A DNA stretch of 63,403 bases, filler included, from Octopus bimaculoides (taxonomy: Eukaryota): the NCBI RefSeq assembly GCF_001194135.2. It is 4 parts of 4 records of this genome, joined end to end, with 100 filler letters (N's around TTAATTAATTAA, not from the genome) between each part and the next. Parts side by side here need not be neighbours in the genome. Positions count along the whole stretch, not along the records: positions 27,958 to 46,132 come from NC_068981.1; 3 more parts are not named here. One strand, given 5' to 3'. Of this stretch, positions 1 to 63,403 are shown one piece after another. The translations under genes and the position numbers were made by a program. Positions within the stretch are counted from its first letter, which is position 1. Every line of letters starts with the position of its first letter. Under the pieces are notes generated by a model. It was not told the origin of the DNA and made no database searches. It saw only the letters and a program-made list of their open reading frames with translations.

Positions 1-27
1 ACCACTAACAAAAACATCAGGTAAATC

Positions 28-369
28 ACTGTAACCACCACCACCACCACCACCACCACCACCGCCACGACCATCATTTCCAACCCCCACCCCCAACAAC
101 GCCTAGAAAAACTAAACAAAAACAACAATATACCTTAAAATATTAAGCGATGTCTATTATAGAGCATAATGATAATTATGACAGCGACGACGACGACGAC
201 GACGACAGTAACGGCGACGACGGGGACGACGATGATGACGATGAACATGAGGCTGATGATGACGACGACGACGACGATAATGTTGACGATGATAACGAAG
301 AAAATACCGCGTTCTTGATTTTATCCTTTATTTGTAATTATGATTGATGACGGTGATTCTAGTTGGTGT

Positions 370-461
<92 letters not shown>

Positions 462-480
462 NNNNNNNNNNAGTAGTAGT

Positions 481-515
<35 letters not shown>

Positions 516-750
516 TAGTAGTAGTAGCAGTAGTAGTAGTAGTAGTAGTAGTAGTAGCAGCAGCAGCGTGAATAGAATCAGTAAATTCCTAAACAAATGA
601 ATACATAACTTTGTACAAATTAAGGAATTCAATTTAAAAAAAAAAATTCTTGGTAACAGCACTCTCTCTATGTTAACATCCGTCATTATTTCCTTTCCAT
701 CGGCGAGGATGATGATGATAATGATGATGATGATGATGATGATAATAATA

Positions 751-781
<31 letters not shown>

Positions 782-787
782 TTATAA
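28..787. repeat. Compound trinucleotide microsatellites (ACC, GAC/GAT, AGC/AGT, GAT/AAT)
   Basis: Directly visible tandem triplets; they generate the poly-D/S/V ORFs in the track. Confidence 0.95.
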
Positions 788-789
788 TG

Positions 790-929
790 GTTGTGATGCG
801 TGTATCTGGTGTACCCTTATTGGACGGGTTGTCATGATGGGTATAATGGGCTTCGTATATTTTACCCCAGTGTCACTTTGATGGCATGCACTGCTCTCTC
901 ACTCAATACTACTACTAATAATAATAATC
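790..929 (+). mobile_element. 3' end of a non-coding (TAA)n-tailed interspersed repeat (family F)
   Basis: 803-855 aligns with 16525-16575 (ctggtg..cttat..gtcatgatg.gtata.tgg.cttc). It ends CTCTCACTCAATA followed by (TAC/TAA)n and lies inside an AAT run. Confidence 0.6.
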
Positions 930-1121
930 CTTTCTACTAAAGGCACAAGGCCAGAAATTTTTATAGGAGTGGTGGTGCGGATTAGTCAATTATACCGACC
1001 CCAGTGTTTCACTGGTACTTAATTTACCAACCCAGAAAGGATGAAAGGCAATGTAGACCTCGGCGGAATTTGAACTCAGAACATTTCGTCCAGCGTACTA
1101 ATGATTCTGCCTGCTTGCCGC
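918..1121 (-). mobile_element. tRNA-derived SINE, family A (internally deleted)
   Basis: On the minus strand: GAGTTCAAATTCCGCCGAGG B-box, the CCTTTCATCCTTTC..GATAAATTAAGTACCAG body and an ATT tail; shared with more than 10 other copies in the window. Confidence 0.85.
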
Positions 1122-1129
1122 GTTACAAC

Positions 1130-1870
1130 GACCGAACAACACGTTCAGGTTCCAGTCACGGGTTTTTCCAAAGAAGCCTATCTAGGCCGACCAAACAGAT
1201 CACAAATTTGTTGTCTATGTAGCCGAACACCTTGAATTAAGGACGACCAGCGCTAATCCTATCTACTACCTTACAGAATATCCTATCTCTTTGGATGACC
1301 CGATGCGGTGACATTGGCATATTTGGGAAATCCTGGTTGCCCGTTAGACAGATGGAAACGCCTAGGCTAGCTTGAGAGGCTTTGTTATCCCCCTCTCCTT
1401 TTATCTAATCTCACACAATTGACCCGTGCATCCGAGATGATGGTCCACTTACCTACTTGTACTCAAGTGGGACATTCCTTGGAAAATCTTAAGACGTGTG
1501 AAGAAATCTGGTCGCTCTGCCTCTGTTAGGACATAGACATCCACTATTCTAAAGCATTACATTCGCTTCAGATTACGTATAATACTACCAATTTACCTTC
1601 TGCGTCCATGAAGATGGTCCGTATCGTGAGGTCCAGCCCTTTCCGAAAGGACATAGCGATTCTGCCTCCCGATTTCAACCGACCTGTAGATGCGTACTCC
1701 ACATAACGCTGTGAGCCGAAGGCTCGTGGTTCGGAAATTTTGGTCCCGTTGATGGTCACCCTACCTATATTTAGTAACTTAAAGTAGCTGAGTTGGTTGT
1801 CCTGCATCCAAAGCGACCCCAGGCAACGTGCGTTCATATTGCCTATTCTGAGTATTCTAAGGCCATGTTA
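1130..1870 (-). mobile_element. L1/Tx1-like LINE ORF2 AP-endonuclease domain, degenerate
   Basis: Hand translation across frameshifts: LRIGNMNARCLGS, VTINGTKIS, GGRIAMSFRKGL, DAEGKLVVL, FRIVDVYV..ERPDFF, GYIDNKFV, WNLNVL. This is the APE motif order (N-x-RG, QET, VYAP, SDH, WKLN). Confidence 0.75.
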
Positions 1871-2318
1871 GTTAAAAGGGAAGAAAGTGAGAAAAAGCTC
1901 CTTACTTTATTCCTGTGGAAAGACAGGTTTCCCGTCCTTCCGGCTAAATGTGGATGTTTCCATGAGAAAATCTCTGCAGATTTTCTTAATATTCCCTTTG
2001 AAATCTCGGGATATTTGTGTTTTTATAAAGTGATATGCGTTTAGTGTTGTTTGATGACTTTTTATGTGCTGGTATGTAGTTTTTGGTGTGTAGTAGTCAT
2101 CGTGTCTAATGCTTGTATGTTGATGTTTTTTGGTGATTTATGTCTATGACCGTGAAGTTAATGATTTTTTTGTTCATGTTGCTGGAGCTATTTTGGCCGT
2201 TAGAGTGAGTGTGAACTGAGTTGAACTTGTATTTCTAGTGTTGGTGGAGTATGTAGTAGTGGTGGTGGTGGTGATAATGATGATAATGATGATGATGATG
2301 GTGATGGTGATGATGGTG

Positions 2319-2350
<32 letters not shown>

Positions 2351-3750
2351 GATGACGATAGTGTTGTAAGGATTGGTGTTGTTGATGGTGGTGGTGATGC
2401 ATCATTGTTTAAATGCATTTCTCCCGTTCTTCCTATTGTCGGTCGTCTTTGATCGCGATGCTTCTTCATTTTGTTGTATTTGCTGTCATTGTTGGTGCTG
2501 TTGCATTTGTTGTTGCAGGTGCTGTTTCCATTCTTGTTGCAGGTGCCACAGACACTGCTGCTGCAGCCACTGCTTGTGCAGTTACATTCTGTTGTTGATA
2601 GTTTTGTAACCGCTGTTGTTGTCAGCAGGGGAAGCATTCTTTCAGCAGTCTCTGTTCGTTGTTGTTGGAGGCAGAAGGGTTAGAGGTGATCGGTGCTGTC
2701 ACATTTGTGGCCTTCTACCTTACAGTGCTAGCTGACGATGCTGCTCTCCTGGTATTTCTATTAAGTCGTAGATCTGCTCTAGTGTCTCAAATTTCACGTG
2801 AATCAGAATTTTCAACTGTGTCCCAACCCAATTTTCTTTTCGGATTTTCTTTTATGTCTTGCATAGCGTTAGACTCTTCCAACACAATACATTTCAATAC
2901 CCACCAGAAGTTTAATTCTGGTGGTGTTTTCGAATATTTTATCCTGATCACTCCCCGTTCCAAATAAATAAATTAATAACAGTGTAAATTCCTCACTTCT
3001 ATGTATGACTATGGAGTGTTTCGCGGTCAGGATAGTCTAATGAATATTTACTTGTAAGTAACCATAAATTTTGGCATGAATGATAACGTCTATGGTTTTT
3101 AAGTATAATTCAGCTTATTCTGGAGATATTCGTTCCAGTGTATGCTTTTATAACGATTTACATCTGTATATCATTGTTCTTGTATCTATTTGCTCCAGGA
3201 ACTTCAGTGCTATCGTGAGTGTAACCTTTTTATCGTGTCTGTTGATTCTGTTAGCTGCTTCTTCCTAGAACTAACGTTGCTTGTCTAATGGGACCGAATT
3301 CAATGGTTTTGCAGCACCAGCAAATGGGTTACATTTTGCTATGCATTCATTGATGTTGCAGGTGGGGGGGGGGCGGCAATGGCTCCATTTCTCCTACTAC
3401 ACTTTGTTCCTTAAAACGGTGGCAGCAGTGGTTTTGATTTTCTTTCACTAGCTGGTAATTCTGTTGACTATGGAAACAGTTTTGCCATGGGGGTGGGATG
3501 GTCAAGCTTCTTTAGAATACTTTTATAGGGAATCTTTAAACCCACCGATGTCTTGAGGGGTATTATTATTTCAGAAGATTAATATGTGACTCAGTCTGTA
3601 CTAGCAATTCATCCGTGTCGGTAGTGGTAATAGCATGGTTGTAGCAGTAATTATTGGTGGGATAAGAGAATTTTGGCATTGATAGAGGCTGTAGTGGGGG
3701 CAGCGGCGAGGATGACATAGAAAATGAAACGAAAACTTGATGGGAAAAGA
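1871..3750 (-). mobile_element. Probable ORF1/5' region remnant of the same Tx1-like element, interrupted by a GGT/GAT microsatellite
   Basis: Lies directly upstream of the APE start on the same strand, with broken Ala/Thr-rich and RGVIRIKYSKTPPELNFWW segments. The family assignment is inference. Confidence 0.35.
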
Positions 3751-3784
3751 ACAAAAGAAATTGCTACATGGATCTTGAACAGTG

Positions 3785-5235
3785 AATAATGATAATGATG
3801 ATGCTAATGATGATAATGATGATGATGATAAAGATGATGATGATAAGGATAATCTTTATTAACAACTATAATAATATTAATAACCACGATAGCAACAACA
3901 ACAATAATAATAATAATAACACATTCGAAGCATTATAAACAAGTAATAAACTAACAGTACATTACCAATAAAATGAATAAATAAAATAAACAGTGCCAAG
4001 TAAACAATAGATAAACAACAAGACAAACAAAAACAATCAAGAAACAAATAAGTAAATGAAAAAAAACTAAGCAAACATACGAACAAACAATAGATAAACA
4101 ATAAGCAAACAATAAAATAGACAAAAAGCAAAGAAGAGATAAAAATAAAGGGAAATAAATAAATAAAAAAAACGGCAAAGATTAGATAAAAGAAAGCAAA
4201 AGAAGATGAGAAAGATCTAGAAAGAGTAAAGGAAGGATTTAAAGAAAAAAAATAAACAAGTAAATAAGAAAATAATAAACTATGGAGAAACAATAAAATT
4301 GCAATTCAATAATACAAGACTAACAACAACGACAGTACGACAACGGTATAATAGCAACAGCAATTGTAACAATAACAACAACAACTGTAACAAAATGAAA
4401 ACAGCAGCAACAGCAACAACAGCAACAACAACAACAAGGTGAAACAATAACAACAAATACAGCAACCTTAACAACAACAACAATAGCAGCAGCAGCAGCA
4501 GCAGCGGCAACAGGAAGCTGAAACAACAACAACGACAACAACAACAACAACAACAAGTGTAACAAGAACAACGAGAAGAACTGAAGTAGCATCAACAACA
4601 ACAATACTAACAATATCAGGAGAAACCACGATAACAGCAGCAGCAGTTGCGACAACAAGAACAACAACGAGAAGAACAGTAGGAACATCAAGAGCAACAA
4701 TGACAACGGAAGCAGCAGCAGCAGCAGCAACAACAACAACATTCAACAGCAACAACTGCAGCACTCACCACCACCACCACCACCACCACCACCACCACCN
4801 NNNNNNNNNNNNNNNNNNNNNNNNNNNNNNNNNNNNNNNNNNNNNNNNNNNNNNNNNNNNNNNNNNNNNNNNNNNNNNNNNNNNNNNNNNNNNNNNNNNN
4901 NNNNNNNNNNNNNNNNNNNNNNNNNNNNNNNNNNNNNNNNNNNNNNNNNNNNNNNNNNNNNNNNNNNNNNNNNNNNNNNNNNNNNNNNNNNNNNNNNNNN
5001 NNNNNNNNNNNNNNNNNNNNNNNNNNNNNNNNNNNNNNNNNNNNNNNNNNNNNNNNNNNNNNNNNNNNNNNNNNNNNNNNNNNNNNNNNNNNNNNNNNNN
5101 NNNNNNNNNNNNNNNNNNNNNNNNNNNNNNNNNNNNNNNNNNNNNNNNNNNNNNNGGCGGCGGTAATAGTATTGGTGTAAGTGTTGTTGATGAATAGTGA
5201 TGGTGGCGGTGGGGGAATGTATGCGTGGTGGGATA

Positions 5236-5271
<36 letters not shown>

Positions 5272-6870
5272 ATGAAGGTCAGGATTTCTGTTTATTGTTG
5301 GTGGAGGTGAAATTGGCAGACATTGTTTGGTGGTTTTGTGGTGTCGGTGGTGGTGTTGGTGGTGGTGGTGGCGGTGGTGGTTATAGTGTTATTCGAAGAG
5401 TTGGTAATAGTTGCTGTGCTGTTAACGTTGGTGGTTGTGGTGGTGATGCAGGAAGGTGTAGGGATGAAAATGGTGGTGATACTGGTAACGGTAGTGGTAG
5501 TAGTAATCAAAGTGTTGGTAGTATCAGCAATGTCGGTGTTAGTGGATATGGTAGTTGTGGTGGCGGTGGTGGTGGTAGTATGGTAGTTGTGGTAGTAGTG
5601 GTGGAGGTGGTAACCGTACTGGATTTTTGTTGTTGGTGGTAGTGATGGTGGTTGTTGGTGGTGGCTGTTAGTGGTGGTATTGGTTGTTGGTAGTGGGGNN
5701 NNNNNNNNNNNNNNNNNNNNNNNNNNNNNNNNNNNNNNNNNNNNNNNNNNNNNNNNNNNNNNNNNNNNNNNNNNNNNNNNNNNNNNNNNNNNNNNNNNNN
5801 NNNNNNNNNNNNNNNNNNNNNNNNNNNNNNNNNNNNNNNNNNNNNNNNNNNNNNNNNNNNNNNNNNNNNNNNNNNNNNNNNNNNNNNNNNNNNNNNNNNN
5901 NNNNNNNNNNNNNNNNNNNNNNNNNNNNNNNNNNNNNNNNNNNNNNNNNNNNNNNNNNNNNNNNNNNNNNNNNNNNNNNNNNNNNNNNNNNNNNNNNNNN
6001 NNNNNNNNNNNNNNNNNNNNNNNNNNNNNNNNNNNNNNNNNNNNNNNNNNNNNNNNNNNNNNNNNNNNNNNNNNNNNNNNNNNNNNNNNNNNNNNNNNNN
6101 NNNNNNNNNNNNNNNNNNNNNNNNNNNNNNNNNNNNNNNNNNNNNNNNNNNNNNNNNNNNNNNNNNNNNNNNNNNNNNNNNNNNNNNNNNNNNNNNNNNN
6201 NNNNNNNNNNNNNNNNNNNNNNNNNNNNNNNNNNNNNNNNNNNNNNNNNNNNNNNNNNNNNNNNNNNNNNNNNNNNNNNNNNNNNNNNNNNNNNNNNNNN
6301 NNNNNNNNNNNNNNNNNNNNNNNNNNNNNNNNNNNNNNNNNNNNNNNNNNNNNNNNNNNNNNNNNNNNNNNNNNNNNNNNNNNNNNNNNNNNNNNNNNNN
6401 NNNNNNNNNNNNNNNNNNNNNNNNNNNNNNNNNNNNNNNNNNNNNNNNNNNNNNNNNNNNNNNNNNNNNNNNNNNNNNNNNNNNNNNNNNNNNNNNNNNN
6501 NGGGACTGTTGGTGGTGGGGGCTGTTGGTGGTGGGGGCTATTGGTGGTGGCTGTTGGTGGTGGTAGTGGCTGTTAGTGGCGCTGGTGATTGTTGGTGGTT
6601 GTGGTGGCGGTGGCTGTTGGTAGTGGTGGTAGTGTTGATTGTAATAGTAGTCGTGGAGAAAATGGTAGCTGTGTCGATGTTGGTGGTAGTATTGATGCTG
6701 TTCATGGTGAATGTGTGGTGGTAATAGAGGGAAGGGTAGAGGAGGTAGTGGCTGTGTTTGTGTTTCAGTTGCTGTCAGTGGTGGTGGTGGAGGAGGTGGC
6801 CGTGGTAGTGGTCACAGTAGTTGTAGTAGTAGTAGAGGAGGTGGTAATTAGGATCATGTTGGTGATGGTA
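3785..6870. repeat. Large low-complexity block (GAT/AAT, A-rich, CAA/CAG/CAC, GGT) with two N gaps
   Basis: Directly visible degenerate triplet repeats. Confidence 0.9.
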
Positions 6871-6897
6871 GTGTTGATATTAGGGGAGATAATGTGT

Positions 6898-7075
6898 AAG
6901 GCACGTGGGTTAGCGGTTAGGGATAACGTCGTAACGTCGTTATCTCTAACGTAACGTCGTTATCTCTAACGTAACGTCGTGAGTTCAATTCCCGGCGGTG
7001 CTTTGTGTCCTTAAGTAAGACAATTTATTTCACATTTCTCCAGTTCATTCAACTGGCAAATTGAGTTGTAATTCG
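6898..7075 (+). mobile_element. tRNA-derived SINE with CORE-like segment; rearranged head
   Basis: A-box GGTTAGCGGTTAGG and B-box GAGTTCAATTCCC, then GTGTCCTTAAGTAAGACAATTTATTTCAC..CTCCAGTTCATTCAACTG, resembling the CORE domain. Confidence 0.75.
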
Positions 7076-7084
7076 AGAGTATCT

Positions 7085-7300
7085 TTAATTGTTTTAGTCT
7101 TTGGACTACGGCTATGCTGGGGTACCACCTTCATTTTTGTTTTAATCGAACAACTCAACTCCAGTACATACGATTTTTTCTTTTAAAGCTTTGGTACTTA
7201 TTCTATCAGTCCCTTTTGCTAAGTTACGGGGACGTAAACTGACCAACATCAGTTTTAAAGTGGTGTTGAGGGACAAACACACACACACACACACACACAT
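7085..7300 (-). mobile_element. SINE family B, 3' half
   Basis: Aligns with 11161-11390 (TACTTATTCTATC, GCTAAGTTACGGGGACGTAAAC, GGACAAACAC). Confidence 0.75.
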
Positions 7301-7439
7301 GTCATTTAATGTACACAATATAAAAACACGAACTACTAACAGTTTCTTGCTTGAAAACGCGGTTCCCTGTGAACATTAAGCAATATTTTTCTCTCACTGA
7401 ATGGAGTACATTTTTGATGATCTTACCTTAACGGAACAT

Positions 7440-7660
7440 ACATGTACATGCATACATGTACATACATACATGTACATACATACATGCACATACATACATG
7501 TACATGCATACATGTACATACATACATGTACACACATACATGTACATACATACATACATACAAACATACATACATACATATATACATACATACCTACATA
7601 CATAAATGCATACATACATACGTACATACATACATATGTACATACATACATACATGCATA
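7440..7660. repeat. (TACA)n-type microsatellite
   Basis: Directly visible. Confidence 0.95.
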
Positions 7661-7661
7661 T

Positions 7662-8480
7662 GATAGTAACATTGATCCTCAAAGCAGTCTATCATAGACC
7701 AATAGCCGGATTACTACCCCCCACTTTGAAGAGCATGCGTTTGCAATCCAGGAACAGGAAATATCATCCAAATACCTGATGCACAAAAGGGACAGAGATG
7801 CAGGAAAAGCAGTAAAATGTGACAACCGATACAAACTATGTGGAGTTAACACCGAAGGTATCACACACATCATAAGCAGTTGCCCGAAAATGTCATCATG
7901 GTATTATCCACCGATGAGACGTTATGTTGTAGCTAGGACATTGTATAACGAGAAGTTTATCATTTAAATATATATGAGCATGTCTAGATATGCAACTATA
8001 TGCATGAGAATACATACATAAAACAAAGCACAAATCTGTACACATACATACATACATACATACATACATACATACATACATACATGCATGCAAGCATACA
8101 TACATACATACATACATACATACATACATACTTGAAAGAGAACCTGGATAAACTGGGATTTTCAGAAAGAGAAAAGGATCGGCTAATTCGCACAATTGCA
8201 ATCTGTGAGTGGAACAGTAAAAATATGCAATACTTTTCTCAAGTTACAAATGGGAATTTGCCTGTGTTAACTACATTCCAAAGATGGAGCCTTGTATCTT
8301 TGTTGGAAACCGGCTCTCTCCTCAGTGGAAGATTTATTATAATTAAAAAAAAAGAAGAAACATACATAAATACAAAAATACCCTGTTGTGGATGTTGAAA
8401 TTCCAATGATAGACCCTTGGATCTAGGTGGGGAACTGGCTCTTTCTCTATTGGCAAGAAATCTTGAAATAAAACTGAATC
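7662..8480 (+). mobile_element. 5'-truncated R4-clade RLE retrotransposon (TACA-associated), RLE core deleted, carrying a nested relative
   Basis: Translates FAIQEQEISSKYLMHKR..KCDNRYKLC..THIISSCPKMSSWYYPPMRRYVVARTLYNE (decayed CCHC finger region), then the same 3'UTR as 38180-38407. Confidence 0.8.
8132..8368 (+). mobile_element. Nested 5'-truncated 3' end of a related R4 subfamily
   Basis: LKENLDKLGFSEREKDRLIR..QSVSGTVKICNTFLK parallels EKLGFSKPERRKLIQRLQIQSITGTVKICKLFQK at 38060-38190; it has its own 3'UTR and an ACATACATA tail. Confidence 0.7.
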
Positions 8481-9274
8481 ATACACACACGCACGCGCGC
8501 ACGCACACACACGCAGACACACGCACACGCACGCGCACACGCACACGCACACGCACGCGCNNNNNNNNNNNNNNNNNNNNNNNNNNNNNNNNNNNNNNNN
8601 NNNNNNNNNNNNNNNNNNNNNNNNNNNNNNNNNNNNNNNNNNNNNNNNNNNNNNNNNNNNNNNNNNNNNNNNNNNNNNNNNNNNNNNNNNNNNNNNNNNN
8701 NNNNNNNNNNNNNNNNNNNNNNNNNNNNNNNNNNNNNNNNNNNNNNNNNNNNNNNNNNNNNNNNNNNNNNNNNNNNNNNNNNNNNNNNNNNNNNNNNNNN
8801 NNNNNNNNNNNNNNNNNNNNNNNNNNNNNNNNNNNNNNNNNNNNNNNNNNNNNNNNNNNNNNNNNNNNNNNNNNNNNNNNNNNNNNNNNNNNNNNNNNNN
8901 NNNNNNNNNNNNNNNNNNNNNNNNNNNNNNNNNNNNNNNNNNNNNNNNNNNNNNNNNNNNNNNNNNNNNNNNNNNNNNNNNNNNNNNNNNNNNNNNNNNN
9001 NNNNNNNNNNNNNNNNNNNNNNNNNNNNNNNNNNNNNNNNNNNNNNNNNNNNNNNNNNNNNNNNNNNNNNNNNNNNNNNNNNNNNNNNNNNNNNNNNNNN
9101 NNNNNNNNNNNNNNNNNNNNNNNNNNNNNNNNNNNNNNNNNNNNNNNNNNNNNNNNNNNNNNNNNNNNNNNNNNNNNNNNNNNNNNNNNNNNNNNNNNNN
9201 NNNNNNNNNNNNNNNNNNNNNNNNNNNNNNNNNNNNNNNNNNNNNNNNNNNNNNNNNNNNNNNNNNNNNNNNNN

Positions 9275-9308
<34 letters not shown>

Positions 9309-9317
9309 GAAAAGATA

Positions 9318-9905
9318 AACATGCAAAATATGAGGTATCGTTTTAGAGCATGTAATTTATAATTCAAGCGTAATTTCAGGGTTGTTAGGGTAAATAAGGG
9401 ATCAGGAAGTTGTGCATAAATTTGTCATACATCTGTTTCTGGAAGAGCTGTGCATATAGTGCATATCTCATAGAGCAAATATTTCTATATAAAAGCCAAC
9501 TTTTCCGTCTCCAGAATGGAAGGATTAAGGAATAGCTTTTATAAAGGATATTAGTAGTTAATAGTTCCATCGTTGAAGAATTACGGAATATCTTTAGTAA
9601 AAAATATTCCTTAATTCTTCGGTGATGGAACCGGTAATTACTAATACACTCCATTAAGGTTATTTCTTAATCCTTCCTCTCTGAAGATGAAATAGTTGAC
9701 TTTTATATGGAAATCTTTTCTTAATGAAATATGCGCCATATGCGCCATATCCACCATATGCGCCATATCCACCATATGCACAGCTATTTTAGAAATAACT
9801 GTAGCGGATTTTATGCATAACTTTATAATCCCTTATTAACTCTAACAACTCTGCAATTATGTTTGAATTATAAATCATATGTTCTAAAGTCATATCACAT
9901 GTTTT
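9318..9905. mobile_element. Foldback/palindromic MITE-like element (about 250-bp arms, 12-nt loop)
   Basis: 9342-9591 aligns by hand to the reverse complement of 9604-9888 along almost its whole length. Confidence 0.85.
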
Positions 9906-10024
9906 GCTTGTTCATTCATTTTGGTTAATCTCTCTCTCTCTCTCTCTTTCTCTCTGTCTCTCTCCATCTACACACATATATATATGACTCTCTCAATATA
10001 CACATATACATGTACGTTATGTAT

Positions 10025-10068
<44 letters not shown>

Positions 10069-10293
10069 TTATATACGTGTCTATCTATCAGCCTTTATAC
10101 ATACATATATCTATAAATCATATNNNNNNNNNNNNNNNNNNNNNNNNNNNNNNNNNNNNNNNNNNNNNNNNNNNNNNNNNNNNNNNNNNNNNNNNNNNNN
10201 NNNNNNNNNNNNNNNNNNNNNNNNNNNNNNNNNNNNNNNNNNNNNNNNNNNNNNNNNNNNNNNNNNNNNNNNNNNNNNNNNNNNNNNNNNNNN

Positions 10294-10345
<52 letters not shown>

Positions 10346-10528
10346 TGTGTATGTGTGTGTGTATGTGTGTGTGTGTGTGTATGTATATACATCTTTATGT
10401 ACATACATATAAATACACACGCGCGCATACACGCATACACACACATATATGTATACATGTATTATACTGTACGCTGTACAAACACATAGGAACATATAAT
10501 TAGTGTTTGTGTGCGTTTGTGTATGTGT

Positions 10529-10564
<36 letters not shown>

Positions 10565-11038
10565 TTGTGTTGGCAAATGTAAGAATATCTGTATGCACGC
10601 AAACAGGAAAAGATACAGACGTACGTATAAACATACCCCTAAGGCTAAACACATAAAGATGGAAAGAGGAAGAAAATTAAAACAACAAAGAAAAACAGAA
10701 ACAAAACATACCTCTTTTCCTTCTTCGACGTCTTTGTTTGGTTTACCAGCAACCATAAAAGTTCAAGGAATAACATTTGGAAAGTATCTATTGTCTTTGA
10801 GTTAAAAGACTAGATGAATCAGCTGGTTTTGACTGTATGGAGTTCAAAGTTGGTAGAAATATCTAGATCAATTGAATTTAAAACAATAATATTCAGAAGG
10901 TTCATAGTGTCTCTGATGCCTGCCTCCATCGGGTAAAGTGATCTGTTCATTTCGTAAGGCAAATAGACCGGTTATGGTAAAACGCCAGGAAAATATACGA
11001 ACAGCTATAAGTTTGCTCTTTGTTATACTGTGTAAAGT

Positions 11039-11124
11039 GGAGGTGCAATGGCCCAGTGGTTAGGGCAGCGGACCGTTAATCGGATCAACTGGAACCCTCG
11101 TCGTCGTAACCGACGGAGTGCCAC
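11039..11124 (+). mobile_element. SINE family C, head fused directly to tail
   Basis: The first 35 nt match the head at 27556; the rest (GATCAACTGGAACCCTCGTCGTCGTAACCGACGGAGTGCCAC) is the family tail as I recall it. Confidence 0.65.
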
Positions 11125-11160
11125 GTTAACTGTGTAAAATAATGCAATGGTAGGTGTACT

Positions 11161-11567
11161 CTTTTACTTGTTTCAGTCATTTGATTGTGGCCATGCTGTA
11201 GCACTGCCTTTAGTCGAGCAAATAGACCCCAGGACTTATTCTCTGCAAGCCTAGTACTTATTCTATCGGTCTCTGTTTTTGCTGAACCGCTAAGTTACGG
11301 GGACGTAAACACACTACCATTGATTGTCAAGCGATGTTCGGGGGACAAACACAGACACACAAACATACACACACACACACACACACATATATAAACATAC
11401 ATACGACGGGCTTCTTTCAGTTTCCGTCTACCAAATCCACTCACAAGGCTTTGGTCGGCCCGGGACTATAGTAGAAGAGACTTGCCCAAGATGCCACGCA
11501 GTGGTATTGAACTCGAAACCATGTGGCTGGTAAGCAAGCTACTTACCACACAACCACTCCTGCGCCT
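11161..11567 (-). mobile_element. Full-length tRNA-derived SINE, family B
   Basis: Head GGCGCAGGAGTGGTTGTGTGGTAAG with B-box GGTTTCGAGTTCAATACC, CORE-like TTGGGCAAGT, an internal CA/TA microsatellite and a short purine-rich tail. Confidence 0.9.
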
Positions 11568-12234
11568 ATGAAATAATTTTAAAATTTAAACTTAGGCCTC
11601 GGAAACATCCTTCTGTGGTGGTGGTGGGGTGGTGNNNNNNNNNNNNNNNNNNNNNNNNNNNNNNNNNNNNNNNNNNNNNNNNNNNNNNNNNNNNNNNNNN
11701 NNNNNNNNNNNNNNNNNNNNNNNNNNNNNNNNNNNNNNNNNNNNNNNNNNNNNNNNNNNNNNNNNNNNNNNNNNNNNNNNNNNNNNNNNNNNNNNNNNNN
11801 NNNNNNNNNNNNNNNNNNNNNNNNNNNNNNNNNNNNNNNNNNNNNNNNNNNNNNNNNNNNNNNNNNNNNNNNNNNNNNNNNNNNNNNNNNNNNNNNNNNN
11901 NNNNNNNNNNNNNNNNNNNNNNNNNNNNNNNNNNNNNNNNNNNNNNNNNNNNNNNNNNNNNNNNNNNNNNNNNNNNNNNNNNNNNNNNNNNNNNNNNNNN
12001 NNNNNNNNNNNNNNNNNNNNNNNNNNNNNNNNNNNNNNNNNNNNNNNNNNNNNNNNNNNNNNNNNNNNNNNNNNNNNNNNNNNNNNNNNNNNNNNNNNNN
12101 NNNNNNNNNNNNNNNNNNNNNNNNNNNNNNNNNNNNNNNNNNNNNNNNNNNNNNNNNNNNNNNNNNNNNNNNNNNNNNNNNNNNNNNNNATCCTATTCCA
12201 CAGATTTTTTTCTAAATTCCTACAGATTGATTAC

Positions 12235-12257
12235 CATTATCATCATTATTATTATTA

Positions 12258-12324
<67 letters not shown>

Positions 12325-14271
12325 TATTGTCGTCGTTGTTGTTGTTGTTATTGATATTAGTTCGCACTCTCCTATGAAGTACCATATTTATTACATCCTG
12401 TTGGTTACATTTGAAGTCCTTTCTATGTTCTATCGATCTCGTCAGATCCTCCTTTGTACACTTTTTGTTTGTTTGTTTCTTCTGCAGACTCTGGGGTTGG
12501 GGTTCTTTGGTCTTTATGGAATGGTAACATTTAAATACTGAAAGGGCGGGTAATAAAAGGAAAAATAATGAAAATTAAGCCGGAAATGATGGCGAGATTG
12601 AAGATGGTGACGATGGTGGTGTAGGTGGTGGTGAAGGTAGTGGTGGAAATAATGGAGAGGTGGCGGAGGTGATGGTTGTTGTTGTAGTTGTGGCGGTGGT
12701 TGTGATGGTAGTAGTGGTTTTGATGGTGGTGCTGATGGTGGTGATTGCGATGGCATTGTCATTGTTGTTTGTGATGATGACGGTGATGAAGATGATGATG
12801 GTGATGACGATGATGATGGTGATGATGATGATGATGATGGTGGTGGTAATGGTGATGATAATGATGTTGATGTTGATGACGATGATGATGATGCTGATGA
12901 TGATGGTGATGGTGAGGATGATGGTGATGATGATGGTCAAGTTGATGATGGTGATGACGATGATGATGGTGATGATGATGACGATGATGATGATGATGAC
13001 GACGACGATGATGATGATAATGATGTTGATGTTGATGACGATGATGATGATGATGATGGTGATGGTGATGGTGGTGATGATGATGATGATGATGATGATG
13101 ATGGTGATGATAATGATCAAGTTGATGATGGTGATGACGATGATGATGATGATGACGACGACGATGATGATGATAATGATGTTGATGTTGATNNNNNNNN
13201 NNNNNNNNNNNNNNNNNNNNNNNNNNNNNNNNNNNNNNNNNNNNNNNNNNNNNNNNNNNNNNNNNNNNNNNNNNNNNNNNNNNNNNNNNNNNNNNNNNNN
13301 NNNNNNNNNNNNNNNNNNNNNNNNNNNNNNNNNNNNNNNNNNNNNNNNNNNNNNNNNNNNNNNNNNNNNNNNNNNNNNNNNNNNNNNNNNNNNNNNNNNN
13401 NNNNNNNNNNNNNNNNNNNNNNNNNNNNNNNNNNNNNNNNNNNNNNNNNNNNNNNNNNNNNNNNNNNNNNNNNNNNNNNNNNNNNNNNNNNNNNNNNNNN
13501 NNNNNNNNNNNNNNNNNNNNNNNNNNNNNNNNNNNNNNNNNNNNNNNNNNNNNNNNNNNNNNNNNNNNNNNNNNNNNNNNNNNNNNNNNNNNNNNNNNNN
13601 NNNNNNNNNNNNNNNNNNNNNNNNNNNNNNNNNNNNNNNNNNNNNNNNNNNNNNNNNNNNNNNNNNNNNNNNNNNNNNNNNNNNNNNNNNNNNNNNNNNN
13701 NNNNNNNNNNNNNNNNNNNNNNNNNNNNNNNNNNNNNNNNNNNNNNNNNNNNNNNNNNNNNNNNNNNNNNNNNNNNNNNNNNNNNNNNNNNNNNNNNNNN
13801 NNNNNNNNNNNNNNNNNNNNNNNNNNNNNNNNNNNNNNNNNNNNNNNNNNNNNNNNNNNNNNNNNNNNNNNNNNNNNNNNNNNNNNNNNNNNNNNNNNNN
13901 NNNNNNNNNNNNNNNNNNNNNNNNNNNNNNNNNNNNNNNNNNNNNNNNNNNNNNNNNNNNNNNNNNNNNNNNNNNNNNNNNNNNNNNNNNNNNNNNNNNN
14001 NAGTGTTAATTACTCTAATAATGGTAGAATTTTGCTGAAGATGATGATGTTGATGATGACGATGTGGACATATGAATCGAGGTTTTTTTTTTCTGCAGCA
14101 GTGGGTGGTGGGGTGATGGGGGTCGTTCTGATGGTGGTGGTGGTGATGGTGATTGTTATAAGGTCTGTGACGGTGCTAATGAACACAATGGCTATTGATG
14201 GCGACGCTGCTGCTGCTGCTGCTGTTGCTCATATTAATGTTGGTGATGATGATGATGATGATGATAATGAC

Positions 14272-14305
<34 letters not shown>

Positions 14306-14352
14306 TTGATGATGGCAACGACAACGATGACGATGATGGCGATGATGATGAA

Positions 14353-14418
<66 letters not shown>

Positions 14419-14570
14419 CGTGAAAGTGATATTATTATTATTATCATTATTGCTATTGTTGTTGTTGTTGTTATTACTGATGATGATCGTGATGACGATG
14501 GTGATATTGATGATGATGGCGACGCCGACAAGGGCAATAATGGCAATGTCAGAAATGACAGTGAAGAGAC

Positions 14571-14602
<32 letters not shown>

Positions 14603-14880
14603 CGATGATGACGATGACGATGATGACGATGATGATGAGGAAGATGGTAATTATGAAGGTGATGCTGCTGCTGATAATGAAAGCAGCGGTGATAATGATA
14701 AAGTTGACTACGACGACAGCGACAATTATGATGACGAAGATGGTGGCAATATTATTATTGATGATGATGATGATGATGGTGATGATGATGGTGAATACGA
14801 TGATGACTGAGAGGATTATAGTCGCGCTTGTGGTGGTGATAATGAGGACAACATCGATGACAACAATAGCAATTATGAGC
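12235..14880. repeat. (TAT)n, (GGT)n and long (GAT/GAC)n microsatellite block with N gap
   Basis: Directly visible; source of the poly-M/D/I ORFs. Confidence 0.95.
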
Positions 14881-15132
14881 ATGGTAATTGATCAGAAAAC
14901 ATTATTTCTCATTAAGGCCACGTTGACAGGAAGCAAACATAACAAAGCAAGGCAATGCAATATCACTATTAACAAGAACTAACCNNNNNNNNNNNNNNNN
15001 NNNNNNNNNNNNNNNNNNNNNNNNNNNNNNNNNNNNNNNNNNNNNNNNNNNNNNNNNNNNNNNNNNNNNNNNNNNNNNNNNNNNNNNNNNNNNNNNNNNN
15101 NNNNNNNNNNNNNNNNNNNNNNNNNNNNNNNN

Positions 15133-15190
<58 letters not shown>

Positions 15191-15191
<1 letters not shown>

Positions 15192-15369
15192 TGGTTTCTT
15201 AAACATTCACTTGAACAAAACTGTACAAATCCAAATATATGGTACCCTAGGCATAACACCTACATGAACTTCTAACTTGTTGTCTCTTGAGGTCTCTGGG
15301 TGAGACTTGGATCCAACTTGTACAAATGCAAAACAAAAGTCAAACATAAAATAATAATAATAATAATAA
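15191..15369 (+). mobile_element. Dong/R4 3'UTR fragment inserted in (TAA)n
   Basis: Aligns with the 3'UTR following the RLE ORF at 35416-35590 (minus) and is near-identical to 27958-28030; TAA runs on both sides. Confidence 0.85.
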
Positions 15370-15836
15370 GGATGATGATGATAATGATGATGATGATGAT
15401 GATAATGATAATGATGATGATGATGGTGATGACGATGACGACGACGATGACCATGACGATGACCATGACATCTGTGATGATGATGATGGTAATGATAATG
15501 ATGAAGGCGACATTGATGATGGTGATGAAGAGGAGGTAGTTGACGACGACGACGAGAACGAGGAGGATGAGGATGATGACGACGGCGATGACGATGAGAG
15601 CAATGAAGATGACCATGATTAAAAATTTATGATGTTGGCTGAAACAAGGCTACATATTTGAAGACAGGCGTGTAGTCAATGTAATCGTTCCAAACGATCG
15701 TCCTTAGCAGCGATTGAAACTGAAAAAAAAAAATGTAAATTATATAAAAATAAGCAGAGTACAAACAACACAATAATATTTTTAAACCCGGCACATACCA
15801 GTTTGTGCAATCTAAGTAAAACCGATAACGATAATG

Positions 15837-16046
15837 TTTTCAAAATCTGGCACCAAGCCAGCAGTTTCGAGTAAGGGATTTAAGTCGATTACATCAACCC
15901 CAGTTCTCAACAAGTATGTATTTTATCAACCCTGAGAGGATGAAACGCAGAGTCGACCTTGGCGGAATTTGAACTCAGAACGTTTAAAAGGACGAAATGC
16001 AGCTAAGCATTCTGCCCGGCGTGCTTACGATTCTGTTAACTTGCTG
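15837..16046 (-). mobile_element. SINE family A
   Basis: GGCGGAATTTGAACTCAGAACG and GCTAAGCATT..CCCGGCGTGC, the reverse complement of the family head. Confidence 0.85.
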
Positions 16047-16094
16047 AGGTAGTGGCTTTCATGGCGTCTGATATAAACTGATTCGAAGTGTTAT

Positions 16095-16577
16095 CAATGC
16101 CCTGCTGCAGTGCCAGGCAGTGGCTCTCAGATTTCCATCTTAACTGATTGGAAGTTATCATATACATGTTTTGTTTTGGTATAAAAGATGGGCTACGGTA
16201 AATGTTTTGTTCAATACGACAGATTTGCTTGTCAGTTATTTGACCATAACCAGTTGAGCATGTCTCTTGGTAGCTGACGATATGTGAATCTCTGATCATG
16301 AACAGAAGAAGTGGGGGAGCATCATAGCCATGTGCTGAAAAGAATTCTTTGGGATTTGAATAATTTACCTCTGGAAAAATGGGTGTTTCGTTCATCATCT
16401 CAAAACAGACCTTATTCAGGGACCTTTTGAGCGAGATGGTCTACTCGACGTGAGGAAAATTCTAACTGGGCCCTACCTGCAAGGTCATGCGCTGTTTATC
16501 TTGATATGAGATCACCATGCATGTGCCTGGTGACTCTTATCAGGCGTGTAGTCATGATGAGTATATTGGACTTCACT
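16095..16577 (+). mobile_element. Non-coding interspersed repeat, family F (5' and middle part)
   Basis: Its 3' part aligns with 803-855; no credible ORF homology. Confidence 0.6.
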
Positions 16578-16861
16578 AGTTGAGTGGTGCTTTATGAAAA
16601 TGATAAGAAATGCCCCGATTTCACCTTTCGGAAAGGCATAACTGAACACGAGAGAAGTTTTACTACTGTACATTAATATTTTACGGTGAAAATTTATCGC
16701 ACAGAACATAATTACGACAATATATGCGTATAAAATTTTGAGGGAAAATAACGCGGATCTACTTGTATCTCTGGACTCTAACTGATAAGGCTCAGAGTAA
16801 GGCATGGATATCCTCCTCCTCCTCCTCCTCCTNNNNNNNNNNNNNNNCCTCCTCCTCATCG

Positions 16862-16905
<44 letters not shown>

Positions 16906-17490
16906 TTCATCTTCATCTTCATTATCCCGTGGATATTACTGTCTTGAGTCTTAGAAGTCATAAAATAGAAAGCAATGTCGCACCAATAACAAGAGAAGTA
17001 GGAGAGTTTTAAGGAGGAGAAGTATTGGCAACGAAGGAATAAATTCGAACAAGATTGCTCAGAACAACAAAGACTGAAATTTGAACACTCGTAAGAGGTC
17101 ATAAATATAGAAGAAACTGGAGGAGTGCAAAAGACAAACAACCAGAAGGCATCTGGACAAAACTTCTGTTTCAAGTATTTAATAGAGACACAATGTTGCT
17201 AATAGAGAAATTTAATGAGAGATTGAAAGAGGCCGGCGACAGCATTTGAGTTGTTAACGAAGGAAAATAAAAAACCGTCTTAATGCTTAAGGCTAAGTAA
17301 ACGGTGAAGCTTAAGACTACCGATTCCATAAACTGCCTCTCTATAATCTGCCATGTCATATAACTGCAACAACATCGCATAGGAGATAAGCTGTAAAAAG
17401 TGGGTGTGATTGTAAATATCAATTATCAGTCAATGAAACCATAACCGAAGAATCCAGAAGGAGAAATAAGGGTCAGAGTATGGCATGGAT

Positions 17491-17545
<55 letters not shown>

Positions 17546-17601
17546 CCATCGTCATCATCACCATCATCATCGTCATCATCACCATCATCATCGTCATCAT
17601 C

Positions 17602-17862
17602 ATCCCGTGGATATTACTGTCTTGAGTCTTAGGAGTCATAGGAGCCGTTACCAGGTTTCCATGGCGCATAGGCGACCAAGATCACAGCATTTCCCGTGAA
17701 AAGAACACCAGTCCGCTGCAGGTTTATGGATTTACAGTTGAGTGAAATGAAGCAACGTAAAATAAAGCGTTTTGCTAAAGAATACAACGCACCTCTCGAC
17801 TCAGGAATCGAAACCACTATCTTGCGATTGTGAGTGCAACATTCTAACCACTCGACCACGCA
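17602..17862 (-). mobile_element. tRNA-derived SINE with (ATG)n tail
   Basis: Minus-strand head TGCGTGGTCGAGTGGTTAGAATGTTGCACTCAC..GGTTTCGATTCC, CORE-like TTAGCAAAACGCTTTATTTTACGTTGC, followed by a GAT repeat. Confidence 0.75.
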
Positions 17863-18204
17863 TTGATAGAATATCGGAAAATTTTCGACAGTATTTCCTA
17901 TAGATAGACCCAGGAAAAACTAATCTTGGCTAACATAGCACCAGTAATAAGCCGCCAACTTGAAATCACAATGCATTCTTCACCTCCCCAAAGCATTACT
18001 CTTCCAGCGATATCAGCCAACATTAATGCTAGCACGGAATGTTCGGTTTCTTTTGGCTAACACTGTAGCCTGTTTTTCCTTCAATGTGGCTTTCAGCTAT
18101 ACACCAAACCTTGTGCAGTTTTGCGATCAGCTTTGATCTTTTATTTCATATGAGCCTGTCATATCCATGATAAAGCGTTTCCTGTTTTTCTCTTCTGTTT
18201 GCGA

Positions 18205-18278
18205 TTATATTATATTACATTATATTATATATTACATATTATATTATGTTATATTATATATTATATTATATTATATAA
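18205..18278. repeat. (ATATT)n pentanucleotide repeat
   Basis: Directly visible. Confidence 0.85.
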
Positions 18279-18732
18279 TATTTGTATGCAGTTTTGCGAA
18301 ACAAAAATAAAGAGTACTCTACACGTTAAGTAGATTAAATATTTAATATTATAGTTAAAGTGGATTACTTTTCTGCTGGAACGAACAGCAATTTTCTGAT
18401 TGTATTAATATATAAACTTTAAACAAAGGAAACTTTGAAATGATGACGGTTTTCACGCTAGTGTTCAATAGCACGAGTCGACGGGCTGCAAACTTCTGAT
18501 TTGCGTCGTTTACGACCAGAGAGAAACTTCAAGCAAAGAACTAAACTAAATTCTATAAAAAATATCTCTTTAGCGCCATTCCTCTTTGGTATATTCCACA
18601 CATCTAATTGAAAATAAATGTCTGTATACAAGGACGAGTAACATAGTACTAACATGTTAGCGTAAATCTAGATGGTATGTTACCACATTCTCAGCGGTAA
18701 ACAGCTTTTTGTTTACTATGATTTCCATCTCT

Positions 18733-19149
18733 CATTTCTTTACTGCCCACAAGGGGCTACACACAGAGGGGACAAACAAGAACAGACAAACGGATTAAGT
18801 CGATTATATCGACCCCAGTGCGTAACTGGTACTTATTTAATCGACCCCGAAAGGATGATAGGCAAAGTCGACCTCGGTGGAATTTGAACTCAGAACGTAG
18901 TGGCAGACGAAATACCTATTTCGTTATTGCCCACAAGGGGCTAAACATAGAGGGAACAAACAAGAGCAGACAAACGTATTAAGTCGATTACATCGACCCC
19001 AGTGCGTAACTGGTACTTATTTAATCGACCCCGAAAGGATGAAAGGCAAAGTCGACCTCGGCGGAATTTGAACTCAGACCGTAGTGGCAGACGAAATACC
19101 GCTAAGCATTTCGCCCGGCGTGCTAACGATTCTGCCAGCTCACCGCCTT
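18733..19149 (-). mobile_element. Dimeric SINE family A (one head, two bodies) with 16-bp TSD
   Basis: Two near-identical units of about 185 bp; TATGATTTCCATCTCT at 18717-18732 and 19150-19165. Confidence 0.9.
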
Positions 19150-19221
19150 TATGATTTCCATCTCTATTGTTGCCTTAACTCAAATGTCAAGATAAGTTCT
19201 ATTACAAAGCACATCAGTAAA

Positions 19222-19490
19222 GGTGCGTAACCTAGTGGTTAAACTGTTGCACTCACGATCGCAAGATCGTGGTTTCAATTCTCAGACTGCGTAGTGCGGT
19301 GTTTTCTTGAGAAAAACACTTCGTTTTACGTTGATCTGCGATCACTTTGACATCTGACGTGTGGCAGGTCGTGCACTTGCTAAGCAACACCGATTTGATG
19401 GAAGGGGTGAGGTAATGTACAGAACAAACGTTTGATCATTATGAACAAATCATCACCTGCTAGCAAGTATCGCAGAACCTTCATCCATCG
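19222..19490 (+). mobile_element. tRNA-derived SINE, family G
   Basis: Head GGTGCGTAACCTAGTGGTTAAACTGTTGCACTCACGATCGCAAGATCGTGGTTTCAATTC; related to 33655-33875 (minus). Confidence 0.8.
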
Positions 19491-19573
19491 AATTGTTGAG
19501 TTACCTCCCATTAGATTCTAGTTCCTTTAATTTTCCGAGAGCAAGTAAAGTATCAGTAATATACAGGTTAGAA

Positions 19574-19975
19574 GGCGGCATGTTGGCAGAACCGTTAGTG
19601 CACCGGTCATTTCGCCTGTCTTTACGTTCTGAGTTCAAATTCCATCAAAGTCGACTTTGCCTTTCATCCTTTCGGGGTTGATAAAATAAGTACCAGTCGA
19701 ATACTGGGGGCCGATGTAATCGACTTACCCCCACTCCCGAAACTGCTGGCCTTGTGCCTGAATTTGAAACCAATATTTCAATCAGAAGTGCAATATTTTC
19801 TGCTTTGTATTATTTAATTACATACATTTATGTTCTGAGTTCAAACTATACCGAGCTCAACTTTACCTTCCTTTATCAGGGGGCGATGAAATAAGTATGA
19901 GTCATTTATGTAGGTTGATTTAATCGACAATATCCACCCTCCTGCAATTTAAACCTTGTGTCGTCATTGTAAAGA
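19574..19975 (+). mobile_element. Two SINE family A copies (19574-19776 complete; 19830-19975 degenerate)
   Basis: GTTCTGAGTTCAAA..GTCGACTTTGCCTTTCATCCTTTCGGGG body. Confidence 0.8.
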
Positions 19976-20557
19976 AACCTTATTAGATCAACCATAAAAT
20001 GGTGCACTAAATAAACTACATGTTTTTATGTCATCTCTTTCGATAGTGAACTAAACTTCGGTTGACGTTGATTTTTTTTTACCTGTTTTAGCTAATTAGA
20101 TTGAAAGTAATGAACAGCGCGTGATTCTATTAAATTATGTAAAAGCCAGAATAATACAATGATAACTAGCTGATGAGTTATCAACTTAAAAGCCATAGAA
20201 ATCAGGTTAGGATCAACTCCAGCTTGTTAACTTCCATGTCACCTACAAACACATCTCAGCCTCTACGCCGCATACATCCTGTTGTTCTTCTCTGCTGCCT
20301 TTTCTGTTGTACTACACAGACCTCTGTTCATGGCAGCTGGCTGGTTTTGCACCATGTTTATCCATACACTATCAATTAACCCCTGATCTTGTTATCAACC
20401 CATCCATACCTTACACTGACCACTATGATCTGTCCTCTGTTTCCAGAACGTTGGCTCCCTGGAAAAACTAGGAGGTACATTGGATAATGTAAATCTAAAT
20501 GCACAACGTTGGAACTAATCGATGGGATACTCATGGCTTGAATGTCTTTGCTTATAA

Positions 20558-20855
20558 CAGGTGTTCCCAACCTTATTTTGCTTGTGGACCCCTTGAGAGC
20601 TATCTTATCATCTGTGGACCCCATATATACACATGTAAATTATTGAAATAATTTATTTGTTTGTAGGTTAGTAAAAACTAACAATGAAACAATTTCGTTA
20701 TATTTATAACATAAATCCCGAATTCAAATCTTGAAAATTTCAATAAATAGAGGTACCTCTCCTAGTAAACAAAATTTATATTTGGACCCAAAAATTACAA
20801 TATTTTACTCGTGGACCCCCTAAAAGCTTCTGTGGACACCAGTTGGGAACCCCTG
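20558..20855. mobile_element. hAT-type MITE (298 bp)
   Basis: 14-bp TIRs CAGGTGTTCCCAAC / GTTGGGAACCCCTG (1 mismatch), a perfect 8-bp TSD GCTTATAA and repeated subterminal GTGGACCCC motifs. Confidence 0.9.
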
Positions 20856-23180
20856 GCTTATAAGTATGTTCAATAAGTCCGACAAAGAGCTAAACGACTA
20901 CAGCAGCAAACATATAGGGATAACGAAAGCAATAGAGAAATTGTAGCGTGTCCAGAATACCATACCATACTACATCACATGGAGTAGAACTGCGTATGAG
21001 ATGCATAGTATCATCCTGAACTTTGCAGAAGCATGATGAATATAGGACACAGGGTCATTGGATCGTGTTTTGTCATTTGGCCGATCAAGTATATATCATA
21101 CATTTTCCAGGCCAGGGCTGATAGGGACTGTGCAACAAACAATAATAATAATAACAGCTATCATTAAACTATCTTTTAATATTTTTTGTCACTTTTATTT
21201 TCTATCTTAGAACACAATATCTACGCAACACACAGCCCCTTATTTCAGGAGCCATAGAACTTTCTTCCGTATGCGTGTATTTTTGACAAGTAATTATCTC
21301 CGAAAACTTTCAGTCTTGTTTTTAATTACACCAAAATTTCACGTTCATCAAACTTCGCTTATCTGTCTCCTTCCTCCCCAACCATACAGTTGAATATATT
21401 TCTTCTCTTCCTTTGAATATAATGATAAAGGTGATGTTCAGTAAACTTAATTAAGAGCGATCCAAATGTTGGTGTAGATAATGAATATCGGAGTCATGTC
21501 TAGAAATACAATCGAAGTTTGCCTTTAACCGAATACCTGACAACTTTACCTCTCACAAATGGAATTAGGTAGGAACCGTAACAAATTTACCAAATTCTTC
21601 AAATTCTCTAGAGTATCAATGGGTCTGTTTCTAATCATCAATTTAGAAACTGTTCGTGCTGTTTTCTGCATTTAAGATATTAGTTTTGGCTATTGGAGTT
21701 GTAGCTTATTAAAAGTGATCAATTATTTGGTGACTTCTCAGATTTGGTTTGTGTGAGGGAGTTGATCATTTGTCTTAAGTTTGACATTGATAATCATCTA
21801 AATTATACAGAAACGTGTTTACATTGGAACAGTAATGTTGCCAGAGAAAGTAATTCATCAGAATAAATGCCTTACAATATACTAGTATTCTTTTTTCCCT
21901 TCAGCATTCAGAGATCAAATAGAAGTAACAAGATTTAACATCGTTTCAGTTTGAATAAAAGCTGGACATATCCATCCTCTACAAAATTAACTTTGCGTTT
22001 AATGAATAATTCACTTACACACACACGCAAACACACACACGCACACACACGCACACACGCACACACACACACACACAAACTNNNNNNNNNNNNNNNNNNN
22101 NNNNNNNNNNNNNNNNNNNNNNNNNNNNNNNNNNNNNNNNNNNNNNNNNNNNNNNNNNNNNNNNNNNNNNNNNNNNNNNNNNNNNNNNNNNNNNNNNNNN
22201 NNNNNNNNNNNNNNNNNNNNNNNNNNNNNNNNNNNNNNNNNNNNNNNNNNNNNNNNNNNNNNNNNNNNNNNNNNNNNNNNNNNNNNNNNNNNNNNNNNNN
22301 NNNNNNNNNNNNNNNNNNNNNNNNNNNNNNNNNNNNNNNNNNNNNNNNNNNNNNNNNNNNNNNNNNNNNNNNNNNNNNNNNNNNNNNNNNNNNNNNNNNN
22401 NNNNNNNNNNNNNNNNNNNNNNNNNNNNNNNNNNNNNNNNNNNNNNNNNNNNNNNNNNNNNNNNNNNNNNNNNNNNNNNNNNNNNNNNNNNNNNNNNNNN
22501 NNNNNNNNNNNNNNNTATATACATACATACATGCATACATACATGTATGGTGTGTACATGCATACATACATGTATATATGTCTTTATGTCTATTCTGCTA
22601 TTCTGCTATTCTGCTCACAGTATCCACTCAGTCATTTTTGTCTCCTCTTCTCTTTTTCCTTCTCATATTCGTTTCCTACTGTTGATTGTTATTTTCCTCC
22701 TGTCAAAGCAACAATTTTTTTGATTTTTACTGAAGTTCAAATAGCAAGATGTTCAAAGCAAACATTTAAATCAATAAAGTATTCAGAAAATTCATTGTTT
22801 AACCTCGAAATATCAAAGAAGTTTCCCCCTTTCGCTGCTTTAATCTTCAACTTCTAATAAAACTGTGTATAGAGCTAACTAATCGATAGATATTGAGAGC
22901 AATCAGTTTGTTTGCCATGTTATTGGTATTGCTTAGTGGAGTCTTGCTGGGGTGAAAAACTAATTAAAACATGTAAGCAACAGATGTAACTGAAATGGAA
23001 AAAAAAATTTGTTATTACTAAGGAATGAGAGAAAATTGTTATTATTGGATAGTGACTGGAAATGATCAAACTTCTACGATACAGTAGCGATTATTAACAA
23101 TAGCAACTGCCGCAGTTTCTCTGTAAACATTCATATTGACTACTGTACGATCAAAATGATAATGATAATAATAATGATAA

Positions 23181-23243
<63 letters not shown>

Positions 23244-23930
23244 CAAGAACAGCACAAACACAAACATAGAAACAAGACGGAATTTCTGTCCTTTTCATTA
23301 ATTCTGACGAATTAATTTGTTTTAATAAAAAGACAATATAGTGTTTTTGTATCTGTGGCCACAAAACATTTAGCAGGACAGAATATTGCTGTTGGCATAT
23401 GTCTGGTATTCGATAGCAGGAACTGGAAAAGTGATGAATGATCGAATCGATAGGGCATCGGTCTCTCACCTCAGCGAGAACCTGGTGAAGTGAAGTTCAT
23501 CGATCTACGCCTTGGCGTAAGTTGGTACCATGGGAAGCTTAAGTTTCCCACAAGGAGCATAATACAGCTATTTAGTGATGCATTAGCTGTTAGTGTCGGA
23601 GAAACATTTTAGTACACCTTGTCTTGAATTGTTTCTCTCAGAGTGTGTGATGGTGGCATATCGCTTTATTAATAGGTGTAATGAAGAGGGAAGTGAAGAA
23701 TTAGTAGTTAAAAGTGAATGATGACGATTACGACTGAGAAAAGATATATATAAGAATGGAATTTTTAAAGGCAATACAGGATTTAAAGAAAGACGAGAAA
23801 GAATAATTGGTGGTTTTCGTGCAATCTAGAAGTAAATAAATGACATAAAGAAAGTTGGTTCCAAACAAAAATAGACATGATATTTAGGACGGTTCCTAAG
23901 AAGCTTATTGCTTCCGTGTTTACTATATTT

Positions 23931-23967
23931 GGCTGAGGAGCCCAACGTAGGGCGAAACCACATGATC
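23931..23967 (+). ncRNA. Degenerate hammerhead ribozyme core
   Basis: CUGAGGA, stem II GCCC/GGGC, GAAA, then CC-ACAU-GAUC (one transition away from a perfect stem III with GUC). Stem I is poor. Confidence 0.4.
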
Positions 23968-26509
23968 TGACTGTTCCGGCGGTCGTAGCAGACGGTTATC
24001 GTCTGTCAATGATATAAATATGAGAGTTTACATGCACCTCGAGTCCATATGAGAGGTCCTCTCAAAGTAAATTATACAGTATTTTGTGTTCTAATAACAT
24101 CCAAGTGAAGTTCGAGATAAAAATTACATTTTATTAATTAATCGGTAGCGAGTGCTACAGATACAAAGGTAAGCTGCAGACGAGTCAACATCGTGACGCA
24201 GTTTCACATCCTATTTGAAACCACTTACGTTTAACATTCAGGTAATATTCCCTTGATACCAGTAGTTTTTCAGTAACTTGTCACGAATTTAATTTAATTC
24301 ACTGTGGAGAATACCATATCATAGGGAAAATATCTGAAGAAGGAAACTAGTGAACTTCGACTTCCGTTAGATTTCAGTTCAGCTCACTTGACTTACACCT
24401 TATGAGAACTGTATGAGTGAAACACAGTTAATTACACAATAACATTATCGCTTTGAGCCGAAGTAGGAAATTGATTTATATTTGATCAACAAGAACATTA
24501 ACTTTTCTCAAGAACGTTAATTCTTGTGGAGGTGTCCCGTGGTTATGTTTGCTATTGGCTTTAATAAAATAACAGTTTCAGTGATTCAACTAACGATTTG
24601 CTTTTGATTGCCAGGACAATTTATCTCCATTTATTTTAATTATTAACTTGACAGAGATATGAACGTCGCAATAATTTCCTTCTCGATTCTAATATCCACA
24701 ATTCTTTTCTAATTCAAATGGAAAAATTCTGAAGAAATTATCCACCAAACCCGTAAATAGTCATTTATGTCTTTTATGGAGCCAAATATAGAAACAAAAG
24801 TCGAAAGCAAGAAATGCGTACTATGAGAAATATTTAACATTTTTAGCTGAGCTCAAACTATTCATTATGGCTGTAAACACCATAACCTTACTGAGATTGA
24901 ACTCAGCTATGTAAGCTAGGAAAACACTCGTAAATTTAACAGTGCTGCTACTGTTGTTATACGAGATTGGTCAGGGACACAACGGAAAAGTAGTGACAGT
25001 ATACAAAACACTGACATATCGGATAGCTGTCCAATACTTCATAATTACAGTCATTCACGTATTTCATTGACAATGTACTTCAAACGAAACCTCTTTCTGT
25101 TGCTGAATTGGAAACGCTGGCGTCATATTTGTCTACTATTTAATCCTTTATGTCAGTGCAAACAGAATATGAGCTCATAGTTGAACCAATGCTAAAATAT
25201 TTCCAGCAACGAAAAGCTTACTAGAAACAATTATACGGAGAGACAAAATCAATATAAGCCAATGACTAATATATTTTAATCATTTCGTGCGAGAGACAAC
25301 TCCGGACATATTTCAACCGCATTAAGATCTCGTCAACAAAGTATAGACTTCTATTGAAGTAGAGATGAGAGAATTTACTAAATATATGTATGTTGGTTAG
25401 CACAGTTAAACAGATTTATCTAGAGAATGCATAACTTAGAGATTAGAAATTAAAAAGATTATGCATCAGCTTTATAAACTACCAAGCTACTTATCCATTT
25501 TGATTTATTGTAATTCAGTGTTTTGATTAGTGAATCATCTTGTTACCGGACAGAGTGTTAGATAAGTGAAGTAGATGAGATTCAATGAATACAGTGTACT
25601 ACATTTAATCATATCAATGCCATTTATATGAGCTGGAAATTGCACTGGTCCACATATGCGAATGTTTCTCTTGTAATAATACTCCAAGCTAATGAAATAA
25701 TAAAGTATTAGTCAAAGTTATAATGCTCCTACTGCTTATAATAATTACGTGTATTTCCTCAAATAATCTATATATACATCTAGGAAACTTTGGTCGTAGA
25801 TAGTTAAGTCTGCAGTACGAGCCACATAGTTTGTCTACTTACACGTAATACCACTCAAGTGGTACGGTGCTATAGTTTCACTCGCAGATATCGTAGACCA
25901 CACTAACGTTCTGCTTACTGAGAAAGCTTTCCCCGCAAACAAGCTTAATGAAATAGCTCTCAGACACACTGTTTACTGCATTTGTTCCTTCTACAATAGC
26001 TTCCTCTCTTCTAACATATGTACATATATAACCTCTCCCCCCAGTTTCACACGACTCGTTTACTCCTCTCTACGTCGAGCCATTTCTTTTGAAAAGAAGT
26101 ACTTTTGGCGAATGCTTTCTCATTAATGTCCAAAGCTGTGCATCCCACCACCACGGTTACTGTTAAAATTTAATCACTATTTTACTTATTGATTGCCTTC
26201 AGTTTTAGGTTTCATTTAGAGGTATGAGAGATGAATGCATACGTCTGTAATAATCTGTCATACCACCTGATTTTATGATTATTATTTACTCCTCGTGGAA
26301 ATATTACTTGTATGTCCTAGAATTTTGGTTACATGGACAAGTTAAACAACATCGTAATTTAATTACAATGTAGTCTGATAACCAATACATTGCAGGAGTG
26401 CTTATGGTGAGTCCTCCTTGATTCTCTAATTTCAATTCTCTAATTTGTATGTTAGCGTCTTATAAAACTAGATTTATAAATCCTAAAATTGAAGAACAAA
26501 TCGTTACTG

Positions 26510-26581
26510 GGCAGCTTAGCTTAAAAGTAAAGCACTCGACGCGTAATCACAGAGATGTGAGTTCGAGTCTCATGGCTGGCC
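26510..26581 (+). pseudogene. tRNA-Thr(CGT)-like pseudogene or orphan SINE head
   Basis: Acceptor stem, D-stem GCTT/AAGC and T-arm GTGAG-TTCGAGT-CTCAT fall in register; the anticodon stem is broken; CGT at positions 34-36. Confidence 0.45.
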
Positions 26582-26651
26582 TGTAACGAATTTTCCTACA
26601 ATATATGGATAGATTATCCTGTTCATTGAATTGTATTAGCATCATCATGCG

Positions 26652-26768
26652 TTTACTTTTTACTTGTATCAGTCATTTGAATGCGGCCGTGCTGGAGCAC
26701 CGCCTTTAGTCGAGCAAATCAACCCCAGGACTTATTCTTTGTGAGCCTAGTACTTATTCTATCCGTCT
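26652..26768 (-). mobile_element. SINE family B, 3' fragment
   Basis: Aligns with 11161-11270. Confidence 0.85.
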
Positions 26769-26912
26769 ATATATACGTATATATATGTATAATATATATA
26801 CAAAAATGTTTATATATATATATATATATATATGGTATTTTTATATAAGCTTAAAGCTTATGGCGATCACTGTGCAATGACTAAAGAAAATAGTCTAATC
26901 AAGAGGCATATA

Positions 26913-26962
<50 letters not shown>

Positions 26963-27549
26963 AGAAATACGTTTATGATTATGAACAAGTCACAATTATA
27001 ACTAAGAGGGTTAAAAAAAACCCTTACATGTGAAAAATAGCAGCCCAAACTGTTATAAAGCCATTATTTCTCATATTATTTGTCACGATAAAAACGTCTT
27101 CGGGCGACATGGCAAATAGAATTCACAACCTGAAAATAATTGGTTAATTCCCTATTACAATTTCGGCGTTAGGGACCGCTTTAGGGACCCTTTCACCTCG
27201 TCAGGGGAAATATTGTATAAATAGAAATCAAAACAAGACTTTAGCTTGGGGCTAGCATGAATCCCGAACGGCAGTAGAAATGTTTTCACCTCTATCTATA
27301 CAATCAAGTTTTGAATTGAAATGCCATGCACGGCGTTTAGGCGAAAAAACCGGCAAAATCACCAGATATGAGTTAGGAAAATATAAATAAGTAGAGCGTA
27401 ATGTAACAACATTATGAAGAATATATTATAAATAATTAAGATTATTTATGAATATATCAATGGCCAAACATGTTATCATAAAATATATAGAAATACCCTT
27501 ACATTTTAAAAATAGCAGCCAAAACCACTATAAAACCATTATATCACTC
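26963..27549 (-). mobile_element. Hammerhead-containing non-coding unit with about 50-bp terminal direct repeats (Penelope pLTR or retrozyme-like)
   Basis: CCCTTACAT..AAAAATAGCAGCC..TATAAA.CCATTAT at 27021 and 27496 (period 475); internal hammerhead; ends against (TA)n/(CA)n. Confidence 0.6.
27148..27209 (-). ncRNA. Minimal type I hammerhead ribozyme
   Basis: Stem I UUCCC/GGGAA, CUGACGA, stem II GGUG/CGCC, GAAA, self-complementary stem III AUUGUAAU, cleavage triplet AUA. Confidence 0.75.
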
Positions 27550-27555
27550 GTATTA

Positions 27556-27857
27556 TGGAGGCGCAATGGCCCAGTGGATAGGGCAGCGGACTCGCGATCA
27601 TAGGATCACGGTTTCGATTCCCAAACCGGGCGTTGTGAATGTTTATTGAGCGAAAACACCTAAAGCTCCACGAGGCTCCGGCAGGGGATGGTTGCGAACC
27701 CTGCTGTACTCTTCCACCACAACTTTCTCTCACTCTTACTTCCTGTTTCTGTTGTGCCTGCAATTCAAAGGGTCAGCCTTGTCACACTGTGTCACGCTGA
27801 ATCTCCCCGAGAACTACGTTAAGGGTACACGTGTCTGTGGAGTACTCAGCCACTTGC
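27556..27857 (+). mobile_element. tRNA-derived SINE, family C
   Basis: A-box TGGCCCAGTGGATAGG and B-box GGTTTCGATTCCC; head shared with 11039; cut by an N gap. Confidence 0.85.
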
Positions 27858-27957
27858 NNNNNNNNNNNNNNNNNNNNNNNNNNNNNNNNNNNNNNNNNNN
27901 NTTAATTAATTAANNNNNNNNNNNNNNNNNNNNNNNNNNNNNNNNNNNNNNNNNNNN

Positions 27958-28054
27958 TGTCTCTTGAGGTCTCTGGGTGAGACTTGGATCCAACTTGTAC
28001 AAATGCAAAACAAAAGTCAAACATAAAATAATAATAATATTAATAATAATAATG

Positions 28055-28117
<63 letters not shown>
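27958..28117 (+). mobile_element. Dong/R4 3' terminus with (TAA)n tail
   Basis: Near-identical to 15280-15369; GTCTC-TGGGT-GAGAC hairpin near the end. Confidence 0.85.
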
Positions 28118-28119
28118 TA

Positions 28120-28644
28120 GCTAGGATAGAGTATCAAAAAGGTTGGATAGACTATAAAAAAGCTAGGAGAGAATATACAAATGCTTGGATAGACTATAAG
28201 AAGGCTTGGATAGACTATACAAAAGATGCATAGACTATAAAAAAACTTGGATAGACTATGAAAAAGCTGGATAGACTATAAAAAAGCTTGGATAGACTAT
28301 GAAAAAGACAGGGTAGACTATAAAAAAGCTTGGATAGACTATGAAAAAAACTGGATAGACTATAAAAAAGCTTGGATAGACAATAAAAAGCTTGGATATA
28401 CTATAACAAAGCTTGCACAGACTATAACAAAGCTTGGATAGACTATAAAGAAAAGCTTGGACAGACTATAAAAAAAGCTTGGATAGACAATAAAAGAGCT
28501 TGGACAGACTATAAAAAGGCTTGGATAGACTATAAAAATGTTTGGATAGATTATAAAAATGCTTGGATAGACTATAAAAATGATTGGATAGACTATAAAA
28601 AAGCTGGATAGACTATAAAAAAAGCATGGATTAACTATGAAAAA
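28120..28644 (+). repeat. 21-bp minisatellite (25 units, consensus GCTTGGATAGACTATAAAAAA) derived from the RT segment at 28685-28705
   Basis: Units counted by hand (20-23 nt each); the consensus is a circular permutation of 28685-28705. Confidence 0.95.
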
Positions 28645-28647
28645 GCT

Positions 28648-30021
28648 GATTGTCACAAACGACACAAAAACTTGTCAATAGCCTGGATAGACTATAAAAA
28701 AGCTTTTGAGAGCCTACCAAATAGCTGGATTAAGGAATGTCTGGAAATGTATAAAATAGCTACTACTCTGCGAAACGTTTTGTCTGTAAGTATGAGATCA
28801 TAGAGGACCCAACTGACTTTGAACAGTGGTAATGAATCTCTAAATACTGGAGATGTAAGAATTTCATGTGGCATTTTCCAAGGTGACTTACTCTCACCAC
28901 TCCTCTTTTGTCTAGCCTTAATACCTCTCTCGAAATTGTTCAATGATGTACAGTATGGTTATAAAATGCTTGATAAAAATATAAACCATCTCATTTACAT
29001 AGATGATTTAAAGCTCTTTGCAAAAAATGACCAACAACTCAAGGGCCTATTAGCGATTGTTAAACAATTCAGTGATGACACCAGGATGCAATTTGGTATT
29101 GATAAATGTGCAAAAGCTACCTTTATCAAAGGAAAAATGACAGAAACATCTAACGTTAACCTTGACCAGCAGAATGATATAAAAGAGCTAGAACCAGCGG
29201 AGAGCTACAAATACCTAGGGATAATTGAAAGGGACGGAATCAAATATTCAGTGACTAGGGAAAGGATCAGAAGGGAATGTTATCACAGGGGGAGAGCAAT
29301 ACTCAAGACAGAGTTGAGTGCCAGAAACAGGATCGAAGCGATCAATGCTTTAGCTATACCAGTTGTGACTTACAGTTTCAATATCATTAACTGGTCAATT
29401 ACTGAAATATGTAATCTTGACAGAAAAATACGAAAACTATTGACAATGCATAGAATGCACCACCCTAAGGCATATATAGAACGAATTTATTTGCCAAGAA
29501 GAGAGAGAGACCGTGGACTTTTACAACTGAAATTAACAATGAAGATTGCCACAATTGGCCTAGACACCTACATGAAAAACTCTGAGGAGTGGATTTTAAA
29601 CCTTGTCTCAAAACATGAAAAACATGAAAGCATCATACTCAGTAACATAACAGGCAAAGGAATACATAACTGAATTCCAAATACAACAAATACCAAAATT
29701 AGACGTACGAGAAACAAGCACAGAAAAAGCTAAGCGTATGAAAACCCGTGCTAAAACTTCTGCCTTAGATACTTACTGATAAATGGCAAGAAGAGCCTCT
29801 CAATGACTAATGCCCAAAGAGAGCGAATAATACCGATGTTGACAAAGCTCTTACCCATCAATGGTTAATGGCTTCTGGCTTAAAATCAGAAACAGAAGGG
29901 TTTATCATAGCAGCACAAGATCAATGCCGAACTAAAAGGAACTACCAGGCCAACATATTAATGAACGGCAGCTTCCCAACATGTCGTCTATGTCAACAAC
30001 AAAATAAAACCATTGATCATT
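28648..30021 (+). mobile_element. Dong/R4-clade retrotransposon fragment: RT, thumb and start of CCHC finger (pseudogene)
   Basis: AWIDYKKAFES, GIFQGDLLSPLLF, INHLIYIDDLKL, YKYLG, YLPRRERDRGL, KSETEGFIIAAQDQ, CRLCQQQNKTIDH; contains stops and frameshifts. Confidence 0.95.
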
Positions 30022-30052
30022 AAATGATAATAACAATAATAATAACAATAAC

Positions 30053-30128
<76 letters not shown>

Positions 30129-30139
30129 TTAATAATAAT

Positions 30140-30214
<75 letters not shown>

Positions 30215-30262
30215 AGTTATTATTATTATTATTATTATTATTATCATCATTATTATTATTAT
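30022..30262. repeat. (TAA)n followed by (TAT)n microsatellite
   Basis: Directly visible; the TAT part is the tail of the adjacent minus-strand SINE. Confidence 0.95.
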
Positions 30263-30400
30263 TTCTACTATAAGCACAAGGCCTGTAATTTTGGTGGAGC
30301 AGGGAGGTCAATTACATCGCCCCCAGTTCTTGACTGGTACTTATTTCATCGAGCCTGAAAGGATGGAAAGCAAAGTCGACCTTGGCGGAATTTGAACTCA
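30262..30400 (-). mobile_element. SINE family A, 5'-truncated
   Basis: GCAAAGTCGACCTTGGCGGAATTTGAACTCA and GGCACAAGGCCTG-like tail. Confidence 0.85.
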
Positions 30401-31054
30401 TATGAGATAATGTTGGAAAAAACGAGATGAAATTTGGAATGTTTCCCATCATGGATATGACAAGCAGCAAGCTTCATCTGGATGCAATAAGTCAATATGC
30501 AACAGACAGCAGACCCACACTATCCTCCAGTATACACCATACTGTTAAGAGTACAACATCAGAAAGCATATTGAGTTCTGTGCCCGATGGTATGTCGCCG
30601 CTGAAGTTTTTAACATGGTAAAGATGTCACTATATATAGATTAATATAACATAATATGATATAATATATTACACAAGGTAAAGTCTAACTAAAAAGTTTG
30701 TGATCAACGATGGACTTACCAGAATTTATACACGACCAAATAATTGCGAATTTATTCGCACGAAACCATTTGTAAAATATTAATACTAGATACTACCAAA
30801 ACAAAATAAAATTGTGTGAATCTGTGTGTGCGTAGGTTTGGGCTTTTGTGCATGCATTTTTCAGACGAGTGTATATTAATAGACATTTAATATGTGCCGT
30901 GAATATACAAATATATAGAAAATTCTGTTCTTGTCTTCATGTACCTTCCTAGTATTCATATATACTCATATCCACATACATTTATAGTGATACAGACACC
31001 TTTACAAATTCTTATGTACACACATTTTATGTGTTTATGTGTGTGTGTGTATTC

Positions 31055-31106
<52 letters not shown>

Positions 31107-32178
31107 GTGTGTATATATACATATATATACCCAGGAGAGTGAATATGTACGCTTGTATTTTTATATGCTTACATATATTACTCTGAAGAAAATGAAGGAC
31201 ATCTCAGCAGGAAGCACGCTCTTCCGTTCGGACCAGTAGTCCCAATGAATTTTGCTATGTCGAACTGGAAGCACGCACGTAGAAAGTAGGAAGGCTATAA
31301 TCTTACCTCCTATCGTTATGGTGTCATTCATCAGACGAAGCGGAGAGCACAACGCATATAACATTATTATTTTCTTGCTTCATCAGAAGTCTTGCAATGT
31401 TTTATACGATATCTCCATGCCAGTCTCATAAACAGACTTGTGTACACGCGTCCGTGTTCGCATGTACGACATTAGCGCACGCACGCACACATACTCACAC
31501 ACACACACACACTCGCACGCACACACACACACATTGTATAATATATTATATACATTTATATATAATATAGCTTGTCTTACCTACACGCATGCATANNNNN
31601 NNNNNNNNNNNNNNNNNNNNNNNNNNNNNNNNNNNNNNNNNNNNNNNNNNNNNNNNNNNNNNNNNNNNNNNNNNNNNNNNNNNNNNNNNNNNNNNNNNNN
31701 NNNNNNNNNNNNNNNNNNNNNNNNNNNNNNNNNNNNNNNNNNNNNNNNNNNNNNNNATCTATATATATATATACACACATATGCACATACATATGTACAC
31801 ATGCATATACAGGTGCATAATTATATTCAATATAGAAACTAAATTTGATAAAATTGGTAATAAAAACAATATTTTGTCAAGGGAAAGTTTTTCCTGATAA
31901 CTACGTGTAGGTTGATCGAATTAGAAATATTCTTTTTCAGTGTAGTGCACTGATCCTAATATATGATATATTTAAACAAGAGGCCACTTTACATTTTTTC
32001 AGGATCGTATTGTTAAATGTCCTGACACGCTAGCACCATCCTGAAATATGTATACATTTCATAGTACTCATAACTCTATACATGTATGTGTGTGTATGTG
32101 TGTGTTCGTGTATGTATACACATATAATTATATATATATACATATATATATATTTACATCTATAATTTTATACATGCC

Positions 32179-32238
<60 letters not shown>

Positions 32239-32241
32239 TAT

Positions 32242-32276
<35 letters not shown>

Positions 32277-32877
32277 GTGTATATATATATACATGCACAC
32301 ACACATATACGCACGCACACACATAATACACATACGCACACGTATACGCACGCACATATATTTCTTAGAAATACATTTCCTGAAATCATTTTACTTAGTT
32401 ATAATTAACGAAAAGATGTAGCATGTTTAATGTGTTTAACTTAAAATATTCATAAACGCTTCGAATTATCGAAGCGTAAAAAATAAAACAAGTAACACGC
32501 GAATGCAACATGCCTTCATGTCATACGAGTATCTATTTGTATGATGTTTTTCTTTGCAACTGCTTCTTCGTTATATATGTAAAATACGCAGAGGCAAAGA
32601 TTGTGATTATTGTTAATAAAGATTTTGTTAATGATTAAAATTTTTTATTTCTTTCTACTGAGAAAGTCTCAAATTTTCTGAGTACAGCTAATGTATTCGG
32701 TTCGAATCGAACTTAATTGCTCTTAGAAATTTCTGATTAAGTGCTGAGGGTAGTGTCTACTAAAAAGCATCAATTCTGACTTATTTCTTTTTTTAATTTG
32801 GCAACTACAATATTGTAAAGGTGAAATATCACACCTACAGGAGCCAGTAAGTCAATGGGCTTCTATTTAGTGTGTAT

Positions 32878-33260
32878 CTTTTATCTTTTATGTTTTACTT
32901 GTTACTATGATTTGATTGCGGCTAAGATGGGATACCGCTTTGTAGGGTTTTAGTCGCACAAATTGACCCTGAGTTTTATTTTTAAAACTTAGTACTTATC
33001 TATATCTTTGCCAAACCGCTAGGTTACAGGGACATAAACACACCGACACCAGTTGTCAAGTGGTAGGATGAGAGGACAAATACAGACACAGAGATACGAC
33101 GGGCTTACTTCAGTTTCCGTTTACCAAATCTACTCACAACATTGTGATCAGCTCGAGGCTAAATTGGAAGACACTTGACCAAGGTGGCACGCAGTGAGAC
33201 TGAACACGGAACCATGTGGTTAGGAAGCAAAATTTTTTACCACGCAGCTACACCTGTGTG
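32878..33260 (-). mobile_element. SINE family B, diverged full-length copy
   Basis: Colinear with 11161-11567; the internal microsatellite is almost absent. Confidence 0.8.
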
Positions 33261-33654
33261 TTTATAATTGTTAAAATTATATAATTTAGAATTACAGATT
33301 ATTTACATAGTGTGTTGGTGATGTCTTTTGGAATTTCTGAATGCATAAATACATGGTGGAAATATATTTTTGGAGGTTTCATCTGAAGGCCTATGTAGCT
33401 TTTGTTTCCCTACAATCTCTAAGAGTAAATCAAAATATGGGACCTATGAAAAATTATGACATCACCCCTTCCTTCCATATTCATCTATCACCCCTTCCTT
33501 TCTCATTCATAAACAAAAGAGTATTATTACAGTAGATTATCTCGATAAACATGGGAGCTATGAAAATAATACAAAGCCCAGCATCACCACCGGATCATTC
33601 TACACACCTGTGTAATTTTTCGTGCAATTCCACCCAAGACAAGAAAGAATCGTC

Positions 33655-33872
33655 CATGTCAAATTTATTATCTATAGATGATGGACTCTCCTGTCGAAGA
33701 CGACGTGCGCGTGTTCAGATTCTGCTGAACGACCTACACAAATGATTTGCTTCTAGTGATCACAGAGCTACGTGAAATAAAGTGCTTTGCTCAAGAACAC
33801 AACTCACCACCCGGTCTAAGACCTGAAACTACAATCTCGCGACCATGAGTGCAACACCCATACCACAAAGCC

Positions 33873-33875
<3 letters not shown>
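33655..33875 (-). mobile_element. SINE family G, internally deleted
   Basis: Head GTGTTGCACTCATGGTCGCGAGATTGTAGTTTC and GTTCTTGAGCAAAGCACTTTATTTCACG match 19222-19490. Confidence 0.75.
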
Positions 33876-33948
<73 letters not shown>

Positions 33949-33958
33949 NNNNNNNNNN

Positions 33959-34035
<77 letters not shown>

Positions 34036-34745
34036 GTTACATGTAGGGTGCATTTGTCAAAGTATATAATCCCGAAATTAATCACACAAAATTTATGAAT
34101 AAATCTCGAGATTTGTAAACAGCTATATATATATTTACATGCATAAAAGTGTATGCATGTATGTATGTATGTATGTATTCATAGGTGTATACATATCAAA
34201 CTGAAGTGATTCAGACACTCGTACATACACACGCGCGCGCACACACGCACACACATAAACACAGACTGACGGACATACTTACATACATATATATATATTC
34301 GTGGTGCGTGTCCTTATATCCACAGACCCAGCCATGCAAATACTTGCATGTGGATCAGAATTCATTTAAAATTATCAGTGAGCTAGCATTAAATGAGGAT
34401 GAATATATACATAGACGCATAAACATACATATATATACACGCGAACACGCATGTATATTGAAGAAGACAAGTACGTATGCAAATTATCATGCCACCTAGG
34501 GTATCGGCTTTATAATCTTCTATCGCACTCAGATCGCTGCTTAAGCGAGATCATGTCGAAAATGAATTCATCGATCAAGATGTAGATTTCCTTCAGACTG
34601 ACGCCAAAATTGACTGTGCTCGACGAAGTGGAATTTTACCGTCTGGATTTCTTTACAGGCATCTCTTCGTCTATCTTTGTTTTCCTGTGTGTATGAATAT
34701 TCGTAGCTTTGTGTGTGTGCGTATGTGTATATATATATATATATA

Positions 34746-34783
<38 letters not shown>

Positions 34784-35127
34784 ATATACTTGTATGCATA
34801 CAAGACATATACTTGTACGTGCGAGATATATACTTGTATGCATACGTGCATATATATCTATGCACACACACACGCAAATCACACATACACATGTATATGC
34901 AGAGTATACATTTGTGTGTGACTTTGTATGTGTGTGAGAGTGTACTTATGTGTATTTATGTATATATGTGTGTATGTGTGTGCGTGTGTGTGTGTGTGGC
35001 GTGTGTATTTCTATGTACTATCAATTTTTTTCAATAATATTAAATGAAGATATATTCTCTACCGACAGATACATCGAATAAAAGTTAGGTGAAAGAAAAT
35101 ACTGTAATTATTATTTAAAAACTGCGG

Positions 35128-35340
35128 CTCCCTCGGGCAATTGTTAGCATGCCAGGCAAAATGCTTTTCGGCATTTCGTCAGTCTTCACATTCTGAGTTC
35201 AAATTATACCGAGGTTGACTTTACTTTTCAACATTTCGTGGTACATATAAGTACCAATTGAGAACTGGGGTTGATGTAATCGACTCATCTCCTCCCCCAA
35301 CACTGCTGCCCTTGTGGAAAAATTTGAAACCATTATTATT
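35128..35340 (+). mobile_element. SINE family A
   Basis: TTCTGAGTTCAAATT..GAGGTTGACTTT..ACTGGGGTTGATGTAATCGAC. Confidence 0.8.
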
Positions 35341-35351
35341 TTTGTTTATCA

Positions 35352-35416
<65 letters not shown>

Positions 35417-35868
35417 CGTTTGACTTTTGTTTTGTATTTGTACACGTTGGCTCCGGGTTTCACCCAGAGACCTTATGAGACAACAAGTTAGAAGTTCATG
35501 CTGGTGTTATGCTTACGGTGTCATATATTTGGTTTTGTACATAGTATTGTTCTAGAGAATGCTTAAGAAACCATAAGAAAATTATGAGTTAGTTTTTAAA
35601 TTTGAGATAACATAGACAGTATTTTACGTATGATATGGGCAGTTCCTATGAGCACTACCTTTTGAATTTCTGCCATTTTAGGGGTTCCTGGTATCTGAAC
35701 TAGGTAGCAATTAGCCCTATTTGCCATCATTCCTAGGGAACCTATGACAACAGGTAGTGTTTTAGACTTCAGGTTCCACATTTTGCCAATTTCTATTTCA
35801 AGATTTTTGTACTTACTCAGCTTTTGGTAGGTCTTGACAGATACATTCATATCGATATGAGAAAGTAA
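35352..35868 (-). mobile_element. Dong/R4 3' end: RLE C-terminus, 3'UTR and (TAA)n tail
   Basis: KLSKYKNLEIEIGKMWNLKSKTLPVVIGSLG..IQKVVLIGTAHIIRKIL; 3'UTR matches 15191-15350. Confidence 0.9.
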
Positions 35869-35879
35869 CCATCCTGAAA

Positions 35880-36430
35880 CGCATACTTTCCACCTTTCCG
35901 GGAAACCTCAAGAACTCCGACGAAGTCATAAAAAGACTGCACCAATTAACACTAGACTAACTCAGGCAAAACAGATATGCCTTTAGTGTTGACGTTGTCT
36001 TAATATACACAATGGTGCCAGCACACTCGGCGGTCAACCTATTGACTGACTGCATAATAACGTCCAACATCCAATGCTTCGAACTTACCGCAGCTGATAT
36101 ACATAAACTTTTGTCCATCATCGTGGACAACACCTACTTCTCTTTCCAGGACCATATATACAAACAGACAACAGGTCTCTTCATGGGATCCAGTCTCTCA
36201 GGCCTACTAGCCATCATTTATATGAACCATCTGGAACGTCGAGCACTCAACATCTGCGGCTCATGCACCTTCTTCACCAGGTACGTAGGTGACATCCTCC
36301 CGTGGAGAGGCTGACAAGAATATTCACGACGTTCATGGACATGAACATAAAGTTCACTATAGAAGATCCCGACATCACTGGATCACTATCATTACTTGAC
36401 TTCAAACTGAATATAACGGAAGAAGGGGAT
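35880..36430 (+). mobile_element. Penelope-like element RT fragment
   Basis: SVDVV-YTMVP, NTYFSFQDHIYKQTTGLFMGSSLSGLLAIIYM, RYVGDI (decayed YVDD), IKFTIE, LSLLDFKL. Confidence 0.85.
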
Positions 36431-37071
36431 ATATATATNNNNNNNNNNNNNNNNNNNNNNNNNNNNNNNNNNNNNNNNNNNNNNNNNNNNNNNNNNNNNN
36501 NNNNNNNNNNNNNNNNNNNNNNNNNNNNNNNNNNNNNNNNNNNNNNNNNNNNNNNNNNNNNNNNNNNNNNNNNNNNNNNNNNNNNNNNNNNNNNNNNNNN
36601 NNNNNNNNNNNNNNNNNNNNNNNNNNNNNNNNNNNNNNNNNNNNNNNNNNNNNNNNNNNNNNNNNNNNNNNNNNNNNNNNNNNNNNNNNNNNNNNNNNNN
36701 NNNNNNNNNNNNNNNNNNNNNNNNNNNNNNNNNNNNNNNNNNNNNNNNNNNNNNNNNNNNNNNNNNNNNNNNNNNNNNNNNNNNNNNNNNNNNNNNNNNN
36801 NNNNNNNNNNNNNNNNNNNNNNNNNNNNNNNNNNNNNNNNNNNNNNNNNNNNNNNNNNNNNNNNNNNNNNNNNNNNNNNNNNNNNNNNNNNNNNNNNNNN
36901 NNNNNNNNNNNNNNNNNNNNNNNCATATATACGTACAAACATATATACATACATGCATGCATACATATATACATGCATGCATACATACATACATACATAC
37001 ATACATACATACACACACATACATACATACATACATACATACATGCATACATGCATACATACATACATACA

Positions 37072-37103
<32 letters not shown>

Positions 37104-37104
37104 A

Positions 37105-38407
37105 CAAGCACAAATAAATTCCACATAAAGAGTGACGTAAAAGGAAAAAAGGTGGCAGAGGCTTATCATCGATCCAAAATGCCTTTGAATGTCGCATCAT
37201 ATACCTTCGGCAACATCTTTTAACACCCAAGTGTCGAAGTGCATTCCTTGACCAAGTTTACATACACGAGGCTGATAACATCATAAGACTTGGAAGACAT
37301 CTCCTTGAGCAACACACTTTATCTGATATCCTAGCATATATACCCGAAGAATTCGCACGACTCTACTTCAACGTATCATCAAATGAAAGGATGAGCTTAT
37401 ATGAGCAGAAGAACATGCAGGGATATGTTAGTAGAAGACTCCGTGCTGATAGTAACATGGATCATCAAAGCAGTTTGTCATGGACGAATAGCCGGATTAC
37501 TACCTCCCACTTTGAACGGTATGAGTTTGGAATCCAGGAACAGGAAATATGAACCAAGTACCTGATGCACAAAAGGGATAGAGATGCAGGAAAAGCCGTA
37601 AAATGTAACAACCAATGCATACTTTTTGGAGTTCATACTGTAGATATCACCCACGTCATAAGTAGTTGTCCGAAAATATCATCACAGTATTATCTACCGA
37701 TGATGAAAGACGTTGTAGCTAGGACACGCTATAATGAAATCCGTCGGAAGGATAATCCCGAAGACAAAGAAATAAGAACCCAAAATATATATCTGGGAAG
37801 TTGGATAACATCAAGCGGAAGGTCAAATAAGGACATCAAGTGCAGAATTGGATTAGCAAACAAGGCTTTAATGGATATGTGGAGCATTTTTTGTGCAAAG
37901 AGAACTGGAATGGAAGTCAGGAAAAGACTATTGAAGTGCTACATCGGGTAGGTGCTAACGTATGGATGTGAATCTTGGACGATAAGCGAAGTCATGGAGA
38001 AGAGACTCAAAGCGGCAGAAATTTATACCTGTAATTATTAGGAGCCTGGGATATGTAATACACTGCCTAAATACCGATTTTGAGAAATTAGGCTTCTCAA
38101 AACCAGAAAGGAGAAAGCTAATTCAAAGACTCCAGATCCAATCCATCACTGGAACTGTAAAAATCTGTAAACTTTTCCAGAAGTTTATCATTTAAATATA
38201 TATGAGCATATGTAGATATGCAACTATATGCATGAGAATACATACATAAAACATACAAATCTGCACATACATACATACATACATACATACATACATACAT
38301 ACAAAAGTACCTTGTTGTTAATGTTGAAATTCCATTGAAGGAGCCTTGGATTGAGGTTACAAACCGGTTCTTTCTCTATTCATGAAATAAACTGAATAAT
38401 GACATAC
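37105..38407 (+). mobile_element. R4-clade (TACA-associated) element: thumb to 3'UTR, with an RTE segment in place of the RLE core
   Basis: TNKFHIKSDV, RKKGGRGL, QKNMQGY, GIQEQEI, HVISSCPK, IPVIIRSLG, GTVKICKLFQKFII*; 3'UTR contains an internal (TACA)n. Confidence 0.85.
37787..38022 (+). mobile_element. RTE-clade LINE fragment (post-YLG thumb region)
   Basis: YLGSWITSSGRSNKDIKCRIGLANKAL..RKRLLKCYIG*VLTYGCESWTI..KRLKAAE. Confidence 0.85.
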
Positions 38408-40372
38408 AAAAATTTTATATACGTACAGAATACATTTACATTTGCATACTCATTTACTGAGAAAGACCCAACATAATTCTCTGTCTTTATATATGTTTGT
38501 GTATGTCTGTGTATGCCTGCGTGCATGTATATACGCATATATACACGTATGGGTGCGGGTTTGTATGTGAATGCATGTGTACATGTTTACAAAGATAGCG
38601 AGATACCTCCATACATACATAGATGCATCATACATTGTTAGCAGATATGTCAATTCTTGGGGAATTCAAGATATGCTGTGGAACTGTCCAATTAAAGGAA
38701 GGACAATGTAGGTAACTCATATGAAAAAGTTTTCTTCCAGAATATCCTGCTGGTCTCCTTCGTTGCTACATACACGAGCGAGCACACACAAACATGTACA
38801 CACACATACACACACATACACCTACACGCACACACACACACACACACTGATATATATATATATATATATATATATACACGTATATATTTTTTTTATATTT
38901 ATATATTATTTATGCACATATAGAAATAATCACAGGCATGCATGTGTGTGAATGTGAATGTGTGCATAGTTTCGGTTCAATACTTATACATTTATGAATA
39001 TTTCGTTTTATTATTTATTTATTTATTCATTTCTGTTGTTCATTTTCCTATTGGAACTATATACTAAAGTTCCTTCTTTCACTTCGTCTTTTTGGTAAAT
39101 GTGACATGAGATTGTGGTGAGGGTAAAAAAAAAATATTATCTTGTACGTATTCATTCGCTTATACACGCTCATACGCGTTGAGTGGTGATTCATAACATG
39201 TATACAAGATATATACATGCACAAACGTACACTCGCGCACACGTAGACAGAAATGTGCATAAATGTGCATGTTGGTGCATAGTATTAATCTCTGAAAATA
39301 AATATATGTAATTTCATACATATATAGGTCTAATTTAATTTGTTCAATTCTTTCAATGTTTCTCTCTTGCAGATGCTCCCCTCTTTCCCTCATTTTTTTC
39401 TGTATTTCTCTCTCACACACACAAACACAAACGCACATACGCAGGCATGCACACGCACGTACATAGACATTCACATACACTCACACCGACAAACATTCAG
39501 ACACACGCATCCATGCATATTTGTTGAACATCTGATCCCAGTAATGAATGGACGCTCCTGTATATGTATCAATGTATGTATGTGTTTGTGCGTGCAAATA
39601 TGTTTATATATATATTTATAATTATATTGTTATATATCTATAGTGTCGATATATTTCTTTGCACCGAAAGCTTATATATATATACATACATATATATATA
39701 NNNNNNNNNNNNNNNNNNNNNNNNNNNNNNNNNNNNNNNNNNNNNNNNNNNNNNNNNNNNNNNNNNNNNNNNNNNNNNNNNNNNNNNNNNNNNNNNNNNN
39801 NNNNNNNNNNNNNNNNNNNNNNNNNNNNNNNNNNNNNNNNNNNNNNNNNNNNNNNNNNNNNNNNNNNNNNNNNNNNNNNNNNNNNNNNNNNNNNNNNNNN
39901 NNNNNNNNNNNNNNNNNNNNNNNNNNNNNNNNNNNNNNNNNNNNNNNNNNNNNNNNNNNNNNNNNNNNNNNNNNNNNNNNNNNNNNNNNNNNNNNNNNNN
40001 NNNNNNNNNNNNNNNNNNNNNNNNNNNNNNNNNNNNNNNNNNNNNNNNNNNNNNNNNNNNNNNNNNNNNNNNNNNNNNNNNNNNNNNNNNNNNNNNNNNN
40101 NNNNNNNNNNNNNNNNNNNNNNNNNNNNNNNNNNNNNNNNNNNNNNNNNNNNNNNNNNNNNNNNNNNNNNNNNNNNNNNNNNNNNNNNNNNNNNNNNNNN
40201 NNNNNNNNNNNNNNNNNNNNNNNNNNNNNNNNNNNNNNNNNNNNNNNNNNNNNNNNNNNNNNNNNNNNNNNNNNNNNNNNNNNNNNNNNNNNNNNNNNNN
40301 NNNNNNNNNNNNNNNNNNNNNNNNNNNNNNNNNNNNNNNNNNNNNNNNNNNNNNNNNNNNNNNNNNNNNNNN

Positions 40373-40404
<32 letters not shown>

Positions 40405-42154
40405 CGTGCGCGCACACACACAGACACACACAGACACACAGACAACGGCACATGTGTTAGTGTTTGTGTGATATATATCTGTGTAACGGGTGATCCGATG
40501 ATAAATGGACATTCCTGTGCTGTATACGTACGCAAAGGATTATTTCCGTGGAAGAAACCACCGGTTTTAACTTACTCAATTATTTAAATGTACGAACTCG
40601 GAACACATAAATCTATTTTAATTGACAATTTAAGCACATTTCAAGTTAAGTTATTTAACTATTTGTTTCAATATGTACATATCGATCACTTTGTGCTTTC
40701 CTGATCCGAAGTAATTGAGATGACATATGGTAATTTTGTAGTTCTAAACAAATTGCTAGTCATACCTGAATGACACGAAGTATCAATTAGAAAAATTACT
40801 CTTCATCTACACTTAATCATCTACTTTTAATTTATAATTTCACAACATAATAAAAGCAATCTTCCATACTCTCTCGTTCGCTTCGTGCATTTTACTTTTA
40901 TGTACTTTTTTCTGTTCTTTTTCTTTCTTTCTTTATGTTGATATTTATATATATGTGTGTGAGTGTGTGTTCATGTATGAATGTATAGCGAGAGAGAGAG
41001 AGAGAAAGAAAGAGGGATGATTGCTCTCTGTGTGAGTGCATGTGTGTATGTGTGTGTGTGTGTGTTTGCGATCTTCTGTATGTTTTGCTATATAATTCTC
41101 ATACGTTTCGCTTAGGTGAATGTTGTAGAATAACATTTTAACAGCAGGCATGGAATCAATACGAATTTTGTTCAAATTTATCGTTGTAGAAAAAGTATGA
41201 TCTTCTAATTTCCCGTCAACTCTTCTGCTCTGTACGTCGGTAGCATACAATATATAAGCATAAATACTGTTAAAGATTATCCTCTTACGTCAAAACTGTA
41301 ATGGACATGGGGCGTACATTTTAGCCGAAACTTTTTCTGTATTTAAAATCCATATCATAACGGGCCTGGACAGCTGTAGAAGTAATTTCAATTTTCTATT
41401 TTCATTGAAGCAAATTAATTTTAATATAAACAACACCCATTAAATTTCAGGCGATCTGTAGGTTGCAGTACGATTTCGAGTCATTAATATTAAGTAACGT
41501 TTAGATAATCATTCCGCCGTACCTCGGAAGTTTGCGAACGCATGTACCGATGTCTGTCTCTTGTCGCATGAAACATCTAAGTAAGAAATATTTCCTTATA
41601 ACTCTATAACTACCTGACCTGCTAAAAAAAAAAATATTATATATTTTAGATCTGGTAAGTAGTAGAGATTAGTGTCATTGGTTCAAGATTTTCCAAGGCT
41701 CAATCATAGGATTACGAAAGTATCTTTAAGTAGATGCAGAAGAAATATCGCAAAGCACTTCATTATAAGAGTACTGGTTGTTTGTTTTCTTTGCACGACC
41801 ATGCATCACTTGACTACGGACGAACAAAAAGAAACACACATAATTCTTGCTTGTCTTCGTACATTTTTCTTCGTTTGACTTCTGTAATTTGTTCATTGCA
41901 CACTTCTCTTGCACTTTCTTTCTTGTCATTTCAAATAAACGCTTTAACCATTAAGCAGTTTACCTCTATTTTCTTCCTGAGAGATACATGTTCCACATAT
42001 CTGATATGATCTGCCTTAAAACAGGAATGATACCTTTGAATACGTGGTCTAATACGTGTATTAGTCTAACGCTCGGGAAGAATGGAAAAGGATTGAGAGC
42101 GAAAAAAACAAAACGGAGAGAGAGAAAAATGTAGAGAATAACGGTTCAATACAC

Positions 42155-42305
42155 GCAAGCGTGCTTGTGCGGTAAGAAGTTTGCTTCTCAACCACATGGC
42201 TCCGGTTTCAGTTCCATTACGAGGAACCTCGAGCTAATGTCTTTTACCTCAGTCCGACCAAAGCACTATGAGTGGATTCTGCAAATGGAAACTGGAAGAA
42301 CGTCG

Positions 42306-42348
<43 letters not shown>

Positions 42349-42465
42349 TTGTGAGTCTAGCGAGCCAGCTAGCTATGTGTATGTGTATGTGTGTCTGCGC
42401 ATGGGTTTGTCTGCCACTGCGGTCTTATAAGCGGTGTTGGTTTGTTTATGTCTCTGATAAAATAA
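42155..42465 (+). mobile_element. SINE family B with internal (TATC)n
   Basis: GTGCGGTAAGAAGTTTGCTTCTCAACCACATGGCTCCGGTTTCAGTTCC head and GACCAAAGC..GAGTGGATT..GGAAACTG body. Confidence 0.8.
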
Positions 42466-42470
42466 TTACC

Positions 42471-42504
<34 letters not shown>

Positions 42505-42507
<3 letters not shown>

Positions 42508-45360
42508 GGGCAGGGAATCATCAATTAGTAATAAAATTAATAATTAACAATTCTGCCGGGTAGCTCAGTATGAAAAAAACCTTCTTCGGTAAAATTTATA
42601 ATCATATGATTATAATCATATAATCATATGATTTATAATCATATAATCATATGATTNNNNNNNNNNNNNNNNNNNNNNNNNNNNNNNNNNNNNNNNNNNN
42701 NNNNNNNNNNNNNNNNNNNNNNNNNNNNNNNNNNNNNNNNNNNNNNNNNNNNNNNNNNNNNNNNNNNNNNNNNNNNNNNNNNNNNNNNNNNNNNNNNNNN
42801 NNNNNNNNNNNNNNNNNNNNNNNNNNNNNNNNNNNNNNNNNNNNNNNNNNNNNNNNNNNNNNNNNNNNNNNNNNNNNNNNNNNNNNNNNNNNNNNNNNNN
42901 NNNNNNNNNNNNNNNNNNNNNNNNNNNNNNNNNNNNNNNNNNNNNNNNNNNNNNNNNNNNNNNNNNNNNNNNNNNNNNNNNNNNNNNNNNNNNNNNNNNN
43001 NNNNNNNNNNNNNNNNNNNNNNNNNNNNNNNNNNNNNNNNNNNNNNNNNNNNNNNNNNNNNNNNNNNNNNNNNNNNNNNNNNNNNNNNNNNNNNNNNNNN
43101 NNNNNNNNNNNNNNNNNNNNNNNNNNNNNNNNNNNNNNNNNNNNNNNNNNNNNNNNNNNNNNNNNNNNNNNNNNNNNNNNNNNNNNNNNNNNNNNNNNNN
43201 NNNNNNNNNNNNNNNNNNNNNNNNNNNNNNNNNNNNNNNNNNNNNNNNNNNNNNNNNNNNNNNNNNNNNNNNNNNNNNNNNNNNNNNNNNNNNNNNNNNN
43301 NNNNNNNNNNNNNNNNNNNNNNNNNNNNNNNNNNNNNNNNNNNNNNNNNNNNNNNNNTACAAGGTTCATTAATTTCAGTGGTGGTCGAAAAGTCATACTG
43401 AAAAAACAAGTGTGAGAATTAAAATAGCAAAACAAAAGGAATTTGGCTTACGCTTTCTTAGATCTTCTTTAAATAGTCGCTTTCGCTTGTAATGGTATGT
43501 CTAAGGATCAGATGTATTTATAATTTTTTTTCTGCGAGCGGTTCTAATTTTTGATTTGTTAAAAAGTTGATGACGTTTTTCTTCCGTGGTCAAGCTTGTC
43601 GTTCTGCTTGATTGGTTTCCTTGGGGATACGGTTATCGGTCGTTCCGGTTGGTTGGTCCTCCTAAAGGGTCATTCCGTTGTATTCATTGAAGGTCGGTTT
43701 TGATTGGTCTGGAATTAGGTGAGGCAAGCAACTGGTGTTTGTGGAATTTCTTTGGATTGGAGGTGGGTGACGTCGGCATCTTGTGATTGTGTGATGATTT
43801 GGAGTTGCGGTTTCGTAACCCGTATGGAAAATTCTTACTAAAATGTTGTTGTTGTTTTTGTGTTGAAATTGAGTCTTTTTTCTCTTCTTTATACTGCTAT
43901 TTCTTCTTTCTAAAGGATAATTCAGCTGTGGTTTATACTTTTAATCAGTACGTTTTCCTTATTTAAGCGGATTTGGGTTGAAGTGTTTCCAGTGCATTGA
44001 TAGAGAGGGAAGATTTGGTATTTAGGATTTTTGTCTATGGGGCATTGGTCTAGGTGCTGGCTAACGGGAATTTTCCTAGTGATGGGGTCCCGGATTTCTT
44101 GTCTGTACACCGTAAGTCTATCCCTCAACGTTAAGCTTGTTTGACCAATGTAGTTTCCACCACAATCTCCACATTTAAGAACATAGATTAAGTTCTTCGA
44201 AGCACAGATGAAGTCATATTTTATGGTAAAAGTTTGGCCTGACTTAAATTTGTAGGTTGAGCTCTCTAAGAGAAAGGTGCAAGTTCCGCAGTTAGAGCGG
44301 TTGCACTTTTTGACTTATGGGGTTGCATTTTTGGTGGGTAAATTGGCGCTGGTGAGTAATTTTCTTAGAGATTGTGGTTGTCTCTTATTTTTAATAATCC
44401 TACGTGTTTCTAGTGTATTTTTCATCCGTAGGTCCTTTATAAGGAGGGGTATGTTTTGGTAGATGAGGTATGCTTCCTTGTTTCTTGGATTGTGCGTTGA
44501 TACGTAAGATAGAGTTTTAAGTGTGTCATGGTATTTTCTTGTTTTCCGTAACTCTTGGAGGTCTGTCATTTTTGCACGTTCTATTCCATTTTTGATTAGA
44601 CTGACCCAGTATATTCTATCTAGTCATGAGGTTCTTGGAGTCGCTTTTATCGAGCTTGGGGATTTGATGCAATCGTGAAAATTCTTCTCGTTAGGTTGTA
44701 TGGTATATTTATTTTAGTATGTTTTGGGTGGCAAGAGGAGAACAGAGATACTATTTTGAGTTTGTAGGTTTGAAGATGTCGGTTTCAATCTCAGTATCTC
44801 TCTTTATTATTAAGATGTCCAGGAAGGGTAGTTGTTGGTTGCTTTATTCCATAGTGAATTGGATACTCTGGTTAATGCTGTTGATTAAGTTTTTAAATTT
44901 GGTGAGTTGTTCAATGTTATGTGGCCAAACGATTATACAGTTATCCAGGTAGCGTTTCCAGTTGGTAAGTAAGTATTTTTGGAAGCTTCTCACCAAATTT
45001 CAATCTAGCGTGTTCGTATATCTGGACTTCCAAGTATGCCATGACAGGGTTGGCTAGAGTAGGCGCTACCCTCGTTCTCATCGCTGATTTTTGTCTATAA
45101 GTGTTTTCGTTGAAATTGAAGAAGTTGTTCTGTAGAATGAATCTTATTCCTTCAACGGTGAATTCTTTTCCGATTCTGTCAGGAATGTCATTTAGAAATT
45201 TTTCCAGCCAGTATTGTATGGCTAGTATTCCGTATTCGTGAGGAATCGAGGTGTAGAGGTTTATTATATAGAATGAAATCAGGAGGGAGTCTTTGCTGGT
45301 TTTGTTCGGGAGATGGTTTCAAAAGTCCAGATCATGCCGTATAAAGCTCGGTACATGTGT
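42505..45360 (-). mobile_element. Penelope-like element (Neptune-like): RT plus GIY-YIG endonuclease, degenerate; 3' extent across the N gap to (TA)n is uncertain
   Basis: INLYTSIPH, NNFFNFNENTYRQ, WKRYLDN, LPFLDILI, SCHPKHTK, CNRSNCGTC, NLIYVLKCGDCGGNYIGQT, LRDRLTVYRQEIR. The coding part is about 43922-45350. Confidence 0.85.
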
Positions 45361-45368
45361 ACTCTCCT

Positions 45369-46045
45369 TTGTTGTCACGTCTCATAAATGAACCTTTTTT
45401 GGACTGAATAGTGACGGGTGACGAGAAATAGGTTCTCTATAAAAATGTCAAGCGCCGAAGACAGTGGGTAGAAAAGGGAGAAACGCCACACCTCAGGCTA
45501 AAAAATGTTTTTCACCCACTTAAGCTATTGTTATCTGTTTGGTGAGATATGGAAGGTTTAGTCCGCTTTGAACTTTTAAACCCAAACCAAACGATGACAA
45601 AGGAAATCTACTGCGAGCAGCTTCAGCGACTTATGTCAGTGCTTGAAGTAAAACGACAATCTTAAGTATTGAGACGAAAGGTGTTCTTCCATCAGGATAA
45701 TGCTCGGCTACCTGCAGTGAGGATGACATTCCAAAGGCTGGACAGTTCGAATGGGAAGCGATTCCCCAACTAGCATATTCGCCAGAAATTGACACATCTG
45801 CTTATCATTTATACTGCATTCTTCAAAATCATTTAGATGGAAATAATATAAATTCTGTAGACGAGGTCAGAGCAGTATTGGAGGAGTATTTTTCGTCACG
45901 GACAAGTGAATTTTGGAAGAGGAGCCTTGCAATTCTATCAGATAGATGGTAGAGAGCTCTAGAAGAGGAAGGAGAGTATATTTTAGATTAAAAAAGAACC
46001 TTGTTTATCTAAATTTTGACAAATGAAACAAGTATGACCCAATAT
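45369..46045 (+). mobile_element. mariner (DD34D) transposase fragment with 3' TIR remnant
   Basis: IVTGDEK*VLY, FHQDNAR, AYSPEIDTSAYHL, EGEYILD*; ends TATGACCCAATA followed by TA. Confidence 0.9.
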
Positions 46046-47812
46046 ATATAAATATATATGTATATGTTTGTATGTATACACACACATACACACATATACA
46101 CGTTTATATATAAATAAATATATATACATATANNNNNNNNNNNNNNNNNNNNNNNNNNNNNNNNNNNNNNNNNNNNTTAATTAATTAANNNNNNNNNNNN
46201 NNNNNNNNNNNNNNNNNNNNNNNNNNNNNNNNTATATATATATATATATATATATACACATACACTCACACACACACATACATGCACACATACACACACA
46301 CACCTACATGCATACACACACAACATACACACACATGCACACACTTCGTAAATACCTATACACAGGGGAGGTTTGTCGTGGTATTTCTATTTTCTATTTA
46401 AGGATTCATTCTAAGAGTTTCAATCGTGTGTGTGTGTGTGTGCGTGTGTGTGTGTGTGCGTGTGTGTGTGTGTGTGTGTGTATTGCCTGTTTCTATTTCT
46501 TTGTCTGTGTCTATGTCTACGTATGTGTGTGTGTGTCTGTCTGTCTCGTTACGTTGCATGTGTGTATCTATCTACGTTATCGTCGTGTCTTGATAATGTC
46601 TTCTAATTGCCTTTATTTTATCAGTTTTGTTCGTGAAGCGAACTTCTTTCTCTCATATATATCCTTCCGTTTCCACAGTGGGGTTCCTCACTCAATTTAC
46701 TCTCACTATGAAATGTTCACGGCACGAATCGCGTGCAAAATATTTAGCCGAAATATTTTGCACTCTACGAATTCCATGTTTTCTAACTATAGTTTATCTC
46801 ATAAGCTCCTTTTTCGCTTTCGTTCTTCTTTTCTTTTCCCATTTTGTTCTTGTATTTTTGTATTTCATTATTTATTTGCTGTTGTTTATGTGTGTATATN
46901 NNNNNNNNNNNNNNNNNNNNNNNNNNNNNNNNNNNNNNNNNNNNNNNNNNNNNNNNNNNNNNNNNNNNNNNNNNNNNNNNNNNNNNNNNNNNNNNNNNNN
47001 NNNNNNNNNNNNNNNNNNNNNNNNNNNNNNNNNNNNNNNNNNNNNNNNNNNNNNNNNNNNNNNNNNNNNNNNNNNNNNNNNNNNNNNNNNNNNNNNNNNN
47101 NNNNNNNNNNNNNNNNNNNNNNNNNNNNNNNNNNNNNNNNNNNNNNNNNNNNNNNNNNNNNNNNNNNNNNNNNNNNNNNNNNNNNNNNNNNNNNNNNNNN
47201 NNNNNNNNNNNNNNNNNNNNNNNNNNNNNNNNNNNNNNNNNNNNNNNNNNNNNNNNNNNNNNNNNNNNNNNNNNNNNNNNNNNNNNNNNNNNNNNNNNNN
47301 NNNNNNNNNNNNNNNNNNNNNNNNNNNNNNNNNNNNNNNNNNNNNNNNNNNNNNNNNNNNNNNNNNNNNNNNNNNNNNNNNNNNNNNNNNNNNNNNNNNN
47401 NNNNNNNNNNNNNNNNNNNNNNNNNNNNNNNNNNNNNNNNNNNNNNNNNNNNNNNNNNNNNNNNNNNNNNNNNNNNNNNNNNNNNNNNNNNNNNNNNNNN
47501 NNNNNNNNNNNNNNNNNNNNNNNNNNNNNNNNNNNNNNNNNNNNNNNNNNNNNNNNNNNNNNNNNNNNNNNNNNNNNNNNNNNNNNNNNNNNNNNNNNNN
47601 NNNNNNNNNNNNNNNNNNNNNNNNNNNNNNNNNNNNNNNNNNNNNNNNNNNNNNNNNNNNNNNNNNNNNNNNNNNNNNNNNNNNNNNNNNNNNNNNNNNN
47701 NNNNNNNNNNNNNNNNNNNNNNNNNNNNNNNNNNNNNNNNNNNNNNNNNNNNNNNNNNNNNNNNNNNNNNNNNNNNNNNNNNNNNNNNNNNNNNNNNNNN
47801 NNNNNNNNNNNN

Positions 47813-47853
<41 letters not shown>

Positions 47854-47854
47854 G

Positions 47855-48013
47855 CGGCCACGCTGAAGCACCGCCTTTAGTCAAACAAATTTACCTCAGG
47901 ACTTATTCTTTATAAGCTTGTACTTATTCCATCGGTCTATATATATCGGTCTATGTTGGGAGGACAAACACAGACACACAAATGCAAACATATGATACAA
48001 ATGCATACATACG

Positions 48014-48015
<2 letters not shown>
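47855..48015 (-). mobile_element. SINE family B, 3' part with internal deletion
   Basis: GCGGCCACGCTGAAGCACCGCCTTTAGTC..GGACTTATTCTTT..GGACAAACACAGACACAC. Confidence 0.8.
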
Positions 48016-48060
<45 letters not shown>

Positions 48061-48082
48061 TGTATGTATATATGTATATATA

Positions 48083-48437
48083 TGCCCCTGTGACTCACGA
48101 ATAGTCAAGAAGGAAGGGGAAAAGATAGATAAATACAATCCTCTTAAGTACGAAATAGCCCGGCTATGGAAAATGAAGAAGGTGAAGACAGTGCCAATTA
48201 TTGTTGATTCCTTGAGGACAGAATCAGAAGACGCCAAGAGGAATATCAAGGAAATCGCAATAGAGTTCCCGGTAGAACTGTTACAAAAGGTTTGCCTCCT
48301 TGGCACGTCCAGAATAATCAGGAAAGTAATAGAGAGCTGAAAAGAACGGATAGCATGGAACCGTAGGCTGCAGGTAGCAAGCCCGCTACTTCTGTAAGAC
48401 TCCATGAGCTCCAACAAAACCAGTGATTGAAGGGAAA

Positions 48438-48493
<56 letters not shown>

Positions 48494-48495
48494 TG
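48083..48495 (+). mobile_element. Second Dong/R4-like family: RLE C-terminus, 3'UTR and (TAA)n tail
   Basis: CPCDSRIVKKEGEKIDKYNPLKYEIARLWKMKKVKTVPIIV..LQKVCLLGTSRIIRKVI*. Confidence 0.9.
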
Positions 48496-49494
48496 ATGAT
48501 GATGATGATAATAACTGATTTATCTTTCTCCTGTGATTTACTGCTGGTGGGGGGGATATCTCAATGAAAGATTACAAAAACAGTGGCGGTGAGATTTACA
48601 ACGTGTATGGAGAACAAAAATGAATATATGACATTATCCCTTTGCAGGGGACAACCAGCTTGATCAATCACCACCACGAAATATAAGCGAATTTCCTGTC
48701 TTTCGTTTCCAATGAAACTGTCCATAACATCTACAATGAAAGTCCTTGAAATGGCTTTGCTTACTTTTTCTTTATTGATACCTTAAATATCTTCCATAAC
48801 ATTGTCATTCATACTTCTACTAATCCTCTATAGAAAGCAAGGATTGATGTTTCATTGTTTGCATTATCTGACTTCAAGAGAGCCGTGAGTGCCTAACAAC
48901 GACACAAAGGTCAGAAAGAATGATTCCCAGAACATTGTCGTTTACGCCCACCGCTAATCCTCCATAGAATTGAAGGATTGACGTTTCACCGACCGCATTA
49001 TCTGCCTAGTAGAGAATTGTGAACACTGGGACGACATTAGAAATGCCAGATGCCCTTTCTTTGATCTACACTTGAGCCATGGCAGGATCTCTCTCGAAAG
49101 TCCCTGACAAAAGTTAACTACACCCATTCACTAATAAACTTGTTGCAGCCTAAATGTACACTGAACACCGTCAGCCACGGATCTCGAGCCGTTAGCATAG
49201 AATGTGTTGGTATGAGAAGGATCTTTCTGAGCTGTGGAACATGTTTTTTACGCAAGAAGCGAAAGAGGAGCTGCATAAACCGATAAGATGAGGCCTACAG
49301 TAAGACATGTTGGTCAGCGGTTAATATATCACGAAGGCAACATAGTTGTGCGCCACCTATAAATGACATATCCAATACAGCTTCTTCTCAGCCCGTTTCT
49401 ATGTAAGACTGGTTAACCTACTCATAATCATCTAGCGCTTACAACCCTGGAGGCCTTAACTGAACTTTTGCCAAACTATTTCTCCCACAATATG

Positions 49495-60059: not shown

Positions 60060-61330
60060 TACTTTATTTTAAGAAAGTACTAAAAGAGTGAAATGTGAAG
60101 TTGACTCAGATGGGATTTGAACTCAGAGCACAATGAATCGGAACGAATATCGTGAAGCATGCTTATTCCCAGTCACTCTGCCCGACCTCCTTTTAACAAG
60201 TGTCAATAGTTAGATTCATGACTGATTAAGTATTAATGTTATTCTTTGTTCACAAAGAAAGCGTCGAGCTGGCAGAATAGTTAGCACGCCAGACGATAAC
60301 ACTTATCGGTATTTCGTCTGCCGTTACGTTCTGAGTTCAAATTCCACCGAGGTCGACTTTTCCTTTTATCCTTTCGGGGTCGATAAATTAAGTACCAGTT
60401 GAGCACTGGGAGATCGATGAAATCGACTGTCCCTCTCACCCAAATTTCAGGCCTTGTGCCTATGGTAAATAGAGTTAGTGTTGATATTATTATTTTTGAC
60501 GAGGAAAGTGGCGAGCTGGCAGAATCGTTAGCACGCCGGGACAAATGCTTAGGAACATTTCGTCCGTCTTTGCTTTCTGAGTTCAAATTCCCTCGAGGTC
60601 GACTTTGCCTTTCATCCTTTCAGGTTCGATAAAATAAGTACCTGTTGCGTACTGGGTTAGACATAATCGATTAGTTCTCTCCTCCACAATTTCAGGCCTT
60701 GTGCCTATTGTAGAAAGGTTTATTGTTCAGTGAACAGGCAGAACCGTTTGTCGGACAAAATTCTCAACGCTATTTGATCCAGCTCTCTACGTTCCGAGCT
60801 CAAATTCCGCCGATGTCGACTTTGTCTTTTATTATTTCGGGCTCAATTAAATAGTTAGCATTCAAATACTGGGGTTGATATAATCGACAAACCCCATCTC
60901 CTCACAAAAACTTCGGGCCTTGTGCCTGTCTGTAGCAGAAAGAAATATTAAGGTTGCGAGTTGGTAGAATCGATAGCGATTCGTACAAAATTCTTGGCGA
61001 CTTTTCTCCTAGCTCTTCACCCTTGCGTAGCTGGCGGGGCGATCGGCCCCGGGCGGCACTTTTAAAGGTGTACCACTTTTGGGTCTGTGTTTTTCGTGCG
61101 GTCCAGGGGCGGCAAAGGTAAGGGCCGCCCCTGGTGGCACATTAGCTACGCTGGTGCCCTTTATATTCTGATTTAAAATTCCATCTATGTCGATTTTACC
61201 TTTCATTATTTTGTCGTCGATAGAATAAATACCAGTTGAACTCTAGTGTCAATGTAATCGGATATTCCCTTCCCTCCAAAAATGAATTTCTGGCCTCGTG
61301 CCAAAATTAGAAAGAATTATTGTTGTTGTT
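60060..61330 (+). mobile_element. SINE A cluster: one degenerate minus copy (60060-60190) and four head-to-tail plus copies (about 60258, 60508, 60728, 60950)
   Basis: Each plus copy repeats GGCAGAA..TTCTGAGTTCAAATTCC..GTCGACTTT..GGCCTTGTGCC. Confidence 0.85.
61018..61156. mobile_element. GC-rich MITE-like insert inside a SINE A copy
   Basis: Inverted ends GCGTAGCT / AGCTACGC and repeated GGGCGGC motifs; interrupts the SINE just before its B-box. No clean TSD. Confidence 0.6.
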
Positions 61331-61819
61331 TTTTAACCTCTGATTGAACATTTCTTTGATGAAAAACTCAGCAGCCAAGATTTAATTTCTTCAATCGATG
61401 AAACTTGATTCATCGATCTAATACTATATTCTCTTCCGTAGTAGTTACGGCGATTTTCTTTTTAAAGATAGTAGAAGTGCGATGATTTAAGGGATAGTTA
61501 TCTACTATTTCTAATAAATCGTGTGACTACGCCGAGTTGTTTTTCCTTGCCTTGATTAAGAGGACTCACAATTTTATTTTGGGTTACGGAAATAAAATTT
61601 ATATTTTAATCATTATAACCATTTTTTGTTTTTTCATTCTGAGGATGGGCTCGGAACGGCATGAACCGTTAATGGACTAATTGACGAAGTAAAAGTATTG
61701 TCTTCAAATAAGGAACGAAAACTAATTAGAAAACAGGAAAAATTCTTCACTTGAAAAGAAACACCATGAAAGGAAACAATAGTGTCTGTATTATAAGTTT
61801 GAAGAAAACCTGTTCTCTA

Positions 61820-61958
61820 TTCATATACACACACGCACGCGCGCGCACACGTACTATTCACACGCACGCACGTGTCATGCTCACACACGCCCATATCATG
61901 TGCACACATGTATAGATACTTGCTACATATATGTATATACATTTGTGTGTGTGTGTAA

Positions 61959-62046
<88 letters not shown>

Positions 62047-63344
62047 ATATGTATATATGTACATACACACACAAACACACACACGTATGTGTCAAGTCCC
62101 ACATTTCAAAGTTTCATACATATACATGTACGCCTACATCTTCAGATGAACGAACCTTGACGCTATACATCTGAAGACGAAGGCTTCTTCTGTCAGTAAA
62201 AATTCAATAATGGAATAGTAGCGGGGCTGGTAGGGAGCGCTGACTCAACATTTTAATAAAAATAATTACAACCTCAACGATATATACGCCGAGTATTAAT
62301 TCCTTTTGTTTCTTCATCTAACTACTCCTATATACATATATATATTTATATATATATATATAACACGCCAATTTTTCTATAAGAAACGAACCCCAAAAGA
62401 GATCTAAAACGTATGATAATGGTATATAGTAACAATAAGACTGTGAAAGGGAATTTAAAGAATGCGTTCGAGTTTTTCTTGTTTTAAATATTGTCTCCGA
62501 ATTAAGTTCCATTTATTTTTGTAATATTTTAACATTTGTTCATTATTTAAGCCTATTCAACAGAAATTAGTATTTTCTATTGAAACACAAAAATCCATTA
62601 TCACCTCCTCGTTTATATATATATTTTTTCTCATTAAGTGAAACGAATAACGAGCAGGCGTACGTATACGTCCACACAGTTATATAGACAAAGAGGTATA
62701 CATACGTACACACACAACTATGTATGTATATGTGTGTATGTATGTATGTGTGTATATATATATATATATATANNNNNNNNNNTACATATATATATATATA
62801 TATGTGATAACATGTATATATATATATATCTGTGTATGTGTGTGTGTATATATATATGTATATGCATATATGTATATATCTTGTATATTTATATATACAT
62901 ATGCACATACACATATGATGTAGATCTATATCTGCATTGAGCTATAGATATGTTGTAGTTTTATCTTGTTTATTCTCTCTGCTTCTAACTAGATGAATGT
63001 ATGGATATATGTATGTTTGTATGTATGAAGGTAAGTATACGCAGATCTATGCTTCTACCTGTGTATGTATATACTTGCTCCAATACATACTCACATACCC
63101 ACGTACACATATATATGTACCACATAAATGTATATATACATGCATGATAATGATAACGAACTGAAAATAGAGTACTCAATACTAGACTTAAAGTATAAAT
63201 AATTTAATTCAATCCGGTAAAGCCATTAGGCTTCATGTGATTGAATTAAATTATATTTTATATATAAGTAAGTACGTATATATGCATCTATATACGTTAG
63301 TGTGTGTATGCATGCATATAAATATATATACAGATATACATATA

Positions 63345-63403
<59 letters not shown>
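61820..63403. repeat. CA/TA/TATG microsatellite-rich region (similar tracts at 9920-10570, 30990-32350, 33870-35000, 38770-40450, 46040-46560, 51050-52530)
   Basis: Directly visible; source of the YI/HT/CV ORFs. Confidence 0.9.

What the first reader, a model, noticed from the sequence alone, without database searches (positions are those of the whole stretch)
28120..28705. Minisatellite built from the reverse transcriptase's own catalytic motif, at the 5' truncation junction
Seen: 25 tandem units are copies of 28685-28705 (GGATAGACTATAAAAAAGCTT), the W-I-D-Y-K-K-A segment of the adjacent R4/Dong RT. That Asp is the conserved motif-A aspartate (established RT knowledge). The source 21-mer is flanked by near-identical 5-mers, AGCCT and AGCTT. 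The array reads GCTTGG rather than GCCTGG, which is the hybrid junction expected from realignment across those 5-mers. The array is not contiguous with its source: a unique 33-nt spacer (DCHKRHKNLSI) separates them, and the array joins the truncated 5' end to the (TAA)n target. Inference: during target-primed reverse transcription the RT dissociated, re-annealed downstream on its own RNA and copied a 21-nt window reiteratively, in a telomerase-like way. Counter-evidence: neighbouring units share variants (TATG in units 7, 9, 11; AACAAA in 14-15; AAAAAT in 20-22), so at least part of the array grew by later DNA slippage.
Basis: partly seen in the sequence, partly recalled or inferred. Interest (0 to 1): 0.85.

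Follow-up and report, generated by a model that had tools for sequence, protein, structure and literature searches.

The report
Minisatellite copied from a retrotransposon's RT gene
A 530-bp array of 25 repeats really is copied from 21 bases of the neighbouring retrotransposon's reverse-transcriptase gene, but the evidence points to an ordinary transposon-derived minisatellite that grew partly by DNA duplication, and does not show a telomerase-like act of the enzyme.

Summary
At 28118-28647 there are 25 tandem units of 20-23 bp. Their consensus is identical (21/21) to 28685-28705, the W-I-D-Y-K-K-A (motif A) codons of the adjacent RT fragment. A co-linear 33-nt RT stretch separates array and source.

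The left "flank" plus (TAA)n is the 3' end and tail of another copy of the same LINE family. The array-bearing fragment is also truncated at its 3' end: it stops exactly at 30020, inside the CCHC motif, and lacks the endonuclease domain and 3' UTR. It is therefore an aberrant internal fragment between two (TAA)n tracts, not a simple 5'-truncated insertion.

Units two apart are significantly more alike than random pairs (0 of 5000 permutations), which marks a 42-bp register of DNA-level duplication. Unit divergence (about 10%; 5.5% in the core) is roughly that of the fragment itself, so the array is old and no longer homogenised.

Best reading: a backward template switch or duplication seeded a locus-specific, TE-derived minisatellite, which then expanded early by slippage or unequal exchange. 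Fully RT-made reiterative synthesis is not excluded, but nothing specific supports it. Whether the array is single-copy in the genome could not be tested.

The parts
27958..28022 (+). Last 65 bp of the 3' UTR of an upstream copy of the same LINE family (cut by the edge of the piece)
   Evidence: 86.7% identical to L001 11913-12017, which is the end of the 3' UTR plus the start of the tail of the O. vulgaris copy. The same sequence ends the minus-strand copy at 35490-35420.
28023..28117 (+). (TAA)n tract, 32 copies. It is the tail of the upstream copy and the left boundary of the array.
   Evidence: TRF period 3, 93% matches; sequence.
28118..28647 (+). Minisatellite: 25 units of 20-23 bp, consensus GGATAGACTATAAAAAAGCTT, same orientation as the RT
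   Evidence: Mean unit-to-consensus distance is 2.1 of 21. The core GGATAGACTAT differs at 5.5% of sites and the A-run/GCTT half at 15.2%.
28648..28684 (+). Unique co-linear RT sequence (DCHKRHKNLSI + GCCT) between array and source; its left end is the 5' end of the RT fragment
   Evidence: Translation; alignment to relatives L002 and P0003.
28685..28705 (+). Source 21-mer, the W-I-D-Y-K-K-A codons (RT motif A)
   Evidence: Exact match to the array consensus; lies inside the RVT_1 match.
28648..30020 (+). Decayed internal fragment of a Dong/R4-like LINE ORF, from just before motif A to the start of the CCHC motif (…CRLCQQQNKTIDH). It lacks the N-terminal part, the endonuclease domain and the 3' UTR.
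   Evidence: It is 87.7% identical to L001 10011-11264. Homology ends exactly after ATTGATCAT.
30021..30215 (+). (TAA)n tract, about 64 copies, abutting the 3' break of the fragment
   Evidence: TRF 30023-30215; sequence.
30217..30263 (-). (TAA)n tail, read on the minus strand, of the adjacent SINE-like repeat. It lies head-to-head with the tract above.
   Evidence: TRF TTA x15.7; sequence.

Best explanation
This is a locus-specific minisatellite derived from a transposable element.

Origin of the fragment (shown): an aberrant copy of a Dong/R4-like, (TAA)n-tailed LINE came to lie in or next to the (TAA)n tail of an earlier copy. It is an internal ORF fragment.

Seeding (inferred): at or near the time of integration, one non-local copying event placed a second copy of the segment ending in ...GGATAGACTATAAAAAAGCT directly upstream of the fragment's 5' end at 28648. 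The most likely event is a backward switch of about 55 nt by the reverse transcriptase at the end of first-strand synthesis. A repair polymerase making a templated insertion while the 5' end was joined is the other candidate.

Growth (partly shown, by the two-unit register): the seed was then amplified to about 25 units by replication slippage or unequal sister-chromatid exchange, partly in a 42-bp register.

Decay (shown: no frame is open and unit divergence is about 10%): amplification stopped early and the array has since decayed neutrally along with the fragment. It has no coding or other evident function.
For: - Unit consensus equals the internal RT 21-mer, 21/21, in the same orientation and 37 bp away.
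- The array is separated from its source by co-linear RT sequence, so in-place slippage alone cannot explain the layout.
- Units two apart are more alike than random pairs: mean distance 3.09 against 3.72, 0 of 5000 permutations. Lag 1 and lags 3-7 are not significant. TATG units 7/9/11 alternate with TATA units 8/10/12.
- Edge units (1, 3, 5, 25) are among the most degenerate.
- The array is old. Units differ from the consensus by 10.1% overall and 5.5% in the core. A rough split of the window-versus-L001 divergence (dS 0.27, dN 0.094) leaves about 5-7% neutral decay for the fragment.
- This family rearranges in other copies too. L001 carries an internal deletion and a 176-bp inverted self-duplication.
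- TE-derived minisatellites that expand by local duplication are common: 23% of human mini- and satellites (PMC3389668).
- R2-type 5' junctions often carry duplications, microhomologies and untemplated bases (PMC2718515).
Against: - Only one locus could be examined. No reads and no genome-wide search were available, so single-copy status is assumed, not shown.
- The seeding step is inferred from geometry alone. Neither junction shows decisive microhomology.
- Variation is three times higher in the A-run/unit-junction half than in the core (Fisher p=2.4e-4). Imprecise repeated template jumps would explain that as naturally as A-run instability does.
- Unit divergence as high as the fragment's own decay fits an array made in one burst at integration, which is also what the RT-only model predicts.
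- The missing 3' end shows the integration was not canonical, so any TPRT-based account is uncertain.
Confidence: 0.45

Rival explanations
1. All or most units were made in one TPRT event. The RT reached about 28648, then repeatedly re-initiated at ...GCU (28704) and copied back to U/G (28684/5), in the manner of telomerase or DRT2. A variant: it jumped end-to-end over a 20-21-nt RNA fragment with those ends.
For: - The array is on the 5' side, in the sense orientation and not contiguous with the source.
- Every unit can be written with a single acceptor site (…AAGCT) and a departure site at 28684 or 28685.
- Variation is concentrated at the unit junctions and the A-run.
- Array age is about that of the insertion.
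- The same family makes (TAA)n tails, and its L001 copy shows switch-like rearrangements.
- There are precedents for an RT re-copying a window of a linear RNA (DRT2, PMC12039810) and for serial end-to-end jumping by R2 RT (cited in PMC12039810 and PMC11581009).
Against: - The lag-2 similarity and alternating variants are not expected from independent copies of one template.
- There is no usable realignment homology. The AGCCT/AGCTT overlap is effectively 1 nt, and the alternative TTGAGAG/TGGATAG pairing predicts GCTTTGG, which is not observed (sequence).
- No RNA structure stands out that could stall the enzyme (z=-0.28).
- No second example occurs in the other copy in the piece, in L001, or in 21 related loci.
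Confidence: 0.15
2. The array is inherited from the template. Array plus RT fragment plus (TAA)n is a copy of a rearranged, non-autonomous derivative that is itself mobilised, so the structure exists in many genomic copies and did not arise at this locus.
For: - The fragment lacks its own 3' UTR yet ends in (TAA)n.
- The neighbouring SINE-like repeat also carries a (TAA)n tail without sharing the LINE 3' UTR, which suggests the tail may be enough for mobilisation.
- Dong-R4 is highly active in O. vulgaris: 5 recent families and 1129 recent insertions (PMC13282606).
Against: - No other copy with the array was seen in the 18-kb piece or in L001.
- A protein search with the array's translations found nothing. 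That search is weak, because few octopus sequences are in the database.
Confidence: 0.2
3. Purely DNA-level origin. A longer copy underwent a 55-bp tandem duplication of 28648-28702. The upstream 21-mer then expanded by slippage, and a later deletion or (TAA)n-associated rearrangement removed everything upstream.
For: - The boundary ...AAGCT|GATTGT is exactly what a duplication of 28648-28702 would give.
- The fragment has demonstrably lost sequence on its other side.
- The lag-2 structure points to DNA-level duplication.
Against: - It needs three separate events, with the upstream loss ending exactly at the array edge.
- No remnant of a first spacer copy is present in the array.
Confidence: 0.1
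4. Assembly artefact: a mis-joined or mis-sized repeat.
For: The region is dense with microsatellites and repeats, and reads could not be consulted.
Against: The units are individually distinct (10% divergence, several indels), which makes collapse or artificial expansion unlikely. The junctions are clean.
Confidence: 0.05

Closest known systems
Transposable-element-derived minisatellites (e.g. Ahmed & Liang 2012, PMC3389668; the SVA VNTR is an example from my own knowledge)
   Same: The tandem array's unit is an internal TE segment. It lies in or next to the TE copy and shows growth by local duplication of units (lag-2 structure).
   Different: The unit comes from the RT catalytic-motif codons. 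The array is displaced about 37 bp upstream of its source and forms the 5' boundary of the copy, rather than interrupting the source in place.
5'-junction irregularities of R2/R1/L1 insertions: template jumps, microhomology, untemplated bases, junction duplications (Stage & Eickbush 2009, PMC2718515)
   Same: Extra same-strand sequence sits at the 5' end of a truncated RLE-type LINE, next to a repetitive target.
   Different: Known cases add a few bases or one duplicated stretch, usually of target DNA. Here there are 25 copies of an internal element window, and the copy also lacks its 3' end.
Reiterative reverse transcription: telomerase; (TAA)n tail synthesis by the Drosophila I factor (Chaboissier et al. 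2000, from my own knowledge); DRT2 concatemeric cDNA (PMC12039810)
   Same: It would resemble these if one short RNA window were copied many times head-to-tail by an RT.
   Different: Those systems have defined realignment repeats and dedicated RNA structure, and their products recur. Here no realignment homology or structure was found, the event is seen once, and part of the array carries a DNA-duplication signature.
Dong / R4-clade LINEs of octopus (PMC9115989, PMC13282606)
   Same: RT plus C-terminal CCHC and restriction-like endonuclease in full-length relatives, with (TAA)n tails and insertion next to (TAA)n.
   Different: This copy is an internal fragment truncated on both sides. Clade placement was not tested by phylogeny.

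Membership tests
RLE-type non-LTR retrotransposon, R4/Dong clade | Reverse transcriptase domain with motifs A-C (D...KAFD, QGD..SP, Y.DD) | tested here: met
   Pfam RVT_1 E=1.6e-16. The motifs AWIDYKKAF, FQGDLLSP and YIDDLKLF are in the translation.
RLE-type non-LTR retrotransposon, R4/Dong clade | CCHC motif and restriction-like endonuclease C-terminal to the RT | tested here: met
   Met for the family. L001 11139-11790 and P0025/P0066 continue CR.C..ETIDH..GC...RPDI..KD...LIDM.VP...K.KY. P0025 aligns with solved R2 proteins through their endonuclease region (9nl3_A, E=1e-21). In this copy only the first half of the CCHC motif survives.
RLE-type non-LTR retrotransposon, R4/Dong clade | (TAA)n at the 3' end / insertion into (TAA)n | tested here: met
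   All three copies with a 3' end (upstream copy 27958-28117, minus-strand copy 35866-35332, L001 to 12000) end in (TAA)n. The 5' side of the minus-strand copy is not (TAA)n, so target specificity is not strict or was lost.
RLE-type non-LTR retrotransposon, R4/Dong clade | Phylogenetic placement with Dong/R4 rather than R2, NeSL, HERO or CRE | not tested
   No reference Dong/R4 sequences were on hand. The assignment rests on the tail type and on published octopus repeat annotation (PMC13282606, PMC9115989).
TE-derived minisatellite | Tandem array with a 10-100 bp unit homologous to an internal TE segment, located in or beside that TE | tested here: met
TE-derived minisatellite | Expansion by local duplication of units | tested here: met
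   Lag-2 similarity, 0 of 5000 permutations; alternating TATG/TATA dimers.
Reiterative (telomerase/DRT2-like) RT product | Template window bounded by repeats that let the cDNA 3' end realign | tested here: inconclusive
   AGCCT and AGCTT match at 4 of 5 positions, but the units carry the T variant, which leaves about 1 nt of shared overlap. Other possible pairings predict a junction that is not observed.
Reiterative (telomerase/DRT2-like) RT product | Units are independent copies of one template, with no nested sharing of variants | tested here: not met
   Significant lag-2 structure and shared variants in neighbouring units. This applies to part of the array only.
Reiterative (telomerase/DRT2-like) RT product | Recurrence at other insertions of the same enzyme | tested here: inconclusive
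   None was found in one further 5'-truncated copy in the piece, in L001, or in 21 loci of distant relatives. The sample is far too small, and the source genome could not be searched.
Reiterative (telomerase/DRT2-like) RT product | Enzyme shown to make 21-nt ladders on this RNA | not testable with these tools
   This needs biochemistry.
Canonical 5'-truncated TPRT insertion | Intact 3' end of the element followed by its tail | tested here: not met
   Homology to L001 stops at 30020. About 530 bp of ORF and 190 bp of 3' UTR are missing.

The most novel reading that the evidence does not exclude
In a single integration event, a Dong/R4-type LINE reverse transcriptase ran off a broken copy of its own mRNA. 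It then serially re-copied a 20-21-nt stretch of that mRNA, either by realigning on it or by end-to-end jumps over a 20-21-nt RNA fragment (possibly a small RNA) with ends at 28684/5 and 28704. That would have written most of a minisatellite into the genome at once. It would be a eukaryotic, genomic counterpart of DRT2/telomerase-style concatemer synthesis and a direct RT route to the birth of minisatellites.
Probability: 0.12. Interest if true: 0.75.

Novelty: new member of a known kind. Interest (0 to 1): 0.3.

Why it matters
If the ordinary reading is right, this is one more transposon-derived minisatellite. Its geometry is tidy enough to show that the first step was not simple in-place slippage. 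That makes it useful as a worked example, and as a caution that the (TAA)n 'target' beside such LINEs is often another copy's tail.

It would matter more if a genome-wide survey showed many Dong/R4 5' ends carrying arrays of internal windows. That would show that a LINE reverse transcriptase creates minisatellites directly. It would also address the finding that most TE-derived tandem repeats have no known initiating mechanism (PMC3389668).

Tried and rejected
There is therefore no read depth, no long-read check and no small-RNA check.
- The look-up of encoding contigs with the window's 284-aa RT ORF found no record, so the source assembly could not be reached.
- Two protein searches returned only one octopus relative, P0104. 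The others are about 60% identical proteins from ENA and Tara metagenome scaffolds. The multi-contig hits proved to be one locus seen in many samples, not paralogues.
- A composite query of the array's three open translations found nothing. This is weak evidence because of repeat bias filters and the scarcity of octopus data.
- TRF on all 22 fetched loci found no LINE-derived array.
- RNA folding of 28648-28760 showed no unusual structure.
- A full-text search for the 21-mer found no paper. The supplement of the octopus repeat paper contains no repeat library.
- I looked for microhomology that would support the realignment model and rejected it. AGCCT/AGCTT leaves 1 nt of overlap. TTGAGAG/TGGATAG (5 of 7) predicts GCTTTGG, which is not seen. 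The first junction, GCT|GAT, shares at most GAT with the start of a unit.
- A coding role for the array is rejected: all frames contain stop codons.

Full report
**1. The observation**

Tandem Repeats Finder reports an array at 28112-28647 with period 21, 25.5 copies and 82% matches. Put in register, there are 25 units of 20-23 bp (28124-28647, preceded by a partial unit from about 28118), plus one separate copy at 28685-28705.

The 21-mer GGATAGACTATAAAAAAGCTT has 18 matches with up to 3 mismatches. All lie in the array or at the source, against 0.01 expected from shuffles. The array consensus equals the source at 21 of 21 positions.

The source lies in frame in ...NLSIAWIDYKKAFESLP..., inside a Pfam RVT_1 match (E=1.6e-16). 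It aligns with the AWIDxKKAFD motif of relatives. That this is RT motif A, with the conserved aspartate, is established RT knowledge.

The 33 nt between array and source (DCHKRHKNLSI) is genuine co-linear RT sequence. A relative reads ...ENCHNRNTNLSIAWID... at both protein and DNA level.

**2. What surrounds the array**

Relatives were found by protein search. Only one is from an octopus: P0104 of O. vulgaris. Its locus, L001 (chromosome OX597814.1), was fetched. The window fragment 28763-30020 is 87.7% identical to L001 10011-11264. Three points change the picture.

- **The left flank is another LINE copy.** 27958-28022 matches L001 11913-11981, the last bases of the LINE 3' UTR just before its (TAA)n tail. 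The same sequence ends a second copy in the piece, on the minus strand at 35866-35418, with its tail at 35415-35332. The "(TAA)n target" is therefore the tail of an upstream copy of the same family.
- **The fragment is also truncated at its 3' end.** In L001 and in full-length relatives (P0025, P0066), the ORF continues after ...ETIDH for about 180 residues. These cover the rest of the CCHC motif and a restriction-like endonuclease, followed by about 190 bp of 3' UTR. In the window, homology stops exactly after ATTGATCAT at 30020 and (TAA)n follows. This is an internal fragment between two (TAA)n tracts, not a standard 5'-truncated insertion.
- **A SINE-like repeat follows on the right.** After the right-hand (TAA)n comes (TTA)n and then a SINE-like repeat on the minus strand.

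P0025 aligns with solved R2 proteins through their endonuclease region. Octopus genomes are known to hold abundant Dong-R4 LINEs (PMC13282606, PMC9115989). The Dong/R4-like label is reasonable, but it was not tested by phylogeny.

**3. Internal anatomy of the array**

- **Divergence.** Mean distance of a unit from the consensus is 2.1 of 21 (10.1%). The core GGATAGACTAT differs at 5.5% of sites and the A-run plus GCTT half at 15.2% (Fisher p=2.4e-4). These counts are not fully independent, because some variants are shared.
- **Two-unit register.** Units two apart are more alike than random pairs: 3.09 against 3.72, with 0 of 5000 permutations reaching the observed value. Lag 1 and lags 3-7 show nothing. 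This matches the alternation of TATG units 7/9/11 with TATA units 8/10/12. It marks duplication of 42-bp dimers at the DNA level, or re-copying of an already-made dimer. It is not what independent copies of a single RNA window would give.
- **Age.** Window and L001 differ with dS 0.27, dN 0.094 and dN/dS 0.35, so much of their difference arose in active lineages. A rough split leaves about 7% neutral decay shared between the two copies. L001 looks young, because its inverted self-duplication is 98.3% identical. That leaves about 5-7% for the window fragment. This is an inference from a coarse calculation. The array is thus about as old as the fragment and has not been homogenised since.

**4. 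The junctions**

- All units read GCT(T)GG and none reads GCC. The sequence shared between AGCCT and AGCTT that is compatible with this is effectively one T.
- An alternative pairing of the cDNA end with TTGAGAG (5 of 7 matches to TGGATAG) predicts GCTTTGG, which is not observed.
- The first junction, ...AAGCT|GATTGTCAC, shares at most GAT with the start of a unit.
- The left end of the array merges into (TAA)n within an A/T-rich stretch (ATAATATAGCTAGG).
- The RNA around the window has no unusual predicted structure (z=-0.28).

The junctions therefore do not discriminate between the mechanisms.

**5. Mechanism**

In-place slippage cannot put the array upstream of co-linear RT sequence, so one non-local step is needed. 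The simplest is a backward switch of about 55 nt, from 28648 to 28704, by the polymerase that was extending the first strand. A templated insertion during 5' end joining would also serve. Junction duplications, microhomologies and untemplated bases are documented for R2 and R1 (PMC2718515). A purely DNA route remains possible: a 55-bp tandem duplication followed by loss of the upstream part.

Growth from the seed to 25 units is at least partly DNA-level, as the lag-2 structure shows, and it happened early.

It is compatible with the orientation, the constant acceptor site, the junction-biased variation and the age of the array. It also has precedents in DRT2 (PMC12039810) and in the serial jumping of R2 RT. 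It does not explain the two-unit register, and nothing specific to it was found.

A further rival is that array plus fragment plus (TAA)n is a mobilised, rearranged derivative present in many copies. The loss of the 3' UTR with retention of a (TAA)n end, and the presence of a (TAA)n-tailed SINE with an unrelated 3' end, make this plausible. It could not be tested.

**6. Limits**

The source assembly could not be reached, and only one other octopus copy could be fetched. Copy number, orthologues and long-read support are therefore untested. No LINE-derived array was seen in the second copy in the piece, in L001, or in 21 loci of distant relatives, but this sample is far too small to settle anything. 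A search with the array's translations found nothing, and no paper contains the 21-mer.

**7. Comparison and verdict**

This is a TE-derived minisatellite, a common class: 23% of human mini- and satellites, most with unknown initiation (PMC3389668). Its displaced position points to a template-switch-type seeding event at the 5' end of an aberrant Dong/R4-like insertion.

It is a new member of a known kind, and interest is modest (0.3). The most novel reading not excluded is direct RT synthesis of a minisatellite, possibly over a 20-21-nt RNA. I give it about 0.12. A genome-wide survey of Dong/R4 5' ends would be a cheap test.

Noticed in passing
window 27958-28117: The sequence left of the array is not unique flank. 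It is the last 65 bp of the 3' UTR plus the (TAA)n tail of another copy of the same LINE, so the copies lie head-to-tail. This fits insertion into each other's tails, or one cDNA made by end-to-end template jumps.
   Followed up: partly
window 30020/30021: The array-bearing LINE fragment stops exactly inside its CCHC motif and runs into (TAA)n. About 720 bp (endonuclease domain plus 3' UTR) are missing. Possible causes are internal priming, a truncated RNA template or a later deletion; which one applies is unresolved.
   Followed up: partly
L001 9765-10010 (O. vulgaris OX597814.1): The only other octopus copy fetched has an internal deletion of about 114 bp whose right breakpoint falls at the same ATAGACTATAAAAA as the start of the array unit. 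It also has a 176-bp inverted copy of its own downstream sequence (98.3% identical to L001 10855-11030) inserted about 60 bp further on. This may indicate a hotspot for template switching or breakage at the motif-A codons. With a single comparison it may equally be coincidence.
   Followed up: partly
window 30217-30400 and 35316-35194: A SINE-like repeat of about 125 bp follows the (TAA)n tail of both LINE copies in the same relative orientation (73% identity between the two). It has a B-box-like GAGTTCAAATTCC on the minus strand, but ARAGORN finds no tRNA. At 30217-30263 its own (TAA)n tail lies head-to-head with the LINE-side (TAA)n. Its 3' end is unrelated to the LINE 3' UTR, which suggests the tail repeat alone may be what the RT recognises.
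   Followed up: partly
window 35866-35332 (minus strand): This is a second, ordinary 5'-truncated copy of the same LINE: the last ~82 codons, the 3' UTR and a (TAA)n tail. Its 5' junction abuts unique sequence with no (TAA)n and no array.
   Followed up: yes
window 28124-28647: Within units, the 11-bp core GGATAGACTAT is three times better conserved than the A-run/GCTT half (5.5% against 15.2%). The last T is missing in six units, and all insertions fall in the A-run or immediately before the final CTT. A-run instability and imprecise unit junctions both fit this pattern.
   Followed up: partly
L004-L022; L002/L003: The closest non-octopus relatives of this RT (about 55-63% amino-acid identity) come from ENA metagenome assemblies, including many Tara scaffolds that carry the same locus in different samples. 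They presumably come from a eukaryotic host genome in those samples. The organism was not identified.
   Followed up: no
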